A stretch of 64,000 nt of DNA from a virus. The stretch lies in the IMG/VR virus record IMGVR_UViG_3300037418_001469; one strand, given 5' to 3'. Numbering within the stretch: position 1 is the stretch's first letter; the number at the start of each line of letters is the position of its first letter. A model generated the notes under the pieces. It made no database searches. It saw nothing but the letters and a program-made list of their open reading frames with translations, and was not told the origin of the DNA. A program made the position numbers and the translations under genes. Shown piece by piece: positions 1 to 64,000 of this stretch.

Positions 1-83
1 GTATACCTCCTCATAAAATATACGTTCTTAAAGGAATAGGGGGATAGTTATATAAACCAACCCCCTAGCTAATCCCCTTACTA

Positions 84-521
84 CTAATCGTAGTCAACAC
101 CACTAAATTCATAGTCATATTCAGTTCCGTCTTCTCCCATAGCATCTTCGTAGTAATCATCGTCCGCATCATCAAATATGATTACTTCTTCGTGTTCCAG
201 TGCACCTTTATGAACATTGTTTGTTCCTTTGCTGTTTTTCTTAGCTCTATTTTCGACCTCTTTGCTCATATTTTCTACCCACTTATCTAGTAGGTCGTCA
301 TTGTTTATTATTTTCATAGTAGGTCTCTCATGGTGCTCATACACACTATCATAAAATGAGAACCAGTAAGCTAGTGCTACTTGAGAAGGATTCCAATCTG
401 CTACTATTCCACCGAACAACGGTGAACCTGTATCCTTACTTGCTTTCCATCTTGCTCTCCATTCTGCTCCAACTTCCCCTTGCCCTCTAGCTATTTCTCT
501 TAGAACCCCGTTCTGAGCCAA
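84..521 (-). CDS. Tail assembly chaperone C-terminal (GT-like) part; TTG start, no clear RBS
   Basis: Position after the chaperone ORF in the tail operon; frame is open only from 551. Confidence 0.5.
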   Translation of the reverse strand: MAQNGVLREIARGQGEVGAEWRARWKASKDTGSPLFGGIVADWNPSQVALAYWFSFYDSVYEHHERPTMKIINNDDLLDKWVENMSKEVENRAKKNSKGTNNVHKGALEHEEVIIFDDADDDYYEDAMGEDGTEYDYEFSGVDYD

Positions 522-743
522 AAGACAATTGATAAGATTTTGAAGTTTGTTTCATAATCAATATTTATTCATACAGTGCGAAACATAGGATTTTTATGTG
601 GGCAAGGTTGAATGTAGTTACTAATATATTAGGCTTGTTATTAAGTGCTTGCCTATGCACATTGAGATACCTTACTTACCCTCACTACATTCAATTAAGA
701 ATTATCATATGTCTAGACACTATCGTATGACTCTATTGTTTTA

Positions 744-1415
744 TTACTCCTCGCTACTTTCTTCTTCAATTGTTTCTTCTTCTAATTCAGAGGGGTCAAC
801 AAGGAAGTCGGCAGGAAGACCATTAATAAATGTTAGGAATTGATATACAATTAGGTTAACAGTTGATTGGTCCTCTTCTTCTTTAAAATCTTTATATGTA
901 GCCCACACAGGCTTTCCTGTGTCAGCAAATTCTGTACACTTATGAATCAGAAATGACATTTTAGACTCGTCAGCCTTTGCCTCAGCAGTATTATTGAAAT
1001 ACTTTTGTTTCTCTTGCTGTAGACCAAACATCTCGTCACGCAATTCATTAATCTTAGCCTCAATAGGAGCAATATTCTTTGCTGTATCCATCTTAGATAA
1101 AATAACTAGTTGCTTGTCAATTTCTCCACGAATTTTTTCAATTCTATCATCGTCTTTACTAGTCCATAATTTTTTCTTTTTAATTAATTCATCCATCTCA
1201 CGATTAGTAGGAATATCGTCCATACATGCTTGGTTGAATACCTTTGAATATTCCCAATCAGCTAAACGATTTTCTTCTACCTTTGGGTAGCGAATTTGTA
1301 GCAATCCATACTTTTCACTATCAAATACACGCCTACCAGTTTGAACCTCTACCATCTTTTCACGCTTTTCCTTGTTGGACATTTCTTGGCTTTCTTTTTT
1401 CTTAGTCTCTGCCAT
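744..1415 (-). CDS. Tail assembly chaperone
   Basis: Downstream of tail tube gene; coiled-coil, acidic C-terminus, good RBS. Confidence 0.55.
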   Translation of the reverse strand: MAETKKKESQEMSNKEKREKMVEVQTGRRVFDSEKYGLLQIRYPKVEENRLADWEYSKVFNQACMDDIPTNREMDELIKKKKLWTSKDDDRIEKIRGEIDKQLVILSKMDTAKNIAPIEAKINELRDEMFGLQQEKQKYFNNTAEAKADESKMSFLIHKCTEFADTGKPVWATYKDFKEEEDQSTVNLIVYQFLTFINGLPADFLVDPSELEEETIEEESSEE

Positions 1416-1495
1416 TCCTTTGCACCTTCCTTTTAATTGATATGTAAAAACAAAAAAGAGACATTATTTGAAAATGTCTCTCATGGTCAATTAGG

Positions 1496-1756
1496 CTATT
1501 CGTCATTCGTATTATCAAAGTCAATTTGCTCGTCATAACGAGGTGTATAGCTCACTTCGTATTTTTCGAGTTCTTCTGACATTTTACGAATTTCATCATT
1601 TCCTGACCTGAGAATCATCTTCCTGATTTTTGCAAATTGCTTAGGCTCAATGTTCGCCATCTCCATCAGAGATAAAGAGTCTTTAAAGACTTTCTTAATA
1701 CTCTTAGAGACTGCACGATTGAGTCGCTCTTTGTCCTCATGAATGCTCATTAGCAC
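1496..1756 (-). CDS. Hypothetical protein
   Basis: ORF with RBS in structural operon. Confidence 0.6.
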   Translation of the reverse strand: MLMSIHEDKERLNRAVSKSIKKVFKDSLSLMEMANIEPKQFAKIRKMILRSGNDEIRKMSEELEKYEVSYTPRYDEQIDFDNTNDE

Positions 1757-1860
1757 TACTCCTTTCCTTCTTAATCCTTTAAACCTATTTGTAGCCTTCT
1801 ATATTAAGTTTTTATATAGAACGTATGCACTAGCCCCAAAGAGGAACTAGTGCCATTATA

Positions 1861-3408
1861 TTACGATACTTGGTTAGCGTTTAAGTATTTGTCAGTGATT
1901 GTAATGTTGTGAGCCAAGAACTCAAAGTTTTGAGTAGCATCACTATCAACTCGAACATCCCATGATTCTGATTGTGGAATTAGGTTTTTAACATAGATAG
2001 TTTTAACCGCATACTTATCAGGGTGTCCAGTAGCTAATTTAGCACGCTTAACATCAGTTTCACGATAGATTTTAACTAGTAATCCCTTGTTCTTAACTAA
2101 ATCGTCAAGAGCAATTTCGTTAGCACTTGCTAAGTTGCTATATCCTGCGAAACGAGCCATTAGTTCTAAGTCTGAATCTTTAAGTTCTAGAGATACAGAT
2201 ACATTAACTGGTAATGCTAATGGACGGTCATATGGATATAAAGAACCTAACTCAGCTAGTGGCTCACGCTGTAATGGAACAGAGATACGAGCAGATTGTA
2301 CACGAGTTGTACGGTTAGCGTCTACAGTTCCGTTAGCATCTACTAGGTAAAGTTCGATTTGACCTTCTTTGATACCGCCTGCGATTTCAGGGTGTGGGTC
2401 TTCTAAGGCAGGAACAGGAGCAAAGAATTTTCCATTGTTTGCAGATGTGTAACGAGCCTTAATTAAATCGCCTGATGCAGATGCAGGAGTTAAAGTTAAA
2501 GTAGTGCCTGAAACAGTAAAATCAGTACCCTCAACTAGAACAGTACCATTTTTAGTTACTTTAAGCATTTTATTACCATTTGCTAAAGCAAATGGAGTGT
2601 TGCTTAATGTATGAGTAGCTGAGCCTGTTGATAGAAACTCGTCAACTACCATTTGAGATGCGCTGTTTAAGAACCAACGCTTGTTGTCAGTTTCTAAACG
2701 ATAAGATGCAGTTGCTACGCCTTGAACTTGGAATGAGAAGTCAATGTTATTAGCAAACACTCTCTCCATGTACATAGTACGAGCAATAGCGCCATTTAGT
2801 CCGTCACCTGATTGTTTAACTGGTACGAAAATATCAGCCTTAGCTAATTCGAAATCATTTACTGAAATAGACGCAAATGGTCTGCTATCAGTAATATCGG
2901 CTTGTTTAACAATACTTCCACTTGGAGTTAAACTAGCAATTTGAATTGCTCCCGCAGGCAGTGAACTTGCAATACCTACCTTAGCACTTGCGTTTGCACT
3001 TGATGCTACAGGGTTGAGGTAAACTAACTGATTTCCTGTTGCATTAGCAGTAATAGTAGCACCTTCAAATAGTACTGAGTGACCAGTTTTTGCATAGTAA
3101 CGACCTGGGTTTACTTTAAGTTGTAGAGTGCCTAACGCACCACCACTAGGAACTGCTTCTACTTGACAACCATATCCTTTATTTGATAATAGTCCCAATA
3201 GTTCATTTGTTCCATTTTCATTTGAATCAACGGATACATCAACTTGAGGTACATCGTCAACAATTTCAACAATATTCAAAGTACCTAGTTCTTTCATGTC
3301 TTCTGTAGTTAAACGAGAAGAACTACCTAATGCTTGCACACGATTTGCTTGAGCATCGTCAATAAATGGTGCAGTACCAGTATATCTTACACGACTAGCT
3401 TTTGCCAT
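1861..3408 (-). CDS. Major tail (tube) protein with Ig-like insertions
   Basis: 515 aa, Gly/Ala/Ser/Thr-rich beta protein; between tail completion genes and chaperones; followed by a hairpin at ~1827-1853. Confidence 0.65.
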   Translation of the reverse strand: MAKASRVRYTGTAPFIDDAQANRVQALGSSSRLTTEDMKELGTLNIVEIVDDVPQVDVSVDSNENGTNELLGLLSNKGYGCQVEAVPSGGALGTLQLKVNPGRYYAKTGHSVLFEGATITANATGNQLVYLNPVASSANASAKVGIASSLPAGAIQIASLTPSGSIVKQADITDSRPFASISVNDFELAKADIFVPVKQSGDGLNGAIARTMYMERVFANNIDFSFQVQGVATASYRLETDNKRWFLNSASQMVVDEFLSTGSATHTLSNTPFALANGNKMLKVTKNGTVLVEGTDFTVSGTTLTLTPASASGDLIKARYTSANNGKFFAPVPALEDPHPEIAGGIKEGQIELYLVDANGTVDANRTTRVQSARISVPLQREPLAELGSLYPYDRPLALPVNVSVSLELKDSDLELMARFAGYSNLASANEIALDDLVKNKGLLVKIYRETDVKRAKLATGHPDKYAVKTIYVKNLIPQSESWDVRVDSDATQNFEFLAHNITITDKYLNANQVS

Positions 3409-3450
3409 TATTAAATCTCTCCTTTTTATTATAATTAAATGACTATACTA

Positions 3451-4140
3451 TTATATGTTAATAGTTAAATCTGCAAATATTTCTGTTAAAAACTTTGGTT
3501 TATCTCCTATATCTAAACTTCCGCCTTTACGGTAATTTATGCTATCGCAATACATATAGCCTATGATTTGATTTTCTTCATTAAAGTTGTCATTCTTACT
3601 ACCGTCAGTGTTAGTTGGAAATCCTATATTGTAATCTACAACATTCATAGTTCCTTCTTCAAACATATCGACCACCATATCGGTTATGTCGTTTCTTTCT
3701 CCGCCTCTTTCAGCCCACACTTCAACCACCCAAGTTGGATGCATCTCTTTTTTTGCATTTCCCAATTCATATGCTTCATCTTTTCTGTTCATCTCATATA
3801 GTGCTATGGCAGGATACTTAAAATCATCACTCTCAGGATTACTGCTTTCGTCATATATGTTAATTGGGCAGTATGTATAATCTACTTCGACTACATCCAT
3901 TGATGTTAACTGTGAATTAAATGATATAATTCCATTTATATAATCAATTGAATAATTGGAAATGTCTTTTAGTGAGCCATTAACATAAACATTAACAGGT
4001 GATTTAGTCTGTACACTATTATATTTAAGATTGTATATACTAAAATCTGCACTCTTTGGTCTTTCTTTGGCTCTATACCTAGATAATGCATCCTGTAGTT
4101 TATGATATAATGACAGCTCCACCAACCTAGTTTTCTCCAT
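3451..4140 (-). CDS. Putative tail terminator/completion protein
   Basis: Synteny; YPAIAL and VEVWAE..ER.DI motifs; AGGAGG RBS before ATG 4140. Confidence 0.5.
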   Translation of the reverse strand: MEKTRLVELSLYHKLQDALSRYRAKERPKSADFSIYNLKYNSVQTKSPVNVYVNGSLKDISNYSIDYINGIISFNSQLTSMDVVEVDYTYCPINIYDESSNPESDDFKYPAIALYEMNRKDEAYELGNAKKEMHPTWVVEVWAERGGERNDITDMVVDMFEEGTMNVVDYNIGFPTNTDGSKNDNFNEENQIIGYMYCDSINYRKGGSLDIGDKPKFLTEIFADLTINI

Positions 4141-4156
4141 ATGTAACACCTCCTTA

Positions 4157-4876
4157 TTAATTATTCAAATAACTTTGTACTCCACGACCAAGAATTTCTA
4201 CTACTTCTTGTTGCGAACTTGCCAACCCATCTCTGAATACATGACCTGCTTTAATTCCTGGGTGCTCTCTATGTGAAGATAAATCTTTTGCCCTATTTTC
4301 TCCTAAAAGATTTAGCAATGATTTATTATTTACCATAAAATATCCTTTTTTACTACCTCCACCTTCTCCTCCAACAGGACCAACAGAAGGACCATACATG
4401 TAGGGCTTATCTCTTTTTGTGTAAGTAATTTTAAATTCAGATGGAACAGGTTGAGAATACCTGCCACTACCAAATTCAGCTAGTATCCATTTGGGCAATT
4501 GCTGTTCTTGTTTAAGTCTAAATACAACAATTCTACCTTTGCTTCCTACTATATGGGTCTGTGTTTGAAAGTTACGCCTAGAAAATACTCCCATATTCAT
4601 GTTGTTTAACTCAAATACTCCTATGGTTAGCTTTGATTGTTTCTGTGCTACATCTCCATGCTTTCCTTCTTCTGATATCAATTGGTGAAATGCTCCTGAT
4701 TGGTCATAGTCATATCCTGACTTACCACCATCGACAACAGCATCACCAACATGTCTACCGATAGCCCTTCCTGCCTCTTTACCTGCTTGTTGCAATTCTT
4801 TACTCTTCAACATTCCTTTGAACTTAGCAGACAAGTGTTTCTCTAATTCTTCAATATTAGTAAAAGTGCCTTTCAT
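4157..4876 (-). CDS. Putative neck/tail completion protein (HK97 gp10-like)
   Basis: Synteny; AEFGSG and HPGIKA..F motifs. Confidence 0.5.
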   Translation of the reverse strand: MKGTFTNIEELEKHLSAKFKGMLKSKELQQAGKEAGRAIGRHVGDAVVDGGKSGYDYDQSGAFHQLISEEGKHGDVAQKQSKLTIGVFELNNMNMGVFSRRNFQTQTHIVGSKGRIVVFRLKQEQQLPKWILAEFGSGRYSQPVPSEFKITYTKRDKPYMYGPSVGPVGGEGGGSKKGYFMVNNKSLLNLLGENRAKDLSSHREHPGIKAGHVFRDGLASSQQEVVEILGRGVQSYLNN

Positions 4877-4880
4877 GCTA

Positions 4881-5375
4881 TCACACCTTCAACTTAAGAG
4901 TGATTCCTATTTCGTAGAAATTTCCTTGTAGATACCCAGGTTGGAAACTTTTTACAACATATTTTCCGCCCTTCCATTGGAAATATTCATATTGGTCTAG
5001 GAAACTTTTAATATCTTGTTGCTCATCCATATTATATTTACTATCTATGTTAAGTATCTCGCTTATCTCCTTAGAGTCAATAGTTGCCAATATTTCGCCA
5101 TCTAACAGTCTACCTGTGTTTCCATATTCGAATCTAAAATCATCTGCTGTTTCAACTGAGGAAGGAATATCGTAATAGCTTTCTGTTACAATCTTTCCCT
5201 TTCCATTACAAGTGTCACAGTAAGGGTCAGTGGACTCTTTTCTGATAGGGTCATAACCACAATCAGGGCAATCAGTTTCACTTACCTTACATAGTCTTAG
5301 TATTTCATTTAAAACATGATTAAGTTCGCTTATGGAGTTTAGCATATTTCTAAGATTAGACTCAGGTATATTCAC
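4881..5375 (-). CDS. Putative head closure protein with Zn ribbon
   Basis: CPDC..CDTCNGKG; synteny. Confidence 0.45.
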   Translation of the reverse strand: MNIPESNLRNMLNSISELNHVLNEILRLCKVSETDCPDCGYDPIRKESTDPYCDTCNGKGKIVTESYYDIPSSVETADDFRFEYGNTGRLLDGEILATIDSKEISEILNIDSKYNMDEQQDIKSFLDQYEYFQWKGGKYVVKSFQPGYLQGNFYEIGITLKLKV

Positions 5376-5380
5376 TTAAA

Positions 5381-5788
5381 TCACTCCATTCTTACTCCGT
5401 CTATTCTTCCACCGTTTTTAGCACGATATAAAAGTCTCTTGTACTCCTTATCTATTAATTCTAAGGTGTCTTTGTGGTCTGTGGACTGATTTGTATTGTC
5501 TAAGGTTAGTCTACCCTTGACCATTCTAAAATTGTCTCTGTCAGCCTTATCTTTGGTTCTTAGCTTTATAAGGTAATGAGCCTTGACGCAGAATAGATTT
5601 GCATCTTTTTTATCAGGAACTACATTGAAAGCGCCAAACGAGACTTCGAAACCTCTCTCCCAATCTACTTCTACACTTGCGACAGCATCCTCTATATATC
5701 CTATTAAAAGGTCGTCTGTAAAAGTAAAAGGTTCTTCTGTGTCTCCAATTCTCCTTCTTAGTACATTTATTACATCAAACATTTCCAT
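5381..5788 (-). CDS. Putative head-tail adaptor
   Basis: LRRRIGD...FTDD motif typical of adaptors. Confidence 0.55.
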   Translation of the reverse strand: MEMFDVINVLRRRIGDTEEPFTFTDDLLIGYIEDAVASVEVDWERGFEVSFGAFNVVPDKKDANLFCVKAHYLIKLRTKDKADRDNFRMVKGRLTLDNTNQSTDHKDTLELIDKEYKRLLYRAKNGGRIDGVRME

Positions 5789-5803
5789 TATATACCACCT
5801 CCA

Positions 5804-6928
5804 TTATAATCCTACTGAGATACCGTTTGAGGTATTTGTGTTCCTTTCTGACGATGTTAGCTCCCTACTATATATTTTTAATGACTTAATATATCCTGCA
5901 AATGGAGCCGAATGCCCCATTTCTGGAAAGTTAAGACTTCCAATATCTATTGCATGTCCACTAGTATCTATATCAGTCAATATTGCAGTTGCAACTCTGT
6001 TAAATATAACAGAATCGTTTATATATAACTTCTCTGTATTAGTGGTTTTATTTCCCACATAATTAAGTTTGTATACCGTATTAGCTGACAAGGTAGTATA
6101 TGTTCCACCATCCATATCTGTTAGTGTTCCGTTATCTTTTATAGCAATTCCAAATGAACCATTGGATTCTTGATAACCAAAAGGTAGCATACTAGTACCA
6201 GTACCGCCAAAAGGAGCTTGGAAATACATTTCAACTTCAAATATGTCGCTAGTAACAGTATTAAAAGCAGGTAATGAATAATAGTTTTTAGCTGTTGCCA
6301 TAAAAGAAAAAGGTGGATTTGGAGGGTTAGATTCTCCATTAAAATAAATTCCTTTAGTTGCATCCTTAGTAACTGCACCTGTTGGGGTTGCATTATAGTT
6401 TCCGTTGAATGAAGGAGCTATATTACTCCACGAACTAGACGACCAACCTTGGTCAGCATGATAATATCCAATTAACCCATCTTTAACTATTTGAGAACTA
6501 GCACTAGGGTCTTGTTCGTATGGTGTCCAACCTAATGAGTTTTGACCATATATATTAACCCTGTTGCCTCCTTCTTGGTATAATTCAGAATAGTCTATGG
6601 TAGCAGTAATCCCTATTCCTGACATTACTGCACCTCCACTTTCTGCTATTGTCCCTGTTGTTTGGCTTGTACCCATAACATTTACAGACCAACTAGTTAC
6701 ATCAGTATCAAACTTGAAAGTAACAATCGCTCTGTCTATTCCTGATTTATTACTTATTTTAACATGGTCAACTGAGATGACCGTTACACTAGGAGTGGAG
6801 GTAGGGTTAGCAGGGACACCAGTAATGTTAAATACTAATTGCCCTGTCTCTGTCAATCCATTAAATATTCTTCTACCACGCTCATCTAATATAGAGGAAG
6901 TCCATCTGCCTCGTTCTGTGATTGGCAT
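5804..6928 (-). CDS. Virion protein with C-terminal LamG/ConA-like domain
   Basis: KDGLIGYY...FAGYIKSLKIYSRELT motif. Confidence 0.55.
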   Translation of the reverse strand: MPITERGRWTSSILDERGRRIFNGLTETGQLVFNITGVPANPTSTPSVTVISVDHVKISNKSGIDRAIVTFKFDTDVTSWSVNVMGTSQTTGTIAESGGAVMSGIGITATIDYSELYQEGGNRVNIYGQNSLGWTPYEQDPSASSQIVKDGLIGYYHADQGWSSSSWSNIAPSFNGNYNATPTGAVTKDATKGIYFNGESNPPNPPFSFMATAKNYYSLPAFNTVTSDIFEVEMYFQAPFGGTGTSMLPFGYQESNGSFGIAIKDNGTLTDMDGGTYTTLSANTVYKLNYVGNKTTNTEKLYINDSVIFNRVATAILTDIDTSGHAIDIGSLNFPEMGHSAPFAGYIKSLKIYSRELTSSERNTNTSNGISVGL

Positions 6929-6943
6929 CTATTTTCACCTACC

Positions 6944-7765
6944 TTATAGACTTATTTCTCTAAAAGATATGGTTGAGGGCATTGAATTTCTTTCATAGTA
7001 GGGATGAGAAGAACTGCTTTGTCTAAAACCTACACTCGTCCTTAACCCCGAATCCCCATAGTACACATTAAATTGTCCCCCGATAACTCCTTGAGCAACT
7101 ACTGATGTAGCCATTTGCATAACAGCAGGAATAGTAATAGTGCCACCAGAAGCTATAGATAAACCAATTCCTGTTGTACCATAAACAGCACATTGTTGGG
7201 TGGCATTAGCATTAGGTGTTGGCTGTCTTCCTTGTGTGAGTGCATGTGTAATGACTGTATCAGTTGTAAAAGTAAGGTCTTTTAAAATTGTATTCGGTTT
7301 ACTTAGAGCAACTTTTGTGGGATACATAGTAAAAGCATAATAATCTAATTGAGTGTTTGTTTGGGTTGACCACAATTTTACTTCAATAATATCACCTACT
7401 TGGGCATTCACACTTTGGGTATTTACAAAACTATAAGTCCAGTTATTTCCTGCTGTAACTGCATTCGTGCCTGTAGCCATCTGCGTTCCATTTATAAAAG
7501 TTTTATATGTTAGTGTGCATGCAGTCACAGCTTTCCCTGCAACATGAATAATTGGAGCATTTCCCATAAATACAGGACTAGGAGTAAGGGTAGGTAAATC
7601 ATTATTTCCAACTGTAAAAGACACTTGTGCAGTAGCAGGTTCCGATGTTGATAATGTGACAGGACTTGAACTAAGATAAGTTTCTCTCGCAGAAGGAGTA
7701 TTGATTGTAAAAGTTTTTAATGTGCCTGTTGACACTTTACCTGTATCACCCCATAAAACTGTCAT
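6944..7765 (-). CDS. Putative virion structural protein
   Basis: Thr-rich beta protein in structural operon. Confidence 0.5.
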   Translation of the reverse strand: MTVLWGDTGKVSTGTLKTFTINTPSARETYLSSSPVTLSTSEPATAQVSFTVGNNDLPTLTPSPVFMGNAPIIHVAGKAVTACTLTYKTFINGTQMATGTNAVTAGNNWTYSFVNTQSVNAQVGDIIEVKLWSTQTNTQLDYYAFTMYPTKVALSKPNTILKDLTFTTDTVITHALTQGRQPTPNANATQQCAVYGTTGIGLSIASGGTITIPAVMQMATSVVAQGVIGGQFNVYYGDSGLRTSVGFRQSSSSHPYYERNSMPSTISFREISL

Positions 7766-7971
7766 CTGTTAACAACTCCCCCGAAATCTGACATATCTAC
7801 TTCGGTTTCATTTGTATAAATAATTAATTTACTTTCATAGAAATCATATTCCCACCCATCAAGAGTTAAGCGTTCCGCTAGTTTACTTGACAGTAAATCA
7901 ACCGCTCCAACTTGCTCTAAATAGATTCCCATAGCTTCTAGGTATGGTTTACAATTTGTTAGTATAATCAT
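7762..7971 (-). CDS. Hypothetical protein
   Basis: Overlapping start/stop coupling with neighbours. Confidence 0.55.
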   Translation of the reverse strand: MIILTNCKPYLEAMGIYLEQVGAVDLLSSKLAERLTLDGWEYDFYESKLIIYTNETEVDMSDFGGVVNR

Positions 7972-8255
7972 TTTGTTTGTACTCCATCATAACCAATATT
8001 GTTATTCCCTGCATAGTTATTGAGTATCTGTAAGTATTGTGTATTCGTTAAATGAAAAACCGTACCTAGCCTTGCTCCTGTTGAAGAATCTGAGTCAAAT
8101 CCAATAACATTTGCGCCTTTACAGATACGTACAGTAACCGATTGGCTCCAATACAGATTATGAATAACCCATTCTTCACCTGTTGGCGGTTGAATAACTA
8201 ACATTCCACCATTGGCAATTGCTTGTAAATCTGCTTTAATATCTCCTACTGCCAT
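7968..8255 (-). CDS. Putative virion protein
   Basis: RBS, operon context. Confidence 0.55.
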   Translation of the reverse strand: MAVGDIKADLQAIANGGMLVIQPPTGEEWVIHNLYWSQSVTVRICKGANVIGFDSDSSTGARLGTVFHLTNTQYLQILNNYAGNNNIGYDGVQTK

Positions 8256-8268
8256 ATGCTTTCCTCCT

Positions 8269-8562
8269 CTAAATAAATGCTACTTTAAACGAATCTCTTT
8301 TTAACGATGGGCTTCCTGCCATCTCTCCATACCATTCATAATATAATTTCCCTCTAACATCTAGAGGTATCACATAGTCATAGAACCAGTTTCCTGTATC
8401 ACTATTATTAGATTGACTCAGTACAAATTCTGAAAGTTGTTTATATGATTGGTCATATATTTTTACTTTAACTATGTCAGGATTTTTAAGTAATCCATCG
8501 AAATCTCTAAAAGCACATTTTAATCTTATTGTGTTTCCGACTTGATAAATAACTTCTGCCAC
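8269..8562 (-). CDS. Putative virion protein (Ig-like)
   Basis: Operon context, beta-rich. Confidence 0.5.
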   Translation of the reverse strand: MAEVIYQVGNTIRLKCAFRDFDGLLKNPDIVKVKIYDQSYKQLSEFVLSQSNNSDTGNWFYDYVIPLDVRGKLYYEWYGEMAGSPSLKRDSFKVAFI

Positions 8563-9107
8563 TATTCCTTCACCACTTCCGTCATTATTTTATTTATACG
8601 AGAGTTACTATCTATTTTCATATCTCTGTTAACATTAGAGGTAGTTGTATTTCTAGCCTCCGATGATATTGATAAATTGTTTTCTGTTTTTAATATGCTA
8701 ACCCCTGTATCTTTGGTGATACCTGACATCTCAATTTCATTAATACAAATCGAGTCTTCAATACTTAACCTTAAATAGTTTACAGAAGGAATTATTTGTA
8801 TTGTTTTTGAGGCTAATACTGAAAGGTTGTCTACCTCATCTTTAACCCTAGCATAGAACGTGACCCATCCATTATCAAAATTAGATAATGTCATCTTACC
8901 GATATATTCATTTGAATCATAAGAAAATATATAACTATGTTTATTTCCGTACTGGTCAATTATGTAGAAGTCTTGAAAACCATCAGACAGTATTTCGTCA
9001 GAAGTTATTACTATTTCCATTTCTGTATCTTTAGTTATGTAATTTGGTGCATTTATCACTATATCAGGAGATGTAGTATCTAACTCTAATAAAAAAAATC
9101 CTGCCAT
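8562..9107 (-). CDS. Ig-like virion protein, paralogous N-terminus to 9184-9885
   Basis: MAGFFLLELDTTSP vs MANFFTLTLDTTGP. Confidence 0.55.
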   Translation of the reverse strand: MAGFFLLELDTTSPDIVINAPNYITKDTEMEIVITSDEILSDGFQDFYIIDQYGNKHSYIFSYDSNEYIGKMTLSNFDNGWVTFYARVKDEVDNLSVLASKTIQIIPSVNYLRLSIEDSICINEIEMSGITKDTGVSILKTENNLSISSEARNTTTSNVNRDMKIDSNSRINKIMTEVVKE

Positions 9108-9183
9108 TTGTCTTTCTCTCCTCCCTTTTTAACTAGATACCCTGCCTACTATCTTTGCAAGCAGGGCACTATTCTGTTTCTTA

Positions 9184-9885
9184 TTAAGATGACCAGTTTC
9201 CTGCTCCATCCTTAACGAAAATTTTTATAATCTTACTTCCATCTCCTGCACTAGCAGATTCTAGGTCAGCACCTTTAATGGTACAGTTAATAGGTGTGTT
9301 AGCAGAGAACGAACCCGTCGCTGACATATTTGTAGACCCTGCTGTAGTAGGAATTAGAGTTCCTGTAGATTGGTCTGCTCCACTAGCTGATACTACCTTA
9401 ATCTTGTATTCAACAAATGCAACATCTGATTGAAAACTAAATGATGATGTATTCTTTCCAGTTTGTTTGGAAATCTTACTAACATCAGGACCACTAATTG
9501 TAACAGTTGGTAATGTCATATCTAATATAATAGCATCTGATTGTTGAGCAGATTCATTGTTTACATCATCTCTTATTTTAAGATAGATAGTTTTATTTCC
9601 ATCCCCTGATGATAATTGGACTTGCTTAGTTGTCGCATATGTAATCCATATTGCATCAGCTTCTAGTGTAGTTGTAGCACCACCGTTAATTAGTCCTGCT
9701 GTCTTTGCCCATGATAAATCCATATCTCCCCAAAGTTTCATTTGGTAGTTAGTTGTAATTGAATCACTAGTTGAAATTGTGGCATTGATTAATTGCTGTG
9801 TAGCATACTGAGCACCTGATTCTAAGGATATAGACGGACTAGCAGGACCAGTTGTATCAAGAGTCAGCGTGAAAAAATTTGCCAT
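9184..9885 (-). CDS. Ig-like virion protein (head/collar decoration?)
   Basis: DTT.P, GDG.KTI and KDGAGNWS Ig-like signatures. Confidence 0.55.
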   Translation of the reverse strand: MANFFTLTLDTTGPASPSISLESGAQYATQQLINATISTSDSITTNYQMKLWGDMDLSWAKTAGLINGGATTTLEADAIWITYATTKQVQLSSGDGNKTIYLKIRDDVNNESAQQSDAIILDMTLPTVTISGPDVSKISKQTGKNTSSFSFQSDVAFVEYKIKVVSASGADQSTGTLIPTTAGSTNMSATGSFSANTPINCTIKGADLESASAGDGSKIIKIFVKDGAGNWSS

Positions 9886-9906
9886 TTAAAATCACTCCTT
9901 AGCGTA

Positions 9907-10443
9907 CTAATTCAATTCTTTAATACGGTTTTTAATCAATTCGTATTTTTTATTACCTTTCATTCCTAATTCATCAGCAACAAGAAGTAGCTTTTCTAAT
10001 CTTGCAATATTTGAGATATTAGTTATCTCTCTTTCGATTGTTTTCCAGTGTTTTTCTAGGAAGTTAACAAGGTCTATTTTATTGTCATCTGTCTCTATTG
10101 CCTTACCTACTTCAATAGATTCAACTGCAATAGCTCTGTTTTTACTTGCGGTTTCAGGGTCATAAACAATATGGCTACGAGTTTCACCTTTGTCGTTTTT
10201 AGTTGTTTCTTTAACAACGGTGTCGCTGATTTCTTTTTTAGCTTCCTTAGACTCTTTTACGTCAGCAATAGAGACCTCTATTTGACCTGTCGCAATAAAA
10301 TATTCTATTTCTTTTTTTGTTGCGTCTGTTAATAAAATTGGATTAACTTCAAAAGTTTCTCCGTCTTCTAACAATAGAGATGACAGAATCATCCTACCTT
10401 TTGCTACATTTTTAATTATGAATTTATTTTTACCTTCTAACAT
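9907..10443 (-). CDS. Hypothetical protein
   Basis: RBS before ATG 10443; follows capsid terminator hairpin. Confidence 0.55.
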   Translation of the reverse strand: MLEGKNKFIIKNVAKGRMILSSLLLEDGETFEVNPILLTDATKKEIEYFIATGQIEVSIADVKESKEAKKEISDTVVKETTKNDKGETRSHIVYDPETASKNRAIAVESIEVGKAIETDDNKIDLVNFLEKHWKTIEREITNISNIARLEKLLLVADELGMKGNKKYELIKNRIKELN

Positions 10444-10529
10444 TATATTCACCTTTCCTTTTCTAAATAGAAAACTCACCCCCCTAGCTAGAGGGGCAGT
10501 GAGTTTATAGTACAATTATATTATATTAA

Positions 10530-11450
10530 TTAAGTTAATGCAGGTAGTGTAGCGTAACGCATAGCACGCTTATCAATGATAGCGAACCCAATTTCTTCCC
10601 AAGCTAGTACGCCTGCACGAAGACGATTGATTGCATCAGGCTTGTCATAAGTAGTCATACCAGTACGGATAGGCATAACACCTAACTTAGTTGTATCAAA
10701 CATGAATAACTCATTGTCGCCTAGTCCACGAAGTTCAACGATATTAACTCCGTATACAGAACCCATACCACCTTGCTTGAATAACTCTCTGCGAGTTACA
10801 TCATCAATATCAGTAGCAGACCAGTCACGAATTTGTGATGCTCTACGAGGAGATACATAGATTACATTTGGCTCAGTTGCTCCAACTGCTCTCATATCAG
10901 TGATGATTTTGTTGAACAATTTACGAGAAAGAGTTGTTTCACTATGTACGATTGTGTTAGATGCATCAATAGCACCACGGATAGTGTCCCATCCTGCTTT
11001 TTCTTCTGCACGAACGAAAGATTCAGCTAATTTTTCAAGAGCACGCTCAACGATGTTGTAACGAGCGTCACGAACAAAAGCTAATTTCCATTCTACAGAG
11101 TTAGCTACTTCAAAAGTAGGAACGATTAAGCTATCTCCAACTACTAAGTTTTGAGGAATAGCGCCAAGACGAGGCATTACTACCGCAGTCTCGATATCGT
11201 CCATATCAATTGGATATTCAGCTAGTGACCCCGCAGGTAATGTATCTACCATAAAAATCTCACGAACAGTTGAGATAGGTGCAACAGCTTTCAAGATAGG
11301 TACAGATAGGCTAGCCGCAAATGACTTACGGATTTCTTCGTTTTCGGCAGTAGCTTTGAAATCATTGATAAAAGTAGTTAGTTCTTCGCCTGCTAATGCC
11401 TTATTTTCTTTAAGGCTGTAAGCTAAAGAAATTTTATATTCATTTAACAT
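10530..11450 (-). CDS. Major capsid protein (HK97 fold)
   Basis: 306 aa after decoration and protease genes; GSVYGVNIV and terminal hairpin typical. Confidence 0.8.
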   Translation of the reverse strand: MLNEYKISLAYSLKENKALAGEELTTFINDFKATAENEEIRKSFAASLSVPILKAVAPISTVREIFMVDTLPAGSLAEYPIDMDDIETAVVMPRLGAIPQNLVVGDSLIVPTFEVANSVEWKLAFVRDARYNIVERALEKLAESFVRAEEKAGWDTIRGAIDASNTIVHSETTLSRKLFNKIITDMRAVGATEPNVIYVSPRRASQIRDWSATDIDDVTRRELFKQGGMGSVYGVNIVELRGLGDNELFMFDTTKLGVMPIRTGMTTYDKPDAINRLRAGVLAWEEIGFAIIDKRAMRYATLPALT

Positions 11451-11485
11451 TTAATTTAACCTCCATTATTAGTTATTATTTTTAA

Positions 11486-11929
11486 TTAGTTAGCTAGGTT
11501 GCCAACAAGACGGATACGGATTTTATCTCCTGCATTAGTTCCTGCTGTTTCAGCGATAGCTACATGCTTAGTGTTACCTGCTGTAGGAGCAGTCTTAGTT
11601 AATTTACCACCTGCACCTGCATATAACTTATCACCTACTGCAATAGTACCGTCAAGAGTTTGGTCAGTGATGTAAACACCACCACCGAAGTATACACCAA
11701 CTTTTTCACCGTAGTATGCAACATGAGTTACAGAATCTAACTTAAAATTGTTAACTGTACGAGAAATAACTTTTTGTGCTAGGATACCGTAAACAGAATC
11801 ACCAGTAGCACCTCCAACAGCTACAGCAACAGAATCACCATTTAACTTTACAAGTACACCTGCTTCAAGGTCAGTTGATGGTGCTTTATAGTGAACTGCT
11901 AATTCACCTTCAAAAATAGCTTTTAACAT
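11486..11929 (-). CDS. Capsid decoration/cement protein
   Basis: Gly-rich, VGDKLYAGAGGKLT motif; directly upstream of MCP. Confidence 0.65.
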   Translation of the reverse strand: MLKAIFEGELAVHYKAPSTDLEAGVLVKLNGDSVAVAVGGATGDSVYGILAQKVISRTVNNFKLDSVTHVAYYGEKVGVYFGGGVYITDQTLDGTIAVGDKLYAGAGGKLTKTAPTAGNTKHVAIAETAGTNAGDKIRIRLVGNLAN

Positions 11930-11961
11930 TATGAATTTCCTCCTTAGAAAATTAGTTTTTA

Positions 11962-13533
11962 TTATTCAGACAAATGTCCGAATGGCTTAATTACTTTTGG
12001 TTGCGGTGTTTCGATATTAAGGTCAGTAGCCTCAGCTTTTTCAACTTCAACTTCAACTTCCTCAACAACTTCTTCCTGAACAACTTCTTCAACTACTTCC
12101 TCTGCAACAACTTGAGTATTCTTACCTAGTAATTCAGATAAGAACTCCTTATAGTCAACAAAAGAATCATTATCCATAGCAGAAACCTTTTCGATTTCTT
12201 TAGACTTACGAGCCTCAGAAAATTCAATACCTAATTCAGAAAGTTCAGCTAAACGAGATGCTGTAACAGCTTCTTTCTCACTAGCTTCTACTTTATTCTT
12301 TAATGCATCAAAATCTGTTTTAAGACTAGCAAATGCACTATCTTTTTCTTTAAGTTTGCCCTCAAGTTCGTCTAACTTTGTTTGTAATTCAGTTGCCAAT
12401 GCTTGATAATCTGTTGAATCTTCTACAACTACTTCTTCTACTACTTCCTCTACTACTTCTGCTACTACCTCAGTTACTTCTTCGGTAACAACTTCTTGAT
12501 TTTGTAAATCCATTTCTTCACTTCCTCCCTCTTCTTTGATTGCTCCCTCTACATTAGGTTGGTTGCAAATTTCTAAGTCAAGGTCTTCACTTGCTTGACC
12601 TTTAAAGTAATCGCTATTTATATTAGAAACATCAGATAAGAGTTGTTCTATAATACTCTTAACTTCAGAAACTAACTGGTCTTTGGTTGCGATAGTCTCC
12701 TTGTTGAATCTAGAAACAATATCGCTTTTGGCTTTGTCGAATACTTTTACGAATTTTGCTACTGTTAGAGCCTCTACAGTATCTTTATCTAATGTTTTTT
12801 CGCTGAAATCGTTTGTATTTCTTATTATTTGTGCAATTGCCTTAATCTGCTCGTCAGTTAGTCCATCAACGATTTCGTTATTTTGAATAACTTCCTCAGC
12901 GTGTTTTTTAGCAACTGCTAAGAATACAGCCTCTTTGTCAGCAGGGTTTTGCACAACACCCACGCCTCCGAAAATAACATCTTTAAAAATACGAAATACT
13001 TTTTGACCCATATACTCTCTACCAACATAATCAGTAATTCCAAGCTCATTTGCTTGCTCTTGGTCAAATATCTGGTCTCCGTATTTGTAATTAGCATCCT
13101 TAAAGTAACACTCCATTGAAAGTCTCAAGCCACCTGTTACTGACTTCTCTTTGATTGTGTCTGCCATCTCAGGATAGATAAACTTCCAAATGACCCCTAT
13201 AGCCTCTATGTATGCTCTGCCTTCATTGTCTTCCGCATATCGACTGTCTAATATAGTCCCTATCATAGGTTGACCATGTTCCCAATCAATAGGCTTAAAT
13301 CTAGGTGTGTATTGCGCTCTAGATAATACATCTTTAGTGAATGTGTCGCCATTTGCATTAGAGCCTTCATGACACATAATGAATTTTGCGTACATAAGGT
13401 CAGGGTCTAAAAATAAATCTTCTCTGTCAGCTAAACCTGCGAATGATTTCTTTACTTGAGTAATATCACAAGCCTCAACAGAAACTACCTGCATATCAAT
13501 CTTCTCCAAGATTGAGTTTTTATGCTCTCCCAC
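11962..13533 (-). CDS. Prohead protease/scaffold fusion
   Basis: N-terminal NANGDTF, IDWEH, LSMEC, GVGVVQNPAD; acidic coiled-coil C-terminus. Confidence 0.7.
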   Translation of the reverse strand: MGEHKNSILEKIDMQVVSVEACDITQVKKSFAGLADREDLFLDPDLMYAKFIMCHEGSNANGDTFTKDVLSRAQYTPRFKPIDWEHGQPMIGTILDSRYAEDNEGRAYIEAIGVIWKFIYPEMADTIKEKSVTGGLRLSMECYFKDANYKYGDQIFDQEQANELGITDYVGREYMGQKVFRIFKDVIFGGVGVVQNPADKEAVFLAVAKKHAEEVIQNNEIVDGLTDEQIKAIAQIIRNTNDFSEKTLDKDTVEALTVAKFVKVFDKAKSDIVSRFNKETIATKDQLVSEVKSIIEQLLSDVSNINSDYFKGQASEDLDLEICNQPNVEGAIKEEGGSEEMDLQNQEVVTEEVTEVVAEVVEEVVEEVVVEDSTDYQALATELQTKLDELEGKLKEKDSAFASLKTDFDALKNKVEASEKEAVTASRLAELSELGIEFSEARKSKEIEKVSAMDNDSFVDYKEFLSELLGKNTQVVAEEVVEEVVQEEVVEEVEVEVEKAEATDLNIETPQPKVIKPFGHLSE

Positions 13534-13547
13534 TTTTTATCACCACC

Positions 13548-15770
13548 TTAGTTGAAATCTAGTTCACAACGACAATGTGCATGTGGTCGTGGTGGAATAT
13601 TTCCTAATTGAAAGGATTGCCCATCAAGACCTCTACATGTTGCACAGGTCATATCATCAAGGTGTGCTCTCCAAGTGGCAGTAGAATTACCTAAGAACTC
13701 ATTACCTTGAATCTTAGCCTGCCTAGTTGAATCTAAAATAATAGCTTCTGACATAGCAGGTACTCTAAAAGCATTAGAATTAAATGCCTTATTTACCGCA
13801 ACATTAACTGGTAGTTCTTTAGAAAGATTTTGCAGTATTTGTGTTTTTATGTCGCTAGCTAGTTTTTGAACATAGCTGTTATTCCAATTCTTTAGTTCTT
13901 TTTTAGCCAGATTAGTTTTGTTAATATCAACATGAACAGAGTAGTTTGAAATCTCGCTGTTATACGATTCTTCTATGTATCTGTCGCCAATATGACTAAA
14001 CGATTTAAACAATCCAAGTAATGCACCTGTTAGTAAAATTGCCAGTAGTTCATCATTCTTATCTTGATTATCCTCTACCAATTTAATAACATCGGCTTTA
14101 ATTGAATTGTAGTAATCTACTAACTCAGTTTCATATTCTTCTTCTAGTTGCGTAGAATATGCCATAGCCTGGTTTGCCTTAGATTTTGGTGGATTTCCAC
14201 TATTTTGCTCAGGTGTTGTCGTCCGTTTCTTCATAGGTTTTTGTGGCTGACCAGTAGGTTTTCCACTGTTTGGACCAGTTTGACCACCTTGGAAAGGTTG
14301 TTCAGGTGGGAAGAATAATTTAGAGTTCTTCTCATTTCTTTTCTTTGTTTCTATAATAGATTCATAGTCACGACCAGTTTCTTTGAGAATGTCTTCTTCA
14401 TCAAGTAATCCTCTGTCATACATAGCAAGCAATACATCACGAATATAATTGTCTTCCCTAAGATTCATTTTGTTGAATTGTACCTTCGGAACTACTTTAA
14501 ATCCATTTTCATCAGCAACACGCTTGTATTCGTCTTCTAGCCACTGAACTACTTTGTGTCTTGTGTTGTCTAGTCTTTCGATTAATGATAGAATTGAAAC
14601 CCACGCAGTTGAAAAGTTAGAACCTTGACCATCAATTAAAACACGACTTACTCCAAGACCTGCTAATATATCATCATTCACTTGTTTGTATTTGTCTTGT
14701 GTTAATGTGTCAAGACCTTCAGGTTTATGGAATTGAACTTGTAAAGTATGATTCCAAAATACTGTATATGACTTACTAGGTGTTTGAAATAGCTGTGCAA
14801 TTGCTTCTAAATCATCATCATCAGCAGGATATTCATCATTTCCAATAGTTACAGTAACAAGCTGATTTATCAAGCCTTCGATTGTAGACATATCCATCAT
14901 TCTTAATTTTTGTTTATACATAATTGGCTCGAATACTCTCTCTAAGAAAGGCGTTGCATATCTTTCGTATGGCTGTTTTTTTCTGGTAATTCGAGTATAT
15001 AGATTAGGGTCTAAAGGCATTAAACCTTTCCCTGACCTTAATGCTTTCTTCATATCATCAGGAATCAAATTCATTAATTTGGAATCTTTATCTTTGAAGA
15101 TTTTAACTGTGTCACCATCTAATTGTAGGTAAGCCATTTCTTGATTAAATAATAAAGGACCTTCTATATGTACATTCATAGGATTTAAGATTGTATATCC
15201 GCTAGGAAAATCAAATGTTTCCTTAGCTGTAGCTTTAGAAGTTTTTTTAGTCTTAGTGACCTTAGCGTTTTTATTGCTTCTGTATATAGATACATTTCCA
15301 CTTCTATAGTACTCTAAGAATATTTGCTCTATTATCTCTTTTAACCTAATCTGTTTTCCCCACTCGTCATAAAGTTTTTTAATCTCTTTATCCTCGCACT
15401 CATTTTCAAAACCACTTGCACTAAAATCAACCATCATATCAATAACAGTACCAATAATAGGCTCTTTAAAATATAGCTCTGTTGCTAATCTTATTTTTTC
15501 ATGTGGGTCTAAAGGAGTTTTTAATGCTTGTGTATAAGGTTTATTATTTGAGTTGTACATATTCTGATAGTCGTTCAATGTAGGTTCATATCGACTTTTA
15601 ACACTGCCTTTTCCTATTTTAAAATCATCAGCCATAGTGTAACTAACACCTGATTCATCTAATTGACTAACATATTTACTTAGTTCAGTAGTGTCAACTT
15701 TAAAAGTAACTTGCTTTCTGCCATTACCCAAGTCTAATTTTTCTACAATATTATCATTACTCTCTGTCAT
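13548..15770 (-). CDS. Portal protein fused to MuF-like head morphogenesis domain
   Basis: Follows TerL; C-terminal W.A..D..TC..CRGLDG...PHAHCRC. Confidence 0.7.
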   Translation of the reverse strand: MTESNDNIVEKLDLGNGRKQVTFKVDTTELSKYVSQLDESGVSYTMADDFKIGKGSVKSRYEPTLNDYQNMYNSNNKPYTQALKTPLDPHEKIRLATELYFKEPIIGTVIDMMVDFSASGFENECEDKEIKKLYDEWGKQIRLKEIIEQIFLEYYRSGNVSIYRSNKNAKVTKTKKTSKATAKETFDFPSGYTILNPMNVHIEGPLLFNQEMAYLQLDGDTVKIFKDKDSKLMNLIPDDMKKALRSGKGLMPLDPNLYTRITRKKQPYERYATPFLERVFEPIMYKQKLRMMDMSTIEGLINQLVTVTIGNDEYPADDDDLEAIAQLFQTPSKSYTVFWNHTLQVQFHKPEGLDTLTQDKYKQVNDDILAGLGVSRVLIDGQGSNFSTAWVSILSLIERLDNTRHKVVQWLEDEYKRVADENGFKVVPKVQFNKMNLREDNYIRDVLLAMYDRGLLDEEDILKETGRDYESIIETKKRNEKNSKLFFPPEQPFQGGQTGPNSGKPTGQPQKPMKKRTTTPEQNSGNPPKSKANQAMAYSTQLEEEYETELVDYYNSIKADVIKLVEDNQDKNDELLAILLTGALLGLFKSFSHIGDRYIEESYNSEISNYSVHVDINKTNLAKKELKNWNNSYVQKLASDIKTQILQNLSKELPVNVAVNKAFNSNAFRVPAMSEAIILDSTRQAKIQGNEFLGNSTATWRAHLDDMTCATCRGLDGQSFQLGNIPPRPHAHCRCELDFN

Positions 15771-15831
15771 TTATGTGGCTCACTCCCTTCTTCTATATAT
15801 ATTTAAGAAACATAACAAAAAACTTTGCAAC

Positions 15832-17466
15832 CTACCAACTGCTATTCGTTAGATATGAGGTCCTTGCGAATCCCTTTGATAGCTTTTTAACAGGTGGACC
15901 TCCCCAATCTCTTTGTAGTTCTCTAGCTCCTTGACATGCAAGTAAGAAAGCAGAGTATCTATCTTTTTTCATTTTTTGTTTAGGTGTATCGAAATGTAAC
16001 ATACCTGATTTCATAGGAGTCGGAACAATAGTCATAGTTTCGGTAATCATAGATTCTATTTCGTCAAATATATTTCTAAATACCATGCCATCATCTTCTT
16101 CTGTTTGGGGTTGAGTTGGCATGATTACTCTGTTCTTCTCTAGGTCTGCTCTTAGGTCATAGTTCATAGTATTGATTGATGTAGCACTAAATACTTGCAT
16201 TTTAAGTATTCGCTCACCAGTTAGATATTGCTGGTCTTCGTCATCCATGTCAATAATAGCAGGGTCAGTTCTCCAAATATTAGCAGATGCGTCAAACCAA
16301 GCATACTCTTCTGCTAAAGCATCTTTGATTGTCAAACCTCCACCACCATTATCCATATGTAGCCTAACTACCTTACCGCCATTCTTACTGTATTGCCTCA
16401 TCATAAACCTTATAAAATCATGCATCTCAGGGAATGTATTACGATGCAATGAATAGCAGGCTACAATTTTATTAGGATTTCCTAGTTTTAAAACTGTCAA
16501 AGCGAAGTTATCTCCACTACGAGCAGGGTCAATTCCGAATACATATTCTGAACCTCTACTACCTTCTGCCTCAATAAGTACAGATGCCTTCCTAGCACCA
16601 TACATTAATTTAGCAGGAAAGAATCCATCTGACTCAGCAGGGAATAAACACTCGTACTCCATTTGAAATTGTAATTCTGATAACTGCTGTTTCGCCTCTG
16701 CGATAATAGCTTCATCCATCCAACCTTTAGGCATATCATAAACAGAGAACACATGTAATCCGTAATTAGGGTTGTACTCTTCACTTTTTTTATCTGACTT
16801 CTCTTTGTAGGCGAGATACTTGTCGTAGAGATGATTGAATTGATAATAAGCAGAGCTAGCCATAACAAGGTGGTTTTTGCGACCTGTTGTATCAAATGGG
16901 TCCTGCTTAACATTCATCATAGGTAAGATAACTAAGTTGATGATTGTGTCAGGAATTTGTGCTACCTCATCCATAACTAGAGTGTTAGCACGAGCACCAC
17001 GAATCTTATTTCCGTCACCTAGGGGATAACATATAATTTTTGAACCGTTATCTAGGTGGTGTTCACAGCTATTTGGACCCTTAGTAGGTGCCCTGACAGT
17101 TGCCTGCCTAAGTAATGGTGATTCATCATAAAACTTAATTATTTCATCAAATGTAAATTGTGCTTGTCGATATGAAGATGATGCGACTACACATTTTTCA
17201 CGAGGATATAGCATAGCTTTAAGAATACAATAAAGAGCCAATAAGAATGTCTTACCGCCACCACGAGTAAGTATAAGTAGGTTAAACTGGTGATTCCATA
17301 GACCTCTTATAATAAGTCGTTGATGCACAGCGAGTCTTAGTGGCTTGTCGTTACGAACTAGTAATCTACTAGCCGCTATATCAGGATTCTCTATAAAAAT
17401 CTTCATCATATCTCTTTGTTCTTCATTGAACAAACTACTAATTTGAGAAGGGTTGTTATTCTCCAT
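15832..17466 (-). CDS. terL: Terminase large subunit
   Basis: Walker A TRGGGKT, Walker B LVMDE, nuclease FGIDPA, KDRYSA. Confidence 0.9.
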   Translation of the reverse strand: MENNNPSQISSLFNEEQRDMMKIFIENPDIAASRLLVRNDKPLRLAVHQRLIIRGLWNHQFNLLILTRGGGKTFLLALYCILKAMLYPREKCVVASSSYRQAQFTFDEIIKFYDESPLLRQATVRAPTKGPNSCEHHLDNGSKIICYPLGDGNKIRGARANTLVMDEVAQIPDTIINLVILPMMNVKQDPFDTTGRKNHLVMASSAYYQFNHLYDKYLAYKEKSDKKSEEYNPNYGLHVFSVYDMPKGWMDEAIIAEAKQQLSELQFQMEYECLFPAESDGFFPAKLMYGARKASVLIEAEGSRGSEYVFGIDPARSGDNFALTVLKLGNPNKIVACYSLHRNTFPEMHDFIRFMMRQYSKNGGKVVRLHMDNGGGGLTIKDALAEEYAWFDASANIWRTDPAIIDMDDEDQQYLTGERILKMQVFSATSINTMNYDLRADLEKNRVIMPTQPQTEEDDGMVFRNIFDEIESMITETMTIVPTPMKSGMLHFDTPKQKMKKDRYSAFLLACQGARELQRDWGGPPVKKLSKGFARTSYLTNSSW

Positions 17467-18139
17467 TTTCCGTCACATCATTTTCTTCACTATCAACAAT
17501 AACATATCTATCGTTAATATCAGACGACTTCTTTTCTAACATGAACTTTTCTTCTTCTTCTCTAGCTTTACGCATTTCTTCGTCTACTCCACCTTGCATT
17601 AATTCCCTAGCGAATTGCTGTGCGATTGTAGCGATATTTAAACTAGCAACTTTATCGTCTTGTTTTAGACGTTGCTTTCTTAATGCGCCTAAGTCTTCTA
17701 GTGCTGTCCGAAGTCTTCTAGTACAGTCATTTAGAGGTCTTTCAATGTCAACAGATGGGTTATTAGCCTGCTTAGTATAAAGTCTCATTAAAATTACTTC
17801 TTCCATAATTGCTGTATGCAAAATAATTTCATCTGCCGAGCCATTAACATCGTAATCATTTAGATAGAGTTCTTGTCTTGCGAAATAATATTCTTGCTCG
17901 TCTTCGTTTAGGATTTTTCTGACATAACCACCATGTCTTAAATTTGTAGGTGAATCAGAACTATTCCTTCCTACTTGTAAGTTTGCCAATGCCTTCTTCT
18001 TCCCTTCCACCGTCTTTGGTCCCGTTAAATTTTTGGCACGATTAGCCAATTTTTCGTCACTTGTAAATATAGGTGTCTTCTTCCATTCTTTACTTGCGAT
18101 ATTTTCCATTTCATTATCATCTAATTTTCGTCTTGTCAT
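17456..18139 (-). CDS. Putative terminase small subunit
   Basis: Immediately upstream of TerL; TGPKT.EGK..N..HG motif. Confidence 0.6.
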   Translation of the reverse strand: MTRRKLDDNEMENIASKEWKKTPIFTSDEKLANRAKNLTGPKTVEGKKKALANLQVGRNSSDSPTNLRHGGYVRKILNEDEQEYYFARQELYLNDYDVNGSADEIILHTAIMEEVILMRLYTKQANNPSVDIERPLNDCTRRLRTALEDLGALRKQRLKQDDKVASLNIATIAQQFARELMQGGVDEEMRKAREEEEKFMLEKKSSDINDRYVIVDSEENDVTENGE

Positions 18140-18345
18140 ATGTATCACTCTCCTTTAAAAAGATTGGCTATTAAGAAGACCTAATAGCCAAAACCAAGAT
18201 AGGGGAATGTAAGGGGAAGTTTTTATAGAATATCTATAATTATCATACTTATGCATTTGCTAGTTTTTATGCTGTTACCTTGACATTGTAGGAAGTTATT
18301 GGTAAACTGTGTTATAGGAACTAATAAATTGGAGGTTTGATAGAT

Positions 18346-19176
18346 ATGGAAAAATATTTAAAATACTTTTTAAACTATATTCGAACTGAAAAAAACTTAT
18401 CCGAGAACACAATTATTGGCTACAAAAAAGACCTAGAGCAATATCTTGATTCTTGCAATATCAAAGTATTGGAAGACCTAAATAAACACACGATAAGAGA
18501 TTTCCTCGCTAAGATAAATGACCTAGCACCAACGACTAGAAGACGTAAGCTAGCATCTATCAGAGGATTTTTTGGATTCTTATTTGATGAAGAAATTATT
18601 AATAAGAATGAATCGTTAAGCATTAAAAATGCTAAGATTGATAAAAAGTTGCCAGTGATTATGTCTGTAAATGAAACAGCTACCGTAATCGACTCAGCAT
18701 GTAGCAAACAAGATAAAGCAATTCTAGAAACGCTATATGGAACTGGTGCTCGTATATCTGAATTAGTTGGAATCCAAATATCTGATATTGACTTTGATGC
18801 TAGAACAGTTAGGTTGTTCGGAAAAGGAAACAAAGAGAGAATTGTACCGATTAACAATGCATCATTAATCGCCATAAAAGAACATCTGGATTCTAGAGGT
18901 TTCAATAGTCCTTATGTATTCGGTAGTAGAGTTACACCTAATCATCCAATGACAGCTAGAAATGCTCGTGAAAGAGTTTATAAGAGTGGTGGCAAGGAAG
19001 TTCACCCACACATGTTTAGACATAGCTATGCTACTCACTTGCATGCTAACGGTGCTAGTATTATGGATATCAAGGAAATGTTAGGTCATGCTGACATTAG
19101 CACAACACAAATATATACTCATGTAGCAAATGAACAAATGACTAGAACATATCGTCATTCTCACCCAAGGGGTTAA
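18346..19176 (+). CDS. XerC/D-like tyrosine recombinase
   Basis: LYGTGARISEL, GKGNKER, HMFRHSYATH, LGH, TQIY. Confidence 0.92.
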   Translation: MEKYLKYFLNYIRTEKNLSENTIIGYKKDLEQYLDSCNIKVLEDLNKHTIRDFLAKINDLAPTTRRRKLASIRGFFGFLFDEEIINKNESLSIKNAKIDKKLPVIMSVNETATVIDSACSKQDKAILETLYGTGARISELVGIQISDIDFDARTVRLFGKGNKERIVPINNASLIAIKEHLDSRGFNSPYVFGSRVTPNHPMTARNARERVYKSGGKEVHPHMFRHSYATHLHANGASIMDIKEMLGHADISTTQIYTHVANEQMTRTYRHSHPRG

Positions 19177-19795
19177 GACTCTCTCTGAGTTTCTTGACTC
19201 CTCTTTTTGTTGCCCTAGAAACATTAGCTTGGTTAATATTTAATTCTTCTGCAATCTCTTCTTGTTTCATATCTGATAGATAATACATATTAATCAAATC
19301 TTTTTGATGTATTGTTAAACTGTCCAATCCTTGCTCAATAATAATTTTATCTATAACCGAGTTTTCATCAAAATCTTCTGAACCTAGAACACTCAATAGC
19401 TCATAGTCACTAATAATCCCAATTCCACTTTTCTGTGAATTAGCAGATATCCCATCAATACTAATAGTTCTTCTATCTTCTTTAAAGTAGTTCATTTCTT
19501 TTTTATAGTAGTTAAATATTCCGTTTCTCGATTTAGATGTTATATGTCTAATTGCAGAATCATCTAGTCTTTCATCATAGTCAAGCATAGCTTCGATTAA
19601 TTTTAAATCAATTACTTGACATACATCATCAAATTCCACACCTTTCCCTGCGAATTTTTTTGCTAATGACTTTCTAAAAGGCTCAAACATATTTAAAATT
19701 TCCATCATAGCATCTTCTCTTTTGAACTCATTTTCGTCTGCTTGAGCAACCTTAATTAAGTTTTTTACTACTACTTCAATCTCTTGTTTTGTCAT
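19142..19795 (-). CDS. RNA polymerase sigma-70 family factor
   Basis: Region 2-like N-terminus; region 4 HTH MKQEEIAEELNINQANVSR. Confidence 0.8.
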   Translation of the reverse strand: MTKQEIEVVVKNLIKVAQADENEFKREDAMMEILNMFEPFRKSLAKKFAGKGVEFDDVCQVIDLKLIEAMLDYDERLDDSAIRHITSKSRNGIFNYYKKEMNYFKEDRRTISIDGISANSQKSGIGIISDYELLSVLGSEDFDENSVIDKIIIEQGLDSLTIHQKDLINMYYLSDMKQEEIAEELNINQANVSRATKRGVKKLRESLNPLGENDDMF

Positions 19796-20050
19796 TTTGC
19801 CACCTCCTTTTTATTGACCCAAATTTGGGACTATCAACTTTGGACAGTTATATATATTATAATTACTAAGTAATTAAAAGATAAAAGATAATAAATATAA
19901 TATATAATTACTAAGTAATTACTAAATACATAATCAATAATAATAATAATAAATTCTTTTTAATTAATATTTAAGATTTGAACAAGAGAATTTTGCATTT
20001 GACAAAATTGAATTATAAGTGTATTATAAAAGAGTAATAAAAAAAGAGTG

Positions 20051-20287
20051 CTACATCGCACTCAAAGTTGATTCGTCTCTTTCATATACAGTCTTAGCCA
20101 AACTGTGAAGTGGAGAGAGTTTCATAAAGATGACGCAAAATCCATTGTAACATATACGATAATGCTCATCATCAATAGGGTATTTATTTCCGTATTTAAT
20201 AATATTATTTATTGCTGATGTGATTTCATCATAGGTAGCATTATAGTCAACTCTTTGTCTCCATCTGCTAACTAAATGCGTAGTCAA
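20051..20287 (-). CDS. Hypothetical protein (T.H...RW.QR motif)
   Basis: ORF; start uncertain. Confidence 0.45.
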   Translation of the reverse strand: MTTHLVSRWRQRVDYNATYDEITSAINNIIKYGNKYPIDDEHYRICYNGFCVIFMKLSPLHSLAKTVYERDESTLSAM

Positions 20288-20300
20288 AGAAAATCTATCG

Positions 20301-21194
20301 TTAGCTACGCCAAAGACATTCTCCTGATATTTTTTCTTTAGTTAATTCGGTTATGAAAGATGAAATATCTAAGTCTCTGATTGCCTCCATAAGAGAAATA
20401 GTAGTTTGGAATACTCCGTATTCAGAAACCATTTCATCAATATCTGATAATGCTTTTTGAGAAACATTATTATCAGAGTATCTCTTAATAAAGTTGATTA
20501 TGTTATCTCTGTCATTTGAATGAACATGAGTTGGAACGGTTTTTGGAATCTCAACCTTCTGTTCTTCAATTTTTGATTCTTCAACTTTTAAAGGTTCGAC
20601 TTTCTCAACTTTAGGAACAACTGTTTCTGTATCTTGAATATTTGAATTGGCAATATCTTTGAAAGCAGGATTAATTTTTTCCTTACCACCAAGCGCTCTT
20701 GTAGAGAAACTCATTTTTCCATCATTATCAAGACGTTTTACTTTTACTCTAACTTTCTCGCCAATGTAAAAATAGTCATCAGGCAGGTCAACATATTGTC
20801 TACCTGTGATTTCTGAAACATGAATTAGTCCATCGAATCCTTCTTTGGTTTTTCCAAAAACTCCAAAATCATGAATAGATGTAATTTCAACTTCTAGTGT
20901 TTCTCCGATTTTATAAAAACTCCTAGGGTCTCTAAGGTCAGTTGTGACAGAGTTTACATAGTTGTTAATGCTCTCGTCTACATTCATTGGTTCTTCTAGT
21001 TTAGATTTGATATTGTTATAATAATAAAACTGTGCTGAACTTGCTGTGGTGTCTTTCTCCTTTGCAAAGTCTTTAAACAACACGGACAACGACTTCCTTT
21101 CCTGTTTAGTTTTTAAATTGTTCTCTATAACAACCTTCTCTAACTCCTTTCCTAGTTCAGTCCATTTTCCTTTCTCATAGGTTACTGTTGACAT
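20301..21194 (-). CDS. S1-domain RNA-binding protein
   Basis: FGVFG....DGLIHVSEI...GEKVRVKV. Confidence 0.85.
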   Translation of the reverse strand: MSTVTYEKGKWTELGKELEKVVIENNLKTKQERKSLSVLFKDFAKEKDTTASSAQFYYYNNIKSKLEEPMNVDESINNYVNSVTTDLRDPRSFYKIGETLEVEITSIHDFGVFGKTKEGFDGLIHVSEITGRQYVDLPDDYFYIGEKVRVKVKRLDNDGKMSFSTRALGGKEKINPAFKDIANSNIQDTETVVPKVEKVEPLKVEESKIEEQKVEIPKTVPTHVHSNDRDNIINFIKRYSDNNVSQKALSDIDEMVSEYGVFQTTISLMEAIRDLDISSFITELTKEKISGECLWRS

Positions 21195-21296
21195 GAAAAA
21201 TTTCCTCCTCATTACTTTTTTGTACTTGTTTGGACAAGCACTTTGTTGACTCGGTTTTTATTATAGATTATATTCTACTTAAAATCAAGTTATTCC

Positions 21297-21325
21297 TTGA
21301 CTAATTTTAGAATATAGGTTATAAT
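21297..21325 (+). promoter_or_regulatory. sigmaA-type promoter of a repeated family CCTTGACT-N17/18-TATAAT
   Basis: Same motif with -35 at 24027, 24971, 25081, 25530, 26079, 31336, 33437, 33933, 37691, 39618; minus-strand copies near 47080, 49065, 50077. Confidence 0.85.
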
Positions 21326-21359
21326 ATAAATAAAATATAAAAATAAAGGTGTTGTTAGT

Positions 21360-21938
21360 ATGAGAGTAATCATATTGGAAGGTCCAAGATGTGTAGGAAA
21401 ATCAACGATTGCTAGAGCAATCAGAGAGAAAATTCCCGAAATTACGTTGGTGAACGCTACTGGATATCATTTGGACAATGAAGAAGGCAGAAAGAAAATA
21501 ATTGACTATTACTATAGTTGGATGAATATGATTAACAGTTTATCTAATACTGGTCACGATATTACATTTGTATTCGACAGATTCTTCTTTACAGAAAGAG
21601 TGTTTTCAGAGTTATACAAAGAGTATACTTTCGATTACTACGATATGTTTTGTGAGTGGCTAACTGATGTAGCAGAAGTAGATATCCTTTTCTTTACTAT
21701 TGATAATGTCGATGAATTAAAAGAGCGATTAAACAGAGATAAAGTTCCATTCGGAAAAGCAGAGGAAAGTGTAGTTGAAACACTCAAGCAACAAGATTTG
21801 TATGAAGATATTATGGTCGATTTTTACAGAGATTATTCAAGCGAATCAGCAAGATTACATACGATTGACACAAGTAATAAAAGTTTGGAAGAAATTCAAA
21901 ATGAAGTATTTAAAATAATTAAAAGAGAGGAGACTTAA
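21360..21938 (+). CDS. Deoxynucleoside monophosphate/thymidylate kinase-like
   Basis: ILEGPRCVGKST P-loop, FDRF, IDTS. Confidence 0.75.
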   Translation: MRVIILEGPRCVGKSTIARAIREKIPEITLVNATGYHLDNEEGRKKIIDYYYSWMNMINSLSNTGHDITFVFDRFFFTERVFSELYKEYTFDYYDMFCEWLTDVAEVDILFFTIDNVDELKERLNRDKVPFGKAEESVVETLKQQDLYEDIMVDFYRDYSSESARLHTIDTSNKSLEEIQNEVFKIIKREET

Positions 21939-21939
21939 A

Positions 21940-22695
21940 ATGAGAATTGGAATTGTATCAGATACCCATTCAAATGAACATGCTTTACGTTCTGTGCTAG
22001 AACATATGAATAGTGTCGGAGTAGATAAGAAAGTTCATTTGGGAGATATAGTTGGTTACGGACCGAGACCCAATGAGACATTGGCACTAACATTGGAACA
22101 TTTTAATTACATAATCAAAGGTAATCATGATTACGCTTGTGAGCGTGAAGAAAACACTTGGGGATTTAACCCTATGGCAAAAGAGGCTATCGAATGGACA
22201 GTAAATAAGCTGTCGAAAGAAGAAATCGAGGTGCTGACTAATCTGCCTTACGCACAGAACATTGGTGATACAATGTTTGTTCATGGTAGCCCATATTCTC
22301 CATTTGACTATATGGTTGACGAGAACGATGCCAAGTTAGCCTTTAGTAATGATGACTTTCAAGTAGCTTTTGTTGGTCACACACATGCTCCGTTTGTATG
22401 GTATGAAAAATCTATTGATAAGCCCGAATTTGAAAATACCTTAGTTCTAAACAATTATGGCATCATTGGTGCTTATGAAGTATTGTTGTCAAATAAAGGA
22501 AGAACAATTATTAATGTTGGCTCTGTAGGACAATCTCGTGATGGAGACAATCGTGCAACTTATGCTATTTATGATACACATCTCAATAGAGTAATCATTT
22601 ACAAAATCCCATATCCAGTTGACAGAGTAGTTGGACAAATGCAACGAGCAGGTTTTGATGAAAGACATTATCGAAGACTAATCTTTGGTAGGTAA
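21940..22695 (+). CDS. Calcineurin-like metallophosphoesterase
   Basis: SDTHSN, LGDIVGYG, GNHD, HGSP, GHTH, NVGSVG. Confidence 0.9.
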   Translation: MRIGIVSDTHSNEHALRSVLEHMNSVGVDKKVHLGDIVGYGPRPNETLALTLEHFNYIIKGNHDYACEREENTWGFNPMAKEAIEWTVNKLSKEEIEVLTNLPYAQNIGDTMFVHGSPYSPFDYMVDENDAKLAFSNDDFQVAFVGHTHAPFVWYEKSIDKPEFENTLVLNNYGIIGAYEVLLSNKGRTIINVGSVGQSRDGDNRATYAIYDTHLNRVIIYKIPYPVDRVVGQMQRAGFDERHYRRLIFGR

Positions 22696-22712
22696 TCGAA
22701 AGGAGAATCAAT

Positions 22713-23219
22713 ATGGATTTTAAGACACCAAAGGTGGTATGTGGAGTATGTAACGGAAAAGGTGGATTTAGAAAACTAAAAGATAATTTCCTTGATACAA
22801 ATTGGATTGATTGTGCATACTGTGAAGGATATGGTTTTGTTGATGACACTACCACCGAAGAAGAAGTAACAACACACCTTACATATAACCGATATAAAAC
22901 TAAGTTAGAATCATCATTCAGTATACTAGGAGAATTAAAGGTAGTCACATCAGAATCAGAAAAAACAGATATGTTTGTAAAAATTCTTCCATACAACAGA
23001 AAAAACTGGACTACCTTAATTAAGCACATATTAAAATTCTCGCATCATCACGATAAAATTAAAGTACTTCCTAAGCAAGCGTTTTATCATACAGATGATG
23101 AAACCCACTATATTGATTGGGAATTGCACATTACAATGCATACCCTAGAAGATTTAGATGGACTATTAGAACTAGTTCGCATGTATAATGACACATTAGC
23201 AGTAGGTGGTGGCATATGA
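22713..23219 (+). CDS. Hypothetical protein with CxxCxGxG Zn finger
   Basis: CGVCNGKG/CAYCEGYG. Confidence 0.6.
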   Translation: MDFKTPKVVCGVCNGKGGFRKLKDNFLDTNWIDCAYCEGYGFVDDTTTEEEVTTHLTYNRYKTKLESSFSILGELKVVTSESEKTDMFVKILPYNRKNWTTLIKHILKFSHHHDKIKVLPKQAFYHTDDETHYIDWELHITMHTLEDLDGLLELVRMYNDTLAVGGGI

Positions 23220-23986
23220 AATGTCTAGGATTAACATTCTTAGGAACTGGCAGTGCCTTCTCAAAGAAATTCGGAAATAACAGTGCGGTGGTTACGATAG
23301 GAGATAAGAATTTACTTATTGATTGCGGAAGAACAACACCAAATGATTTAGATAAATCTCAATTCTCATGGTCAGACATTGATGCTATTTTCATCACTCA
23401 TATTCACGGAGACCATGTATTTGGATTGGAAGAGGCAGGATTCATGGGTAGATTCGTTCTCAATAAAAAACCGCATATTATTTTCCCACATAAGAAGATT
23501 AAGCAAGACCTGTGGGAGAAAGTACTCAAAGGAACAATGATGCAAGGAGATTTAGACAGGAACATGACATTCGATGATTATTTTACATATGAAATTGTCG
23601 ATGAGAGAGAGCAATATTTCGAATTTAACGATGTAATGTTTTCTGTATTTTCAACACAACATGTCAAAAATAAAAAATCATATGGCTTAATTATTGGAGA
23701 GTATGATTATATAGTATATACATCAGACACACTTTTTGATAGTGAAATGGTAATTGCTTTCTACCAAGGTGGAGCACAAAAGATATTTCACGACTGTCAA
23801 ATGACAGATTACAAAGGAAAAGTACACGCATCACTAGATGAATTAGCTACATTACCAGAAGAAATTCGAGAGAAGACAGTTATTATGCACTACGGAGATG
23901 ACTTAGATGGCAATTTTACAAGAATTAAAGAATTAAAATTAGGAATAGCGTTGCCAAATATAACTCAAAAATTCGTAGTCAAATAG
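23216..23986 (+). CDS. apyc1: MBL-fold cyclic nucleotide phosphodiesterase, anti-Pycsar Apyc1-like
   Basis: GTGSAFSKK..NNSA, LIDCG, THIHGDH..GLEE, SDT, FHDCQ, HASLDEL, MHYGD match Apyc1 as I recall it. Confidence 0.75.
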   Translation: MKCLGLTFLGTGSAFSKKFGNNSAVVTIGDKNLLIDCGRTTPNDLDKSQFSWSDIDAIFITHIHGDHVFGLEEAGFMGRFVLNKKPHIIFPHKKIKQDLWEKVLKGTMMQGDLDRNMTFDDYFTYEIVDEREQYFEFNDVMFSVFSTQHVKNKKSYGLIIGEYDYIVYTSDTLFDSEMVIAFYQGGAQKIFHDCQMTDYKGKVHASLDELATLPEEIREKTVIMHYGDDLDGNFTRIKELKLGIALPNITQKFVVK

Positions 23987-24090
23987 AGGGGTAAAATCCT
24001 CTATTTTTATTTTTCCTTGTTTTTCCTTGACTTGTACCTATAACACAGTTTATAATACAAACATAATATAAAAGCAAAGGAGATGATAAG

Positions 24091-24747
24091 ATGGAGGCGA
24101 AATGTTTCTTTTCTAAATCTAGTAATATCTTATCCGTAGCTATTTTATTAGCAAGTCTAACGACATTCGGAGTTGGTATCTATGCTTATGATACCTATAC
24201 GAAAGACACACAAAAACAATTAAAAGACAAAGAGAGACAAATTGAATTGTTGGAAGATTCGATTTACAAAGAAAAAGGAAACACCCAAATTTACATGAAC
24301 AAGGTTGAGGAGCAAAGAACTGGTATATATAAACTTCTCAAGGAAAATAAAGACTTAAAAAAGAAGGTAACTACTTATAAAAATAAGAGTGAATCTCCCA
24401 CGAGACAGATACCAAGCAGAGGAGAGCCTGCAAAGAAAAAGATATATGTTGAAGCAACCGCCTACACCGCTTTCTGCGACACTGGATGTACTGGTGTGAC
24501 AGCAACAGGTCTTAATGTGAGTAATACTACTAAGCACCAAGGAGTTGTTGTTATAGCAGTAGACCCAAGAGTAATCCCATTACACTCTAAAGTAAGGGTT
24601 GATACCGAAAAAGGAGATAGTTTCCTAGCGATAGCAGAAGATACTGGTGGAGCAATTAAAGGTGGAAGAATTGATGTCTTGGTTTCAAATAACAGTAAAG
24701 CTATGGACTTCGGAAGACAAGGTGCTACAGTTACAATATTAGACTAG
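24091..24747 (+). CDS. Membrane-anchored 3D-domain cell wall enzyme
   Basis: N-terminal TM, coiled coil, ATAYT..TATG, AVDPRVIP, AEDTGGAIKG.RID. Confidence 0.85.
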   Translation: MEAKCFFSKSSNILSVAILLASLTTFGVGIYAYDTYTKDTQKQLKDKERQIELLEDSIYKEKGNTQIYMNKVEEQRTGIYKLLKENKDLKKKVTTYKNKSESPTRQIPSRGEPAKKKIYVEATAYTAFCDTGCTGVTATGLNVSNTTKHQGVVVIAVDPRVIPLHSKVRVDTEKGDSFLAIAEDTGGAIKGGRIDVLVSNNSKAMDFGRQGATVTILD

Positions 24748-24758
24748 GAGGTTATGAT

Positions 24759-24962
24759 ATGAACATGAAGGAATCCTACTTAGATGCTATTAACTGGCTT
24801 ACGCAACACGATAGAAATAGAATCATTGTTAAAGTTAAAACAGAAAAAGAACTTAAAGCATATCAAAAGTATTTTAGAGTGCAAATTGATAGCGATTTAT
24901 TTTTAGATGAAAGCTTGTATGATATTATTGAGTGGAAAATTGACCCTACAATTGAAAAATAG
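24759..24962 (+). CDS. Hypothetical protein
   Basis: RBS GGAGG. Confidence 0.55.
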   Translation: MNMKESYLDAINWLTQHDRNRIIVKVKTEKELKAYQKYFRVQIDSDLFLDESLYDIIEWKIDPTIEK

Positions 24963-25140
24963 AGTTGTCCTTGACTTTTTGTTATAATTCATATATAATA
25001 TAAGTACTTGGAGAGTTTGATTCTGACTTTTATTGGTTGGTGGTGGTTTTTATAGCCTCCACCTCCTTGTCAGTTTGTCCTTGACTTTTTTTTACTAGGG
25101 AGTTATAATATAAATATAATTCAAAGAGGAGATGGTCAGC

Positions 25141-25269
25141 ATGAAAAAAATAGACAAAGACCTAATGGCTAAAATGTACGTAGAGATGGGAGAAATCAAT
25201 GTCTCCATTTCCGAAGGAATTACAGAAGAAATCGTATGGCATAAGGAGGTAGAAAATAATGGCAACTGA
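25141..25269 (+). CDS. 42-aa MazE/EndoAI-like mini-antitoxin (not in ORF track)
   Basis: MKKIDKDLMAKMYVEMGEINVSISEG...; own promoter at 25081 and GAGGAG RBS. Confidence 0.6.
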   Translation: MKKIDKDLMAKMYVEMGEINVSISEGITEEIVWHKEVENNGN

Positions 25270-25522
25270 AAGAGAAGCAGTATTATCACTGTTGCTAGTG
25301 CAGTGTATCAAGCGACTTAGCAAGAATGGCAAACAAAAGGTACATATCACAAATGCAGAATTAAATAGATTAGTAGAAGGAAACTTTGAAGTTGATTTTA
25401 GCGAAAGCAATAGCGATAGATTTATTTTAAAATTAGTTAAAGGCGAACCGCTAGTTGGTCTCGAAGAAATTGTAGTTGAAGAAAATGTAGAGCTACCAAA
25501 AGAACTATTAGAAGAACAATAG
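25259..25522 (+). CDS. Hypothetical protein
   Basis: AAGGAGG RBS. Confidence 0.6.
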   Translation: MATEREAVLSLLLVQCIKRLSKNGKQKVHITNAELNRLVEGNFEVDFSESNSDRFILKLVKGEPLVGLEEIVVEENVELPKELLEEQ

Positions 25523-25564
25523 TTTATCCTTGACTTTTTATTATAATTCATTTATAATATAATT

Positions 25565-25900
25565 ACCGAGATAAGCGTAACGCTTAATCAATTAGGAAAC
25601 TGTCAGATGGAAGATAGTAGGGTGGCAGAGAGTAGCAGGTGAATGGGGTTTATTCCTGCCGAATAATTATGAGAGGCTAGCATCTCATAGGAAGTGCATA
25701 TTGGAGTCGGTAGAGGGATGCACAGGGACAACATGGGTTAAAGTGTCTCGCCAAATAATGTTCTACTCTCAAAACTACCAAAATAGCGAATGTCATGGAG
25801 AAACAGAGTGCCTGTAAACAAACTATGATAGCTATGAAAGTGAATGACTGGTTCGGAACATCAAGGAAGGGCAAGGGGCAAAGCTAACGTCCCCCTTCTA
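25565..25900 (+). ncRNA. Unknown ~335-nt structured RNA
   Basis: Own promoter 25530-25558, GC-elevated, multiple helices, no credible ORF. Confidence 0.6.
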
Positions 25901-26126
25901 ACGTAGAAATATCGTCATATTTGACGACATAGAAGGGAATGAGGAATATGAGAAAGTGTGAAAATTGCGGAAACGATAGAGAAGAGTATTTGAATCACTA
26001 CTGCAAGACGTGTTTAGATAAAATGACAGAAAATAACAGTGTAGTAATTCGAAAAGAATTGTGATACAAAATTTATCCTTGACTTTTTAAAGGTCATATG
26101 ATATAATATATTTATAAGATAATGAG

Positions 26127-26309
26127 GTGATTGTTATAAAAGAAGAAATTAGATATGCTTTAGAAAATTTAAAAGATGAAGATAAAATCAAGTCTTTCTT
26201 AGAAAGACAGTCACACGATAGCTTATATTATATATTTACAATGTTAGAATATACAGATGTTGAAACATCTAATCTATGGACAAACACATATAATAGTTTA
26301 TTTAAATAA
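26127..26309 (+). CDS. Hypothetical protein
   Basis: Downstream of promoter 26079; GAGG RBS. Confidence 0.45.
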   Translation: MIVIKEEIRYALENLKDEDKIKSFLERQSHDSLYYIFTMLEYTDVETSNLWTNTYNSLFK

Positions 26310-26314
26310 TATCA

Positions 26315-26381
26315 GAGACACTCACAGCAATCCTACATACAAACAATTCAATTGGTGAATATTAAATGTATATAGTGTCTC
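26315..26381 (+). ncRNA. ACAGCAA-stem RNA unit 1 (Y-RNA-like)
   Basis: GAGACACT-cACAGCAA...AGTGTCTC. Confidence 0.7.
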
Positions 26382-26392
26382 GTTAAACGTAA

Positions 26393-26485
26393 AAGACCCA
26401 AACAGCAAAACAATATAGTGCGATTGGTTCGCAATTTTTCTACTACGAAAATCTAAGAGGTTCAAATCCTCCTATAATGGGTCTT
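26393..26485 (+). ncRNA. ACAGCAA-stem RNA unit 2 with D/anticodon/T-arm-like cargo
   Basis: AAGACCCA-aACAGCAA...GAGG TTCAAAT CCTC...TGGGTCTT. Confidence 0.7.
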
Positions 26486-26505
26486 GTCAAACGTATCTAA
26501 ACGTT

Positions 26506-26610
26506 GGCACATACAGCAATCCACTAACCTATACAGGAAAGTTCTCTACATTATGTAGACTTTAAAGATTGCTCGTGAAGAGCACGAAAAAATTTATCAT
26601 AGCTAGTGCC
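26506..26610 (+). ncRNA. ACAGCAA-stem RNA unit 3
   Basis: GGCAC-atACAGCAA...GTGCC with three internal hairpins. Confidence 0.65.
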
Positions 26611-26669
26611 TAGTAAACTAGAAGTCTATCTCCCCCAAGAGTCCACGTCGACGGGGAGATAAAACGTCC

Positions 26670-26726
26670 AGACATTAACAGCAACACAAAACAAATTTTC
26701 TTTGGATGAAAAATTATAATATGTCT
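26670..26726 (+). ncRNA. ACAGCAA-stem RNA unit 4, abutting the RBS of the TROVE-like gene
   Basis: AGACAT-taACAGCAA...ATGTCT. Confidence 0.65.
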
Positions 26727-26742
26727 AGAAAGGATGATTTAT

Positions 26743-28254
26743 ATGTTAAACCACTTAAAAAATGAAACTAATGTAGCATATACTACTAACGGTGCTAAGG
26801 CACTAAAAACATCTAACTCTTATCTTGTTGATTTCTTCGCATCATCTGGTGCACTGAGAAATCGTTCAAAAGAAGATATTAATCAATTGTTCTCTAAAGC
26901 ATTTGCAGAGGATAAATTATTGGCTATGAAAGCTTTATTCTATACTAGAGACATTCGTGGCGGACAAGGTGAGCGTGAAACATTTAAAACTATTATTAAA
27001 CAATTAGCTTTTACACATCCAGAAGTATTAGCTAGTAATATTAATTTAATTCCCTACTTTGGTCGATATGACGACTTACTAGTTTTGCTAGACACTCCTC
27101 TTGAAAAATTAGCTATGTCTATTATCAGAGCGCAACTACTTGAGGATTTAGATTTAGAGGCTCCTTCGCTATTAGCAAAATGGTTGCCATCTGAAAACGC
27201 ATCTTCTCGTGAAACTAAGCGTTTAGCTAAGAAGGTAGTATATAATTTAGGATTAACTCCTAAGCAATACCGTAAAACATTAACAACACTTCGCAAGAAG
27301 ATTAATATTGTTGAAGGTTTGATGTCAGCAAAGAAATTCAATGAAGTTGAATACGATAAAATTCCTTCTAAAGCAGGTCTGATTTATCGGAATGCATTTT
27401 ACCGAAATGACGGAGAACGATATACTGCATTTGTTGATTCACTTGTAAAGAGCGTGGAAAATAACGACAAAGAAACTAAAATTAATGTTAAGACATTGTT
27501 TCCATATGAGATTATTGGCAAATTCCCAATTACTATGACTACAGCAAATAACCGTCGTCATTATAATGCAGTAGTTGGTCATGCAAGCTCTCAAGATGAA
27601 AAGCTACTAGATGCTATGTGGAAGTCATTACCTGATTTTATTGGAGATAATTTTGATAACGCATTAGCAGTAGTAGATACATCAGGTTCTATGCGTGGAT
27701 TACCTATTCAAGTAGCACTTTCTTTAGGTCTTTACCTTGCCGAAAGAAATAAAGGAATTTTCAATAATCACTTTATTACATTCAGCAAAAAACCTGAATT
27801 ACAAGAAGTGTTAGGTGATACTTTAGGTGATAAGCTAAGAAATATGTCTCAAGCTGATTGGGACATGAATACTGATATTCAGTCTGTATTTAGCCTAATC
27901 CTTAACACTGCAATTAAGAATAATGTTCCGCAAGAAGAGTTACCATCTAAGATTTTCATTATCAGCGATATGGAATTTGATAAATGCGTAGGAAGTGGAA
28001 ACAATAAAACCGTCTTTGGTGAATTGGCTAATGACTTTGCTAAGTTTGGTTATGTTATTCCTGAACTAGTTTTTTGGAATGTTAATGCATTATCTACACA
28101 TTTTCCTGTTAAATACAATGAAACTGGAACTGCCCTTGTATCAGGTTGTTCGCCAACCGTCTTTAAGAATCTACTTGCAGGAAAAGAAATGACACCATAT
28201 GCAATGATGCTAGATGTACTTAATAATGAGCGTTACGATATTGTAATGGCATAA
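26743..28254 (+). CDS. TROVE/Ro60-like RNA-binding protein with C-terminal vWA domain (DUF2828-type)
   Basis: TTNGA, FYTRDIRGGQGER, GRYDDLL, LAKWLPSE, MIDAS VVDTSGSM, IISDMEFD, VFWNV. Confidence 0.85.
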   Translation: MLNHLKNETNVAYTTNGAKALKTSNSYLVDFFASSGALRNRSKEDINQLFSKAFAEDKLLAMKALFYTRDIRGGQGERETFKTIIKQLAFTHPEVLASNINLIPYFGRYDDLLVLLDTPLEKLAMSIIRAQLLEDLDLEAPSLLAKWLPSENASSRETKRLAKKVVYNLGLTPKQYRKTLTTLRKKINIVEGLMSAKKFNEVEYDKIPSKAGLIYRNAFYRNDGERYTAFVDSLVKSVENNDKETKINVKTLFPYEIIGKFPITMTTANNRRHYNAVVGHASSQDEKLLDAMWKSLPDFIGDNFDNALAVVDTSGSMRGLPIQVALSLGLYLAERNKGIFNNHFITFSKKPELQEVLGDTLGDKLRNMSQADWDMNTDIQSVFSLILNTAIKNNVPQEELPSKIFIISDMEFDKCVGSGNNKTVFGELANDFAKFGYVIPELVFWNVNALSTHFPVKYNETGTALVSGCSPTVFKNLLAGKEMTPYAMMLDVLNNERYDIVMA

Positions 28255-28284
28255 TAAATGGAGGGGTAAAACCCTCTTATACGT

Positions 28285-28386
28285 GGAGAGCCTTGGCGGT
28301 GTAGTCCAACGAGACTATTGGTGGTTCGATTCCATCTGAAAACAGTGGCATGCAAATAATAGAGGGTTCGATTCCTTCCTCTCTCA
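28285..28386 (+). ncRNA. tRNA-like RNA with two T-arms
   Basis: GGAGAG/CTCTCT closing stem; GGTGG TTCGATT CCATC and GAGGG TTCGATT CCTTC. Confidence 0.55.
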
Positions 28387-28447
28387 AAAACGTGAATGGC
28401 ATATTTTTCTATATAAGCAGAAGACTAAGACAACACACAAAAATACG

Positions 28448-28562
28448 TAGACACTTACAGCAATCAATCCTACAGGCACTTTAGGTTGGAGGTTAAAATC
28501 CTTCATGACTGAATCAGTCATTAGCTCAAATGTTAGAGCAAAAGTTTTGGATGATGTGTCTA
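28448..28562 (+). ncRNA. ACAGCAA-stem RNA unit 5: circularly permuted tRNA mimic (YrlA-like Y RNA)
   Basis: TAGACAC-ttACAGCAA; T arm, loop-closed acceptor ATGACTG-AAT-CAGTCAT, D arm GCTC...GAGC; GTGTCTA. Confidence 0.8.
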
Positions 28563-28568
28563 GATAAA

Positions 28569-28640
28569 CACTCTATAGTATAACGGTTAGTACATGGCTC
28601 TCATAAGGCTATGGTGGAAGTTCGATTCTTCCTAGAGTGA
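28569..28640 (+). tRNA. tRNA CAU (Met or Ile2)
   Basis: CACTCTA/TAGAGTG acceptor, CTCATAA loop, TTCGATT T-loop. Confidence 0.8.
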
Positions 28641-28642
28641 TA

Positions 28643-28715
28643 TGCGGTGAGGACAAATGGTAAGTCACTAGTCTCATAAGCTAGAGATAGTTGGTTCGAT
28701 TCCAACCACTCGCAA
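28643..28715 (+). tRNA. tRNA-Met(CAU)
   Basis: CTAGT CTCATAA GCTAG; T arm GTTGG TTCGATT CCAAC; bulged acceptor. Confidence 0.75.
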
Positions 28716-28828
28716 TTGTAGGGTTGTAAGAGGTGAAAGTCCTCTACCCTTCACAAAACGTGTTGGTGGCGATTCTTAGGCTACTAGGTTGACAACCTTG
28801 TACGGTATACAGTGCAGAATAGTTGTTC

Positions 28829-28899
28829 GCTCTTATAGTATAATGGTATTACAGTTGACTTGTAATCATCTGATGGCAGTTCGATTCTGTCTAGGAGCA
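28829..28899 (+). tRNA. tRNA-Thr(UGU)
   Basis: Cloverleaf, loop CTTGTAA. Confidence 0.85.
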
Positions 28900-28915
28900 T
28901 CTTCGCCCATACGTA

Positions 28916-29224
28916 TCGTGTGAGTGACAGAGACTATACTACCGTCCGTACCCCCTGTATCGGGTCGATAATTGAAAACGGACAACCGCAATATCCAATA
29001 AGACCTAATCTAAGGCGATACACCTGACATGAGCACAGTAAAGGTTGAGGATAGAGGCAAGCTAGGTTGGTTTTTGGTATGAGCCTAGCATTTCTAATTG
29101 GTGTTGCACTACCTTATCTCAAATGTGCCCTATACAGATAGGAGGTCGTGCTCCTTATAATTAACCTGATAGATGGATGCTCTGCTCCCCATCGGCAAAG
29201 TTGGCAGGCAACGTTAAAACACGA
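28916..29224 (+). ncRNA. Unknown ~310-nt structured RNA
   Basis: TCGTGT/ACACGA closing helix and several internal helices between two tRNAs. Confidence 0.55.
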
Positions 29225-29232
29225 AATATCAA

Positions 29233-29303
29233 TGGGGTGTGGTATAATGGTAACACCTACGGTTTGGGACCGTATGTTGCGAGTTCGATTCTCGCCACTC
29301 CAA
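29233..29303 (+). tRNA. tRNA-Pro(UGG)
   Basis: TACGG TTTGGGA CCGTA. Confidence 0.9.
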
Positions 29304-29347
29304 TAAGTCTTTTATCATCTGTGCTTCACAAAACGTGAGGTGATAAA

Positions 29348-29779
29348 ATGACAAAGAAAATTGAATATGATACAAATGAAAAAGGTTGCATGCTAGTAAC
29401 ATCGCATTACAAGTCTAACACAGGTCATGTGCAGTTAAGAAGAGATGGTAAGGTGCAATGGTTACATAGATATGTTTACGAGCAAGAATTTGGAGAGATT
29501 CCAGAAGGAATGGTTGTAAGACATAAATGTGACAACCCATCGTGTATGAATATTGACCATTTAGAATTAGGAACCCATGTTGATAATGTCAATGATAGAG
29601 TGAAACGTAGAAGGTCTGCAACAGGAACTTCAAATGGTCGCTCTAAATTAACAGAAGAACAAGCTAGGTTTATCAAACACGACAATGAGTACTCTAATGC
29701 AGAGTTATCTAGAATGTTTAATATTAATGCCAAAGTTATTTATGAAATAAAACGAAATTTAAAATGGAAACATGTATAA
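29348..29779 (+). CDS. HNH homing endonuclease
   Basis: HRYVYE...VRHKCDNPSCMNIDHLELGTH.DN. Confidence 0.9.
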   Translation: MTKKIEYDTNEKGCMLVTSHYKSNTGHVQLRRDGKVQWLHRYVYEQEFGEIPEGMVVRHKCDNPSCMNIDHLELGTHVDNVNDRVKRRRSATGTSNGRSKLTEEQARFIKHDNEYSNAELSRMFNINAKVIYEIKRNLKWKHV

Positions 29780-29794
29780 GTGTTTCCTTACTTT

Positions 29795-29868
29795 GGACCC
29801 TTAGTTTAATGGTAAAACTCTTGGCTCATAACCGAGGTTCGCTAGTTCGATTCTAGCAGGGTCCACCA
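29795..29868 (+). tRNA. tRNA-Ile2(CAU), encoded CCA
   Basis: GGACCCT/AGGGTCC-ACCA acceptor like Bacillus Ile2; CTCATAA loop. Confidence 0.85.
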
Positions 29869-29879
29869 AATATTATCAT

Positions 29880-29939
29880 GTCGGGTAGGTCAAACGATAC
29901 TAGTCACTCGTGAGGTGAGATTCCTCCCACTCGGCTCCA
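29880..29939 (+). ncRNA. Truncated tRNA-like RNA ending in CCA
   Basis: GTCGGGT/ACTCGGC-TCCA acceptor, GAGG TGAGATT CCTC T-like arm, no anticodon arm. Confidence 0.5.
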
Positions 29940-29945
29940 AATTAT

Positions 29946-30016
29946 GTGGAATTAGTATAGCGGTAATACATGTGCTTGCCAAGCATAAATCACGAGTTCG
30001 ACCCTCGTATTCCACA
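29946..30016 (+). tRNA. tRNA-Gly(GCC)
   Basis: Loop TTGCCAA, cloverleaf. Confidence 0.85.
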
Positions 30017-30025
30017 TCTTATTTT

Positions 30026-30097
30026 GCCCTCTTAATGTAAAGGATAACATGTGTGGTTTCTACCCACGAAATAGGGGTTCGACTCCTCTAGAGGGTG
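30026..30097 (+). tRNA. tRNA-Arg(UCU)
   Basis: TGTGG TTTCTAC CCACG. Confidence 0.85.
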
Positions 30098-30102
30098 TTT
30101 AT

Positions 30103-30194
30103 GGAGTGTTGGGTGAGTGGCTAAAACCATCAGTTTGCTAAACTGACGAGGGACAGAAATGCGACCTCCATCCGTTCGAATCGGATACGCTCCT
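30103..30194 (+). tRNA. tRNA-Ser(GCU)
   Basis: TCAGT TTGCTAA ACTGA; long variable arm. Confidence 0.9.
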
Positions 30195-30203
30195 TATCCA
30201 TAT

Positions 30204-30274
30204 GTGGTGTTAGTATAGTGGCAATACTCCTGTCTTCCAAACAGGCATCATCAGTTCAAATCTGATACACCACA
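30204..30274 (+). tRNA. tRNA-Gly(UCC)
   Basis: CCTGT CTTCCAA ACAGG. Confidence 0.9.
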
Positions 30275-30294
30275 CTTTTATTATGTCTAAACGT

Positions 30295-30370
30295 AGGGAA
30301 TTAGCGTATAGTGGTTAACGCCAGTTAGAGTTATCTCTAGAGTAAGAAGGTTCGATTCCTTCATTCCCCA
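30295..30370 (+). ncRNA. tRNA-like RNA with aberrant (4-6 nt) anticodon loop
   Basis: Good D and T arms; TAGAG TTAT CTCTA in place of an anticodon arm. Confidence 0.55.
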
Positions 30371-30378
30371 AAAACGTT

Positions 30379-30461
30379 ACGGTCAAGGTTTTATGCCTAC
30401 CTACTTAGTATTCTAGAAAAACTTTGCAAGGTGGTCGAAGGGTTCGATTCCTTTCAACCGT
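30379..30461 (+). ncRNA. T-arm RNA family B, copy 1
   Basis: TCAAGGTTTT.TGCCT...TATTCTAGA.AAACTTT...GGTCG.AGG(G)TTCGATTCCT. Confidence 0.6.
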
Positions 30462-30547
30462 TAAAACGTGAGTTATCTGAGGTGTCCATAAATCCTCACT
30501 CAGTCGGTAATTCTGTTGATGTAAGTCCAACAGAGGTTGCGACAAAC

Positions 30548-30634
30548 GTGCGTTCAAGGTTTTTGCCTGTCTTATTGGACTTATTCTAGATAAACTTTAA
30601 GATGGTCGGTAGGTTCGATTCCTACCAATCGTAC
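30548..30634 (+). ncRNA. T-arm RNA family B, copy 2
   Basis: Paralog of 30379-30461. Confidence 0.6.
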
Positions 30635-30796
30635 AAACGTGCAGAAAGTGTCACATATCTTTAAGGCATATTGCCACTAAGCCCATTAGTAGATATGTAT
30701 GGGAGACACTTAGCATCAACACACCAGTATACACAGCTTAGTCATAGCAACTGCCTTTACAGAATTTAAAAATATATTCTAAAGGAGAATGATAAA

Positions 30797-31084
30797 ATGT
30801 CTTATCCAATTATCTATGAAAAAACTATAGGAAGTCGCCCAACGGCAGTTCCATATCCTAATGATACTGTTGGACAAACAAATGCTATGAAACAAGCAGA
30901 AGATATTGCAAAAAAAGAGTTATTTGATTTATTGATTAACGAGGCTTTTACAGGTAGTAATAAGTTCGCAACCGATGTAACTTTAACAACTGAAATAGTT
31001 ACTGACCTAAATGGAAATAAAACTGTTAAATCTATTGCACAATCAAAAATCTTCAAACGAACAGACATTGTATATCCTGTTTAA
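30797..31084 (+). CDS. Hypothetical protein
   Basis: AAAGGAG RBS. Confidence 0.6.
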   Translation: MSYPIIYEKTIGSRPTAVPYPNDTVGQTNAMKQAEDIAKKELFDLLINEAFTGSNKFATDVTLTTEIVTDLNGNKTVKSIAQSKIFKRTDIVYPV

Positions 31085-31179
31085 TTAAATAAGGAGAAAG
31101 ATTCGTCTTTCTTCTAACGTGCATGGTTCACACAATCTCATTTTATCGTACCTCCGTGGGAGATTATTCTCCCTCTTAT

Positions 31180-31253
31180 GCGAGTTTAGTTTAAAGGCAG
31201 AACTAAGGTCTCCAAAACCTTCGGTAGGGGTTCGACTCCTCTAACTCGTGCCA
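31180..31253 (+). tRNA. tRNA-Trp(CCA), encoded CCA
   Basis: AAGGT CTCCAAA ACCTT. Confidence 0.9.
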
Positions 31254-31466
31254 ACGTGATTAACATAATACCAACTCCTTTTTTTACTAGGCTTAATTGC
31301 CTAGTATTTTTTTTGAATTTTTTTCTAGTTTGTCCTTGACTTTACCCTATTCTACCATTTATAATACAATTATAAGATAAAACGTAACCCAAATAACTCC
31401 TGATAAACAAGAGGACACACAGCCATGAGGCAGGACGTTTTATCAATAACGTAGGAGGTTGGTAGA

Positions 31467-32048
31467 ATGAAAAATTGCACTAAACACTTTTTGGAGCGTT
31501 GGACAGAAAGGATTGTCGGAATTAAAACTGACAAAGAAAGAAATGACTACATAACCAGTAACAGACAAATGATTATTGACCATGCCAATACAACTTTTGA
31601 ACATGCAGACTTTATCTACACTGGTCAGATTGGAAATAACACAGTAAAGAACTTCTACATTAAAGATGATATTATCTTTGTCGCTAATACCTCTAATGAT
31701 GCCCTTATCACTGTTTATAAGATTGACCTAGGCTTTACCCCTGAGTTGAATGTAACGGTTCGTAGAGGCTTACTAGAGGAGATTAGAAGGCTTACCGCTG
31801 AACACGAGGAAATCGAACTACAGGCTATGTTAGAGGTCGATAAAAAGTACGAAGAGGCAGATAAAATGGAAGACCAAATTAAAATCATGAAAGAGCAGTT
31901 GTTGCTAATGGAGAAACAAAGAGACTTTGTTAAACAAGAGGCTAACATGCTTAAGTCAAGGTCTTTAAATACTGGACTAGAGTTAAAGAAATTTACTACA
32001 ATGCTAGTAAACTCTAAAGAGTATAAAGACGACTTGAGGAATATATAA
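31467..32048 (+). CDS. Hypothetical protein: T.H..ERW.ER N-terminal domain plus coiled coil
   Basis: Own promoter 31336; AGGAGG RBS. Confidence 0.6.
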   Translation: MKNCTKHFLERWTERIVGIKTDKERNDYITSNRQMIIDHANTTFEHADFIYTGQIGNNTVKNFYIKDDIIFVANTSNDALITVYKIDLGFTPELNVTVRRGLLEEIRRLTAEHEEIELQAMLEVDKKYEEADKMEDQIKIMKEQLLLMEKQRDFVKQEANMLKSRSLNTGLELKKFTTMLVNSKEYKDDLRNI

Positions 32049-32578
32049 TGATACGCATTATCATAGCAGGTGGTAGACACTTTGATGACTATGAATTTTT
32101 GCGAGACAAGGTAAGCGACTTTATCCTTATGGAATTACCGAAAGAGTATTGGAAACCTGAGAATATAGAGATAGTATCAGGTGGTGCTAAGGGTGCTGAC
32201 TCCCTTGGTGAAAGATATGCCAAAGATACAGGTTGTAATATTAAGAGATTTATTCCTGATTGGAGTATCGGAAAGAAAGCAGGAATACTACGCAATCATG
32301 AAATGGGTGATTATGCTGATATACTTTTAGCCTTTCATGATGGAGAGTCAACAGGAACTAAAGATATGATTGATTATGCAATAAAGAAAGGTTTACTTGT
32401 AGAGGTGTTTACATATGAACCTGTCATATGGACTTATTTTAGCGAGGAACAAGGAAACGGTTTCGATGTATCGTTTACTGCTTTTTATAAACAACAAGTT
32501 AAAAAACATTCACGAGAGCCTGTAGGTAAGAAGATAAAGATAACTTATCAGGAGTACGAAAGAGGTGGAAAAAATTGA
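32048..32578 (+). CDS. SLOG/YspA-like (DUF2493-type) protein
   Basis: IIAGGR.F.DY, IVSGGAKGAD.LGE.YA, AG.LRN..M, S.GTKDM. Confidence 0.8.
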   Translation: MIRIIIAGGRHFDDYEFLRDKVSDFILMELPKEYWKPENIEIVSGGAKGADSLGERYAKDTGCNIKRFIPDWSIGKKAGILRNHEMGDYADILLAFHDGESTGTKDMIDYAIKKGLLVEVFTYEPVIWTYFSEEQGNGFDVSFTAFYKQQVKKHSREPVGKKIKITYQEYERGGKN

Positions 32579-32976
32579 ATAAGCCTACATTCATTGTGGA
32601 AGGTTGGAAAGATGCTTATCAGATTCAAGGAGCATTAGAAGGTCATGATTACGGTATTATTGTGACTGACGGTACTAAATTTAACAATGCATTAGCAATT
32701 AAGATTAATAAAACTATTGAAGAAGGATATACACCATATATCTTGTCTGACCCTGACGAGGCAGGAGACCATCTAGCTGTCATGATTAATCATCATTTTC
32801 CCGACATTGAAAGGATTAATGCTGATTATGAGCATTGTAAATACTGTAAGGACTTAAGAAAGAAAAAGTTCAAAGCAGGCATAGAATATAGTTCATATAA
32901 GTATTTGAAAAATCTTTTATATCCATATTTAGGATTAATATATGTTGACCCTAATAGACAGTGGCTTTATCTATAA
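32575..32976 (+). CDS. Toprim-domain protein, RNase M5-like
   Basis: IVEG.KD, ILSDPDEAG, GIEYSS. Confidence 0.7.
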   Translation: MNKPTFIVEGWKDAYQIQGALEGHDYGIIVTDGTKFNNALAIKINKTIEEGYTPYILSDPDEAGDHLAVMINHHFPDIERINADYEHCKYCKDLRKKKFKAGIEYSSYKYLKNLLYPYLGLIYVDPNRQWLYL

Positions 32977-33289
32977 TATAAGGAGTGTTGTTATTATGAC
33001 AATCAGAGAAAATGTAGAAAAAATTTTAGAATCGTTCCCCGCATCAAGAAATGACGATAAGAAGTTAATCTTAGAATATTGGAGAAAGTTTGACAATGTT
33101 TCGTTTGACAATATTGATAAGTTTGTAGGCAGTTTTATTTCAAAATCAACACCTACAGAATCTATCACTAGAGCAAGACGACTAATCCAAGAAGAAGGAA
33201 AATTCCTACCAACCGATGAATCTGTTATCGCTAGAAGATGGAAGAAATCAAAGATGGAAGATGCTATTAGGAATCGTGAAGTAGTGTGA
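32942..33289 (+). CDS. Hypothetical protein
   Basis: ESITRARR.IQ conserved-looking motif; true start probably ~32996. Confidence 0.55.
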   Translation: MLTLIDSGFIYNIRSVVIMTIRENVEKILESFPASRNDDKKLILEYWRKFDNVSFDNIDKFVGSFISKSTPTESITRARRLIQEEGKFLPTDESVIARRWKKSKMEDAIRNREVV

Positions 33290-33484
33290 AGAATAGTGTG
33301 ACATTGGTAATATTTATATTGTTCTATGTACTTGTCCCGATTGGAATAAGTTACATTTCACATATAGGATTTTGGTATTCGCTAGGATATACATTAATTA
33401 CCTACTTTTTAATAGGAACTTTACATGATTTTGTCCTTGACTATTGGCGAACCCGTAGGTTATAATTTAATTATAATATAAGGA

Positions 33485-33913
33485 GTGGTACTCATGAAAA
33501 AACTTAGAAAGAACTTTAAGAAAGCAGTTCTAATGTTTGTCATAGTATTTCTTCTTCTCCTAGAATTTCGTAATTTTAAACTAATAGATGCACTAGTGCA
33601 ACGAACTAACCAACAAACCAATTATACTCAGCAGTTGGAGCAAGAAGTTAGGCAACTAGAAACTGCAAACGCAAGACTAGAAAGCAACATCGCTTACCAA
33701 TATGACAAGATTCAAGAATTGAGTACTGTTAAACCTGAAATTAAGGTTAACTACATAACTAAGCAAGTTGAACATAAGCAAGAAGAACATAAGCAAGAGA
33801 AAGTACATATTGCTGATATGCTATTACCGAAGCAAGAAGATGTAACAACAGTAATAATTGGAACACTTGCTACTCTAGGTGGAATGGTAAAAACATTAGT
33901 TCCACAATTTTAA
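33485..33913 (+). CDS. Membrane-anchored coiled-coil protein
   Basis: N-terminal TM; own promoter. Confidence 0.6.
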   Translation: MVLMKKLRKNFKKAVLMFVIVFLLLLEFRNFKLIDALVQRTNQQTNYTQQLEQEVRQLETANARLESNIAYQYDKIQELSTVKPEIKVNYITKQVEHKQEEHKQEKVHIADMLLPKQEDVTTVIIGTLATLGGMVKTLVPQF

Positions 33914-33998
33914 AAGATTCTGATATTTGCCCTTGACTTTCCTCGGAAATCAAGTTATAATATAAATATAATACAAAAATACTTTATGAGGTGATATT

Positions 33999-34604
33999 AT
34001 GGAACACAACAAGTTAATGATTCAACTAGGAAACATGAACACAACAACGAAAGTAGACGAACTACTATACGCAGAGCAACTCGATAATCGTGAGTTATTC
34101 CTCGGTGAAGTAGTAGACGATGATATTATCCATGATGTTATTCATCATATTATTCGTTGGAATCGTGAAGACGCAGGCAAGCCAGTTGAAGAACGCAAGC
34201 CAGTTAAGTTATTTATTAACTCATATGGTGGAGATTTGGTAGCATGTAACTCAGCTATTGATACAATTAAGTTAAGCAAGACACCAGTTTATACATATAA
34301 CTTAGGTAAGGCATTCTCCGCAGGAGGATTACTACTAATGGCAGGTCATAAACGCTTTACATATGCTAATTCTGTAGTATTGATTCACCAAGGCTCGTCA
34401 GGTGCATCAGGAACAACCTCTCAGGTTATCGACCAAGTTGAGTTCCAAAAGCGTCAAGAAGAGCGAGTTAAGTCCTATATCTTAGGTGCTACAAAGATTA
34501 CACCTGAACAATATAAAGACAAGTTTAAGGAAGAATGGTTTTTCTTCGGTGACGAAAGCATTGAACTAGGTGTGGCTGACGAACTAATCACAGAATTACT
34601 ATAG
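33999..34604 (+). CDS. clpP: ClpP-like protease
   Basis: FINSYGG, AFSAG (Ser), LIHQG (His), ELGVADE. Confidence 0.85.
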   Translation: MEHNKLMIQLGNMNTTTKVDELLYAEQLDNRELFLGEVVDDDIIHDVIHHIIRWNREDAGKPVEERKPVKLFINSYGGDLVACNSAIDTIKLSKTPVYTYNLGKAFSAGGLLLMAGHKRFTYANSVVLIHQGSSGASGTTSQVIDQVEFQKRQEERVKSYILGATKITPEQYKDKFKEEWFFFGDESIELGVADELITELL

Positions 34605-34802
34605 ACAGAAGGGGACTATCCCCCTTTTGTAACGTGCAATAAAAAAACAAATCTATGGAGGTAGATATTATGATTAACTTTGAAGAACTATTATTGAAAA
34701 TTGTTGCAGAATTACCATTAAGTGAGTTTGAGAAAGCGTGTGAGAAGGCAGGTATCAATCAATATCTTAAAGAAGATATTTTAAACTTAATGGAAAGACG
34801 AG

Positions 34803-35099
34803 GTGTTTAATATGAACTTCACATATCTTGATAATGCATTCCAAGAAGACTCTAGAGCAGTAATGCTATATGCAATTAAGGATTACCAAAGCTCAATGTT
34901 TATAGAAGTAGGAACTACTGTTACTGTCTTAGATATTATGGTAGACCCTAATTTCCGCAGTGGATATTCAGCAGTAATCAAACTAAAAAATAGTGCCACA
35001 ACAGCAATTGTTGACAAAGATGTGCTTATGCCATATAAGGACTATGTTAAGCTTTATAACAAAGCATTAGAAACGGCTTTGTTGGAAGGAAGATTGTAA
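34803..35099 (+). CDS. Hypothetical protein
   Basis: ORF in operon. Confidence 0.55.
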   Translation: MFNMNFTYLDNAFQEDSRAVMLYAIKDYQSSMFIEVGTTVTVLDIMVDPNFRSGYSAVIKLKNSATTAIVDKDVLMPYKDYVKLYNKALETALLEGRL

Positions 35100-35413
35100 T
35101 GATTACTAGTGAGACTAGACGTATAGCTTATAAGAATATCTTAAAGAGTCTAGGTAATCGTCAATCGCAGGTATTCACTGAATTACTTTGCTTTCCGCAA
35201 GGTATTACAGCAAGCGAATTATCACATAAAATGCATAGTATTGGATTCTTTCGTTCACCTGAAAGAAATAATGTGCATCCTAGATTAAATGAAATGGTTG
35301 AACTAGGAATCGTAGAAGTCATCGGCAAAAGACAGTGTGCAGTTACGAATAAAACAGTAGCAGTATATAGAGCGACTAACGAAGTACTGGAAACCATTAT
35401 GGAGGTTATGTAA
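35099..35413 (+). CDS. Winged-HTH DNA-binding protein
   Basis: TASELS...PRLNEMVELGIV...KR.C.VT. Confidence 0.6.
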   Translation: MITSETRRIAYKNILKSLGNRQSQVFTELLCFPQGITASELSHKMHSIGFFRSPERNNVHPRLNEMVELGIVEVIGKRQCAVTNKTVAVYRATNEVLETIMEVM

Positions 35414-36334
35414 GTGGAACAATATTTACAACTTTGCAAACACATTCTTGATAATGGTGTTGTAAAAAGAGACAGGACAGGAACAGGAACTATTAGTACT
35501 TTTGGATACCAAATGAGGTTTGATTTGTCGGAAGGTTTTCCTTTAATGACAACAAAGAATATGAATGGTGTTAGATTAGATGGTATTATTCATGAGTTGC
35601 TTTGGTTCTTAGATGGAGATACAAATATTAGACCATTAGTTGATGAAGGAGTCAACATATGGAACTATGATGCTTACAGAGAATATTTGAAATTTGCAGG
35701 AAGTAACCCATTAACACTGGAAGAGTTCAAAGGAAAAATACTCCTAGATAGAGATTTTGCACAAGTATATGGAGACCTTGGACCTGTGTATGGTAGACAA
35801 TGGAGAAGTTGGCTAGTACATGATGAAATTGATACATCGTACAGCTACAGAGAAAAAGAAACTATTGACCAAATATCAGAGGTTGTCAAGCAAATTAAGA
35901 TAAATCCTGATAGTAGGCGACTAATCGTTAGTGCGTGGAATGTAGCAGACATACCTGATATGGCTTTACCACCATGCCATGTATTATTCCAGTTTTATGT
36001 TGCTAATGGAAAGCTATCTTGCCAATTATATCAACGCTCAGGAGATGTGTTCCTAGGTGTTCCATATAATATTGCAAGTTACGCATTATTAACACATATG
36101 ATTGCACAACAAACTGGTTTGGAGGTAGGAGAATTTATACATACTTTAGGTGACGCTCATGTGTATTCAAATCATATAGAACAGGTTAAGATACAGCTAT
36201 CAAGAGAGCCAAGAACACTACCTAAACTCATTATCAAACGAAAGCCTAATAGTATTTTTGAATATAAGCGTGAAGATTTTGAATTTGAAGACTACGACCC
36301 ACATCCTAGCATAAAAGGAAAAGTATCGTTCTGA
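35414..36334 (+). CDS. thyA: Thymidylate synthase
   Basis: DRTGTGT, ELLWF, LGPVYG.QWR, ALPPCH, YQRS.D.FLGVPYN. Confidence 0.97.
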
Positions 36335-36822
36335 TGAAGATAATTTACACAAACAAAGGCAATAAGATTTTCGTTGATGATGATGTATATGAAGAACTTA
36401 ATCAGCATGTGTGGTGTTTAAATAATTATGGCTATGCGTATAGAAAGACTAAAGTAGACGAACCCTATTCGCAAAGTCACATATTAATGCACAGATATAT
36501 AGTAGGTGTTATTAATGACAGGTCGGTTGTGGTTGACCATGCCGACCACAATATATTGAACAATACGAGAGACAATCTTCGTATATGTAATCAATCAAAA
36601 AATGGCATGAATCAAAAGTTATCCACAAGGAATACAACTGGATTCAAAGGAGTTCATTATAGAAAAGATAGAGGAAAATACCAAGCCTATATCCAACACA
36701 AAGGAAAGAAGACTAATTTAGGAACATATGATACAGCAGAAGAGGCAGGTTTAGCTTACAATAGTAAAGCATTAGAACTATTCGGTGAGTTTGCCCTGCT
36801 GAATAATATAGAGGTGATATAA
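36334..36822 (+). CDS. HNH-AP2 homing endonuclease
   Basis: MHR, VDH....LNN.RDNLR, GFKGV, LGTY.TAEEA..AYN. Confidence 0.9.
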   Translation: MKIIYTNKGNKIFVDDDVYEELNQHVWCLNNYGYAYRKTKVDEPYSQSHILMHRYIVGVINDRSVVVDHADHNILNNTRDNLRICNQSKNGMNQKLSTRNTTGFKGVHYRKDRGKYQAYIQHKGKKTNLGTYDTAEEAGLAYNSKALELFGEFALLNNIEVI

Positions 36823-37304
36823 TGGCACTTAACATAATTGTATGTATGGATAAGAATAGAGGCATAGGAAAGAACAATTCTATGCCTTGGCATTTGCCCA
36901 AAGAATTAGCTTATTTCAAAGAAATTACAAAAGGTCATGTAGTCGTATTCGGCAGGAATACTTGGGAATCACTACCTAAGAAACCTCTACCTGACAGAAA
37001 AAATGCAGTATTTACTAGAGATTTAAAGTTTCATGTGCCTCAAGTGTGGGCATTTCATGAACTAGAAGATATCTTTTGGATTGAGAGAATGTACGGATAT
37101 AAAGAAGTCTTTATATGTGGTGGTGCAAATGTATACAAACAATTGCTACCACATGCAGATAGAATATTTCTTACAGTAATTGATGCAGAATTTGAATGTG
37201 ACACATTTTTCCCTGAGTTCAACCACGACGAATGGAATGTAGTTAGTTCAGAGGAAGATACTGATAATGGATATAGCTTTAAAAAATTAATCCTAGAAAA
37301 ATAA
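36822..37304 (+). CDS. dfrA: Dihydrofolate reductase
   Basis: GIGKNNSMPWHLP, GRNTWES, PLPDR.N, ICGGA, DTFFP. Confidence 0.95.
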   Translation: MALNIIVCMDKNRGIGKNNSMPWHLPKELAYFKEITKGHVVVFGRNTWESLPKKPLPDRKNAVFTRDLKFHVPQVWAFHELEDIFWIERMYGYKEVFICGGANVYKQLLPHADRIFLTVIDAEFECDTFFPEFNHDEWNVVSSEEDTDNGYSFKKLILEK

Positions 37305-37325
37305 AAAAAGAGTAGCCTTAATCGG

Positions 37326-37580
37326 CTACTTCTTCTTTGGTCTTAGGACTCCTTCTGTCCATTCATAACCTTCTGTCCACTTACCATCATTTTCTTCAAT
37401 TACTCTGTTTAATGTTTTAAATACATGTTGCTCTATTCTTTCTAATTCACCTTTAGATTGTTTGATAGTTAATCTTACTAGTTCACCGCTAAATTGCCAT
37501 CTATTCTCTTTCCACATTTTCCTATATTTGATGTATATTGGGTCAATGTATACTACATTATTGTCTTTGTTGTCTGCCAT
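37326..37580 (-). CDS. Hypothetical protein
   Basis: AAGGAG RBS; between terminator and promoter. Confidence 0.5.
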   Translation of the reverse strand: MADNKDNNVVYIDPIYIKYRKMWKENRWQFSGELVRLTIKQSKGELERIEQHVFKTLNRVIEENDGKWTEGYEWTEGVLRPKKK

Positions 37581-37748
37581 ATATATCACTCCTTACAACA
37601 ATTATAACATAGGAACGTATGTTTGTCAAGGTTGTCTAATGAGCAGAAGGACTCCACTATTATTATATCACGTTTTTTGATTTTTATTCCTTGACTTTTC
37701 GGGAATATTTTTTTATAATATAAGTATAAGATAAATGGAGGTGCGAGT

Positions 37749-38153
37749 ATGGTAAAAGAATTACTTGAAGTCGATTTTGAAGAAACTCGTTGGGGTGGAT
37801 ATGATACAATTGAACATTACAACAGAGGAGAATTAGAAACAAAGCTAAAACGATTATTCATAAATCCAAATCAAAACATCAGCTATCAGAGACATGAAAA
37901 ACGAGCAGAGGCATGGACTGTTCTAGATGGCTCAGGAGTTATCATTGTTGATGGAGAGGCTTTTTCTCTGACAATCGGTTGCTCAATAAGCATCCCTGTA
38001 GGCTCATGGCATGCTGTTCAGGCAGGCGAAAATGGTCTAGAGATAGTAGAGGTACAAGTAGGAACAAAGTGCTCAGAAGACGACATAGAGCGTCTGTATT
38101 ATGATTGGAACGACATTCTTGTTCATGTAGAGTTGGTGAATGACAATGACTAA
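37749..38153 (+). CDS. Cupin, mannose-6-phosphate isomerase type II C-terminal-like
   Basis: WG.Y, SYQRHEKRAE.W, EVQ.G...EDDI.R. Confidence 0.85.
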   Translation: MVKELLEVDFEETRWGGYDTIEHYNRGELETKLKRLFINPNQNISYQRHEKRAEAWTVLDGSGVIIVDGEAFSLTIGCSISIPVGSWHAVQAGENGLEIVEVQVGTKCSEDDIERLYYDWNDILVHVELVNDND

Positions 38154-38427
38154 ATATCGTAAAAAACCAGTTATTATTGAGGCTTTTAAATTTTATGTAG
38201 ACCCTATGCCTGATTGGTTTATGGATAAGGTGACATCTAATGACGTTATACTTTTTAACTGTAACTACAGTAGGTATGACCTTGACGAAGCTTATTGTGA
38301 AATTCACACTCTTGAAGGTGTTATGGTTGGTGAAGGTGGCGACTACATAATTAAAGGGATAGAAGGCGAAATATATCCTTGTAAATCCAATATCTTCAAG
38401 GCTACATACGAGAAGGTGGATGACTAA
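38140..38427 (+). CDS. Conserved small phage protein
   Basis: YRKKPV.IEA, TLEG, GDYIIKG..GE.YPCK..IF..TY. Confidence 0.7.
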   Translation: MTMTKYRKKPVIIEAFKFYVDPMPDWFMDKVTSNDVILFNCNYSRYDLDEAYCEIHTLEGVMVGEGGDYIIKGIEGEIYPCKSNIFKATYEKVDD

Positions 38428-39017
38428 TGGCTAGTCTTCACTTTCTCCACGCACCCATGAACGCAAGTAAGTCAGCACAGGCACTCATGGTAGCACATAA
38501 CTATGAGGAAAGAAATCTACAAGTTCTAACCATAAAGCCTACCCTAGATACTAGAGATGGTTCATACATAAAGTCACGAGCATTAAATATAGAAAGAAAA
38601 GTAGATGTTGCAGTTACCAAGGAAGATTCAATTATGACTGAATACATTAAGAGGAGATATGGCTCTATTGTTAGCCATCCCGCAGTAATTATCGTTGACG
38701 AGGCACAGTTCCTAACAGCTAGACAAGTTGACGAGTTAAGACAGATTGTAAATCACTTTGAAGTACCAGTAATGGCTTATGGATTAAGGACAGATGCTTT
38801 CACTAACCTATTTGAAGGTAGTAGAAGATTATTTGAAGTATCTGACCACTTCCAAGAGTTTAAAACTATCTGCCCATGTTGCGGTGGAAAAGCAATATTC
38901 AACATGCGTATAGGCGATGATGGAAAGCCTGTATTCGAAGGAAATCAAGAGCAACCAGGTCATAACTATCTACCTGTATGTAGTAAATATTATTATGAGT
39001 TGAAGGAGATTAAGTAA
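38427..39017 (+). CDS. tdk: Thymidine kinase
   Basis: MNASKS, IVDEAQFL, YGLRTD....FEGS, C..C Zn site. Confidence 0.92.
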   Translation: MASLHFLHAPMNASKSAQALMVAHNYEERNLQVLTIKPTLDTRDGSYIKSRALNIERKVDVAVTKEDSIMTEYIKRRYGSIVSHPAVIIVDEAQFLTARQVDELRQIVNHFEVPVMAYGLRTDAFTNLFEGSRRLFEVSDHFQEFKTICPCCGGKAIFNMRIGDDGKPVFEGNQEQPGHNYLPVCSKYYYELKEIK

Positions 39018-39021
39018 TTAA

Positions 39022-39603
39022 ATGACACCAAGAGAAGTGAAGGCACATATACAGCAAGAGTCGATGGAATATCAAGAGATTATTCCTGCCCACATAGATA
39101 GAGATGAATCATCACAGTACGAGTTCAACAAAGCTAAAAAGTTCCTTACTAAAGCATTTGGTGGTAAGCGTTGTATCGTATGCGAAATGCGTGGAGAAAA
39201 GCCAATAGGCGCCATTGAATCCCACCATGTATTTGAATGGAGTCATTGGAATGATAATGACATGGAAATGGTAGAGACCACATTACGAGCATTATCACCT
39301 TTTATTCATGGAATATATATGATTAGCAAGGAGGATATTTTAGCAGGTAAAAAGATTCCTAGCTTATGGGAGCACCCTGAGTTAAGGAATAAGCCTTTTA
39401 CTTCACTAGACGACCCTAGAAATCAGTGGTTCTTATGTCACGCACATCACCAACAGTCTACTAACGAGCAGACAGAGAACGGTTATGATATTTTAGGTCT
39501 ACATAATGTACCTTTCCCTGAGTGGTTACAATACATGGGCTTACCGTCAGGCATAGTACCAGTAAGGCATGCAGTTAAAAAAATGGATAATAAAGTGAAA
39601 TAA
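39022..39603 (+). CDS. Hypothetical HNH-like Zn-binding protein
   Basis: CIVC, ESHH, LCHAHH. Confidence 0.5.
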   Translation: MTPREVKAHIQQESMEYQEIIPAHIDRDESSQYEFNKAKKFLTKAFGGKRCIVCEMRGEKPIGAIESHHVFEWSHWNDNDMEMVETTLRALSPFIHGIYMISKEDILAGKKIPSLWEHPELRNKPFTSLDDPRNQWFLCHAHHQQSTNEQTENGYDILGLHNVPFPEWLQYMGLPSGIVPVRHAVKKMDNKVK

Positions 39604-39683
39604 GTCAGGGTTCGTCCTTGACTTTTCCTTTTACACGTTTTATAATATAGATATAAGATAAACAATTGAATGGAGGAAATAGT

Positions 39684-40724
39684 ATGATAATAGGTCAGAG
39701 TTATAGTATCTTAGATAAATTAGAATTGTCACATGGATTGCGTATTGCTAGTCTAGGAAGTGAATATCACCATGTATGGATTAGAGACAATATTTATATG
39801 GCATTACCATATCTAGATAAGTTATGTGATACATACGAAAGAGCCTACCATACTATGCTTGACATTTTCTTGAAATATGAATGGAAGATAGATATACACA
39901 CCAAACAGAAACCTAACCTCATGTATGAATACATACACCCACGATATTCCAAGTATGACCTCACTGAAATTAATCAGGAGTGGGGCAACTGTCAGCATGA
40001 CGCTATTGGTGCTTTCCTTTGGGGCGTTGGCGAAGGAGAGAAGGCAGGAAAGAAGATTCTACGAAATGAGAGAGACAAACAACTAATTCAAAAACTAGTA
40101 TGGTATCTAGCCTGTTGTGAATATTACATAGACCCAGATAATGGAGTATGGGAAGAATGGCGAGAAGTCCACAGTTCTTCCATAGGAGCATGTGTAGCAG
40201 GATTGACAGCAGTGAGAGACATTGTTTTTGTACCTAGCGAGTTAATTAAGAAAGGTTGGTATGCATTAGGAGGATTATTTCCACATGAAAGTGCATCTAG
40301 ACCTATTGATTTAGCACAATTAACACTAGTATATCCATTCAAGATATATAGTGGATTGGACGCAGAGGTTATAGTAGGCGAAGTAGAGAATAAGCTACTC
40401 AAACAGCGTGGAGTAATACGCTACCAAGGAGATAGTTACTATAGTACAATAGAGAATGAAGGTAGGAATCATCCATTAGTGCACTACTACGGAACAGAGA
40501 TGGAATGGTGCTTTGGAGTTAGTTGGCTAGGACTTTCTCATTTAGAGCTAGGCAATATAGAAAAAGCTAAAATGTATTTAGAATGGTCTAGAAAACTAGC
40601 ATTAGAAGATGGCAGTATTCCCGAAGGATATTTATCTAACACCGATATTCCAAACCCTAACACACCCCTTGGTTGGTCGAATGCAATGCATATTTTATTA
40701 GAAGAGAAATTAGGAGGAATGTAG
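39684..40724 (+). CDS. Glycoside hydrolase family 15-like (alpha/alpha)6 protein
   Basis: VWIRD, Q.DA.G, GVWEE, SSIGA, RY.GD.Y, PLGWS. Confidence 0.75.
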   Translation: MIIGQSYSILDKLELSHGLRIASLGSEYHHVWIRDNIYMALPYLDKLCDTYERAYHTMLDIFLKYEWKIDIHTKQKPNLMYEYIHPRYSKYDLTEINQEWGNCQHDAIGAFLWGVGEGEKAGKKILRNERDKQLIQKLVWYLACCEYYIDPDNGVWEEWREVHSSSIGACVAGLTAVRDIVFVPSELIKKGWYALGGLFPHESASRPIDLAQLTLVYPFKIYSGLDAEVIVGEVENKLLKQRGVIRYQGDSYYSTIENEGRNHPLVHYYGTEMEWCFGVSWLGLSHLELGNIEKAKMYLEWSRKLALEDGSIPEGYLSNTDIPNPNTPLGWSNAMHILLEEKLGGM

Positions 40725-40725
40725 A

Positions 40726-41721
40726 ATGAAAGTTAAATTGTTTACTCATACAGATTTAGATGGAGTCGGATGCGGAATCGTTGCCAATGTAGCGTTCGGA
40801 AAAGAAAATGTAAGTATTGAATATTGCGACTACAATCAGATTAATACAAAGATAATGCATTTTATCACAGGTAAAGGATATGAGAAATATGACCGTATCT
40901 TTATTACTGACATATCTGTTAATGAAGAAGTTGCTAAGACAATTGATAAGCTATTTAGACAAGGTGTTGGATTTCAACTTGTTGACCACCACGCAACTGC
41001 ATTGCCATTAGCAGAAAGATACCCTATGTGGTGCGAAGTCAGAGTAGAGGAAAGCAATCTAGGAATTTATCAAGATGACACCCGTGAAAAGGTACTATCA
41101 AGTGGAACTAGCTTGTTTTATAAATTCCTCCGAAACAAACATCTTCCTAAGATAGAAAAGAACGCTATATTGAAAACATTTGTGGAAGTTATCCGAGAAT
41201 ATGATTCTTGGGAATGGCATAATGTATTCAAAAGTGACCACCCTAAGCGTTTAAATGACTTACTTTACATTGTTGGCAGAGAAAAATTTATAGAAAGATT
41301 CTCAGATAATCCACTACCAACATTTACAGATACAGAATTAACATTATTAGAAATTGAAGAACACCGTATCAATAAATACATTTGGTATAAGAAACAAGAA
41401 GTAAAAACCGATGCAATTGTAATAAACAATAAGGTATATAAATTTGCTTATGTGTTTGCAGAGCAAAATTCATCATTACTAGGCAATGCTATTGCTCAGG
41501 AATACGGAGACAAGATTGATTTCGTAGCTATCTTTGATATTGGCAGTAACAAAGTAAGTCTTCGTGGTATTCATGACCATATTAATCTAGGAACTGAGAT
41601 TGCTAAGAATTATGGTGGAGGCGGTCACGCTAAAAGTTCAGGATTTGAGATTAATCCAGTGTACCGTCAGGCAATCATGCGAAACATACTAGGAATTTAT
41701 AGTACAAAGGAGATAGAGTAA
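40726..41721 (+). CDS. DHH/DHHA1 phosphoesterase (NrnB-like)
   Basis: THTDLDG, FITD, VDHH, SLR, GGGGH. Confidence 0.88.
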   Translation: MKVKLFTHTDLDGVGCGIVANVAFGKENVSIEYCDYNQINTKIMHFITGKGYEKYDRIFITDISVNEEVAKTIDKLFRQGVGFQLVDHHATALPLAERYPMWCEVRVEESNLGIYQDDTREKVLSSGTSLFYKFLRNKHLPKIEKNAILKTFVEVIREYDSWEWHNVFKSDHPKRLNDLLYIVGREKFIERFSDNPLPTFTDTELTLLEIEEHRINKYIWYKKQEVKTDAIVINNKVYKFAYVFAEQNSSLLGNAIAQEYGDKIDFVAIFDIGSNKVSLRGIHDHINLGTEIAKNYGGGGHAKSSGFEINPVYRQAIMRNILGIYSTKEIE

Positions 41722-41722
41722 A

Positions 41723-41974
41723 ATGGATAAAACAGTAGCTTTTGTTGAGTTCCTAACAGATTGGCAGAATATTTCTTACGAGCAGGTAGAAACAGCTAGC
41801 GAAATTCAAGTATTTAATGTCATTGGAACTATCATTCAGCTAGTTAAGAATGGATATATGTCCTCTGAGGCAGTATATCGTTTTCTTACTTGTCTATCGC
41901 TCGATGACGAGGACAAAGAAAAAATGAAAAAAGTTCTTGATAATGCTCATGAATCAGCTAACATAATTAACTAA
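41723..41974 (+). CDS. Hypothetical protein
   Basis: RBS. Confidence 0.55.
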   Translation: MDKTVAFVEFLTDWQNISYEQVETASEIQVFNVIGTIIQLVKNGYMSSEAVYRFLTCLSLDDEDKEKMKKVLDNAHESANIIN

Positions 41975-41986
41975 GGAGGAATTAAA

Positions 41987-42379
41987 ATGACAAAGAAATT
42001 CAAATTTATTGTAAAAACAACGAAGGAATTTACATATGACGAAAAAGGATTTGTTACAAAGGAAGTAGTTACAGAAGAATCATATGAAGAAGAAGTCAAT
42101 AAAGGTGGTAGTGAAATCACAAGTGGAACTATCACTGCAACAGATATAAAACCCGATGTTTATATTAAGGCAACAGGTATTCCATCTACAGCACTTTATG
42201 AGACTAATTGTTATGACCCAAAATTCTTAATAACAAACAATGGTGGTTTAGAAATGACAGGTGATTTAAAACTTAACGCAAAATCTGTAAGTGAAGTTGC
42301 CAACGAAGTTAAAGCAATCTTAGAAAAAGATTTAAAAAATGAAGTAAAGTTAAAATCAAAAATCATCGGAAAACGCTAA
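41987..42379 (+). CDS. Hypothetical protein
   Basis: RBS. Confidence 0.55.
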   Translation: MTKKFKFIVKTTKEFTYDEKGFVTKEVVTEESYEEEVNKGGSEITSGTITATDIKPDVYIKATGIPSTALYETNCYDPKFLITNNGGLEMTGDLKLNAKSVSEVANEVKAILEKDLKNEVKLKSKIIGKR

Positions 42380-42506
42380 GTATTGCCATTTGAAATCAAG
42401 GACAGCTTATGATATTATATAAGTACAGAGGAGGAACAAAAAATTACTACACGATTAAGTATCCCAATCCTCTTCTGTACCAAATCCATTAAAGGAGTTG
42501 TTGTAT

Positions 42507-42689
42507 ATGAGTACAAACAAATTGTTAGTACCACAATCAGAAATGGTATTAGAACAAATGAAACAAGAAATTGCTCAAGAGTTCGGTATTCATTATGGTG
42601 CAGATGCAACTGCTCGTGATAATGGTAAAATTGGTGGAGAAATAACAAAGCGACTAGTTCAAATGGCTCAAGAACAATTAAAACAATAA
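42507..42689 (+). CDS. ssp: Alpha/beta-type small acid-soluble spore protein
   Basis: NKLLVP....[13 protein letters not shown]...[18 protein letters not shown]. Confidence 0.92.
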
Positions 42690-42773
42690 AATAACCGCCT
42701 AGCCTCGTGCTAGGCTTTTTTGCAAATGAGATTATATTATATGTATAAGATAGAATTTAAGGAGGAAAACTAA

Positions 42774-43732
42774 ATGATTAGTGCAGTTGATGTAGCAGAA
42801 GATATATTAAAGTTTAGAGGCTTTTGGAAATCATCATTTAAAGACAAGTTGATTTGGCTATTTATACTATATCCATTTATGTTGTTTGTTGTTTCATTCT
42901 TCACTTTGCAGATGATTTATACATATGTCTATTGTGGCTTGCACAGTTTAAAGCACAAGTTAAGGAGGAAAGGAAATGAAGACAAGTACAAGTAATTCAG
43001 TATTTGAAGGAGAAAACATCATTGCTTATGACCACGATACATATATAGTATTTAAAGAAGATGGTCAAGGCGAGATAGTCATTCCAAGTATTGAGAGATA
43101 CGAAATAAAGCATGGCACTAGGGCAATCAGAGAGAATGGCTCTGTAGACCTTCTGTGCCCCAATATGAGCGTTTTAAACCATATAGAAAATAAATGGTCT
43201 AGGTTGGACGAAACAACGCTTATATGCTCAGAATGTGGCTCTCAGATGGATATAAACAATATTAACGGACGAGCAAAGTTGGAGGAGAAAGAATAATGAA
43301 TAGTGATGGTCGAAGGACGGTAAAGATTCTACTTGGCGGAGAATGGACGGAAGCAGAATTTCAGGAACTGGAAGAAGGAGATATATTCAGACTATACAAT
43401 CCTTTTGGCGAGTTAGTAGGAACATACAAAGCACTGTCAGACCCTTATATTAACATTGATTTTGATGTATACGAGATAGCGATAGAGGAGGTAAAAGAAT
43501 GAAAATAGAAAAGGTAAAATACAATGTCTTCATAAATAGCTTTGGAGGAGGAATTGGAGCAGGAACTTTAAAAGCTATGGGTACGATAGAAGAAGTAACT
43601 GTAGAGCACAATACAATAACAGATAAAATAGCAGTAAAAGTAAATAATGAGGTAGTGTTTGAACATGAACCTAGACCAAAGGCTAATAATATTACAACAG
43701 CAGATAGCGAATCAAGTATCACAGAAGGTTGA
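42774..43732 (+). other. Four small hypothetical ORFs (42774-42995, 42976-43296, 43296-43502, 43499-43732)
   Basis: RBSs and translational coupling. Confidence 0.55.
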
Positions 43733-43866
43733 CCTATACTACTATGAAGGATATGGCGCATTAGCAGTGCCTCATGGAGCACCACTGCACCCTAGATATA
43801 TTATATTCGCTTTCCCTGACATAGCAATAAGAGCAAACCCCCAAGTCTTTTGACAAGGGGGCTTTT

Positions 43867-44196
43867 TTATTTATCTTTACCTAGTAGTCCATCACGAAAC
43901 AATTCTTTTTTGTGTTCTCTGTGATTTTTCATATAGTCTCTATGTTTATCTTTATCGTAATACCTACCTCCTTTTTGATTTTTCTTAAATCGTTCACTTG
44001 CCTTCTCTTTTCTTTCGGGAAACAACGTAAATTGAATAAGCCTCTTGCTTACATTCCATTTTTTAGCTAAAGAAGTAATGCTAATAGTTCCGCTTTCATA
44101 TTCTTTTACTATTTTTTCCTTATCTTCTTGAGTTAACTTAACTCTCTTGTCATATTTTTCATTATTGATTGGAATTTTATCGAATTTATAGGGCAT
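43867..44196 (-). CDS. HTH DNA-binding protein
   Basis: KLTQED...SITSLAKKWNVSKRLIQ. Confidence 0.65.
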   Translation of the reverse strand: MPYKFDKIPINNEKYDKRVKLTQEDKEKIVKEYESGTISITSLAKKWNVSKRLIQFTLFPERKEKASERFKKNQKGGRYYDKDKHRDYMKNHREHKKELFRDGLLGKDK

Positions 44197-44492
44197 TGCA
44201 ATCTCACCTCTCATTAGATATAAAAAAAGTGCGTAGCACCGAAACGCCACGCAATCCTTATAAGTGTAGGTTTCCTGCGTCAACCTACTCCTCACTATCT
44301 AAAAAATCCTCAATAATTTCCTTGCCTTCTCGAATCGTTACATACGCTCTTTCTAGTTCAATTGCCTCAGTACTCTTAGGGTCAGGGTAAATTTTAGCAT
44401 TGTACCAATTCAGTTCACTTAAGGTATCATCCAAATCCGCAACCAAAGTGATAAGTTTTTCATGTTTAACTTTTTCCATTAATACCATCCTC

Positions 44493-44873
44493 CTAAAATA
44501 TTCTATATTGAATCTTACACAATAGTCTACCTTTGCGGAAAAACAAGTCAATCTCACGATTCCAATATCCAATTAGATTTCCTTCTTTATAAATCATATC
44601 ATAGTTTCTATCGTCATCTTTTACGATTCCAATAATTTTTTCCTCAAATACCTCTCTAATTTCTCTTTTACTCATTTTATCATTATAATTTATACCATGC
44701 TTATTCAAGACCACCTTAACGAACTGCTCTCTGTACTCTTTAATATACATATTAGCCTCTTTACGAATATCATTAAAGTTATTAAAATGCATCTTCTCCA
44801 TCAATGTCGATAAATCCAGTACGATTGTTCCTAAACTTTTGTCCTGCTGTTTCTTCTTTTTTGTTTTCGACAT
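44493..44873 (-). CDS. Hypothetical protein
   Basis: AAGGAGGAG RBS. Confidence 0.55.
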   Translation of the reverse strand: MSKTKKKKQQDKSLGTIVLDLSTLMEKMHFNNFNDIRKEANMYIKEYREQFVKVVLNKHGINYNDKMSKREIREVFEEKIIGIVKDDDRNYDMIYKEGNLIGYWNREIDLFFRKGRLLCKIQYRIF

Positions 44874-45468
44874 AATCTTCATCTCCTCCTTGGTAAACGA
44901 AAGCCACGAGACCATCTTTGAAAATATCCTCCACCATCGGAAGGACAACTCCATTCCAATCGCCTCCTCCAAGCCCACAACCGAGCCTAAATGGGATAAC
45001 AACATCTACATTAAGAGCCTGTGCCATCATTTTAACATCTTCTAAGCCTGTACGCAAGGCATTGTAGTCAGTATATCTCTTGCCATCTCTTCCATAAAAC
45101 TCTTGACCAATAATATTGCAGACATACTTATCAGGTTCTACCTCAATATATGAAGTATATCCCAATTCTAGAAGTCCTAATTCGTACTCAGCACGATAAT
45201 GTTCGTAAACCATTGGATATTTATTACGAATGGCTTTAGCTAAGCCTGAACCCATTACTCCTTGAGCGTTGCATTGTTGAACCATAATACACTTATTAGG
45301 TTGTCCATCAAATATATCGTTCATTACATGAATTATCATTGTCTCATTCCTTCCTATTACAGACTCACCGCAATGAATACAGTGAACCCAATCGTCACTA
45401 GTATAGTCTATCTGACATACTGCTTTACCCCTACGGTTGGGACAAGAAAGATGGGTATCAGTCGCCAT
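44782..45468 (-). CDS. Macrodomain protein (Poa1p-like), possibly with N-terminal Zn ribbon; alternative start 45339
   Basis: QCNAQGVMGSGLAKAIR.KYP, PFRLGCGLGGGDW. Confidence 0.85.
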   Translation of the reverse strand: MATDTHLSCPNRRGKAVCQIDYTSDDWVHCIHCGESVIGRNETMIIHVMNDIFDGQPNKCIMVQQCNAQGVMGSGLAKAIRNKYPMVYEHYRAEYELGLLELGYTSYIEVEPDKYVCNIIGQEFYGRDGKRYTDYNALRTGLEDVKMMAQALNVDVVIPFRLGCGLGGGDWNGVVLPMVEDIFKDGLVAFVYQGGDEDYVENKKEETAGQKFRNNRTGFIDIDGEDAF

Positions 45469-47027
45469 TGTTGCTTGCCTCTTCAAATTCACCACAATCT
45501 TTACATTTCATCCATAATCCTGAGTCATAGTAGTCTCCATATCCATTTATGGTACAATTCTCACTTCCGCATTTTTTACATATAATTTTAATTGAAAAAC
45601 TATCAGTATCTTTTTTCACTTCGCTCCAACCTCCTATAATAAAATATGTGACTATACCTAAAGCGAGAAGAATCCAAGATATATCTCTTTTTTTCACTAC
45701 ATCATTCCTTTTTAATATATATGATTATGAGTAATAAAACAGGAGAGTATAGTAGTCCTGCTATAAATATTATGTAATCATTCATTACTATACCTCCTCA
45801 GACGCTCAGAATAGCCTCCTAAACGATTTTAAAAAGGAAGTAGTATAAATACTACCCCCTCGTGTTATAATTGCTCCTAGAGCCTGTCTTTAACTGTAAA
45901 ATTGAACTTAATCTTATTGAAAGATTTAAGTAGTCGTTCCTTCTCTTGCTCATTAGTATTAGTAACAATACGATACCGTATCTCTTTGTTAATATCTTCT
46001 TTCACTTTATCAATCACATCCTCTACTGTTAAAGAACTAAGTTTTTCGATTATTCTTCTGTCGTAATCATAGACCGATTCTCTGCTTGATTTCCAAATAA
46101 GGTCGATGCAATTAGTTTCTTTCTTAAAGCCTTTTACCTTATATGTATACTTTATATAATATGCTTCTTTGTAATCATAACGGTCATATTTCATTACTAT
46201 ACTAGCTTTAACTTTAATTTCCATATAAACACCTCCATAAGCAAGATTTTCTATAGCCTCGCTCAATTATTTTTTACTTAAAATTGCATCAAGAAACAAA
46301 CAAGTAAAAAAGGCAACTATCCAAACACCTAAGCCACTCATATGCGTTCCAAAAGCATCGTTAAAATTATACACTACTTCATTTGCTTTACCAAATATAT
46401 TTATTAGCACTAATGCAATAATCAAAAAAAATGTAAACATTTATTCCACTTCCTTAAACATATAGCGTACTTTGTCAAATCCTTTAGCGTTATCATATAT
46501 AGTGTATTGTTCTAACAGAAAAGCAACTAACTTTTCATAATCCTTTACTCTGCAATCAGGGTTAAACACCATTTGTTTAGGCATTTGAAAATGTACAAGT
46601 TGACCACTGTGTAGTTTTAGATAGGAAATCTCTCCAACCGCATCAATAGTAGCTGTGTCATTTTCCAATTCAAAATCAGGTTCATTTTCAAAGGGATTAG
46701 GCATGGCATAGTGACCGTACATACTATCGTACATTTTCTCATAACAGTTATAGCATAGATTTTTGTGGTAATGATGCAAAGCAACATTGTGATTATTGCA
46801 CTCAGAACATCTACCTTCCATTTGTATCACTCCTCCGTATTGTAAATATCAACTAATCTTAGCTTGCTAGTTATTGCGTAATAGGTCTTTCCACAGCAAT
46901 TGGCTCTATATGATGTTCCATCTGCATCAAAGTCAGCGTAAAATTCTAACTTGCTCTTGCAATGTGGACATTCAGACTCATATAAAAGCTGACTAATATA
47001 GTACTCATTTAAAGGTATTGGTATCAT
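45458..47027 (-). other. Small hypothetical ORFs, several with CxxC Zn ribbons
   Basis: 45458-45697, 45877-46266, 46441-46830, 46827-47027. Confidence 0.5.
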
Positions 47028-47144
47028 TTTATCACTCCTTAGTATATTATAGTTATATTATACTAAAAAAAATTGGTAAAGTCAAGGAGGTACTTGTATA
47101 AATACATGAAAGATGGTTATAATATATTCATGGAGGTGTTGAAT

Positions 47145-47696
47145 ATGAATATATTTGATTTTACAGGAGAAAGAATCATTTTTGCAGGAGATAAGAAGCT
47201 ATTTTTGTACAGCGTGGACAAGCAAGAGGAATTGTTCAAGATGAATTTTAAAGGAATTGATACGTTTTTTAATACTCTTGATTCAGTAGGCAATAAGGCT
47301 ATCGGTAATGCAATGATTCTTTTTGATGGTTACAATGATGTGGCTACAGAATTATATGAGGTTCCACAAGTAAGAAAATTCGTAAAAGAGCTGTTTAATC
47401 GCTATCCTTATTTGCTAAATTATATCAACTTTGATATAGAAGGACATCATTCATTGTTGGCTTGCTTATTAGATATAGAGGTAATGTATAAAGGAGAAAG
47501 ACTTACATTCGATGAGCATGCTAAGAGATATGGCTTTGGAAAACCTATGCCAAAACATAATGTGCATATGAAAATGCCAAGTGAATTATTAGCACACTTG
47601 GTAAAGTCTATGTTTTCACATGGAAATACAACAGGAACTACTAAATATGCGGACAAGCAAGCATATAAGTTGATGGAAATATTTAAGAGGGCTTAA
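47145..47696 (+). CDS. Hypothetical protein (DUF1817-like)
   Basis: FDGY.D...ELYE.PQVR.F...L...YPY; own terminator ~47687. Confidence 0.55.
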   Translation: MNIFDFTGERIIFAGDKKLFLYSVDKQEELFKMNFKGIDTFFNTLDSVGNKAIGNAMILFDGYNDVATELYEVPQVRKFVKELFNRYPYLLNYINFDIEGHHSLLACLLDIEVMYKGERLTFDEHAKRYGFGKPMPKHNVHMKMPSELLAHLVKSMFSHGNTTGTTKYADKQAYKLMEIFKRA

Positions 47697-47961
47697 ATAG
47701 CCCTCTCTTTTTTTCTAATTCCACTCATTCCAACACCAGTTTTCTAGTTTATTTATTATTTTATTGCTCATGACATATTCAATAGCTTTATCTCTAGGCA
47801 TAAACAATGTGACTAACATCATTAGTGAAAGTGGAATAAGCACAATAAGAAACTTAATATAGAATTTCCAACCTAGACTCATGGGTTCAACCTTCCTTCT
47901 TTATAGCCTGTTTTAAATCCAATGGTATAGGCAACAATTACTAGTATTAGAGTTATAATCA

Positions 47962-49255
47962 TTATAATGCCTCCTTGTATTTGGGTTCAATTAATTTTTC
48001 TACATAATACTCAAAACAATTAGTTTCACTGCACAGGCAAGCACCATCAAATCCTAGCCTTATGTAATTATCTCCTACATAAATAGGCTCGTTACACTCG
48101 TCACAATAACAGAACACCTTTTCTTCTTGACCGCTAGCTAACTTCCACTCATCGTAGTCTCTCATTCTTCCACCTTCTTCTTTCTATATGCCTTAGCAGT
48201 AGTAATAACAACTACTCCATCAGGATATATTTGATTGTTTATATTGAGAACCTTAGTGTCGATATCTGTTATAAGAGCATCACGGTCATGTAGCATATAT
48301 TTTCTAGCCAATCCAAACAATGCCTTGATTTGATAACCGATTGTATAGTCTAGCAACTTTCTGTCTGCATATCGCTTATCTTCAATGATATTTTTAACTT
48401 CAAACTCTTCTAATAGTACTAGTTCATACTTACTCATTGCTATATACTCTCGCTTTCGCTGTTATTTTTAAATAGTTATCACCAAATAAAGGATAGTTAG
48501 GGAAATCATCTTCTTCTTTAAAAGATATGCTAATTAAAGCATCGTCAATATCTATATCTACGAATGCATCTATAAGCCTATGAGCTAATTGTTTCTTTGT
48601 TTCTTTGACAATATCAACCTTTGCTGATTTAATCAGTTCATAGTTAAGTGTAGATTCAACATAAAAAGTTTCCTTTTTTTTATATTCCACAATACCACTC
48701 CTTAATAATTGTTATTAACCTTTTGGAACTTTTAATAACTTTTTTTATTAACCGTTATTAACGTCCGTCTTTCCAAGCTATGTACAAGCCTACCAAAATA
48801 ATTGCTCCGATTATACCGAAGGTGACAAAGCCTGCAATAAAATTAGTCCAATCCATGTAGTCACCGCCTTTTAATTATTAATCCACCATAGTCAACATAA
48901 CATAGATAGCCATCAATATAGCACCTAAGTCGAGTGTACCTTTGTTTGCCTGCTTTAAAAATTGAAGACATAAGCCAACTAACATAACTAATCCAAATAC
49001 GAACATAAACATCTCTCCTTTATATTATAAGTATAATATAATTATACAACAAAAAAAGAAACTAGTCAAGGACTAGTTCCCTTTACATTCTATACAAACA
49101 GTGTTTCCTTTTTCAGGCACAGACCAGTTATTATAATGTTGGACATTGAAAAAAGCACCTGTCTCTTCTTTTTCATCACGCACTAGCTTACCTACTGGAA
49201 CTCCGCACTTATAACAAGAAAACTCATATGGACTTGCCTTAGATTTAGTTGTCAT
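47962..49255 (-). other. Small hypothetical ORFs
   Basis: 47962-48165, 48162-48437, 48430-48690, 49073-49255 plus short membrane peptides. Confidence 0.5.
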
Positions 49256-49691
49256 TCAGCACGCCCCATTCACTAGGCATTGGCTTTCTAATTTCATATG
49301 TTTTGCTAGGGTTAAACTTAAGTTGTTTGAATCCATTAGCAACATCATACCTCTTAACTCGGACGATAGCATCAGGAGGAATAATACCATCATACTCTAT
49401 AGCCTCGCAACCATAGAAACTTACACTATGGTCTGAGGAGTACTGAGCCATATTCCAATCCAGTTTAGCTGTGTCAATTTTCAAGAAGTCAATAACAGGG
49501 TTGCTAACTACTTCATTTGTATCATAATCAAAACGTGTTTTTGGTAATGCAAAGAATCTAAAACAATCCTCTAGTGAGAAACAGGCATATACATAGCCCC
49601 AACTAGGCTTTATGCCCTCTCTTAAGATGTTACTAACATTGCTAGGTGCTGTGCCATGCCATATAAAATGAGGTCTAGTTGGTTTTTCCAT
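49245..49691 (-). CDS. ADP-ribosyltransferase/Tpt1-like fold protein
   Basis: WHGT...NILREGIKP..GYVY, IPPDAI. Confidence 0.5.
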   Translation of the reverse strand: MEKPTRPHFIWHGTAPSNVSNILREGIKPSWGYVYACFSLEDCFRFFALPKTRFDYDTNEVVSNPVIDFLKIDTAKLDWNMAQYSSDHSVSFYGCEAIEYDGIIPPDAIVRVKRYDVANGFKQLKFNPSKTYEIRKPMPSEWGVLNDN

Positions 49692-50093
49692 CTCTACTCA
49701 GCTCCTTCATAATTTGTTTAATATCTTGTAAAGACAAAAAGAAGTCACGAACTATTCCGCTATCCATTTCTTGATAGATACGAACAAACTTTCTTCCTTT
49801 GTAGTCTTCTTCGATTTTGAAATAATCTTCTGTTCCATTATGCATATAGTCGTCGAATTTGGTCATTTAATCCACCTTCCTCCCCTTCCTAACCCTCATT
49901 CTTCTCTCTATCAAATCACCACACAAGCCCCACCACGCCATAGCAACGCCAAACAAACACACGACAATTCCACCCAGGAATAAACCCCCAACAACCACCC
50001 AAGCCACAACCAATTCCCATTCCACTGTCATTTTGTCGCCTCCTACTTTTACATTATAAATATAATACAGGGCAAAAGTCAAGGATTGTCTTT

Positions 50094-50486
50094 TCACTTT
50101 TTATTTAGTTTTTGTTCAATTTTACGGACGCAATCATTTACGTTTTTATTAATCTCAGAACCACTAAAACGTAACACAGACTTATAGCCATTCTTGTATA
50201 GATAAGAACTCCTCCTTTTATCGTACTTTTTTTGGTCGGGGGAAGAATGAAAAGCCTTACCATCGCACTCAATAGCAATATTACCTATAGTCATATCTAT
50301 ATAGTAGGGACCACACCTAGTCTGAGATTTAACTTTATATCCTTTTCTTGCTAATGCATTATATAACTTCCACTCTATAGGAGATTCACATTTAGGTTTT
50401 GTATCTGTTTCTTTATATAATATCCATGCAGGGACAAGCAGTGTAGTTAGGAACATAACCACAAGTGATAAATTACCAACACCCAT
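50094..50486 (-). CDS. DUF559/Vsr-like endonuclease with N-terminal TM
   Basis: ESPIE..L, YYID, IECDG..FH, D..R, LRFSGSEI. Confidence 0.8.
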   Translation of the reverse strand: MGVGNLSLVVMFLTTLLVPAWILYKETDTKPKCESPIEWKLYNALARKGYKVKSQTRCGPYYIDMTIGNIAIECDGKAFHSSPDQKKYDKRRSSYLYKNGYKSVLRFSGSEINKNVNDCVRKIEQKLNKK

Positions 50487-52267
50487 ATATAGTCTCCTTT
50501 ATTTATTTTCCTTTATTGCCTTTAAAATTATTTTTAAATTTCTCCTCATTTCAACAAGAATCCAAATAGTTTGTAGATTAGCAAGAAACCACCCTGCTAT
50601 ATGAGACCAAGCAAAGAATGTTATTCGTTCTTTATCACTCGATAACTTTAAAAATCGTTTCATAAATTTCCTCATAGTAACCTCCTTATTAAATATTAAT
50701 AAGTGTTAATAACCAACCATAAGCAACTATATCTGTTTATGCTTAGCTATGTATTTTATTATACCCCACTTAGTCTTGCTTGTCTATGGTACTTAGTTAT
50801 GACTAACTAGGTCTCTAACTAGTCCATCCCAAGAGCTACCTATATAGGACGAGATGCAACTTCCAAAAACTAACGAGTTCTTTACTCGTTCCTCGTGCGC
50901 CCTCTACCTGCGCTCGGTCTCCCCCACGGAACTACCAAGCTATATCCTTTAGCCTGCTAAAGAGTGGTCTTTTTCTATACGACTTGTCCCTATACTATAT
51001 ATTATACCTATATTATGACACAATATACACCCTTTTATACATGTTTTTCGTTCGGAAAATGTAGAATATTTTTTCCAAAATAGGGCACGATTTTTTTTCC
51101 AAAAAGTAGTCCGAATTTTTTTTCAATTCCTATAATCAGGAATGGAATTTTTTCTATATAAGTGTAATTTTACACCCCCTAGGTACTGGATTTTTTTTCC
51201 AATAAGGCTGAAAAGTCTATAATGTATGGGTTAGGGTGCGTATATCCCACTTCGTGGGTTTTTTGGTCTTTCATTTGAATATACCCCTACCCTACCCAAA
51301 AAGACGGGAAATATTGCAGGAAATAATTCCTATAACCTATGTTATGGGAATTAAGTCAATTGTACACAATATAATTTTAGACTATAAAATCGTACTCACA
51401 ATTGTATTAATCAAAAAAACTTGATATGTAACCTAATATGCTTAGTTTAACCAATAAACAAATACCATTAGTTTACCCAATTAACAAATACAAAATTGAA
51501 TTGTGCACAATTGATTCAAACAGCTAGAACTCTATGTAGTTTACACATACATAGAAAATCTAGGTAAGTTTGTGAATGTTTTCACATACCTATATCTTTT
51601 ATTATAATAGAAAGAACATGAAATCAAGTAAATTTACTTGACAGTAAAACGTAGTAATATCAAGGCTTTGACGAGTTTCTTCCTATATAGAAAAAAGGAC
51701 CAAAAAAGAATCTTTAAAAAAGATGAAAAAATGAGCAAATAGGAGGAAATAGGAGATAATAGCAGAAAAACATGCTTTTTTAAGCTAAAACGGGCTAATA
51801 TGAACTTATTTGGAGTTTTACTTATTTTGCTCTAGGTATTATGATTGCATTGTAAGATAAATTAAATAAAGTTAAGGTTTGGTTGAGGGGGTGCTTTTCT
51901 ACCCTTCAAAAAAGTTTTTAAAAAAGGTTGCATATTTTCCTACAACCTGCGTATAATGATAGTAGCATCACAATTGATAATCAAATAGCTTATTCTTCTC
52001 ACACCTTCTATCTAGTATAGAGGGGATGGACATAACGACGTTTTATAGTCAGGTGAATGTGAGAAAAAACTTTTTAAAAAAAGTGGAATAAAGTTCTTGA
52101 CTATCACATAAGCTATACTGTAAGATGATTATAGTACCACACTAACTTAATACGCTTTACCTTACAGGGATTGTCTCCCCTACATTAACCTTCTATATAG
52201 AGGGTATCTCCAAAAAGGCTTAGTAAGAAACTTAAAAAACTTTTTGGAAAGATTTTAAAATAACGCT

Positions 52268-52296
52268 TGACAGTTTAAAACTTAACCTTTACAATT
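52268..52296 (+). promoter_or_regulatory. Strong sigmaA promoter TTGACA-N17-TACAAT, last of three tandem early promoters
   Basis: Others at ~51928 and ~52097, each with A/T-tract UP elements. Confidence 0.75.
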
Positions 52297-52301
52297 AGGG
52301 T

Positions 52302-53270
52302 AGCTTCAAAATTAACGCTTGACAGTGAATAAACAGGGTAGTGAGAAAAACCCTACTATATTGTTCATAAGTGGTAACAAGCAACCCACTATAAAAATAG
52401 GCTTGCATGAGTTCCTTGACAAGAAAATAGTTCAAAGAAGACTTACACCCTTCATGTTTTAAAGAGGGTTCGGGTCTTGTCTAACTGATACTCGCTGAAA
52501 AAGGTGATTCTTGCCTAATCTAAGTGAGTGCCAATGGGTTAGCTAATTAGTCAGATATCATGCTTGCATAGGTGATGGAAGATGTCCAAATTACAGGTGA
52601 AACTAAGGGTTTTTGACTTAGCAGGTTCTCTGGAAACGGGCTTGGTGAGTGGGTCAACAATAACCGCAATGACTAAAAGGTGGAACCCAAGCAATTCCGA
52701 GCAAAGCGACTTGATTCTAAGGTTACGAACTAGCTTGGATAGTAAGCTATACACCCCACACTGTATCACCTGAAAAGGTGGGCAGTCTGTGACTTAAAAG
52801 TAAGGGGTGAGAACTTGGCAAGGTTAGGCAGGGACGGGCGACAAGGGTAGCAAAGCGAATCTAAGAACTATTTGACAATACAGGTTAACTTAAAACTTTC
52901 TTAGGGAATATTTTATGTTTGTTGTTGAAAGTTGAAAGTTGAAAGGTTAACCGCTAAAAGTTGGGTATAGCATATCCAAGTGGGAAAAGTAACCATTCAC
53001 AATATGTGCGGTTACAATGTAGGATAGCGAGAGCGAATCCAAGGTATAGCAACCTATACCATAATTAAGGTTGTAAATTTCGGATTGTTAAGCAAGTCGA
53101 GTAGTCCAAACAATGAGTCCCTAGGGATTACCATTACAGGCACACTGAAAAAGGTTAGTCTCCTTATTAGGATAAACACTTTAGTAGGTTAGACTGTAAA
53201 GGCAAACAAGGTACTATACTCACTGGAGCACATGGTACGACTTGCTTGATTGAATCTGATACGGTTTTAT
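52302..53270 (+). ncRNA. Large ornate structured RNA/leader (~970 nt; core domain 52425-52873)
   Basis: Nested long-range helices, GC-elevated, no credible ORF. Confidence 0.65.
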
Positions 53271-53328
53271 TCGGGGGTTTATCCCTTGAATAATGCTAAT
53301 AGTCGAATATAAAACTATAACTTAGGAG

Positions 53329-53649
53329 TTGTTGAAATTGAGAAAAATTGCTAACGATACAAAATTAAACTTTAAGAAAGATTTATCTAACATTGAATTA
53401 ATGGGAATTGAACATATCTTAAACTCGTTTGAAACTGATATTGAATCTGAGGTATTAATGGCTGAGGATTACGGTTTAGCTTATACGAGTTCATCATCAT
53501 ATGCTATGTATAATGTTACGGAACATGTAGTATTTGATGGTTTAACTGTTAGTCACTTCTCTATTACTGATAATGATATGCTTATTATGGTATGTACTGA
53601 TGATGATGAGAATAATCATTGTTATGAAATAGAGGGTTCGGATTACTAG
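53329..53649 (+). CDS. Hypothetical acidic early protein
   Basis: AGGAG RBS; enclosed by 30-bp inverted repeat. Confidence 0.6.
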   Translation: MLKLRKIANDTKLNFKKDLSNIELMGIEHILNSFETDIESEVLMAEDYGLAYTSSSSYAMYNVTEHVVFDGLTVSHFSITDNDMLIMVCTDDDENNHCYEIEGSDY

Positions 53650-53765
53650 TCCTTTACCTTTTCCGCCAAATTAAAATCTAACATTCGACTGTTAGTGTTA
53701 TTCAAGGGATAACATTATCCTCTGAATAATGGTTATAGTCGAAAAATAAATCATAATTAGAAAGG

Positions 53766-54216
53766 TTGTTGAATATGTTTAACAGTAATCAAATTAAAGT
53801 AGTTAGGGAATATTTAGAAAAACGTTTTAATACAATGAATGTAACGTATATTAAATCAGGTGCTAGTGGCATACTATTCCAAGTGAATGAATTTGAGTTA
53901 GTAGTTATTATTGATACTGATTATAATGTTACATTGGGTTATACAAAATATGATGAAGTTCACACTATTAAAGGTGGTTACTCATTAGGGTTATTAGAAA
54001 ATGCATTGAAAGAAACTGAATGTGCTTATGCTTAAATGGTTAGTGATGATTACAGTCTTATTTTTGATTCTTGTACTTGGGTTGGTTAATGATGCATTAT
54101 CAGTATACAGTGTTACTCATTATATAGATGTTGTGTTTGTATCTACTATAGGAGTTGCTTTACTATTTGTTTATGTTGTATCTGTATTTGTTACAGTGTT
54201 GATTCACAAAAATTAA
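53766..54216 (+). other. Two small early ORFs (53766-54035, 54022-54216 membrane)
   Basis: Enclosed by 21-bp inverted repeat. Confidence 0.55.
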
Positions 54217-54350
54217 TTCCTTTCTTTTCCCGCCCGCAAAATTTAAGTTCTAAACTTTAAATTAAAATCATATAATCGACTATAACCGTTATTCAGTGGA
54301 TAACATTCACTGTTAGAATCAAAAAATAAATCATAGGAGCGTGCTTATTT

Positions 54351-55664
54351 ATGAAAAAATCAGATTTTCTAGAAATGAAAGTTCAAAAATCAGGGGAGTC
54401 TTTAAAGGGAATTGCAAGTCTTATTACTCAGTCTTTTGAGGTTGAAGCAATGACAAAAAGTGATGAAGATGTTTTATCTCGCAAATTAGATTCAATTGGC
54501 AAAGGTTTAGCAAGGGATAAAAGTATTAACGATGGTAATGGTTGGAATGATGATGTACACCATGATGTTTCATTAACTTCTTATACTCATGATAATGGTG
54601 GTCTATATGGTACTGAAACAAGTTCTTCACCTATTGATATCTGCAATTGGTTTGAATTGAAAAACTATTTAAATCAAATATTAGACACTTATTTACAAGC
54701 TAGTGGGAATAAAGTTCATTTTACTGTTAGAGGTTCTATGCATGTACACAATACATTATCATATACTTATGATGAGGATTACAACCTTCTTAGTGCTGTA
54801 AAATTAGACATTAACGGTGTCTACCATAATGTGGCTCGTTTTATCCTTAAGTTTATGCCCGTTATGAAATGGTTGGTAATGACTGATAGAAAAGGTGCTC
54901 GTGGGGTTCGTGGTTCATCATATGGTGATAAATTTGATAATGATAGATTATTTTCTTGGTGGTCTGAATATGAGGGTTCTATAGATACTGATAGCACATA
55001 CAGACTAACTCATTTTGATAGAAACTCATGTTTTCGAGTTATGCAAGCTAATTGCTTACACTATGAAAATCGCTTAGCAGATTGTAGTTTTAACGCTACA
55101 CACATTGGTATGTGGTTGTCAATCAATCGTGCAATAACTCTTATGGGTATTGATTTTTCAAGGAATGGTTATTTGTTCAATATCAATGGTGATGATGTAG
55201 AATTATCTAGAGACTTGATGTATCAACATTCTAGAGGTTATAAATACGTTGGCAAAGAATCTATCGAAATGCTATATAAACAGTTTGTTGGATATCTTGC
55301 AAAATATCTTAAAATTATTGGTTCACTAGAAACTATTGAAGTGATGGATAAGTTAATCAAGTGTCCTATTTCAGAATACTTAAATGAGAACAATATTACT
55401 GAGGAATATTGGAATCTAGAGATTATAGAAAAAGTGTTTAATACTAGGAATCGTGCTAGTGATACGGTTCTAAGAGATAGATTCTTAGAAGGTATCAAGG
55501 CTATGCTTATTCCTAATGCGGATAGCTTGAACGACTTCTTAGATAATACTGCAAGTTATCTAGAGGTAGAATCTAAAAAGGTTAAATCATTATATCAGAT
55601 GTTCAAACGTGAAAACGTGGATATTGAGTTCTTAGGTGGTAGACTTGTATATCTTGGGGATTAA
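54351..55664 (+). CDS. Putative amidoligase (COOH-NH2 ligase)-like protein
   Basis: SFEVE, D.SL, ETSS, GSMHVH, YENRL. Confidence 0.55.
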   Translation: MKKSDFLEMKVQKSGESLKGIASLITQSFEVEAMTKSDEDVLSRKLDSIGKGLARDKSINDGNGWNDDVHHDVSLTSYTHDNGGLYGTETSSSPIDICNWFELKNYLNQILDTYLQASGNKVHFTVRGSMHVHNTLSYTYDEDYNLLSAVKLDINGVYHNVARFILKFMPVMKWLVMTDRKGARGVRGSSYGDKFDNDRLFSWWSEYEGSIDTDSTYRLTHFDRNSCFRVMQANCLHYENRLADCSFNATHIGMWLSINRAITLMGIDFSRNGYLFNINGDDVELSRDLMYQHSRGYKYVGKESIEMLYKQFVGYLAKYLKIIGSLETIEVMDKLIKCPISEYLNENNITEEYWNLEIIEKVFNTRNRASDTVLRDRFLEGIKAMLIPNADSLNDFLDNTASYLEVESKKVKSLYQMFKRENVDIEFLGGRLVYLGD

Positions 55665-55726
55665 TTTCCCCTTGGTATTAAGTTATAAGTTTAAAGTTTA
55701 AAATTATATCGTAGGGGGAATTAATA

Positions 55727-56326
55727 ATGAAAGTGTCCGTACAAGTAGCTAGGGAGCAAATGAGAATCTTACTAGGTGCAGGTGCAGAATTTAATTGGAG
55801 AGAGAACTATATTCATGGCACATGGTTAGAGTTTAATATTAAATCATGCTATGCGGATAGAGTAGAAACAATTTGTGATATGATTAGTAATGATTGGGGA
55901 TATGAATTAGACAGAAAAAATAATATTGCTACATTCTCATTATTCGATTTTAATAAGGAGAATACAGTGGAAAAGAAACAACTAATTAAGGTTCGCCAAT
56001 GGTTAACTAGACGAGATAGCAACCCTATTCCAATGCGTACTATGGAATGTGTAGTAGTTAGAGAGACAGCTAGAGCAATTCAGGTAAAGTTGAAGGGACA
56101 TTTAAATCCATCTAGTAATTGCAATCATTGTGGTAGAAAATTAACGCACCCTGTAAGTTTAATGTATGGGCTTGGTCCTATTTGTGGTGGGCATTTTCAT
56201 ATTAACCCTTGTGATAATGAGCAACAATTGAAGGCTCGTTATGATGATATGAAGCGTAAAATGGAAAGTGTAACATGGGAAGGTTGGATACCTAGAAGTC
56301 AAATAGAATCTATGCAAACAGTATAA
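55727..56326 (+). CDS. DUF6011-like Zn finger protein
   Basis: CNHCGRKLTHPVS...GLGPICG. Confidence 0.7.
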   Translation: MKVSVQVAREQMRILLGAGAEFNWRENYIHGTWLEFNIKSCYADRVETICDMISNDWGYELDRKNNIATFSLFDFNKENTVEKKQLIKVRQWLTRRDSNPIPMRTMECVVVRETARAIQVKLKGHLNPSSNCNHCGRKLTHPVSLMYGLGPICGGHFHINPCDNEQQLKARYDDMKRKMESVTWEGWIPRSQIESMQTV

Positions 56327-56710
56327 TATTATATCCTACACTGCCTATAATCTAAAAATAGATTATGGGCAGGAATGTTATAATATTAAATTATAAGGAG
56401 GTGGTAATATGATGACTAGGGATGAATTAATTGCGGAATTATTAAAATTGTCACCCAATGATTGTGTAATTGGTGTCTATGTGGAAAGTATTGATAGTGT
56501 TGTTGATGTTACTGGTGTTGAAATGTATAACGGTGAAATTAATATTAGGGTTGATTATTAAATTATAAGGAGTGGGAAGAATGAGAGACTTATCACATTT
56601 AAGCAAAGAGGAATTACTAAAATTACTATCTGTTATTTATGATAATGCTGATTTTTTCGGTAATGATATGACCACTGGTATTATCTGTAGGGCAGAGGAG
56701 GAAATTAAAA

Positions 56711-58184
56711 ATGTATAAGTGTTATAGCAAGAAACAATTTGAATATTTCTTAAGGAATTTATTAATTGAGAATCGTTTAGGGTTCTTATCTGATGTTACT
56801 GATACACATAATCAAACTTGGGAATATATATATGAAGTTAGTACACGCAATCCATCTGTTAAAGTTATCATCTTTTCTTCCGTTGATAAGCGCACACAAA
56901 AAACTAGAGATAATGGTGATGATAGGGTTCGCTTGGTTCTTAGGTGGACTAACAGGAAAGGCGAACACGTTTATAAGCGGTTAGCTAGACATAACCGTAT
57001 TGAAACACTATTTAACAATGTTAAGAGTACATTATTAAATGCTAATGTATTCAATCTTAACTTGTCAGAGTTTAGCAATAAACTACCATTTTAAAGGAGT
57101 GTTGACAATGGGATTCTCATGTATGAAATGCAAAAAATTTACTACTGATTTAGAGTTTATCACCAAGAAAACGCAACCTAAAAAGTTTGATGATTATACT
57201 AAAATTGGCGTATGTCCTGCATGTAAGGCAAAACGTGAAAAATGGATGAAATCAAGGGGGTTAGCATGATATGTGGATTGTAACTTATTACAATATTAGC
57301 ACTTGGGATAAAGAGTGGGCTGAATTTGATACTCGTTGTGAAGCTATGGACTATGCTATGGAAAGATTAGAAAAGCAAAAAGAGTCTGCATACTTAGATG
57401 GTAAAGTTAAAGTGTTTTCGTCTACCGCAGATGATGAAATAGAAGAACCTAAATTAGCTTATAAACTAGCAAAAATGATGGCTGATTGTATTGACAAAGA
57501 GAATAGTGTTATTACTATTGATGATTTTTATGATAGTGTTGGTATATGTGAATCTAATAGGACTGATTTTGGAACTACTAGTCTTATGAAGGATGCTAAT
57601 AAATACTTGGACAGATGGGGATATTAACAGTGTTATCTGCCTATGATATAAAATTATATCGTAGGTAGCCTAGACTGTTAAAGTCTAAGATTATATTATT
57701 AGGGAGTGTTGGGGATGGCACAATTAAAAGTAGATATTGAAAAATTTGTAGTAGAAAATAAGGAGGAATTAGTTAGTAACTACCTTGCTAAGGTATGCAC
57801 TAAGTTTAAGAGTCAATTATTAGATTTACATGATGCAAGAAAGGGGTATGATGAAATTATTAGCTTTATCCTATCATTAAAGTATAAGTATATAGTATAA
57901 TATTATAGTGAGGTTGTTGTATGTTGTGGCTATCTTTACTACTATTGCAATTCCTACCTATGTTTCTAGCTTGTGTAAAATCTAATAATCAATTATAAGG
58001 AGTGGGGAAAATGACAGATAAGGGAATAATGATGCTAGATAGAATTTTAGTTATGGTAGAAGAAATCAATTCAGAGTTACATTGGCTAGAGGAACTGCCT
58101 ACATTAACATGTGAACAAGCGGATAGATGGCAACGATTAACTATTAAGCATGAAACTATAAAAGAAATTATGGGGATGATGTAA
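56711..58184 (+). other. Small early hypothetical ORFs
   Basis: 56711-57094, ~57108-57269, 57271-57627, 57706-57900, 58002-58184; several with AATTATAAGGAG leaders. Confidence 0.55.
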
Positions 58185-58759
58185 TGACTAGTGGGTTTGG
58201 TGTTATAATAGCGATTGTTGAATTGTTTCTATATTGTAGCTTAGTAGCTTGTATTGGCTATCTTTTAAACAGATTCTTTCCGCCATTCAAAAAATTAGTT
58301 AACTTTCTTGTTAATGCTGATAAATAATAATTGACAGTTTAAAGCTGATAGTATAATATAGAGTTATACCAACTAGAGGAGAGTGTTAGATTGAGAACGT
58401 ATAATCTATTATTAAAGCGTAAAGGTATTATCTGTACTGATACAGTTACTACTAACCCTATCGGTCTAATATTATATCGTTGGAAGAATAGACTTTGGGA
58501 AGTTACGGTTATTGAATAGTAATTGGTGCTTACAATCTGATTTTAGATTGTAAGTAGTCGTGACTAGTCAATGAGTATAGTCAAATATTATATTAGGAGG
58601 TAAGATATGTATATTGTCTCATTTACAGATAATAGCGGAAAAGTGCATGAACATGAGCATGAGTATGAAAGCACTGCTAAATTATTTATTGAACACATGA
58701 AAGAATTTTATCCTAATAGTAATCCTGTTTTAAAAATCAAAAATTAAATTATAAGGGGC

Positions 58760-59188
58760 GTGGGGAAAATGATTAAAGTAGAAAATAATACTGTAAGTGT
58801 TAATGGGATATCTATTCAATTTGATTCTACAACAAGTCTTAATAGTTTTTTATTAGACTATGTTTCTAAGCATGAGCAGGTTGTTTCGCAAGTTGAAAAG
58901 ATTATTATAGAAAAACCTTTTAATTATAAGCTACAAATGTTAATTGATACTTGTGGGTATATTGAAATTGAAGAACTTGGTTTATCAGTTCGTTCTTTCA
59001 ATTGTTTAAAGCGTGCAGGAATTAATATAATTAAAGATGTTCTAGAATTAGATTATGAGCGTATAATTAGAGTAAGAAACTTAGGGATTAGAAGTATTAG
59101 AGAAATTGAAAGTGTGGTAAATGAGTTCACACGTTCTAATTATATTAATTGGTCTGAATCTTTACCGCCCGTTGCAGTCGAAAATTAA
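58760..59188 (+). CDS. Protein with RNA polymerase alpha-CTD-like domain
   Basis: IEELGLSVRSFNCLKRAGI.....L......VRNLG.RS..EI. Confidence 0.85.
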   Translation: MGKMIKVENNTVSVNGISIQFDSTTSLNSFLLDYVSKHEQVVSQVEKIIIEKPFNYKLQMLIDTCGYIEIEELGLSVRSFNCLKRAGINIIKDVLELDYERIIRVRNLGIRSIREIESVVNEFTRSNYINWSESLPPVAVEN

Positions 59189-59530
59189 ATCTTAAGGAGT
59201 GAGTAGCTTTGGAGAAGAAGGAAATGCAAGGATTTAAAGGAGGAAGCAAAATGAGATTAGTTAAGATGACAATTCATTGGATAATGATGAAGTGGTATTT
59301 TCAATTATGGCATAAGGTTTCAAGAATGACCAATCAAAAATGGCATGACAAATTTTACTATTATGCAGAAACATTGATAAAAATGTGAAAAAACGGGTAC
59401 CAAAAAATTTTAAAAAATTTGGTACCTTTTACTTTTTGACTCGTAAAGTTTTAAGTTGACCATTGACAATTGTTTTCTTATGGTGTATGCTTAGGATAGT
59501 CAAACAAACTAAATTTAAGGAGTGGTTGTA

Positions 59531-60748
59531 ATGTGTAATGATAAAAAACGTACTTATGGAATCGAACTAGAGGGTTATACAGATGAGAATATTAGGGGTA
59601 ATCATATAGGTCAGGGTTGGAAAGTTATTGAAGATGGTTCTTTAAATGATGGAACAGATGAATGTTGTGATTGTGATGGTAGAGGTCACAATGAATGTTA
59701 TCGTTGTGATGGTAGAGGTAATGTTGATTGTGATGATTGTTGCGGTAGTGGTGAAGTTCCTTGCGGTGAGTGTGATTGCACAGGATATATAGAATGCCAT
59801 CATTGTGATGGTGAAGGCGGTAGTTGGGTATCTGATGATGAAGGTGATGAAGATTGGGTAGAATGTGAACATTGTGAAGGCAATAAAACATTAGATTGTA
59901 ATGATTGTAATGGTAGTGGGTATACTACCTGTGAAACTTGTGATGGTGACGGTGAAATTGAATGTGAATCTTGTGATGGTAATGGAAGTTACGAGTGTGA
60001 ATCTTGTGATGGTCGTGGTTCTCATGGTGATGGTGAATACTATGGTGTTGAATGTGTGAGTGGTATCTTAACAGAAGGTGATTATGAGCCTATTAATCAT
60101 ATATTTGACTATATCGAACGCTATGATTGGACTATTGAAGATGATTGCGGTACTCATGTTCATATTGGCGGTGATGATTTAAATGAGAAAGACTTGTCTA
60201 AACTTTATATTCTTGCTAATATTCTTGAGCCTGCTATTTATGGTTCACTTCCTAGTAATCGTATTAATGGCACTTATGCAAAACACACACAGAGAGATAT
60301 GGCAGAATATTTAATTGGAAAAGGAGAGGATATTACATTACAACAATTAGCTGATTATTATTATGGATATAGCGTTAGATTAAACGGACACTTTCAAAAA
60401 TATGATAGCGCTAGATATTATGGTTTAAATTTAAACTCTTGGTTCTATCGTAAGACAATTGAGTTTAGATACTTTGAAGGTGCTATCAATAGAGAGAAAG
60501 CTAATAATTGGATAGAGTTGTGCATTAAGCTAGTAGACTTTGCAAAATATACTACCTTTGAGCAGTTAATGGTTATAGGCAAAGACTTCTATTTGATAGA
60601 TAACCTACAAGAATTACTAGACAAAACAGAAGAATTATTAGGTTTAGAGTATAATATTGGAGCATATAGTAACTACGCATATCAGGAATCAAAGCATAAT
60701 GTAGCAAGTCAATTCAGAGATACTCACATTATTACTCGTGCAGTATAA
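59531..60748 (+). CDS. Amidoligase with inserted DnaJ-type CxxCxGxG repeats
   Basis: RTYGIELE, DGSL, ECVS, CGTHVHIG, RYYGLN, TIEFR. Confidence 0.8.
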   Translation: MCNDKKRTYGIELEGYTDENIRGNHIGQGWKVIEDGSLNDGTDECCDCDGRGHNECYRCDGRGNVDCDDCCGSGEVPCGECDCTGYIECHHCDGEGGSWVSDDEGDEDWVECEHCEGNKTLDCNDCNGSGYTTCETCDGDGEIECESCDGNGSYECESCDGRGSHGDGEYYGVECVSGILTEGDYEPINHIFDYIERYDWTIEDDCGTHVHIGGDDLNEKDLSKLYILANILEPAIYGSLPSNRINGTYAKHTQRDMAEYLIGKGEDITLQQLADYYYGYSVRLNGHFQKYDSARYYGLNLNSWFYRKTIEFRYFEGAINREKANNWIELCIKLVDFAKYTTFEQLMVIGKDFYLIDNLQELLDKTEELLGLEYNIGAYSNYAYQESKHNVASQFRDTHIITRAV

Positions 60749-60881
60749 TAATTGACTATTAGGTGAAGGGGGGATTGTCCCCCTTTCCTAGTATAATCTA
60801 AAATTAAACTATTAAAAATCCTTGTTATTTACTAGGAGGTTTAGTATAATATGTATATACATTAAATTAGGAGGTAGAATT

Positions 60882-61274
60882 ATGGAAAGTAATTATCGTA
60901 CTATTGAGGTGAAGTTGGGCAATTATATTAAGAGATTTGAAATGAGAGATACTTATATTGGTACTTTTGTAGTGGACAATAAGCTATTTAATGTTATTGG
61001 CACTCAACATTCAATGGAAAGGCTAGACGAACGTAACATAAACAAGTATCATATTTTGTCTAGCATTGTCGGATTAGGTGAAAAACTTGCGACACACAAT
61101 AATAGTGGTAAGCACATTATTATTAGTGACGAAAAGAAAGATATCTCTACTATCTTTACAATCGAAAATTTCACTGTAGTATTAATTACTGTGTTGGACA
61201 GAGGACAGATGTATATTTCTCCCAATGTTACACATAAGCGGACAGTCATTGAAACGTATGATAATGTTGGTTAA
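60882..61274 (+). CDS. Hypothetical protein (T.HS.ERL.ER motif)
   Basis: GGAGG RBS, promoter upstream. Confidence 0.55.
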   Translation: MESNYRTIEVKLGNYIKRFEMRDTYIGTFVVDNKLFNVIGTQHSMERLDERNINKYHILSSIVGLGEKLATHNNSGKHIIISDEKKDISTIFTIENFTVVLITVLDRGQMYISPNVTHKRTVIETYDNVG

Positions 61275-61367
61275 TTAATTAGTGATTGGTTGCCTAGAGT
61301 TGATTATTTGATTCTAGGCAAGGGGTGACTAATTAAAAACTAGTCTAAAATTAGATTACAAGGGAGA

Positions 61368-62093
61368 TTGATAGGTATGACATTTAAAATTGAGGGACAA
61401 TGTGTAGCTTGTGAAAATATGGCAGTAGATGAAGTACTAGATGAGACTATGGTAGAATATTTGAGTGTGTGTGACGATTGCTACAAAGAAGTATTTATCA
61501 ATGTTGCTAATAGTGGGGAGCAATATTTCTTTGAGTGGGCAGAAGAAATGTATGGTACGGAAAAAGCAGTAGGACTAACAAGTGAAATTTTTGGTCAAGA
61601 GTCTACTATTAGATTAGGAGTTGAAGATATGGGTAAAAAGCGGAAAAGAAAAGAAAATGAAAGAATGATAACTATGTTTACTTATGGCATATTAAAATAT
61701 CCTTACAACATTAAACGTGAAGGCGGTATAAATATAGTCGAAAATTCGTTTATAAGAGGACATAAAATGCATCTTTATGCTAGTTCGTTCCCTATTACTA
61801 GAATGACTAATGATGATACAGATTTTGTTTATGGCACACTATTTGAAGTACCTGAAAGTCAAGTATTATACTCTTATGATTTTACAGAAGGATATAACCC
61901 TAAAGCACACCCTTCTATGAATATGTATAATAGAATAGAGGTTGAAGTAGTTAAGCCTAATGGTGAAATTGTAATTGCTAATATGTATTATGCTAATCAA
62001 AGACAGTTTGCCCAACATTTGAATAATAACACATGGATTCCTACAGGAAATTTTGATGATAGACAAATGGCTAAGTCATACAAAAGGAAGTGA
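61368..62093 (+). CDS. Gamma-glutamylcyclotransferase (AIG2-like); internal start 61629 possible
   Basis: FTYG.LK, VYGTLFEV, D..EG, YNR.EV. Confidence 0.75.
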   Translation: MIGMTFKIEGQCVACENMAVDEVLDETMVEYLSVCDDCYKEVFINVANSGEQYFFEWAEEMYGTEKAVGLTSEIFGQESTIRLGVEDMGKKRKRKENERMITMFTYGILKYPYNIKREGGINIVENSFIRGHKMHLYASSFPITRMTNDDTDFVYGTLFEVPESQVLYSYDFTEGYNPKAHPSMNMYNRIEVEVVKPNGEIVIANMYYANQRQFAQHLNNNTWIPTGNFDDRQMAKSYKRK

Positions 62094-62336
62094 TGCTATG
62101 AAAGATTGTCTAGGTCTTTTCTTACTTGGACTTGGTGGAATATATTTATTCTTCTTATTGATTGTTTGTAACCTATAAAATTAAACTATAAACTTTTAGT
62201 TGACAATTGAAAGTGAGGTATGCTATGATTGAGGTAGCTAATACAGTAGTGATTGCAGTTTGTCTTTGTTGGTTCGGTTCTTATATTGTAATAATAGACT
62301 ATAAGGCAAACAAAAAATTGAAAGAGGGTAGATAAT

Positions 62337-63784
62337 ATGTCAATTAAATTAAACATTGGCGATTCTGTTTATGTAGATAACAATGAAACGTTTATAGTCG
62401 AAAAAAGAACTGTAGGGTATGCACTTGTTGGTTTAAGCGGTGAGACAGTAGCTAAATTTCCTCACCTTGCACAAATACCACATTATCTCAATAGCATATA
62501 TGATACAGTGGAAATAATCAAAAATAAGACTGTAAGTGAGAAAACTAAGGTAGAATATAGTATTATAACAGATGAATTAGAATATGTCGATGGCTTTGAT
62601 GATACTATCTATATGGCACTACAGAACATTGGCAAGATTAAAGGAATGAACATAGAAAAAATGTATCGTGAAGGTATTCTTACTAATGAGATGTTAGCTG
62701 AGATTCGTGTTTTTGTAGTCGAATATTTGAATAAAGTTACAGATAATACTATTGACCTTTCTCCACCTGAAAAAGAATACAAATTAGGTGATGAAGTAAC
62801 CGTATATTATGAAGATACTGTTCAAAATGCTACTATTATATGGTTGTCTGATGAAGAGAAGTATGGTCTATTACTTTACGGTGAGTTTACAGTCGAATAT
62901 TCTACTGCTAATGCAGATTGTGATAGTCCAACTAATTATATCTTGTGGCTACAAAGAAACTATGGTTTAAATATAGAGTAGGAAATTAAACTATTGGAGG
63001 AGATAGTATGAGTATTGAAAATCAGAAAAGATTTTATATTGACTTCAATTCAATTAGAATGTGCTATCCATATGAAATAAGTAAAAGAATTAATGATTTT
63101 GGAGTGTTAGAACAATATAAAGACAAGAAATATACAATGGCAGAGATAAATCAAATAGTTGCAGATTTAATAATGAAGAATCCATATATTAGTAATTCTA
63201 TGTTCATTAAAATTTGTGTTATGAGTGGCATGGGTTATCATCATATATTAGACATTAAGAACTATAATTATAGCAAGCAAGAGCGAACAGATAAAGAGGT
63301 TAGGTTTCAATATTAGAGTAGAATTTTCTACTCTTGGGATTTCAATTTAGTATTATACCTTAAGGAGTGATTACTATGGTCAAATATTCTACCAATATAG
63401 GTGTTACTGTTGTTTGTCTTTCTCCTATTGAAAAAGGTGATGTTATTAATGTTGTTGACAAGAAAGGAAATTCTGTTACTAAGTATGTGGAAAGTATTAA
63501 AGATAATCACTTAGAACTAGAAAGTTACCATATTCAATCAGTCATAATCAAACATTAAACTTTAAGGAGGTGATAACATGTCTCACATAGGAGATGGTAA
63601 GTTGTTTGCTATCGGTGATGCTTTGATGCAATTACAAAAACGCACATGGTGTCATATATCAAGTCGTAGAGAGACAGAAATTCAATTAATTCTTGAGATT
63701 GTTCATAAATTAGATTATAACGTAGAAGTGGACACAACATTAGATGGAGTAACTCGAATCTTTATATCGAATTACCTTGACTAA
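62337..63784 (+). other. Hypothetical early ORFs
   Basis: 62337-62981, 63008-63316, 63367-63558, 63578-63784. Confidence 0.55.
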
Positions 63785-63914
63785 AATGTTAAGGTTGTGG
63801 TAAGATATAATAGTAAACAGTAAGGGATAATGCACCTAGAAAATAAAAAAACAGTTGACAAATGAAAGTTGAATGTGGTAAGATTAAACTAACAAATATT
63901 AAGGAGTGTTGTAA

Positions 63915-64000
63915 ATGAATGAAAAGTTAAAGGTGACACGCACATTAGGATTTGAAATTGAGTGCTTTGCAGATGTACCTTCTCGAACAGATAGTTGGGG
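63915..64000 (+). CDS. 5' end of probable further amidoligase (truncated by window)
   Basis: MNEKLKVTRTLGFEIEC, like RTYGIELE of 59531. Confidence 0.5.
   Translation, partial: MNEKLKVTRTLGFEIECFADVPSRTDSW

What the first reader, a model, noticed from the sequence alone, without database searches (positions are those of the whole stretch)
25141..25269. Unannotated 42-aa mimic of the MazE/EndoAI toxin-neutralising helix
Seen: an ORF with its own promoter and RBS encoding KDLMAKMYVEMGEINVSISEG. From memory, the C-terminal half of Bacillus antitoxin EndoAI (MazE) reads RDLMRRGYMEMAKINLNISSE and is the part that binds MazF/EndoA. The RHH DNA-binding half is missing here, and no toxin gene is adjacent. 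Inference: a phage anti-defence peptide that blocks the host mRNA interferase. It sits at the head of the RNA-rich locus.
Basis: partly seen in the sequence, partly recalled or inferred. Interest (0 to 1): 0.78.

Follow-up and report, generated by a model that had tools for sequence, protein, structure and literature searches.

The report
Phage MazE-like antitoxin mimic peptide
An uncultured soil phage encodes a 42-residue protein that copies the toxin-binding helix of the Bacillus MazE antitoxin, so it most likely switches off the host MazF RNA-cutting toxin, as phage proteins AimX and YosL are already known to do.

Summary
ORF 25141-25269 (+) has a sigma-A-type promoter and a GAGGAG ribosome site. 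It encodes a 42-aa protein whose residues 5-25 match MazE/EndoAI residues 54-74 (10 of 21 identical).

Alone, the match is borderline (E=0.44 against the PDB). A profile of seven phage homologues hits EndoAI (4ME7_E) at E=1.2e-5 and phage phi3T AimX (8ANV_C) at E=5e-3. In 1.8 billion proteins it also finds true RHH-MazE antitoxins, one next to a PemK/MazF gene.

The four residues that AimX and MazE use for recognition (M, Y, E, M) are M9, Y13, E15 and M16 here. They are invariant among the close relatives and nearly so across the family. A co-fold with a B. subtilis EndoA dimer passed its controls (0.81 against 0.55), but 4ME7 is solved, so the pass may come from memory.

AimX and YosL are published MazE-like anti-MazF antitoxins, and some Bacillus phage records already say "antitoxin endoai".

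Three things differ here:
- There is no arbitrium context.
- The gene sits in a conserved cassette with anti-Pycsar Apyc1.
- It always overlaps an 87-aa gene of a new family with no fold match.

This scan also noted the same stretch when reading another window (e1-5727660).

The parts
25081..25109 (+). Sigma-A-type promoter of the peptide / 87-aa operon (TTGACT, 17 nt, TATAAT)
   Evidence: 11 of 12 consensus positions match. It is part of the repeated word TTGTCCTTGACTTTTT, 12 copies against 1.6 expected. It is conserved in relative L012.
25126..25131 (+). Shine-Dalgarno GAGGAG, 9 nt before the ATG at 25141
   Evidence: Read directly from the sequence. The same GAGGAG-ATGGTnGGT-ATG arrangement occurs in L012.
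25141..25269 (+). 42-aa MazE-C-terminal-like (AimX/YosL-type) small protein
   Evidence: ORF. Homologues. Profile hits to EndoAI 4ME7_E (E=1.2e-5) and AimX 8ANV_C (E=5e-3). Co-fold with the EndoA dimer 0.81 against best control 0.55.
25153..25215 (+). Core helix motif, residues 5-25 (DKDLMAKMYVEMGEINVSISE), holding M9, Y13, E15, M16, I19, N20
   Evidence: Aligned to EndoAI 54-74. M9, Y13, E15, M16, I19 and N20 are invariant across AimX, YosL, FADO gp40 and RHH-MazEs. The predicted contacts run through residues 9-17.
25243..25249 (+). AAGGAGG ribosome site of the downstream gene, embedded in the peptide's C-terminal codons (K-E-V)
   Evidence: Sequence. It explains the conserved 'KEV/GVE' in the otherwise variable tail.
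25259..25522 (+). 87-aa partner gene, overlapping the peptide ORF by 11 nt; new family of unknown function
   Evidence: 35 homologues. In all 14 stretches that carry it (the window and 13 fetched loci, several near-identical to one another) it lies about 150 nt after the helix motif. AF2 mean pLDDT is 77.5, with the core (about residues 10-60) averaging above 90. No Pfam, PDB sequence or fold match.
23216..23986 (+). Apyc1 (anti-Pycsar) gene in the same conserved cassette; context only
   Evidence: Pfam PF23023, E=7.9e-39. Syntenic in all relatives examined.

Best explanation
The ORF encodes a stand-alone copy of the MazF-binding helix of the Bacillota antitoxin MazE (EndoAI). It lacks the RHH dimerisation and DNA-binding domain. 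It is transcribed from a strong sigma-A-type phage promoter of a kind repeated across this gene block. The peptide is inferred to insert its amphipathic helix (M9, Y13, E15, M16, I19, N20) into the groove at the interface of the host MazF (EndoA) dimer. That would occlude the RNA-binding and catalytic channel, so the endoribonuclease cannot cut phage transcripts when MazE is lost or titrated during infection. On this reading it is an orphan antitoxin used as counter-defence, the same mechanism shown for phi3T AimX and SPbeta YosL. Shown here: the ORF, its expression signals, family-level homology to MazE, AimX and YosL, conservation of the contact residues, and the synteny. Inferred: binding to the host MazF, neutralisation, early timing, and any role of the co-translated 87-aa protein.
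For: - Profile of seven phage homologues against the PDB: EndoAI 4ME7_E residues 54-80 at E=1.2e-5, and AimX 8ANV_C at E=5e-3.
- The same profile against 1.84 billion representatives: 66 clusters at E<=1e-3. They include RHH_1-bearing MazE proteins (P0063, P0069, P0070). P0069 sits directly upstream of a 116-aa PemK_toxin gene.
- P0029, another hit, lies just after AimR and an AimP-like gene and carries a precomputed MazE_antitoxin_C tag.
- PMC10769878 reports that AimX and YosL bind and inactivate B. subtilis MazF through the helix shared with MazE, with AimX M14, Y18, E20 and M21 as key residues. These align with M9, Y13, E15 and M16, which are invariant in A2 and A7 and invariant or at least 90% conserved in A4.
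- The conserved Tyr is essential in YosL, and MazEF blocks phage lacking aimX and yosL by more than 6 logs.
- Co-fold with two copies of ENDOA_BACSU: ipSAE 0.81 (runs 0.81, 0.81, 0.85) against a best control of 0.55. That mark was reached by 58 of 80 solved complexes and 2 of 110 mismatched pairs. The runs agree in at least 81% of contacts and partner pLDDT is at least 64. Contacts run through peptide residues 9-17 to both protomers.
- UACAUA, the conserved Bacillota MazF site, is not avoided in the window: 45 and 38 copies against about 40 expected.
- The gene sits in a conserved cassette with anti-Pycsar Apyc1.
- All cultured-phage tblastn matches to this motif family below E=5 are from Bacillus, Geobacillus or Listeria phages.
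Against: - The host is unknown. No genome is held for the window, so a cognate MazF has not been shown.
- The co-fold used a stand-in MazF, and a like complex (4ME7) is solved, so the pass may reflect memory of that structure.
- The window peptide has Met at position 12, where about 90% of relatives and MazE have Gly.
- The post-helix segment is shorter and more divergent than in MazE.
- phi3T AimX also binds a phage protein, phi3T_93, so MazF need not be the only or main target.
- The obligate pairing with the 87-aa gene is not explained by a simple one-protein inhibitor.
Confidence: 0.68

Rival explanations
1. The helix peptide mainly acts on a phage-encoded partner, most plausibly the co-translated 87-aa protein. 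This would parallel AimX binding the phi3T_93 dimer groove, or AimX-type antirepressors. The pair would then be a regulatory switch, for example of the lysis-lysogeny decision or of timing, rather than a direct anti-MazF inhibitor.
For: The two genes overlap by 11 nt and co-occur in all 14 stretches that carry the 87-aa gene. AimX uses the same helix to bind phi3T_93. Other AimX proteins are antirepressors. An integrase-like tyrosine recombinase lies at 18337-19176, so a temperate lifestyle is possible.
Against: The 87-aa family shows no relation to phi3T_93 (hhalign probability 0.1%). It has no HTH or repressor signature. The same helix peptide occurs without this partner in FADO-like phages and in arbitrium modules. 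No AimR was found among the large ORFs of the window. Conservation is concentrated on the MazF-contact residues.
Confidence: 0.15
2. The peptide and the 87-aa protein form a phage-borne type II toxin-antitoxin pair, with the short antitoxin first and the overlapping toxin second. The pair would serve addiction or superinfection exclusion rather than counter-defence.
For: The gene order and the 11-nt overlap are typical of type II TA operons. The pairing is strictly conserved. The upstream gene is homologous to an antitoxin.
Against: The 87-aa protein has no PemK/MazF or other toxin-family signal: Pfam, PHROGs and NCBIfam at E<=1 and a PDB profile search. Its confident model core is two helices and two short strands, not an SH3-like MazF barrel. 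It has an acidic tail, which is more usual for inhibitors. The fold searches found nothing, which leaves the fold open.
Confidence: 0.1
3. The ORF is a chance open frame in an intergenic leader, and the likeness to MazE is a coincidence.
For: The single-sequence match to EndoAI is only E=0.44. No RNA data are available.
Against: The protein is conserved down to 29-50% identity across dozens of clusters while the DNA diverges. Its promoter and RBS are conserved. The profile E-values are significant. The motif occurs exactly once in six-frame translation of the 64-kb window.
Confidence: 0.02

Closest known systems
AimX of Bacillus phage phi3T (phi3T_91, 51 aa; PDB 8ANV chain C)
   Same: A small stand-alone phage protein made of little more than the MazE-like helix. 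It shares M, Y, E, M, I and N at the recognition positions. It is published to bind MazF, displace MazE and block MazF toxicity. The profile hits it at E=5e-3.
   Different: AimX lies directly after aimR-aimP and is controlled by arbitrium signalling. The window gene has its own constitutive-looking promoter, no AimR nearby, a different genomic cassette, and an overlapping 87-aa partner. It is 39% identical to AimX.
YosL of SPbeta-like phages, and the 'antitoxin endoai' genes of FADO/Nate-type Bacillus phages
   Same: Phage-encoded MazE-like helix used against host MazF. YosL is expressed in the lytic programme and is needed to escape MazEF defence. FADO gp40 is a 49-aa stand-alone form, 50% identical to the window peptide.
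   Different: YosL (117 aa) and Nate gp113 (133 aa) carry an extra N-terminal domain and sit in replication modules, next to primase, a RecJ-like exonuclease or nrd genes. In the window's own clade a 127-aa fused variant occupies the same slot in one relative (L015).
MazE / EndoAI antitoxin of Bacillus subtilis (PDB 4ME7 chain E)
   Same: Residues 54-80, the MazF-binding helix and the following segment, align with peptide residues 5-31 of the profile. For the window peptide itself, 10 of 21 residues are identical over 5-25.
   Different: MazE has an N-terminal RHH domain for dimerisation and operator binding, and it is encoded just upstream of mazF. The peptide has neither.
Other orphan-antitoxin counter-defences (e.g. 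T4-like phage antitoxin-like enzymes against DarTG1, PMC11825919)
   Same: The same strategy: the phage carries an antitoxin-like gene without the toxin to neutralise a host TA defence (title and abstract).
   Different: A different TA family and a different mechanism, enzymatic reversal rather than steric blocking of a ribonuclease.

Membership tests
MazE/EndoAI C-terminal toxin-binding segment (Pfam MazE_antitoxin_C, PF27083) | Significant sequence similarity to the MazF-binding helix of RHH-type MazE | tested here: met
   Profile A2 against the PDB: 4ME7_E residues 54-80, E=1.2e-5. RHH_1-bearing MazE proteins at E of 3e-4 to 4e-4 in 1.84 billion proteins. One of them lies beside a PemK_toxin gene.
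MazE/EndoAI C-terminal toxin-binding segment (Pfam MazE_antitoxin_C, PF27083) | Hit to the curated Pfam model itself | not testable with these tools
   PF27083 appears only as a precomputed tag on P0029. The local Pfam copy gives no hit even for AimX, YosL or P0029, so the model seems to be missing from it.
MazE/EndoAI C-terminal toxin-binding segment (Pfam MazE_antitoxin_C, PF27083) | Conserved recognition residues (AimX M14, Y18, E20, M21, equivalent to MazE M58, Y62, E64, M65) | tested here: met
   M9, Y13, E15 and M16 are invariant in A2 and A7. In A4, Y13 and M16 are invariant and M9 and E15 are at least 90% conserved. The residue roles come from PMC10769878.
Full-length type II antitoxin MazE (mazEF module) | N-terminal RHH dimerisation and DNA-binding domain | tested here: not met
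   The protein is 42 aa and starts 4 residues before the helix motif. It has no RHH hit.
Full-length type II antitoxin MazE (mazEF module) | Cognate PemK/MazF toxin gene immediately downstream | tested here: not met
   The downstream 87-aa gene has no PemK signal: Pfam at E<=1 and a PDB profile search. Its model is not a beta-barrel. The fold searches were empty, which by itself is inconclusive.
phi3T-type AimX (arbitrium effector) | Small stand-alone MazE-like helix protein | tested here: met
   (8ANV_C, E=5e-3). Alignment.
phi3T-type AimX (arbitrium effector) | Located downstream of aimR-aimP and regulated by AimR | tested here: not met
   The upstream genes are Apyc1, a 3D-domain protein and a 67-aa ORF. 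No AimR was found among the nine largest ORFs of the window. The gene has its own consensus promoter. The rest of the roughly 174-kb genome was not seen.
phi3T-type AimX (arbitrium effector) | Binds MazF and neutralises its toxicity | not testable with these tools
   Only a model exists: co-fold 0.81 against best control 0.55, at least 81% contact agreement, partner pLDDT at least 64. A like complex is solved, so this shows likeness and not binding.
YosL-type phage antitoxin | Unrelated N-terminal domain fused to the C-terminal MazE-like helix | tested here: not met
   The window protein has no N-terminal domain. A 127-aa fused form fills the same slot in relative L015.

The most novel reading that the evidence does not exclude
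The helix peptide and the invariably overlapping 87-aa protein form a two-part counter-defence module. The 87-aa protein belongs to a new family with no sequence or fold match. The helix plugs MazF. The partner might capture host MazE or a protease adaptor, neutralise a second toxin, or hold and release the helix in the way phi3T_93 does. The slot is modular: it holds a free 42-48-aa helix in most relatives and a 127-aa fusion in one.
Probability: 0.22. Interest if true: 0.6.

Novelty: new member of a known kind. Interest (0 to 1): 0.38.

Why it matters
It extends the AimX/YosL strategy, in which a phage copy of the MazE helix disarms host MazF, from SPbeta-like temperate phages to an unrelated lineage of large uncultured soil phages. 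The profile found 66 clusters at 50% identity. Most are unnamed 41-65-aa proteins, and four of the six cultured-phage records matched do not annotate the gene at all. This suggests that MazEF, a core-genome system of Bacillus, is a common obstacle for phages of Bacillota. The motif ([IV]DKxxMAKGY[VI]EMGxINLxIS) is a simple marker for annotating such genes. The strictly coupled 87-aa protein of unknown fold is a concrete new target for anti-defence studies.

Tried and rejected
- Local Pfam, NCBIfam and PHROGs scans of the peptides gave nothing curated. PHROGs returned only weak hits to two unnamed families, phrog_21769 and phrog_35990, at E of 1e-3 to 1e-1, always on their C-terminal part.
- Megablast of the locus against cultured phages found no match.
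- No genome is held for the window, so an in-genome MazF search was impossible.
- The first AF2 model of the 87-aa protein, from 8 sequences, was unusable (pLDDT 51).
- With 31 sequences the model was good. Foldseek against the PDB then found nothing at E<=0.001, and VIA-align wide found nothing above Z 2.3.
- hhalign of the 87-aa family against YosL-like N-domains and phi3T_93 showed no relation.
- The ESM Atlas gave no usable hit for the 87-aa protein.
- tblastn of the 87-aa protein against cultured phages found no match.
- The sequencing-run search listed no RNA holder, so expression could not be examined.
- A codon-position comparison with L012 (5, 6 and 11 differences at positions 1, 2 and 3; 5 synonymous and 8 non-synonymous codons) was too small to be informative. 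The case for coding rests on family conservation instead.
- A first motif regex was mistyped and corrected.

Full report
**1. What is there**

The window is part of a roughly 174-kb uncultured phage. Its portal protein is only about 22% identical to those of Bacillus phages. The stretch occurs in soil and rhizosphere metagenomes, and no host genome is held.

ORF 25141-25269 (+) encodes 42 aa. A TTGACT-17-TATAAT promoter lies at 25081-25109. It is one copy of a phage promoter word present 12 times in the window against 1.6 expected, almost always on the + strand of this gene block. GAGGAG sits 9 nt before the ATG. The in-frame ATG at 25132 abuts the RBS, and divergent relatives start at MKK/MKN, so 42 aa is the likely product.

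The ORF's last 11 nt overlap the start of an 87-aa gene (25259-25522). That gene's AAGGAGG site lies inside the peptide's codons for K-E-V. This explains the conservation of that part of the otherwise variable tail.

**2. Is the MazE likeness real?**

- The single peptide finds only one PDB chain at E<=10. It is EndoAI (4ME7_E), residues 54-74, with 10 of 21 residues identical, but at E=0.44.
- Relatives settle the matter. Close homologues exist. Tracing homologues of the downstream gene recovered more divergent syntenic peptides that look even more like MazE, for example GRGYIEMGEINLKIEAEF.
- A profile of seven such peptides hits EndoAI residues 54-80 at E=1.2e-5 and the phi3T arbitrium effector AimX (8ANV_C) at E=5e-3.
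- Against 1.84 billion representatives the profile finds 66 clusters at E<=1e-3. Most are 41-65-aa stand-alone proteins. Some are 89-95-aa proteins with an RHH_1 domain, and one of these lies directly upstream of a 116-aa PemK_toxin gene. That one is a genuine MazE.
- Another hit, P0029, lies just after AimR and an AimP-like gene and carries a precomputed MazE_antitoxin_C tag.
- The family motif is [IV]DKxxMAKGY[VI]EMGxINLxIS.E.

**3. Precedent and mechanism**

Zamora-Caballero et al. (PMC10769878) and Guler et al. (bioRxiv 10.1101/2023.04.27.537455) showed the following:
- phi3T AimX (51 aa) and YosL share the C-terminal MazE helix.
- Both bind B. subtilis MazF and neutralise its toxicity.
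- MazEF blocks phage lacking both by more than 6 logs.
- The key residues are AimX M14, Y18, E20 and M21, and the conserved Tyr is essential in YosL.

These residues align with M9, Y13, E15 and M16 of the window peptide. Together with I19 and N20 they are invariant across the window peptide, AimX, YosL, FADO gp40 and RHH-type MazEs.

A co-fold of the peptide, using its 31-row alignment, with two copies of ENDOA_BACSU scored 0.81 against a best control of 0.55. That mark was reached by 58 of 80 solved complexes and 2 of 110 mismatched pairs. Contact agreement was at least 81% and partner pLDDT at least 64. Peptide residues 9-17 bridge both protomers. Because 4ME7 is solved, this pass shows likeness to the known complex and does not show binding.

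The conserved Bacillota MazF site UACAUA occurs at chance frequency in the window: 45 and 38 copies against about 40 expected, with 24 sense-strand sites in the 22-kb early and middle block. If the host's MazF has this specificity, the phage's transcripts carry the site at the frequency expected by chance.

**4. Context**

The cassette is conserved in every relative examined. Its order is: S1-domain gene, dTMP-kinase-like gene, metallophosphatase, 168-aa gene, Apyc1 (anti-Pycsar, E=7.9e-39), 3D-domain protein, 66-aa gene, helix peptide, 80-96-aa partner. Relatives then carry a nucleoside deoxyribosyltransferase-like gene, which this window lacks.

- All 14 stretches that carry the 87-aa gene (the window plus 13 fetched loci, several near-identical to one another) have the helix motif about 150 nt upstream. 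The motif occurs only once in six-frame translation of the window.
- In one relative, binned in a Psychrobacillus MAG, the slot holds a 127-aa protein with the helix at its C-terminus, a YosL-like architecture.
- The helix gene also occurs without this partner. Examples are FADO gp40 (49 aa, 'hypothetical'), Nate gp113 ('antitoxin endoai'), YosL and AimX.
- No AimR was found among the large ORFs of the window.
- A tyrosine-recombinase/integrase-like gene lies at 18337-19176, so the phage's lifestyle is open.

**5. The 87-aa partner**

The family has 35 members, all from metagenomes or MAGs. There is no Pfam, PHROGs or NCBIfam assignment and no PDB sequence match.

With 31 sequences AF2 gives a mean pLDDT of 77.5, with the core (about residues 10-60) averaging above 90. 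The model is a long N-terminal helix, a second helix and two short strands, followed by a disordered acidic tail. Neither Foldseek nor VIA-align finds a related fold. The family is unrelated to phi3T_93 or to YosL-like N-domains by hhalign. Its role is unexplained. It is the main reason that rival readings, a phage-internal partner or a TA pair, keep some weight.

**6. Verdict**

[quoted passage not shown] This is therefore a new member of a known kind. Its modest extra interest comes from the non-arbitrium setting, the anti-defence cassette and the obligate new partner gene.

Noticed in passing
window 25259-25522: The 87-aa gene is always translationally coupled to the helix peptide. It belongs to a new family of 35 members with the strongly conserved motifs RRLSKNGK and EVDFSES..RFILK. 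Its AF2 core is confident but has no fold or sequence match.
   Followed up: partly
window 24971-25075: A second copy of the consensus promoter (24971-24999) drives only about 70 nt with no ORF before the next promoter. The stretch contains GGAGAGTTTGATTCTGAC and CCTCCACCTCCTT, which resemble the 16S rRNA 5' end and the anti-SD tail. It lies directly upstream of the putative anti-MazF gene.
   Followed up: no
window 18337-19176 (+): A 279-aa ORF matches the integrase family phrog_1 at E=5.7e-59, next to a sigma-factor-like gene (19142-19795, -). The phage may be temperate, or it may use a Xer-like recombinase.
   Followed up: no
window 23216-23986 (+): An Apyc1 anti-Pycsar cyclic-nucleotide phosphodiesterase (PF23023, E=7.9e-39) lies in the same conserved cassette. 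It marks the region as an anti-defence island.
   Followed up: partly
L015:5625-6008: In a Psychrobacillus-MAG contig the same slot holds a 127-aa protein with an unrelated N-terminal domain fused to the MazE-like helix. It still overlaps the partner gene. This also hints at the host range (Bacillales).
   Followed up: partly
L011:4077-4280: The gene after AimR encodes a signal peptide followed by three tandem ADPGDIIQPK units. It may be an AimP precursor carrying several copies of the mature peptide.
   Followed up: no
L001:5308-5442 (= window 25195-25329): Database protein P0005 is the peptide's C-terminal part read through its TGA stop as Trp. This is a gene-calling artefact of an alternative code, not a real variant.
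   Followed up: yes
window 25523-26700 compared with L002, L004, L006, L012 and L016: Relatives carry a nucleoside 2-deoxyribosyltransferase-like gene (PF05014) right after the partner gene. In the window this position instead holds further consensus promoters (25530, 26079) and non-coding sequence leading to the Ro60-like gene and the tRNA array (28.5-31.3 kb).
   Followed up: no

Follow-up and report, generated by a model that had tools for sequence, protein, structure and literature searches.

The locus considered here raises the question of how a long phage transcript, in which unusual small RNAs, tRNAs and a few ORFs follow one another, would be resolved into its units where RNase P and RNase Z cannot make the ends. 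It lies in the window, a stretch of 64,000 nucleotides from an uncultured soil phage (IMG/VR record IMGVR_UViG_3300037418_001469) that belongs to a motif-bearing family of related phages of ~150–175 kb. The most likely answer is that a short word with the core ACGU marks cut points of this transcript.

An enriched word between the units of the RNA island

According to the original prediction, (A/U)ACGU recurs about 21 times in the island. (A/T)ACGT is indeed present on the + strand, as are all features given below, at all 22 of the positions listed; several of these were the first A of AAACGT and lie 1 nt before the AACGT coordinates used here. One further ACGT copy, at 29604, is coding and lies inside an HNH ORF. 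The 3369 nt of island non-coding sequence contain 19 copies of AACGT, against 3.5 ± 1.8 (maximum 10; z 8.4) in 1000 dinucleotide-preserving shuffles, and 13 copies of AAACGT, against 1.1 (z 11). The k-mer comparison proposed as a check gives the same picture: with the remaining window as background, AACGT tops the list of enriched 5-mers (19 vs 1.08 expected, Poisson 1e-17), and the tRNA T-loop word GTTCG ranks lower. The enrichment is limited to the + strand, the reverse-strand word ACGTT showing none in the same non-coding DNA (4 vs 3.0). Among 111 family sites, none shows a second conserved block shared with the others from −10 to +11, and a two-box promoter was therefore rejected. The form of the motif had to be redrawn: its core is ACGU, the 5' flank is A-rich, the 3' base is not C, and a CACGU variant also occurs.

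The island begins with a predicted promoter P1 of TTGACT-17-TATAAT type (25530..25565) preceding a structured RNA of ~335 nt (25565..25899). This RNA has no Rfam family, ends in a GAAGGG...CCCTTC hairpin and is syntenic in two relatives (L001 and L002), where the promoter layout is the same. The AACGT within its terminal hairpin (25886..25890) is missing from the orthologous hairpins and is probably incidental, and another lies 2 nt past the hairpin (25900..25904), with TAAACGT in L001 and CACGT in L002 as orthologous words. A second promoter, P2 (26075..26122), carries the family-wide element TATAAGATAA and starts a transcription unit of ~5.2 kb that holds RNAs and ORFs. Its first RNA, Y-like unit 1 (ACAGCAA box, GACAC/GUGUC stem), is followed by AACGT in the form AAACGT (26386..26390), and Y-like unit 2, which has a T-arm, by AACGT at 26490..26494, both being kept in the two relatives. 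A second AACGT (26500..26504), 10 nt further 3' and 1 nt before Y-like unit 3, is found in the window only, L001 and L002 having a single copy in place of the pair. The copy past Y-like unit 3 and a G+C hairpin (26663..26667) is kept in L001 and precedes Y-like unit 4 and the leader of the Ro-like gene; hairpin, motif copy and Y-like unit 4 are all missing from L002.

The Ro-like gene (26734..28254; Pfam DUF2828 and DUF7788/vWA) encodes a protein predicted to have a Ro60/TROVE fold: the top 11 Foldseek matches of its AlphaFold2 model (pLDDT 80) in the PDB are all Ro60/Rsr/TROVE proteins (E 2e-6 to 2e-4). Its counterparts in two relatives are 72–73% identical. A TACGT lies past the hairpin that follows its stop codon (28280..28284; hairpin and TAACGT at the same place in L001). 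Further copies are located past the tRNA-like unit 28285-28386 (AAAAACGT; 28389..28393), against the 5' end of a YrlA-like RNA (TACGT, 28444..28448; RNA 28448-28565, Rfam YrlA 30.3 bits, E 1.5e-3, under the gathering score), and past two tRNAs and a minihelix (TTCACAAAACGTG; 28757..28761). An RNA of ~295 nt (28915-29207), also devoid of any Rfam family, has TACGT on its 5' side, 10 nt past a CCA-less tRNA-Thr (28910..28914), and AACGT at its 3' edge (29210..29214). Another TTCACAAAACGTG (AACGT at 29332..29336) stands immediately 5' of the Shine-Dalgarno sequence of the HNH ORF.

After the canonical tRNA run, AACGT follows the last tRNA and abuts the first tRNA-like unit (30290..30294), then separates the successive units (30373..30377, 30465..30469 and 30545..30549) and marks the junction at which the leader of ORF 30797-31084 follows the last tRNA-like unit (30636..30640). 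A copy lies 2 nt past the hairpin 3' of this ORF (31116..31120). Another overlaps the encoded CCA of tRNA-Trp (G-CCA-ACGU; 31253..31257), the last RNA before the terminator; L001 has CCAAACGT, and CCAACGT is found at the tRNA-Asp of L002. The RNA unit ends with a hairpin and T-run resembling an intrinsic terminator (31287..31320). Two sites past this point, like that at 25886, are of another nature: AACGT at 31381..31385, kept in L001, is part of the 5' arm of a leader stem (AUAAAACGU paired with ACGUUUUAU at 31435-31443; AUAAAGUGU/ACACUUUAU in the paralogous L001 leader; no leader in L002), and AACGT at 31448..31452 is immediately 5' of the AGGAGG ribosome-binding site of ORF 31467. One extra site is found outside the island, between the ClpP gene and the next ORF (hairpin, UUGU and AACGUG; 34631..34635).

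The copies are thus placed 3' of hairpins, acceptor-like stems and Y-RNA closing stems, and the claim that most of them occupy linkers at unit edges is borne out. In the 5.7-kb stretch, linkers (386 nt) hold 19 of the 23 ACGT and units (5310 nt) hold 4, i.e., 49 vs 0.75 per kb (Fisher 3e-19), a test that is partly circular because the boundaries were hand-drawn from tRNA predictions, stems and ORFs with the motif already known. As also predicted, the word is absent from the 1.5-kb Ro-like ORF (0 ACGT vs 3.6 expected) and from the canonical tRNA run (0 in 29945-30275).

tRNA 3' ends and relatives

The short linkers abut both neighbours, so the assignment of the motif to one side rests mainly on relatives. 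The relatives place it at the 3' end of the preceding unit, and the original wording of a "5' or 3' edge" can be narrowed. In syntenic family members, encoded CCA ends are directly followed by the motif (CCACGU, CCAACGU). In one relative (L113), 17 of 25 tRNAs carry it, mostly as CCACGU or CCA(A)nCGU. Its initial restriction to non-canonical RNAs did not hold, as ordinary CCA-encoding tRNAs of relatives also bear it (CCA|CGU). An encoded CCA is known to block RNase Z. Within the family, the motif is found 3' of 27 of 69 tRNAs that do not abut another tRNA, vs 2 of 46 that do (Fisher 1.6e-5); across these family tRNAs, its A coincides with the terminal A of CCA 10 times and is displaced 3' by 1 nt 6 times. 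In four control phages outside the family it follows none of 66 tRNAs. Its absence precisely where adjacent tRNAs supply RNase P and RNase Z sites is the pattern expected of a mark for ends that these enzymes cannot make.

The motif could instead be an optimised 5' leader of the downstream unit, RNase P itself cutting right after ACGU. Cleavage by Bacillus-type RNase P is favoured by A at −4 and U at −1 of the leader, several tRNA-like units and the YrlA-like RNA begin 0–1 nt past ACGU, the next base is a purine at 17 of the 22 window sites, and a relative carries a class B RNase P RNA gene of its own. This is quite unlikely, however: at least 8 window sites precede a ribosome-binding site, promoter, terminator or unstructured RNA without any acceptor-like stem, the canonical tRNAs of the window use other leaders, and in L113 the motif stays at a fixed distance from the CCA on its 5' side (offset 0–1) while the element that follows varies.

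In L001 and L002, no fewer than 6 orthologous linkers keep the word while loops and spacers diverge, and AAACGUG punctuates the Y-like units of a 49%-GC relative. It is also present past terminal hairpins that have only a promoter or a terminator 3'. By contrast, it is largely missing within the Y array of L110, and the related phages Tsamsa, PJN02 and vB_BcoS-136 have the same Y-like RNAs and Ro-like gene without it. This distribution makes the motif a trait of the lineage, one that the Y-like RNAs themselves do not require. The family loci also share a conserved S1-domain protein gene adjoining the island.

Placement and conservation would fit equally well if ACGU were a protein binding site on the tail beside each structured RNA, acting in stability, loading or sorting, with no sequence-specific cleavage there. 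The ligand could be the S1-domain protein, a chaperone or a Ro-like ring; Ro60 threads single-stranded 3' ends, and the island itself encodes a protein with this fold. Such a reading is nevertheless unlikely, as the motif also lies 3' of ordinary tRNA CCA ends and of gene-end hairpins far from the Y-like RNAs. Moreover, mature tRNAs cannot retain an extension past CCA, and the tail must therefore be removed there in any case.

ACGT outside the islands

In 7 of 7 syntenic family loci, ACGT outside the islands reaches 0.18–0.38 of the frequency expected from a second-order Markov model (about 2.5- to 5-fold depleted), and the pooled family ratio is 0.46 (P 8e-23) with the undepleted G001 loci counted in, against a mean of 0.91 in controls. 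Island non-coding DNA has 3–7 ACGT per kb. Given the depletion elsewhere, the retention of ACGT in linkers looks selected. The depletion is strand-symmetric (22 sense AACGT vs 23 sense ACGTT) and accompanies that of classic restriction-type palindromes; both traits fit avoidance of restriction better than avoidance of an RNase. The other avoided palindromes (GATC, GGCC, CCGG and CGCG) are absent from the island as well.

The depletion of the palindrome alongside GATC and GGCC would also suit a motif acting on DNA and having no RNA role, either a restriction-modification site or a junction or target for the shuffling of RNA-gene cassettes. Window and L001 diverge in content right after some motifs, e.g., the one at the hairpin of the Ro-like gene, and genes for a tyrosine recombinase and for HNH endonucleases also occur. 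The units are not flanked by inverted-repeat recombination sites, though, and the asymmetry of the flanks tracks the direction of transcription (A at −1 in 65 of 111 family sites vs T at +1 in 25, p 3e-5). A constant position relative to CCA ends and stems is a feature of RNA. A DNA-level role is the least probable of the readings considered.

Candidate nucleases and proposed resolution of the transcript

A Pfam scan of ~75 window ORFs found no MazF/PemK, ToxN or Cas6. Two genes past the island encode candidate nucleases, both unproven. The first (31467..32048; 193 aa) is predicted to combine an N-terminal RelE/ParE/colicin D-E5-like fold with a long coiled coil (AlphaFold2 pLDDT 91). In VIA-align, the model reaches Z 8.3 to 6l7q, 6.8 to colicin D and about 5 to many RelE/YafQ/colicin E5 chains; the protein has no sequence-family match, the likeness being at fold level only. 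H7, R11, R15 and Y84 are invariant and K85 nearly so, and homologs are found in motif-free phages too. The second (32575..32976; Pfam Toprim) is a small Toprim protein matching 2fcj in the PDB and distantly RNase M5-like (NCBIfam E 1.9e-5, under cut-off). Neither gene co-varies with the motif across phages.

In another scheme, self-complementary ACGU copies would pair into short helices bracketing a unit, and a duplex-specific enzyme would cut both strands; this could be RNase III, Mini-III or the Toprim protein, which is encoded in four motif-bearing phages. Minimum-free-energy folds do pair copies, e.g., 26387 with 26664 and 28758 with 28911 (6 bp), and the leader stem AUAAAACGU/ACGUUUUAU is one such pairing. 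This scheme is very unlikely: a helix of 4 bp would be too unstable to form reliably, the A-rich 5' flanks have no matching U-rich 3' flanks, and Y-like unit 1 and many tRNAs have the motif on one side only. In addition, phage P59 has a Toprim homolog and a tRNA array without the motif.

Among the nearest known systems is tRNA punctuation, as in the mitochondrial model or the tRNA cluster of phage T4 (RNase P, RNase Z/BN and others). In both cases, a long precursor of tRNAs, stable RNAs and ORFs would be resolved at unit boundaries, and the lack of the motif at abutting tRNAs is expected if RNase P and RNase Z act there; here, however, unit boundaries beyond the reach of tRNA-shaped signals carry a short primary-sequence word. 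The classical model is not known to include such a word. In the type III toxin-antitoxin system ToxIN, ToxN cuts the ToxI repeat array at AA|AU. The predicted release of a small-RNA array by cleavage at a short A-rich inter-unit word is similar, but the units here are heterogeneous whereas ToxI consists of identical repeats, the motif also follows tRNAs and ORFs, and no ToxN/AbiQ-like gene is found among the ~75 window ORFs. RegB of phage T4, which cleaves early mRNAs at GGAG within intergenic ribosome-binding sites, likewise targets a short phage-linked word, and several sites here are directly 5' of a Shine-Dalgarno sequence; RegB destroys this sequence, whereas here it stays intact 3' of the motif, and the window yielded no RegB homolog. 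The YGU(N) recognised by colicin E5 is part of ACGU. The N-domain of the first candidate nuclease is predicted to share the fold of the colicin E5/D-type (BECR fold) sequence-specific RNases (Z 5–8), with the differences given above.

Strict specificity for 4–6 nt of primary sequence is the style of MazF/EndoA-type and BECR RNases, the consensus of RNase Y being weak (PMC11780869), and a MazF cutting AACG and AACU exists (PMC7291052). MazF/EndoA interferases recognise 3–7 nt of single-stranded RNA strictly (U|ACAUA for B. subtilis EndoA; AACU/AACG/AAUU for Nitrospira MazF; PMC11780869, PMC7291052), and ACGU matches the ACAU core of EndoA at all but one base. However, the window has no MazF/PemK gene, the family shows no avoidance of UACAU (ratio 1.03), and MazF products bear a cyclic phosphate and would not give chargeable CCA ends without repair.

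The processing mark first proposed is consistent with a strand-specific, linker-bound word conserved at orthologous linkers. On balance, ACGU is probably a signal read in single-stranded RNA, serving 3'-end formation or endonucleolytic processing at ends that are set neither by RNase Z nor by a downstream RNase P site. The process can be pictured as follows. The Y-like, tRNA-like and larger structured RNAs (two of the latter), the tRNAs and the few ORFs would be made as a long polycistronic transcript, with ACGU exposed in the single-stranded linker just 3' of a closing stem, acceptor stem, encoded CCA or gene-end hairpin. A sequence-specific endoribonuclease, which may be encoded by the phage or by the host, would cut at or beside ACGU, either between A and C, as the CCA|CGU arrangement suggests, or nearby with subsequent trimming. 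The upstream RNA would keep a protected, structured 3' end, and the downstream RNA would start at its own stem or Shine-Dalgarno sequence. ACGU would then act as RNA-level punctuation for those ends that can be defined neither by RNase Z nor by the RNase P site of an abutting tRNA.

The RNA island and its Ro60-fold protein

The window is phage sequence of 34.5% GC that is carried only by soil and rhizosphere metagenomes, the longest contig with its proteins reaching 173.6 kb. Its RNA island (25.5–31.5 kb) lies entirely on the + strand. A sigma-A-type promoter precedes a structured RNA of ~335 nt (25565–25899, +), which is syntenic in the related viral contigs L001 and L002, and a second promoter leads into a ~5.2-kb unit (+) that stops at a terminator near 31290. 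This unit starts with four Y-RNA-like hairpins that have a common ACAGCAA box, followed by a 506-aa gene (26734–28254, +) and, 3' of it, by tRNA-like units, a YrlA-like RNA and 11 tRNAs; it additionally carries a ~295-nt structured RNA (28915–29207), an HNH gene and a small ORF. Neither of the two long structured RNAs has any Rfam match, even at E 10. The YrlA-like RNA reaches 30.3 bits with Rfam YrlA (E 1.5e-3), below the gathering score of 69, and the ACAGCAA box of the Y-like units is unlike the published YrlA-type Y RNA box GNCGAAN0-1G (PMC4201824).

The 506-aa protein matches Pfam DUF2828 and DUF7788, and a search of the PDB at the sequence level gave no match. The top 11 Foldseek PDB matches of its AlphaFold2 model are Ro60/Rsr/TROVE throughout and cover the whole length (probability 1.0, TM about 0.5–0.6, E 2e-6 to 2e-4). 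The TROVE label of the original prediction thus holds at the level of the modelled fold, with the ring and vWA fold of a Ro60-Y RNA module. Metagenome and genome-collection scans with this Ro-like protein returned distant loci only and no host genome.

Several other elements accompany the island. The loop of the hairpin at 26625–26662, 3' of Y-like unit 3, reads AAGAGUCCAYRUCGA and is nearly unchanged in the Bacillus phages Tsamsa and vB_BcoS-136, although these phages have diverged otherwise; this conserved RNA element is found at about 5640–5680 in locus L004 and about 5690–5720 in locus L114. The unit downstream of the motif at 28757 begins with GUUGGUGGCGAU (28762–28780), a start that we take to resemble the 5' end of Bacillus 5S rRNA, UUUGGUGGCGAU. 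A block made of a P-loop kinase, a metallophosphoesterase, an ORF without assigned function and an Apyc1 homolog (21360–23986) lies directly upstream of the island in all family loci. A full-length RNase P RNA of class B, the Firmicutes type (Rfam RF00011, 238 bits, E 1e-69), lies within the tRNA array (4523–4900, minus strand) of the related phage contig L099 (IMGVR_UViG_3300019124_000038); none was detected in the window. Early promoters of the form tCCTTGAC-N17-TATAAT, with the invariant TATAAGATAA, a conserved initial transcribed element, about 6 nt downstream, are found family-wide (window 26075–26122, 31330–31380, 37680–37734 and 39607–39661; also L001, L002, L099 and the related loci L110, L112 and L113). 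Bacillus phage HSE3 has a recurring AACGTTTATAnTAnTGTAAAG upstream of genes (930, 5388, 6209 and others), also written as AACGTTTATA...TGTAAAG; this element is promoter-like, apparently phage-specific and unconnected with the ACGU punctuation.

ACGU in the linkers and elsewhere in the genome

The original prediction regarded (A/U)ACGU as a processing or binding mark that releases RNAs which RNase P/Z cannot mature. All the sites on which it was based are present, and AACGT ranks first among all 5-mers of the island in enrichment over the rest of the window. The 3369 non-coding island bases contain 19 copies of AACGT, whereas dinucleotide shuffles contain 3.5 (z 8.4); for AAACGT the counts are 13 and 1.1. 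The reverse complement of AACGT shows no enrichment. As claimed, ACGT is absent from the Ro-like ORF (3.6 expected) and from the run of canonical tRNAs. Linkers, totalling 386 nt, hold 19 of 23 ACGT copies (49/kb versus 0.75/kb inside units), a comparison that is partly circular as the unit boundaries were set from tRNA calls, stems and ORFs by an analyst aware of the motif.

The consensus in the window is (C/A)AA-ACGU-R (CCAACGUG is an example of a motif-containing oligonucleotide). Across 111 sites in seven related loci, ACGU is preceded by a flank rich in A (65 sites with A at -1) and is rarely followed by C. Its flanks are asymmetric along the direction of transcription (65 A at -1 versus 25 T at +1, p 3e-5), and these sites have no second conserved block from -10 to +11, which rules out a two-box promoter. 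With its ACGU core, asymmetric flanks and position in linkers, the motif is a short, invariant and strand-specific word in single-stranded regions, like the site of a sequence-specific endoribonuclease of the MazF/EndoA type. Two self-complementary copies of ACGU might pair to form the target of a duplex-specific nuclease, but the flanks argue against this and make it highly unlikely; thermodynamic folding of the whole island, in which ACGU copies mainly paired together, misfolded the known tRNAs and was excluded as evidence. The site at 31381 differs from the rest, as it is part of a leader stem. At 13285–13400 of L001, a paralog of this P3 leader keeps the long-range stem by compensatory changes that point to a conserved leader structure (AUAAAGUGU/ACACUUUAU versus AUAAAACGU/ACGUUUUAU); since the L001 paralog pairs with other letters, it is the structure and not the word that is conserved at 31381.

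In each of the seven syntenic family loci, ACGT outside the islands reaches only 0.18–0.38 of the count expected from a second-order Markov model (123 observed versus 266 expected when pooled with the undepleted G001 loci), while the ratio averages 0.91 in nine control loci. This depletion could have reflected RNA-level avoidance of AACGU in mRNAs, but the copies of AACGT left in coding sequence are unbiased (22 sense versus 23 antisense) and ACGT groups with palindromes of the restriction type. GATC is absent from the window (155 expected), as are GGCC, CCGG and CGCG from its 64 kb, and GCWGC and CCWGG are nearly missing across family coding sequence, a strong signature of multi-site restriction avoidance. 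The depletion of ACGT is therefore read as restriction avoidance and not as evidence of an RNase. The island avoids the other palindromes as the rest of the genome does, yet its non-coding DNA has 7 ACGT copies per kb; thus, the linker copies are kept against a genome-wide pressure for loss.

Position at 3' ends and distribution among relatives

In L113, the motif directly follows 17 of the 25 tRNAs, usually as CCACGU or CCAACGU, the A of ACGU being the terminal A of the encoded CCA in the usual arrangement. Family-wide, it lies within about 10 nt of 27/69 tRNAs that do not abut another tRNA versus 2/46 of those that do (Fisher 1.6e-5), and of 0/66 tRNAs from four control phages. The A of ACGU coincides with the last base of CCA (offset 0) in 10 cases; it is shifted by +1 in six others and by +2 in three, a few copies lying further out. 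The motif also follows terminal hairpins that have only a promoter or a terminator downstream. Judged from this arrangement, the motif is a feature of the upstream unit's 3' end. The link to CCA ends, together with the transcription-oriented asymmetry, also argues against a role of the motif at the DNA level, which is very improbable. The motif might instead provide the downstream unit with an optimised leader for RNase P, but this reading fails at sites that precede a ribosome-binding site, a promoter or a terminator, as well as in L113, and is decidedly unlikely.

Boundaries that bear the motif are those without an adjacent tRNA, while those between abutting tRNAs fit tRNA punctuation by RNase P/Z. 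An encoded CCA blocks RNase Z. The motif occurs where the RNase P cut of a downstream tRNA is missing and where RNase Z would be stopped by a CCA in the gene. In the window, most tRNAs have neither an encoded CCA nor the motif, and the one terminal CCA-encoding tRNA, tRNA-Trp, reads G-CCA-ACGU. The restriction of the motif to non-canonical RNAs does not hold, as canonical CCA-encoding tRNAs carry it too; it probably marks 3' ends generally, these tRNAs included. The motif is also found directly before Shine-Dalgarno sequences (29332 and 31448, plus sites in L001, L099 and L113), where a cut would yield an mRNA beginning at its ribosome-binding site. Such mRNAs are stabilised in Bacillus.

The window belongs to a syntenic family of 150–175 kb elements, recovered by protein look-ups, that have in common an integrase, a sigma factor, an S1-domain protein, a kinase, a metallophosphoesterase, an Apyc1 homolog, the RNA island and the Ro-like gene; one of them, of the L113 type, lies inside a Paenibacillus illinoisensis assembly (GCA_037144455.1). 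A megablast search for close DNA relatives among cultured phages found none, and a run search with the 6-kb stretch returned only DNA runs (soil, rhizosphere) and no RNA run. In L001 and L002, whose Ro-like proteins are 72–73% identical to that of the window, the motif is kept at orthologous linkers, i.e. after the 335-nt RNA, Y-like units 1 and 2, unit 3 and its hairpin, the closing hairpin of the Ro-like gene and the last tRNA, while the loops and spacers around these sites have diverged. L099 (G001), a phage contig of 49% GC, has AAACGUG between Y-like units and the motif after two CCA ends. Bacillus phages Tsamsa, PJN02 and vB_BcoS-136 have ACAGCAA Y-like units beside a homologous gene without ACGT punctuation, and the Y array of L110, a 61%-identity relative, mostly lacks it. 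A pattern scan of viral contigs gave 92 matches, mostly due to chance, the real ones being limited to the L065/G001 clade and a 40%-identity clade that lacks the punctuation. On this distribution, the Ro-like RNP does not require the motif, which is a trait of the lineage.

Candidate nucleases and significance

Taken together, these comparisons confirm the observation at the sequence level and extend it to a phage family. Their best available interpretation is that ACGU would serve, in single-stranded RNA, to signal endonucleolytic processing or the formation of a 3' end; that it is a binding site without cleavage is unlikely. The arrangement at CCA ends suggests a cut between A and C of CCACGU, or nearby with trimming. 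By analogy, the strict short core would resemble the specificity of MazF/EndoA-type or BECR-type enzymes more than that of RNase Y, which has a weak consensus in B. subtilis (PMC11780869); MazF cutting at AACG and AACU is known (PMC7291052). One possibility, held tentatively, is a dedicated ACGU-specific endoribonuclease, encoded by the phage or by a host lineage, that would provide a third 3'-end route beside RNase Z and exonucleolytic trimming and, by cutting between A and CGU, would generate CCA-ending tRNAs, tRNA mimics, Y-like RNAs and mRNAs beginning at the ribosome-binding site.

Among about 75 ORFs of the window (about a third of the ~174-kb genome), Pfam detected no MazF/PemK, ToxN or Cas6 gene. 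Type III toxin–antitoxin systems (ToxIN-like) need near-identical tandem repeats by a ToxN/AbiQ-family gene, whereas the units are heterogeneous here (tRNA-like, Y-like and 295–335-nt RNAs) and the scanned ORFs include no such gene. CRISPR/Cas6 arrays have identical repeat hairpins, spacers and cas genes, whereas the island shows no alternation of repeats with spacers, and the scanned ORFs include no cas gene.

Two neighbouring genes were considered as the motif enzyme. ORF 31467–32048 (193 aa), directly 3' of the island and preceded by a leader that contains the motif twice, has no Pfam match; the model of its N-domain (residues 1–87) suggests a RelE/ParE/colicin D-E5 fold (VIA-align Z 8.3, 6.8 and about 5), with invariant His7, Arg11, Arg15 and Tyr84 and a nearly invariant Lys85, and is followed by a long coiled coil of ~90 residues. 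High conservation of the protein extends to many phages and prophages of the Bacillus group. This BECR-like candidate was rejected, as vB_BcoS-136 has a homolog (64% identity) without punctuation and L001 lacks the gene at that position. ORF 32575–32976 encodes a small Toprim protein, distantly RNase M5-like, that is present in the window, G001 and two further loci (G002, G003) and absent from Tsamsa and PJN02; phage P59 has a homolog (50% identity) beside a motif-free tRNA array, and the location of other homologs in dense coding regions also counts against it. As both proteins have homologs in phages without punctuation, neither tracks the motif. The upstream gene with a metallo-beta-lactamase fold was rejected as an RNase Z-like enzyme, as it is a clear Apyc1 homolog (PDB 7u2r, E 4e-46) whose similarity to RNase Z is confined to the N-terminus. 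A link to EndoA was likewise rejected, as the candidate 45-aa ORF has no Pfam match and UACAU is not depleted.

No equivalent of the ACGU punctuation is described in the literature searched, sequence-specific RNA processing signals being already known as a kind. Little is known about how phages mature large tRNA/ncRNA islands in Firmicutes, or about which endonuclease initiates the 3' processing of tRNAs with an encoded CCA in Bacillus-type cells. A conserved signal of four letters located exactly at such ends is a concrete, mutable handle that predicts cut positions and defines the likely mature ends of the phage Y-like RNAs and tRNA mimics accompanying a Ro60-fold protein. Following it up might yield a new RNase with sequence specificity, of use as a tool. 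If an ACGU-specific endoribonuclease does exist, the whole non-coding RNA island would follow one four-letter grammar; if the motif does no more than serve as a binding site or as a leader for RNase P, it would still show where one unit ends and the next begins in an unusually rich viral RNA locus.

What the first reader, a model, noticed from the sequence alone, without database searches (positions are those of the whole stretch)
26315..28562. TROVE/Ro60-like vWA gene flanked by an array of five modular ACAGCAA-stem RNAs
Seen: five non-coding units (26315-26381, 26393-26485, 26506-26610, 26670-26726, 28448-28562) share one architecture. Each has a 5-8 bp closing helix whose sequence varies with compensatory changes (GAGACACT/AGTGTCTC, AAGACCCA/TGGGTCTT, GGCAC/GTGCC, AGACAT/ATGTCT, TAGACAC/GTGTCTA). 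The helix is followed by an invariant unpaired ACAGCAA and then an unrelated structured cargo. Four units precede the DUF2828-type TROVE-vWA gene and one follows it. Established: Ro60/Rsr binds Y RNAs, which are encoded next to it and combine a constant Ro-binding stem with a variable effector module. Inference: this is a non-canonical Ro/Y-RNA system with a different handle (ACAGCAA rather than the bulged-C Y stem) and a repertoire of interchangeable cargos. The cargos could be tRNA decoys for host anticodon nucleases or tethers for nucleases/repair enzymes. Unit 4 abuts the RBS, so it may also autoregulate the gene.
Basis: partly seen in the sequence, partly recalled or inferred. Interest (0 to 1): 0.93.

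Follow-up and report, generated by a model that had tools for sequence, protein, structure and literature searches.

The report
Phage Ro60-like protein with handle RNAs
A large phage encodes a ring protein that folds like the RNA-binding autoantigen Ro60, flanked by five small RNAs sharing one conserved "handle"; this pairing recurs in hundreds of phages and gut bacteria, matches no catalogued RNA family, and is probably a new kind of Y-RNA-like particle.

Summary
Five non-coding units at the stated coordinates each have a closing helix followed by ACAGCAA and a variable cargo.

- **Protein.** The gene between them (DUF2828/DUF7788) has no sequence match to Ro60. Its model nevertheless aligns over its full length to Ro60 (Z 23.2, 410 residues).
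- **Conservation.** The same handle lies on the gene strand beside homologous genes in phages of Bacillus, Listeria, Enterococcus, Staphylococcus, Mycobacterium, Citrobacter/E. coli and Campylobacter. It is also found in 72 of 80 bacterial loci.
- **Specificity.** A covariance model built from the handle hits whole phage genomes only next to this gene.
- **Cargos.** Unit 5 is a divergent YrlA-type permuted tRNA mimic. Unit 2 encloses a normal-order tRNA-like cloverleaf.
- **Motif.** ACAGCAA replaces the canonical GNCGAA Ro-binding motif and matches the core of the Dictyostelium Class I RNA motif.
- **Prior work.** A preprint shows that the Bas63 homolog (gp130) counters the Ppl defence. The RNA family itself seems undescribed.
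- **Gap.** Binding of the RNAs by the protein is inferred, not shown.

This scan has already noted the same system on other DNA (109 notes in at least 105 genomes), so this window is one more instance.

Verdict: a real, new variant of the Ro60/Y-RNA kind.

The parts
26079..26107 (+). Promoter-like site (TTGACT, 17 nt, TATAAT, with TG) that could drive the whole RNA/gene/tRNA island
   Evidence: Consensus scan, 11 of 12 matches. Prediction only.
26127..26309 (+). Small ORF (60 aa, GTG start) ahead of the units. No family match, so it is uncertain whether it is a gene.
   Evidence: ORF list. No Pfam or PHROG hit.
26315..26381 (+). Unit 1: short handle RNA (8-bp helix, ACAGCAA, small hairpin cargo)
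   Evidence: Sequence. R1 39.8 bits, E 1.9e-7. Orthologs in L001 and L002 show a compensatory change.
26393..26485 (+). Unit 2: handle enclosing a normal-order tRNA-like cloverleaf (26411-26480; D arm, anticodon arm with ACU, T arm)
   Evidence: ARAGORN call. Rfam tRNA 18.1 bits, below the cut-off. R1 28.2 bits. Fold z-score -3.4.
26506..26610 (+). Unit 3: handle with a weakened helix (5 bp + mismatch + 1) and a multi-hairpin cargo
   Evidence: Sequence. R1 11.1 bits only. The ortholog L002 2849-2962 has an 8-bp helix.
26627..26660 (+). G+C-rich 9-bp hairpin in the spacer between units 3 and 4. It carries no handle.
   Evidence: Fold of 26611-26669.
26670..26726 (+). Unit 4: short handle RNA ending 1-2 nt before the ribosome-binding site of the gene
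   Evidence: Sequence. R1 31.9 bits, E 2.1e-5. Same arrangement in L001 2925-2983.
26743..28254 (+). Ro60-like ring protein gene (DUF2828 + DUF7788/vWA with complete MIDAS motif). 503 aa from the ATG at 26743, which has the RBS GAAAGGA 8 nt upstream. An in-frame ATG at 26734 would give 506 aa.
   Evidence: Pfam. PHROG 850. AF2 model with pLDDT 88. Ro60 fold matches. Invariant D312, S314, S316, T377, D409.
28283..28395 (+). Two T-arm-like hairpins without a handle, between the gene and unit 5
   Evidence: Sequence read directly. No Rfam or R1 hit.
28448..28562 (+). Unit 5: handle plus a permuted tRNA mimic (T arm, capped acceptor-like stem, D arm), a divergent YrlA-type RNA
   Evidence: Rfam YrlA RF02553, 30.3 bits, model 1-114 of 114, below the cut-off of 69. 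Ortholog L001 4832-4967.
28569..31253 (+). tRNA array on the same strand (ten tRNA genes) interrupted by an HNH endonuclease gene (29348-29779)
   Evidence: ARAGORN and Rfam. Pfam HNH_3.
31285..31306 (+). Terminator-like hairpin with a T run, the likely end of the island's transcript
   Evidence: Consensus scan. Prediction only.

Best explanation
This is a phage module for a Ro60/Y-RNA-like ribonucleoprotein of a divergent lineage.

**Transcription (inferred).** One transcript probably runs from the promoter at 26079 to the terminator at 31285. It would carry four handle RNAs, the gene, a fifth handle RNA and the tRNAs.

**Release of the RNAs (inferred).** The small RNAs are cut out along with the tRNAs. 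Each one closes its two ends in a 5-8 bp helix next to an unpaired ACAGCAA.

**Binding (inferred).** The DUF2828 protein is a HEAT-repeat ring with a vWA/MIDAS domain, like Ro60. It would bind this handle at the place where Ro60/Rsr binds the conserved stem of Y RNAs.

**Cargos (inferred).** The variable cargos are a hairpin, a multi-hairpin, a tRNA-like cloverleaf and a permuted tRNA mimic. They would give the particle different partners, most likely tRNA-handling or RNA-degrading and repair enzymes, or nucleases that attack tRNAs.

**Role.** The likely biological role is counter-defence and RNA surveillance during infection.

**What is shown.** The RNA family, its conservation and covariation, its tight linkage to the gene, the protein's Ro60 fold, and the tRNA-like cargos. 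By others: a homolog counters the Ppl defence.

**What is inferred.** Direct binding, processing, and the role of the cargos.
For: **Fold.** The model (pLDDT 88, pTM 0.88) has Ro60 chains as its 12 best Foldseek matches. VIA-align gives Z 23.2, rmsd 3.7 A and 410 residues against Xenopus Ro60, and Z 13-15 against Deinococcus Rsr and Thermus phage Ro60. vWA-only matches reach Z 10 at most. The MIDAS residues are invariant.

**Linkage, from the protein side.** Units lie on the gene strand beside homologs in 11 of 11 annotated or close loci spanning phages of five host phyla. In viral loci 49 of 79 hold a unit, and in bacterial loci 72 of 80. Counts are 108 and 191 units on the gene strand, against 3 and 5 on the opposite strand and 4 and 4 in shuffles.

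**Linkage, from the RNA side.** 88 viral stretches matching AAGACACNNACAGCAA were examined. 43 have the closing helix, and 16 of these carry the gene in the same stretch; only 1 of the 45 without the helix does. A further 14 of 19 helix-positive contigs hold the gene elsewhere, against 1 of 10 helix-negative ones.

**Specificity.** In five whole phage genomes every R1 hit with E below 0.01 lies within 3 kb of the gene on its strand.

**Covariation.** All 7 helix pairs show double changes.

**Likeness to Y RNA.** Unit 5 and a mycobacteriophage unit align to YrlA over the full model (30.3 and 39.8 bits). ACAGCAA falls at YrlA's Rsr-binding position. T arms occur in 41 of 96 long units and in 0 of 110 short ones.

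**Function.** Bas63 gp130 is a homolog (34% identity, E 4e-87) with units among its tRNA genes. It counters the Ppl defence (bioRxiv 10.1101/2024.10.10.617714).
Against: - No binding or expression data exist for any member.
- Neither the single sequence nor a 51-sequence profile detects Ro60 in the PDB sequences. No Pfam TROVE hit was found. The relation therefore rests on fold alone.
- Bas63 gp130 on its own, moved into T7 or expressed from a plasmid, restores plaquing on Ppl cells. The RNAs are thus not needed for that activity.
- 30 of 79 viral loci have no strict unit within 3 kb.
- The one protein shown to bind a Dictyostelium Class I RNA directly, which carries the same motif, is an RRM protein and not a Ro-like one (PMC7919456).
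- Units 3 and 4 have weak helices. Unit 4 folds no better than shuffles.
Confidence: 0.65

Rival explanations
1. The handle RNAs are real but are bound or processed by another factor, either a host or phage RNA-binding protein or a processing nuclease of the tRNA operon. On this view they sit beside the DUF2828 gene only because both belong to the same tRNA-centred operon.
For: Units lie between tRNA genes up to 3 kb from the gene. AAACGT follows many units in this phage and is clustered in the island, with 14 copies on the + strand in 5 kb; this suggests a processing signal. The known direct binder of the Dictyostelium Class I RNA is an RRM protein. gp130 works without the RNAs in T7.
Against: The linkage holds in genomes with no tRNA genes near the gene (mycobacteriophage L007) or only one, over 2 kb away (Staphylococcus phage L008). 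It also holds from the RNA side across unrelated contigs. tRNA arrays are far commoner in phages than this handle.
Confidence: 0.15
2. The units are cis-acting leader elements that control translation or stability of the DUF2828 mRNA (autoregulation), not free RNAs.
For: 301 of 331 units are upstream of the gene. The nearest one ends 10-60 nt before the start codon in 66 of 123 loci. Unit 4 ends next to the ribosome-binding site.
Against: There are several units per locus, with different cargos. Some lie downstream or between tRNAs. tRNA-like cargos make no sense for a leader. This reading may hold for the last upstream unit alone, and it is compatible with the main explanation.
Confidence: 0.08
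3. This is simply the known Rsr/YrlA system, already described for bacteria and mycobacteriophages, seen in a diverged phage.
For: Unit 5 matches RF02553 over the full model. The protein has the Ro60 fold. Some GenBank records already call homologs 'Ro-like RNA binding protein'.
Against: Scores are far below the family cut-off (30.3 against 69). Four of the five units match no Rfam family at E up to 10. The defining GNCGAAN0-1G motif (PMC4201824) is replaced by ACAGCAA. The protein matches DUF2828 and not TROVE.
Confidence: 0.07

Closest known systems
Ro60/Rsr with Y RNAs: bacterial and phage YrlA/YrlB/Yrn1 (Chen et al. 2014, PMC4201824; Rfam RF02553) and Thermus phage phiLo Ro60 with Yrl1/Yrl2 (Hu et al. 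2025, PMC12135203)
   Same: A ring protein with a vWA domain, encoded next to several small RNAs on the same strand. The RNA ends pair in a stem that carries a conserved motif. At least one RNA per locus has a permuted tRNA-like domain, alongside shorter hairpin RNAs. The system occurs in phages.
   Different: The protein family is DUF2828/DUF7788, with no sequence-detectable similarity to TROVE. The RNA motif is an unpaired ACAGCAA rather than GNCGAA/CGAA. Some cargos are normal-order tRNA-like cloverleaves joined at the acceptor end. Up to six strict units fall within 3 kb of the gene, often scattered through tRNA arrays.
Dictyostelium Class I RNAs (Rfam RF01414; Kjellin et al. 2021, PMC7919456)
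   Same: About 60 nt long. A short covarying stem joins the ends. The conserved motif next to the 5' strand contains ACAGCAA (model consensus CCUUACAGCAA). The rest of the RNA is variable, and a G follows the 3' strand. The amoeba model's six best hits in whole phage genomes are the units beside DUF2828 genes.
   Different: All phage matches are below the family cut-off (19.6-24.6 bits against 41.5), and this window's own units give no RF01414 hit. Class I RNAs were reported as unique to dictyostelids. They have their own promoter element, and their known direct binder is an RRM protein. No link to a Ro-like protein has been reported.
Bas63 gp130, a Ro60-like counter of the Ppl defence (PhageMaP preprint, bioRxiv 10.1101/2024.10.10.617714)
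   Same: A homolog of the window's protein (34% identity, E 4e-87), also directly upstream of a tRNA array. The authors noted the Ro60 fold and guessed that some of the tRNA genes might be Y RNAs.
   Different: The preprint does not describe the handle RNAs. Here they are located in the gaps between the Bas63 tRNA genes. The anti-Ppl activity needed only the protein.

Membership tests
Ro60/Rsr (TROVE + vWA) proteins | Helical-repeat ring followed by a vWA domain (overall fold) | tested here: met
   Z 23.2, rmsd 3.7 A, 410 aligned residues against 1yvr/1yvp over model residues 6-483. The 12 best Foldseek matches are all Ro60.
Ro60/Rsr (TROVE + vWA) proteins | Sequence match to the TROVE family or to solved Ro60 proteins | tested here: not met
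   Pfam gives only DUF7788, DUF2828 and VWA_2. phmmer and a 51-sequence profile find no Ro60 among the PDB sequences at E up to 10.
Ro60/Rsr (TROVE + vWA) proteins | MIDAS metal-binding motif in the vWA domain | tested here: met
   D312, S314, S316, T377 and D409 are invariant in 51 homologs.
Ro60/Rsr (TROVE + vWA) proteins | Binds Y RNAs and misfolded RNAs | not testable with these tools
   Needs EMSA or RIP-seq.
Y RNA / YrlA (RF02553) | Encoded within a few kb of the Ro60-like gene on the same strand | tested here: met
   All five units lie within 430 nt of the gene on the + strand. The same holds in related loci.
Y RNA / YrlA (RF02553) | 5' and 3' ends pair in a stem | tested here: met
   Helices of 5-8 bp. 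7 of 7 pairs covary across 27 units.
Y RNA / YrlA (RF02553) | Conserved GNCGAAN0-1G (CGAA) motif near the 5' end | tested here: not met
   ACAGCAA occupies that position in the cmscan alignment. The motif definition comes from PMC4201824.
Y RNA / YrlA (RF02553) | Permuted tRNA-like domain (T arm, acceptor-like stem, D arm) | tested here: met
   Met for unit 5 only (alignment). Units 1, 3 and 4 lack it, and unit 2 is in normal order.
Y RNA / YrlA (RF02553) | Score above the Rfam gathering cut-off | tested here: not met
   30.3 bits against 69.
Dictyostelium Class I RNA (RF01414) | Short closing stem plus an adjacent unpaired conserved motif ending in ACAGCAA | tested here: met
   The model consensus is shown. 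Unit 5 reads CUUACAGCAA.
Dictyostelium Class I RNA (RF01414) | Score above the Rfam gathering cut-off | tested here: not met
   No hit for the window's units at E up to 10. Relatives in other phages score 19.6-24.6 bits against 41.5.
Dictyostelium Class I RNA (RF01414) | Length of 42-65 nt | tested here: inconclusive
   Unit 4 (57 nt) fits and unit 1 (67 nt) nearly fits. Units 2, 3 and 5 are 93-115 nt.

The most novel reading that the evidence does not exclude
The helix-plus-ACAGCAA handle is the cognate ligand of DUF2828 proteins. Together they form a second, ancient lineage of Ro/Y-RNA particles, found in phages, bacteria and (from earlier notes of this scan, not tested here) giant viruses. 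The long-unexplained Class I RNAs of social amoebae would be its eukaryotic branch. In phages the handle would act as a universal adaptor: it loads interchangeable tRNA-like cargos onto one ring protein, which then blunts host defences or repairs RNA damage.
Probability: 0.35. Interest if true: 0.92.

Novelty: new variant of a known kind. Interest (0 to 1): 0.8.

Why it matters
Ro60 and its Y RNAs are a classic ribonucleoprotein, yet only one handle type is known. A second handle would broaden the concept and give a clean system for asking how Y-RNA cargos programme a Ro ring.

- **Reach.** This handle is tied to a sequence-unrelated Ro-shaped protein found in hundreds of phages, including the well-studied Felix O1-like, Listeria P100-like and staphylococcal phages, and in many gut Clostridia.
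- **Mechanism for a known counter-defence.** It would give a mechanistic starting point for gp130 against Ppl.
- **Annotation.** Dozens of intergenic gaps and spurious small ORFs in annotated phage genomes would be explained.
- **Class I RNAs.** It offers a testable partner for the Dictyostelium Class I RNAs, whose function has been open since 2004.

Tried and rejected
**Steps that gave nothing**
- No whole genome is held for the window.
- The look-up of encoding contigs returned no DNA and no host.
- Sequence searches against PDB chains gave nothing relevant.
- Rfam gave no match for units 1-4.
- The first MAFFT alignment of units of mixed length (A2) put the 3' strands out of register. I replaced it with A3, built from units 57-66 nt long.
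- The supplement of Chen 2014 and the 2020 Annual Review are not held. I could therefore not check whether any published YrlA came from a DUF2828 phage.
- The protein atlas returned only DUF2828 clusters. Whether Dictyostelium has such a protein is untested.
- The literal 11-nt Class I motif is not in searchable text. I took it from the Rfam model consensus instead.

**Readings considered and rejected**
- Chance: rejected on the strand and shuffle controls.
- A mobile repeat or MITE: the helices covary and the cargos are unrelated.
- Terminators: there are no T runs.
- Real tRNA genes: only unit 2 is tRNA-like, and it scores below the cut-off.
Full report
**What is in the window.**
The + strand from 26079 to 31306 reads as one island. 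It contains, in order:
- a strong promoter-like site;
- a 60-codon ORF with no family match;
- four non-coding units;
- a 503-codon gene;
- two stray T-arm-like hairpins;
- a fifth unit;
- an array of tRNA genes interrupted by an HNH endonuclease gene;
- a terminator-like hairpin.

Each unit closes its ends in a helix of 5-8 bp. After one or two bases comes ACAGCAA, and then a cargo unrelated to the others. Unit 3 is the weakest, with 5 bp, a T-T mismatch and one more pair. Unit 4 has 6 bp and ends just before the ribosome-binding site. The likely start codon is the ATG at 26743, which is also the start of the database protein P0001.

**Is it more than chance?**
ACAGCAA occurs 20 times in the window against 9.2 expected. 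Five copies fall in this non-coding stretch on one strand. I built covariance model R1 from 27 short units of other phages and scored every position of the window with it. It finds units 1, 4 and 2 (E 1.9e-7 to 1.9e-4) and nothing else below E 0.1. Unit 3 scores 11 bits. Unit 5, with its long cargo, is missed by R1. It does align to the Rfam YrlA model over all 114 positions (30.3 bits, below the cut-off of 69). Orthologous units in two metagenomic phage contigs, whose proteins are 72-73% identical, keep each helix through compensatory changes.

**The protein.**
Pfam calls it DUF2828 plus DUF7788, with a weak vWA match. PHROGs calls it "RNA-binding protein". Neither the sequence nor a 51-sequence profile finds any solved structure by sequence.

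An AlphaFold model built from that alignment is confident (pLDDT 88, pTM 0.88). Its 12 best Foldseek matches are all Ro60: Xenopus, human, Deinococcus Rsr and Thermus phage phiLo. VIA-align gives Z 23.2, rmsd 3.7 A and 410 aligned residues against Xenopus Ro60. That is far above the vWA-only matches, which reach Z 10 at most. The MIDAS residues of the vWA domain are invariant. The protein is therefore Ro60-shaped over its whole length, but related at the level of fold only.

**The RNA family elsewhere, starting from the protein.**
tblastn finds homologs in 701 phage records. I fetched nine annotated loci from phages of Bacillus, Enterococcus, Listeria, Mycobacterium, Staphylococcus, Citrobacter, Campylobacter and Vibrio. 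Every one has units of the same design on the gene strand. They lie upstream, downstream, or in gaps between tRNA genes. The Vibrio case is doubtful because it overlaps the annotated start.

Several units are annotated as tiny hypothetical ORFs. The consensus is a 7-bp helix of about (A/T)AG(A/G)CNC, two bases, ACAGCAA, the cargo, the 3' strand and then a G.

In two larger unbiased samples anchored on the protein, I counted strict units (exact ACAGCAA plus a helix of 7 bp or more):

| Sample | Loci with a unit | Gene strand | Opposite strand | Shuffled |
|---|---|---|---|---|
| Viral loci | 49 of 79 | 108 | 3 | 4 |
| Bacterial or archaeal genome loci (mostly gut and rumen Clostridia) | 72 of 80 | 191 | 5 | 4 |

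Most units are upstream (301 against 22 downstream). The nearest one ends 10-60 nt before the start codon in 66 of 123 loci.

**Starting from the RNA.**
I scanned the viral collection for AAGACACNNACAGCAA, with no condition on the 3' strand, and examined 88 of the stretches it returned.
- 43 have the closing helix, and 16 of those carry the gene in the same stretch on the same strand.
- Of the 45 without the helix, one carries the gene.
- Searching the whole contigs added 14 of 19 helix-positive records, most of the misses being fragments. Among helix-negative records it added 1 of 10.

In five complete phage genomes, every R1 hit with E below 0.01 lies within 3 kb of the gene on its strand. 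All seven helix pairs covary. The 100% pairing in that alignment is by construction, because the units were selected for having a helix.

**Cargos.**
Unit lengths are bimodal, at about 50-70 nt and 110-130 nt. A strict T-arm pattern occurs in 0 of 110 short units and 41 of 96 long units. It falls either early in the unit (permuted, like YrlA) or late (normal tRNA order). ARAGORN calls nine of the late class tRNAs, several with odd anticodons.

In this window, unit 5 belongs to the first class and unit 2 to the second. Unit 2 has the anticodon ACU and Rfam tRNA scores it at 18 bits. Units 1 and 4 are short hairpins, and unit 3 is a multi-hairpin.

**Comparison with what is known.**
Canonical bacterial and phage Y RNAs carry GNCGAAN0-1G, or CGAA, near the 5' end (PMC4201824; PMC12135203). 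In the cmscan alignment ACAGCAA sits at exactly that position, so the layout is the same but the motif is different.

The Rfam model RF01414 has the consensus of a 6-bp stem, CCUUACAGCAA, a variable region, the 3' strand and UG. It matches staphylococcal phage units over its full length at 22.4 bits. Run over five whole phage genomes, its six best hits are the units beside the DUF2828 genes. All of these are below the family cut-off, and the window's own units give no hit. Class I RNAs were reported as unique to dictyostelids, and their shown direct binder is an RRM protein (PMC7919456).

**Function.**
A preprint found that Bas63 gp130, noted there as Ro60-like and lying upstream of the tRNA genes, counters the Ppl defence. 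It does so even when expressed alone or moved into T7 (10.1101/2024.10.10.617714). I confirmed that gp130 is a homolog (34% identity, E 4e-87). Handle units sit in the gaps of the Bas63 tRNA array, which the preprint did not describe.

RNA-repair or phosphoesterase genes lie nearby in several loci, for example RtcB in the Listeria phage. In this window an anti-Pycsar Apyc1 homolog and a metallophosphoesterase lie 3-5 kb upstream. Together these point to a counter-defence or RNA-surveillance role. The gp130 result also shows that the RNAs are not needed for at least one activity.

**Literature and earlier notes.**
Ten full-text searches found no description of this RNA family, nor of DUF2828 with partner RNAs. 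The scan itself has noted the same system 109 times in at least 105 genomes, and its follow-ups reached the same reading. Those notes are not independent evidence.

**Verdict.**
It is best filed as a new variant of the Ro60/Y-RNA kind. Direct binding and the role of the cargos remain to be shown.

Noticed in passing
window 26385-31385, + strand: AAACGT occurs 14 times on the + strand within this 5-kb RNA island, usually 3-10 nt after a unit or RNA-like element. It does not occur at all on the + strand of the first 26 kb of the window. It may be a processing signal specific to this phage lineage, since L001 and L002 have it as well.
   Followed up: partly
window 23216-23986 (+): The ORF matches Pfam Anti-Pycsar Apyc1 (134 bits, cut-off 50). 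A counter-defence phosphodiesterase would therefore lie about 3 kb upstream of the RNA island. A metallophosphoesterase gene is at 21940-22695.
   Followed up: no
window 28283-28395 (+): Two hairpins with tRNA T-loop sequence (GGTTCGATTCC) lie between the gene and unit 5. They have no handle and no full tRNA around them.
   Followed up: no
window 28644-28714 (+): A tRNA found by Rfam (50.6 bits) but not listed by ARAGORN.
   Followed up: no
window 29348-29779 (+): An HNH endonuclease gene sits inside the tRNA array.
   Followed up: no
L006 1470-2021 (Listeria phage LMSP-25): A ROOL RNA match over the full model (88.5 bits, just under the cut-off of 99.1), about 1 kb upstream of the handle units and the DUF2828 gene.
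   Followed up: no
L008 4519-4866; L005 2853-2969; L283 2949-3223: GenBank records annotate tiny hypothetical ORFs over handle units or the gaps that hold them (S-CoN_Ph6 CDS0028-0029, VRE9_1 CDS0134, Bas63 0137-0138). These are probably not genes.
   Followed up: partly
L239 (Promethearchaeota MAG contig SDNL01000006.1): A DUF2828 homolog (44% identity) lies on a contig binned to an Asgard archaeon. I did not check whether this is a virus or a binning artefact.
   Followed up: no
long units in L017, L020, L045, L070: tRNA-like cargos inside handles carry unusual anticodons: AUA, ACA, UUA (which reads a stop codon) and a four-base anticodon.
   Followed up: no

Follow-up and report, generated by a model that had tools for sequence, protein, structure and literature searches.

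In the rRNA (rrn) operons of Bacillus subtilis, the leader forms a small 5′ hairpin, followed by the boxA-like sequence AUGAUCUUUGAAA that binds NusB (PMC13753749). In Escherichia coli, boxC is located 18 to 19 nt after boxA as part of the leader-trailer helix, which requires more than 17 bp and the formation of which is described by a tethering model (PMC10250234). Processive antitermination RNAs such as lambda nut, HK022 put, and B. subtilis EAR act in cis from the beginning of long operons and modify the elongating polymerase. The early transcript of phage T7 is cut by RNase III between genes and, to our knowledge, has a leader of a few hundred nucleotides with no reported conserved multi-helix domain. 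According to PMC3709561, which cites Savalia 2010, the host polymerase transcribes the early operon from tandem promoters, and a functional boxA is situated behind them. Large phage-borne RNAs are also known, such as GOLLD and ROOL with their conserved junctions and A-rich loops (PMC12286853, PMC5737381), and the early non-coding RNAs lnc001 and lnc002 of Staphylococcus phage K, which are 0.6 to 1.2 kb in size and of unknown function, one of them being reported to originate from its own early promoter (PMC9241854).

The window analyzed here, a stretch of 64,000 nt of DNA, is derived from an uncultured soil phage with a host that is probably a member of the Bacillota. Positions 52302 to 53308 of the window are tentatively interpreted as a folded, untranslated leader at the 5′ end of the early operon; it would mimic an rrn leader with loading of Nus factors at boxA and a looped-out domain (Table 1). 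As judged by comparison of related phages, the predicted RNA does not code for protein, is conserved and structured, and has its elements in an rrn-like order. Strong tandem host-type promoters with A/T-rich upstream tracts would be followed by small 5′ hairpins, a boxA-like sequence, and, 2 to 3 nt further on, the leader strand of a closing helix. The trailer strand about 430 nt downstream would loop out a compact multi-helix domain, and then come more hairpin modules and the first open reading frames (ORFs), each looped out by a long stalk of 28 to 30 bp. As rRNA operons begin in a similar way, the leader probably borrows the transcription machinery that the host uses for its rRNA. Unlike the situation in rrn operons, the looped-out RNA of about 430 nt is not an rRNA and the stalks enclose protein genes; moreover, the leader-trailer helix of more than 17 bp and the boxA spacing of 18 to 19 nt in rrn compare with 5 to 14 bp and 2 to 3 nt in the phages. 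The T7 early region is also similar in its tandem promoters for the host polymerase with boxA behind (PMC3709561), but sequence similarity is absent and the host group differs, with Bacillota-type signals in the window.

TABLE 1 Predicted elements of the early leader and its promoter region
Feature	Position	Strand	Basis or remark
Tandem early promoter units	51908..52295	+	A/T-rich UP-like tracts upstream of −35 boxes
Second CTTGACAG box	52316..52357	+	Alignment A2; repeat D2
Module A, 5′ block with two small hairpins	52358..52405	+	Identity to L006/L013; hairpins checked
BoxA-like motif AGUUCCUUGACAA	52410..52422	+	Sole exact copy in the 64-kb window
H1, 5′ (leader) strand of the domain-closing helix	52425..52433	+	9 bp with 52865-52873; in minimum free energy (MFE) fold
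Hairpin B3	52440..52476	+	Conserved 3′ strand GAGGGUU, then UUCGG
Pa/Pb motif: helix Pa, GAAAAA, small hairpin Pb, AAUCUAAGUG	52491..52528	+	Model R1
5′ strands of H2 (52510-52521) and H3 (52529-52534)	52510..52534	+	Complementary to 52815-52832
Reduced junction region	52752..52809	+	H4, inner stem, hairpin, then ACUUAAAAGUA
3′ strands of H3 (52815-52820) and H2 (52821-52832)	52815..52832	+	Complementarity
H1, 3′ (trailer) strand, and conserved CAAUACAG	52865..52883	+	Trailer 52865-52873; CAAUACAG 52876-52883
Hairpin P9, GGUUAAC/GUUAACC	52883..52952	+	Stem retained by L006 and L013
Module C: AAAAGUUGGG hairpin C1 (52961-52979), UAGGAUAG, hairpin C3 (53043-53060)	52956..53076	+	Relatives
Module D, multi-branch domain, ~19-bp closing stem 53080-53098/53238-53258	53077..53262	+	MFE
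3′ hairpin, 3′ strand doubling as arm L1 of the first 30-bp stalk	53265..53308	+	L1 pairing

An initial annotation of the window had stated that no credible ORF follows the promoter at 52268, and this was borne out. The longest ORFs between 52302 and 53270 comprised 63 aa on the plus strand and 72 aa on the minus strand, neither with a match to any PHROG family. Six-frame translations of positions 50400 to 53400 displayed no similarity to the relative L002, and gene callers predicted zero genes in the equivalent leader stretch of five related contigs. Credible or conserved ORFs are absent from positions 52302 to 53308, and the region is non-coding. Its GC content was 0.40 to 0.43 compared to about 0.30 in the flanks, and no tRNA or tmRNA was present between 50000 and 54500. 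The leader adjoins a 1.8-kb divergent region in which repeats and T-tracts are abundant.

The best site in the promoter scan was a sigma-70-type promoter, TTGACA-17-TACAAT, at 52267 to 52295, scoring 11/12, in the same direction as the downstream operon and with a predicted start near 52302. Three copies of the direct repeat family D1 were found in the promoter region with a spacing of 156 to 170 nt. In L006 and L013, the homolog of the second CTTGACAG box is the working promoter, with an extended −10 site reading TGnTAAACT or TGnTAAGAT, but in the window the box has a poor −10 site. A scan for terminator-like sites on the plus strand between 52300 and 54400 yielded none, and the RNA probably extends past 53270 to the L1 arm at 53279 to 53308.

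The boxA-like motif, which the initial annotation had placed before the domain, is indeed unique, with one exact copy (52411) in 64 kb, and was found at the same place in the five relatives L006, L013, L023, L022, and L002. Being present in these six phages including that of the window, and kept even in L002, it is the most widely conserved element of the leader. Variants of it occurred in L009 and L005, and the motif was absent beside the leader domains of L005 and L014. It is located 108 nt past the predicted start, after the hairpins at 52371 to 52400 and before about 900 nt without an ORF. On the predicted transcript, this is the position of an rrn-type boxA, behind a promoter and a small hairpin and ahead of a long untranslated RNA. 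The pattern GUUCCUUGA(C/A)A agreed at 10 to 11 of 12 positions with GUUCUUUGAAAA, which mollicute papers list as a primer for the 16S-23S spacer and which we take to be boxA. It agreed at 8 to 9 of 11 positions with the B. subtilis consensus GAUCUUUGAAA (PMC13753749), and the motif in the window resembles the B. subtilis rrn consensus given above (PMC13753749). The motif contains TTGACA and may therefore be a −35-like site or a binding site for another protein; direct reading of the sequences revealed no −10 hexamer at a spacing of 16 to 18 nt behind it.

The relatives, all of them uncultured soil phages, were found via the conserved protein encoded downstream of the leader. Common to the window and these five is the boxA-like motif GUUCCUUGA(C/A)AA, the closing helix 2 to 3 nt on, a closed domain of about 360 to 435 nt, more hairpin modules, and stalks of 30 bp by which the first ORFs are looped out. 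Collinear leader blocks in L006 and L013 were 86 to 94% identical to the window, whereas the adjoining protein was only 60% identical. The order of the motifs was also found in L022 and L023, and L002 had no nucleotide similarity to the window apart from the boxA-like motif. Insertions and deletions separate the relatives all along alignment A2, and unrelated inserts occupied the same leader position in L005, L009, and L014. By this comparison, the leader is a chain of modules with differing phylogenetic spread. The proposal of one ornate RNA of about 1 kb thus holds for a conserved structured RNA, but not for a single unit, since the RNA is modular with a core of about 430 nt and the last 200 nt or so occur only in this phage.

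Further searches added little to this set. A nucleotide search of the INPHARED phages gave no match, scans through contigs of viruses and genomes with the protein as a guide recovered L001 alone, and the contigs L010, L011, L012, and L034 stop short of the leader. Four soil runs contained relatives only as short contigs of low depth, which matched 52910 to 52943 and offered no usable variants. Among the sequencing runs listed as containing this DNA, none was an RNA run. Matches from pattern scans were attributed to chance: L003 from the public collections was a GC-rich tape-measure gene, L024 to L028 a single unrelated repeated element, and L029 to L032 and L033, also from the public collections, were chance hits. 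A pattern scan of the public collections for module C found nothing.

All four long-range helices of the initial annotation, H1 to H4, were complementary as described. For H1 to H3, L022 or L002 contains a counterpart with compensation; H4 is without such comparative support and had no clear counterpart in the relatives. Helices equivalent to H1 in L022, L002, L006, L013, and L023 were 5 to 14 bp long, differed in sequence, and enclosed 357 to 435 nt. Across the six phages, the closing helices are short (9, 5, 14, 7, 5, and 5 bp) and A/U-rich, and they start 2 to 3 nt after the boxA-like motif. In each of these phages, the strand behind the boxA-like motif is predicted to pair beyond the enclosed RNA, and this leader-trailer pairing appears to be kept by covariation. 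Counterparts of H2 and H3 with compensated changes were located in L022, at 4007 to 4021 with 4207 to 4218 and at 4035 to 4042 with 4192 to 4199 (7/8 bp), respectively. Neither helix was found in the L006 group, and H2 was seen in the window and L022 only. H2 crosses the better-conserved local helix Pa (52491-52496/52523-52528), which indicates a pseudoknot or an alternative fold. Single-sequence folding of the 500-nt domain gave z-scores of −1.14 for the window, −0.78 for L002, and −0.36 for L022, which are not unusual. On thermodynamics alone, the domain would not be beyond chance, and it is the recurrence of H1, the compensation in H2 and H3, and the local covariation that argue for it. The observation of a folded RNA was confirmed, with comparison between phages deciding the matter and not thermodynamics.

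For the local helices, the covariance models R1 and R2 were built from L006 and L013 and used to align L023. R1 scored 84.9 bits on L023 with every pair standard; 98.9% of the cells of the alignment were paired, compared to 28 to 48% in slid controls, 16 of the 26 pairs had changed on both sides, and none of 500 shuffles equaled this. The respective values of R2 were 69.7 bits, 98.8%, and 10 of 29 pairs, again with 0/500 shuffles. These pair counts come from model-fitted alignments, and only four to six distinct sequences were available, with three to five per helix. R1 matched the Pa/Pb motif of the window with 24.2 bits (E of 0.003) and L022 with a borderline 19 bits, a match that was confirmed by reading the L022 sequence. 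R2 did not detect the window, the junction of which is reduced, and its remaining hits were noise. The column-shuffle z-score of RNAalifold was −3.97 on the plus strand and −0.89 on the minus strand, and about 13 G-U cells in the R1 and R2 alignments would be A-C mismatches if read on the other strand. The covariation among homologs that had been suggested as a check is heavy in the local helices. The predicted structure is conserved and backed by compensatory changes in independent sequences, and the RNA is proposed as a new structured family.

Other alignments contributed less. Transfer of the single-sequence MFE pairs of L006 to L013 gave 12 to 16 compensated but 26 to 32 broken pairs, similarly on the minus strand, and is weak alone. 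MAFFT plus RNAalifold on four sequences misaligned the window and was not used; the three-sequence version was error-limited, and the helices were compared by hand. The MAFFT alignment A6, with a non-significant z-score and a misaligned L023, was replaced by the model-based A11. Pairwise MAFFT alignment of the window and L022 misaligned the core, and RNAduplex on long flanks was uninformative.

Within the leader, module A contains the hairpins GUGG..CCAC (52371-52389) and CUAU..AUAG (52389-52400), and its 48 nt are 94% identical in L006 and L013, compared to 60% for the neighboring protein; covariation is missing here because the block is invariant. Helix Pa covaried in all five sequences, with C-G, G-C, or U-A at one position and U-A, A-U, G-C, or U-G at the next. 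A ribosome-binding stabilizer at the Pa/Pb loop was considered and dropped, the Shine-Dalgarno-like AGGUGAU not being conserved in the relatives. Hairpin B3, also present in L022, had two compensated positions plus C-G to U-G changes in a curated comparison of the window, L006, and L023. The reduced junction is composed of H4 (52752-52757/52804-52809), an inner stem (52757-52763/52783-52791), and the hairpin CACCU-GAAA-AGGUG (52767-52780), and the latter two align, with compensated changes, with stem P8 and hairpin P8b of the four-way junction that L006, L013, and L023 possess. The unpaired A-rich motifs CUGAAAAAGG, AAUCUAAGUG, GGACAUAAAACGAUA, and CAAUACAG were conserved alongside the fold, and the L002 and L022 versions of the domain contained many GAAA-type loops.

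Downstream of the domain, P9 harbors three GUUGAAA repeats at 52924 to 52944, with a similar short repeat in the leaders of L014 and L002, and its stem had one G-C to G-U change in L006/L013. Module C is common to L006, L005, and L009 and partly to L013; 90.5% of its cells were paired and three pairs had changed on both sides, and 12/500 shuffles reached its covariation score. Module D, which includes a second CUGAAAAAGGU motif (repeat D9), contains the 53090/53238 stem of the initial annotation. This stem was part of the MFE fold of 53070 to 53315 (z-score of −3.46, 0/200 shuffles as stable) but lacks comparative support, since no homolog of 53077 to 53270 was found in any locus. The first stalk pairs L1 (53279-53308) with 53683 to 53712 at 30/30 positions including three G-U pairs, and the second, L2/R2, at 27/28. 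The L1 arm is conserved in L006, L013, and L023, and as it shares a strand with the 3′ hairpin, the two are competing structures. By their length, the L1/R1 (30 bp) and L2/R2 (28 bp) stalks could be cleaved by RNase III, but H1 probably could not. With cleavage of the first stalk, the RNA would probably end at the 3′ hairpin.

No Rfam 15 family, including GOLLD, ROOL, OLE, HEARO, group I and II introns, RNase P, tmRNA, 6S, EAR, and riboswitches, matched the region at gathering thresholds. At E values up to 10, positions 50400 to 53800 contained only noise outside the RNA proper (mir-5879, RT-6, and RAGATH-32 with 14 to 18 bits), and the contigs L001, L006, L013, L023, L005, L022, L009, and L014 had no match at E values up to 1. 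The RNA therefore fits no Rfam family, and the initial annotation had likewise not recognized one. With GOLLD and ROOL, it shares the size class, phage origin, conserved junctions, and A-rich loops (PMC12286853, PMC5737381), but it is without a covariance-model match, is not located beside tRNAs, and is an operon leader instead of a stand-alone gene. The phage K RNAs are likewise 0.6 to 1.2 kb, non-coding, and from a large Bacillota phage (PMC9241854); they differ in adjoining tRNA genes. They contained no boxA-like, CUGAAAA..GG, or CAAUACAG motif, with a single isolated AAUCUAAG in L036, had no similarity to the leader, and gave no hit with model R1. Compared to lambda nut, HK022 put, and EAR, which are 30 to 120 nt long, the phage leader is without an identified N-like protein, boxB pairing partner, or Rfam match.

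Of the two possibilities put forward initially, a large RNA of the ROOL/GOLLD class or an RNA-based antitermination leader, both premises hold, but the link to ROOL and GOLLD was unsupported and the leader is favored in a specific rrn-like form. Host NusB-S10, bound to the nascent boxA-like site, would convert the RNA polymerase into an rrn-type antitermination complex. Transcription by this complex may pass beyond the long untranslated part and reach the early genes. The complex may also keep the leader strand close to the RNA exit channel and so aid formation of the closing helix and folding of the domain. Thereafter, the folded leader and the early mRNAs would be parted by RNase III-type cuts in the downstream stalks. 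The evidence leans to this interpretation with the leader-trailer-type closing helix that follows boxA within 2 to 3 nt, as in rrn (PMC10250234). Counting against it, antitermination needs only about 12 nt, which leaves the conserved 430-nt fold unexplained, and it would be less necessary in view of B. subtilis, which can do without Rho (PMC13753749). Further points are the imperfect match to boxA, the shortness of the closing helices, and the lack of an adjacent boxA-like motif in L005 and L014.

The selection on the fold and on the unpaired A-rich motifs exceeds what a spacer needs, so that the domain of about 430 nt or the whole RNA may be functional itself, although this is somewhat unlikely. 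Such an RNA would be freed at the stalks as an abundant early product and act in trans. It might, for example, be a sponge or decoy directed at a defense system or a host protein, or it might assemble itself into particles in the manner of ROOL and GOLLD, and boxA would just ensure its synthesis. The identity of module A, well above that of the neighboring protein, the GAAA-type loops in L002 and L022, and the 30-bp stalk directly downstream that could free the RNA agree with this, as do the cassette-like inserts in L005, L009, and L014, a pattern common at host-interaction loci, and the precedent of the phage K RNAs (PMC9241854). The missing similarity to ROOL, GOLLD, OLE, or any other Rfam family speaks against it, and without a terminator of its own, the RNA would be made as part of an mRNA. 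In an unlikely combination of both ideas, the domain would represent a new class of phage RNA that is folded as the first product via boxA and the Nus factors, which would serve as RNA chaperones, and freed by stalk cleavage. It would be used against the host, such as in the form of a decoy for a host factor or defense system or of an RNA-only assembly, and be exchanged as a cassette, which would explain why sister phages have unrelated inserts at this position.

Stabilizers at the 5′ end are well known for early RNAs of Bacillus and phage SP82. A compact 5′ structure that blocks nucleases and positions RNase III cuts in cis, without Nus and with a boxA likeness that is coincidental or used by another binder, would agree with the highly conserved 5′-terminal hairpins, the RNase III-type stalks, and the partial boxA match. 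This is nevertheless distinctly unlikely: a small 5′ hairpin would suffice instead of a covarying 430-nt domain, and the 12-nt motif, kept in the otherwise diverged L002 and always abutting the closing helix, argues for a specific recognition site. A leader that senses a ligand or protein and controls read-through by switching between Pa/Pb and the crossing H2 is very unlikely. Both share nucleotides and have comparative support, and the 3′ hairpin and arm L1 form a second competing pair, but a linked terminator, a sequestered ribosome-binding site, and a match to a riboswitch family are missing, and a pseudoknot fits the same data without switching, H2 being restricted to the window and L022. 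The adjoining divergent zone with its repeats and T-tracts would suit an element acting as DNA, such as an origin, a packaging site, or a protein-binding array, or a decayed coding sequence. This reading is already disfavored and hardly probable at all, given the G-U pairs and compensated changes in helices whose strands are 430 nt apart, the strand asymmetry in RNAalifold, the missing translated similarity between relatives, and indels throughout the aligned stretch.

If the rrn-like leader is true, phages of Gram-positive soil bacteria would start their early program with a complete imitation of the rRNA operon leader, from the tandem promoters, the 5′ hairpin, and boxA to the leader-trailer helix and the processing stalks. 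Of this, only the boxA part is already known in phages, from T7 and lambda. With its core of about 430 nt and its conserved junction motifs, the RNA would represent a family of large structured RNAs that has not been catalogued so far. It may also serve as a test bed for the chaperoning of non-rRNA RNAs by the rrn antitermination complex and for the purpose of large RNAs that are made first in infection.

The leftward genes of the phage extend up to position 50486 and the rightward genes begin at 53329, and the 2.8-kb gap between them contained no ORF of more than 72 aa. The longest ORFs within 52302-53270 comprised 63 aa (plus strand) and 72 aa (minus strand). Neither matched a PHROG family, and the six-frame translation did not resemble that of the syntenic region in a relative, in agreement with the initial annotation that no credible ORF follows the promoter; the first ORF downstream, 53329-53649, does match a PHROG family. 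The GC content was 0.40-0.43 in the leader stretch and about 0.30 in its flanks. A near-consensus promoter, TTGACA-17-TACAAT (52267-52295), is directed into this stretch; it closes a series of repeated promoter units, which are preceded by A/T-rich tracts. Three such units are located at 51908-52271 with a spacing of 156-170 nt, each with an A6-CTTTTT-A6-like tract upstream and a 100-130-nt unit downstream; by analogy, they look like stacked strong promoters of the rrn P1/P2 or T7 A1-A3 kind. No terminator-like site was found on the plus strand ahead of the first ORFs.

The phage is large, uncultured, and AT-rich (34.6% GC in the window) and carries a tRNA array. Its terminase shares only about 30% identity with those of Bacillus phages, and an INPHARED nucleotide search with the window yielded no relative; soil and rhizosphere metagenome runs contain DNA identical to that of the window. 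Several relatives, among them phages L005 (2725-3114) and L022 (1164-1583), retain a small REase_MTES_1575/DUF559 endonuclease-like gene, which in the window lies at 50094-50486 (minus strand), at the divergent side of the intergenic zone. Downstream, a 437-aa protein (54351-55664) with the invariant His/Asp/Glu motifs NDDxHxD, SxHVHN, and HxENR could be assigned to neither a Pfam nor a PHROG family. Its neighbors are amidoligase, GGACT, DUF6011, and RNA polymerase alpha-CTD-like genes, and it looks like an uncharacterized enzyme of an early host-takeover module.

Rfam at gathering thresholds gave no match in the leader, and at E <= 10 only three noise matches appeared within 50400-53800, all outside the RNA proper. 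The 437-aa protein had 28 homologs (37-77% identity), and on their contigs a gene-free region of 1.4-2.2 kb upstream was the rule. Collinear blastn blocks were common to the window and the soil phages L006 (identical in its copies L007 and L008) and L013, and further blocks joined L023 to these two. L022, the sequence of which was read after a borderline model match, proved to be a homolog that resembles the window, with a higher GC content and an unchanged order of motifs. None of the relatives' loci matched Rfam. The early lncRNAs of phage K were also compared and are unrelated.

Features of the leader and blocks of nucleotide similarity to relatives
Feature	Position	Description
blastn block	52358-52405	94% identity, L006 and L013
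blastn block	52492-52526	86% identity, L006 only
blastn block	53020-53076	88% identity, L006 only
Module A	52358-52405	Two small hairpins, almost invariant
boxA-like motif	52410-52422	AGUUCCUUGACAA
Helix H1	52425-52433/52865-52873	Domain-closing; encloses core domain
Hairpin B3	52440-52476	Within domain
Pa/Pb motif	52491-52528	CUGAAAA-hairpin-AAUCUAAGUG
Helix H2	52510-52521/52821-52832	
Helix H3	52529-52534/52815-52820	
Variable center	~52535-52750	Enlarged in the window's phage
Helix H4	52752-52757/52804-52809	
Reduced junction	52752-52809	Counterpart of four-way junction in L006, L013, L023
3' of reduced junction		Conserved strand similar to ACAUAAAACGAUA; GGGCGACAAG comes next
CAAUACAG	52876-52883	Conserved, directly 3' of the trailer strand of H1
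Hairpin P9	52883-52952	Three GUUGAAA repeats
Module C	52956-53076	Found in L005 and L009, too
Module D	53077-53262	Window's phage only; fold z = -3.46
3' hairpin/arm L1	53265-53308	3' strand is part of arm L1

The leader is very probably a real, conserved, structured RNA of the plus strand that belongs to an uncatalogued family and forms the head of the early transcript. With z = -1.14, the minimum free energy (MFE) fold of the window domain is not unusually stable, so that a single sequence alone proves nothing; single-sequence folding energies were unremarkable. Covariance models R1 (local helices Pa, Pb, P5, and P6) and R2 (four-way junction) were built from L006 and L013 only, which align unambiguously by sequence. 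R1 scored 84.9 bits against L023, with all pairs standard, and matched the Pa/Pb motif of the window (24.2 bits, E 0.003). The R1-fitted alignment had 98.9% of cells paired and both-sided changes in 16 of 26 pairs, equaled in 0 of 500 shuffles, and R2 against L023 (69.7 bits) had 98.8% of cells paired and such changes in 10 of 29 pairs (0 of 500 shuffles), numbers that come from few sequences and, for two of the pair counts, from model-fitted alignments. Sliding the partner by 1-3 columns as a control lowered pairing in the R1 alignment to 28-48%. Support for module C was weaker: 90.5% of cells were paired and 3 pairs had both-sided changes, and 12 of 500 shuffles attained its covariation score. 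A MAFFT alignment fitted to no structure gave RNAalifold column-shuffle z values of -3.97 for the plus and -0.89 for the minus strand, and about 13 G-U cells would become mismatches on the opposite strand. A hand-curated table of about 20 helices contained compensated positions in at least 12.

The four long-range helices of the initial annotation, H1 to H4, are complementary as proposed, and three of them occur in the MFE fold. The closing helix H1 recurs in all six phages, each time with a different sequence. Its length is 14 bp in L002, 9 bp in the window, 7 bp in L006, 5 of 7 bp in L013, and 5 bp in each of L022 and L023. In every case it begins 2-3 nt past the boxA-like motif, and the enclosed stretch measures 357-435 nt. 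H2 and H3 have nested, compensated counterparts in L022 and none in the L006 group, where, read by eye, AGAGUCUA directly after Pa pairs with UAGACUCU farther downstream instead, and H4 had no clear counterpart among the relatives. H2 takes up the loop of Pb and its 3' strand, and it also crosses Pa; because Pa covaries in five of five sequences, H2 is either a pseudoknot or an alternative fold. The further stem 53090/53238 is thermodynamically strong but located in the phage-specific module.

The boxA-like motif, present as one exact copy in the window and preceding the domain as first annotated, is found at the corresponding place in L006, L013, L023, and L022. L002 likewise has the motif; the protein of this phage is only 38% identical, and its leader had no further nucleotide similarity. 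L009 and L005 contain variants nearer the Bacillus form. No -10 hexamer at promoter spacing followed the motif in the six sequences, as read by eye. In the rrn leader of Bacillus subtilis, a small 5' hairpin is followed by the NusB-binding AUGAUCUUUGAAA (PMC13753749), and the phage motif agrees with the B. subtilis consensus, which may not be that of the host, at 8-9 of 11 positions. In Escherichia coli rrn operons, boxC, which contributes to the leader-trailer helix, comes after boxA, and boxA tethered to NusB is proposed to keep the leader strand close to the RNA exit channel until the trailer has emerged (PMC10250234). In T7, a functional boxA follows the tandem early promoters (PMC3709561, citing Savalia 2010). 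The elements of the phage leader thus follow one another as in rrn operons, from the promoters and a hairpin to the boxA-like motif, the leader strand, the looped RNA, the trailer strand, and further stalks.

All 30 positions of arm L1 pair with 53683-53712, and the L2/R2 stalk is paired at 27 of 28; both stalks together enclose the first ORFs. The local hairpin at 53265-53308 is a perfect 7-bp UCAAGGG-UUAU-CCCUUGA in L006 (2753-2790), L013, and L023. Its 3' strand is at the same time part of arm L1 in the 30-bp stalk, so that only one of the two, short hairpin or long stalk, can form at a time. The P9 loop contains three tandem GUUGAAA units (52924-52944), which may be a protein-binding repeat. 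Comparable (G[UC]UGAAA)2-3 runs are present in the leaders of L014 (~541-557) and L002 (~4845-4860), which are unrelated in other respects, and window positions 52910-52943 are matched by relatives within soil runs. At 53143-53161, module D has another occurrence (repeat D9) of CUGAAAAAGGU, a motif found in the Pa/Pb element at 52495-52511; this may be a second, diverged copy. L022 possesses at 4163-4190 the palindrome CCCAUGGG in place of the A-rich strand of the other phages; this palindrome could mediate dimerization or a kissing contact. Where the core domain would lie, the sister phages L005 (4810-5290), L009 (800-1095), and L014 (510-1430) carry ORF-free, unrelated inserts of 0.3-0.9 kb; they share the promoters, and L005 and L009 also module C. 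The leader behaves as though it were made of exchangeable cassettes.

As a mechanism, Nus factors would load at the boxA-like site and render transcription processive and chaperoned, and the folded leader would later be removed by cuts at the stalks. This reading is plausible but falls somewhat short of an even chance. The main rival, an unlikely one, is that the enclosed domain itself is the functional product: antitermination requires neither its covarying fold nor its unpaired, invariant motifs, and the unrelated inserts of the three sister phages at the core-domain site also speak for it. Rather improbable is a stabilizer or processing platform that works without Nus factors; a conformational switch has a small chance, and an element acting at the DNA level hardly any. 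Early transcription antiterminated through boxA is already known. New are the RNA family of the leader, which has no match in Rfam, and the 430-nt domain closed by leader and trailer strands.
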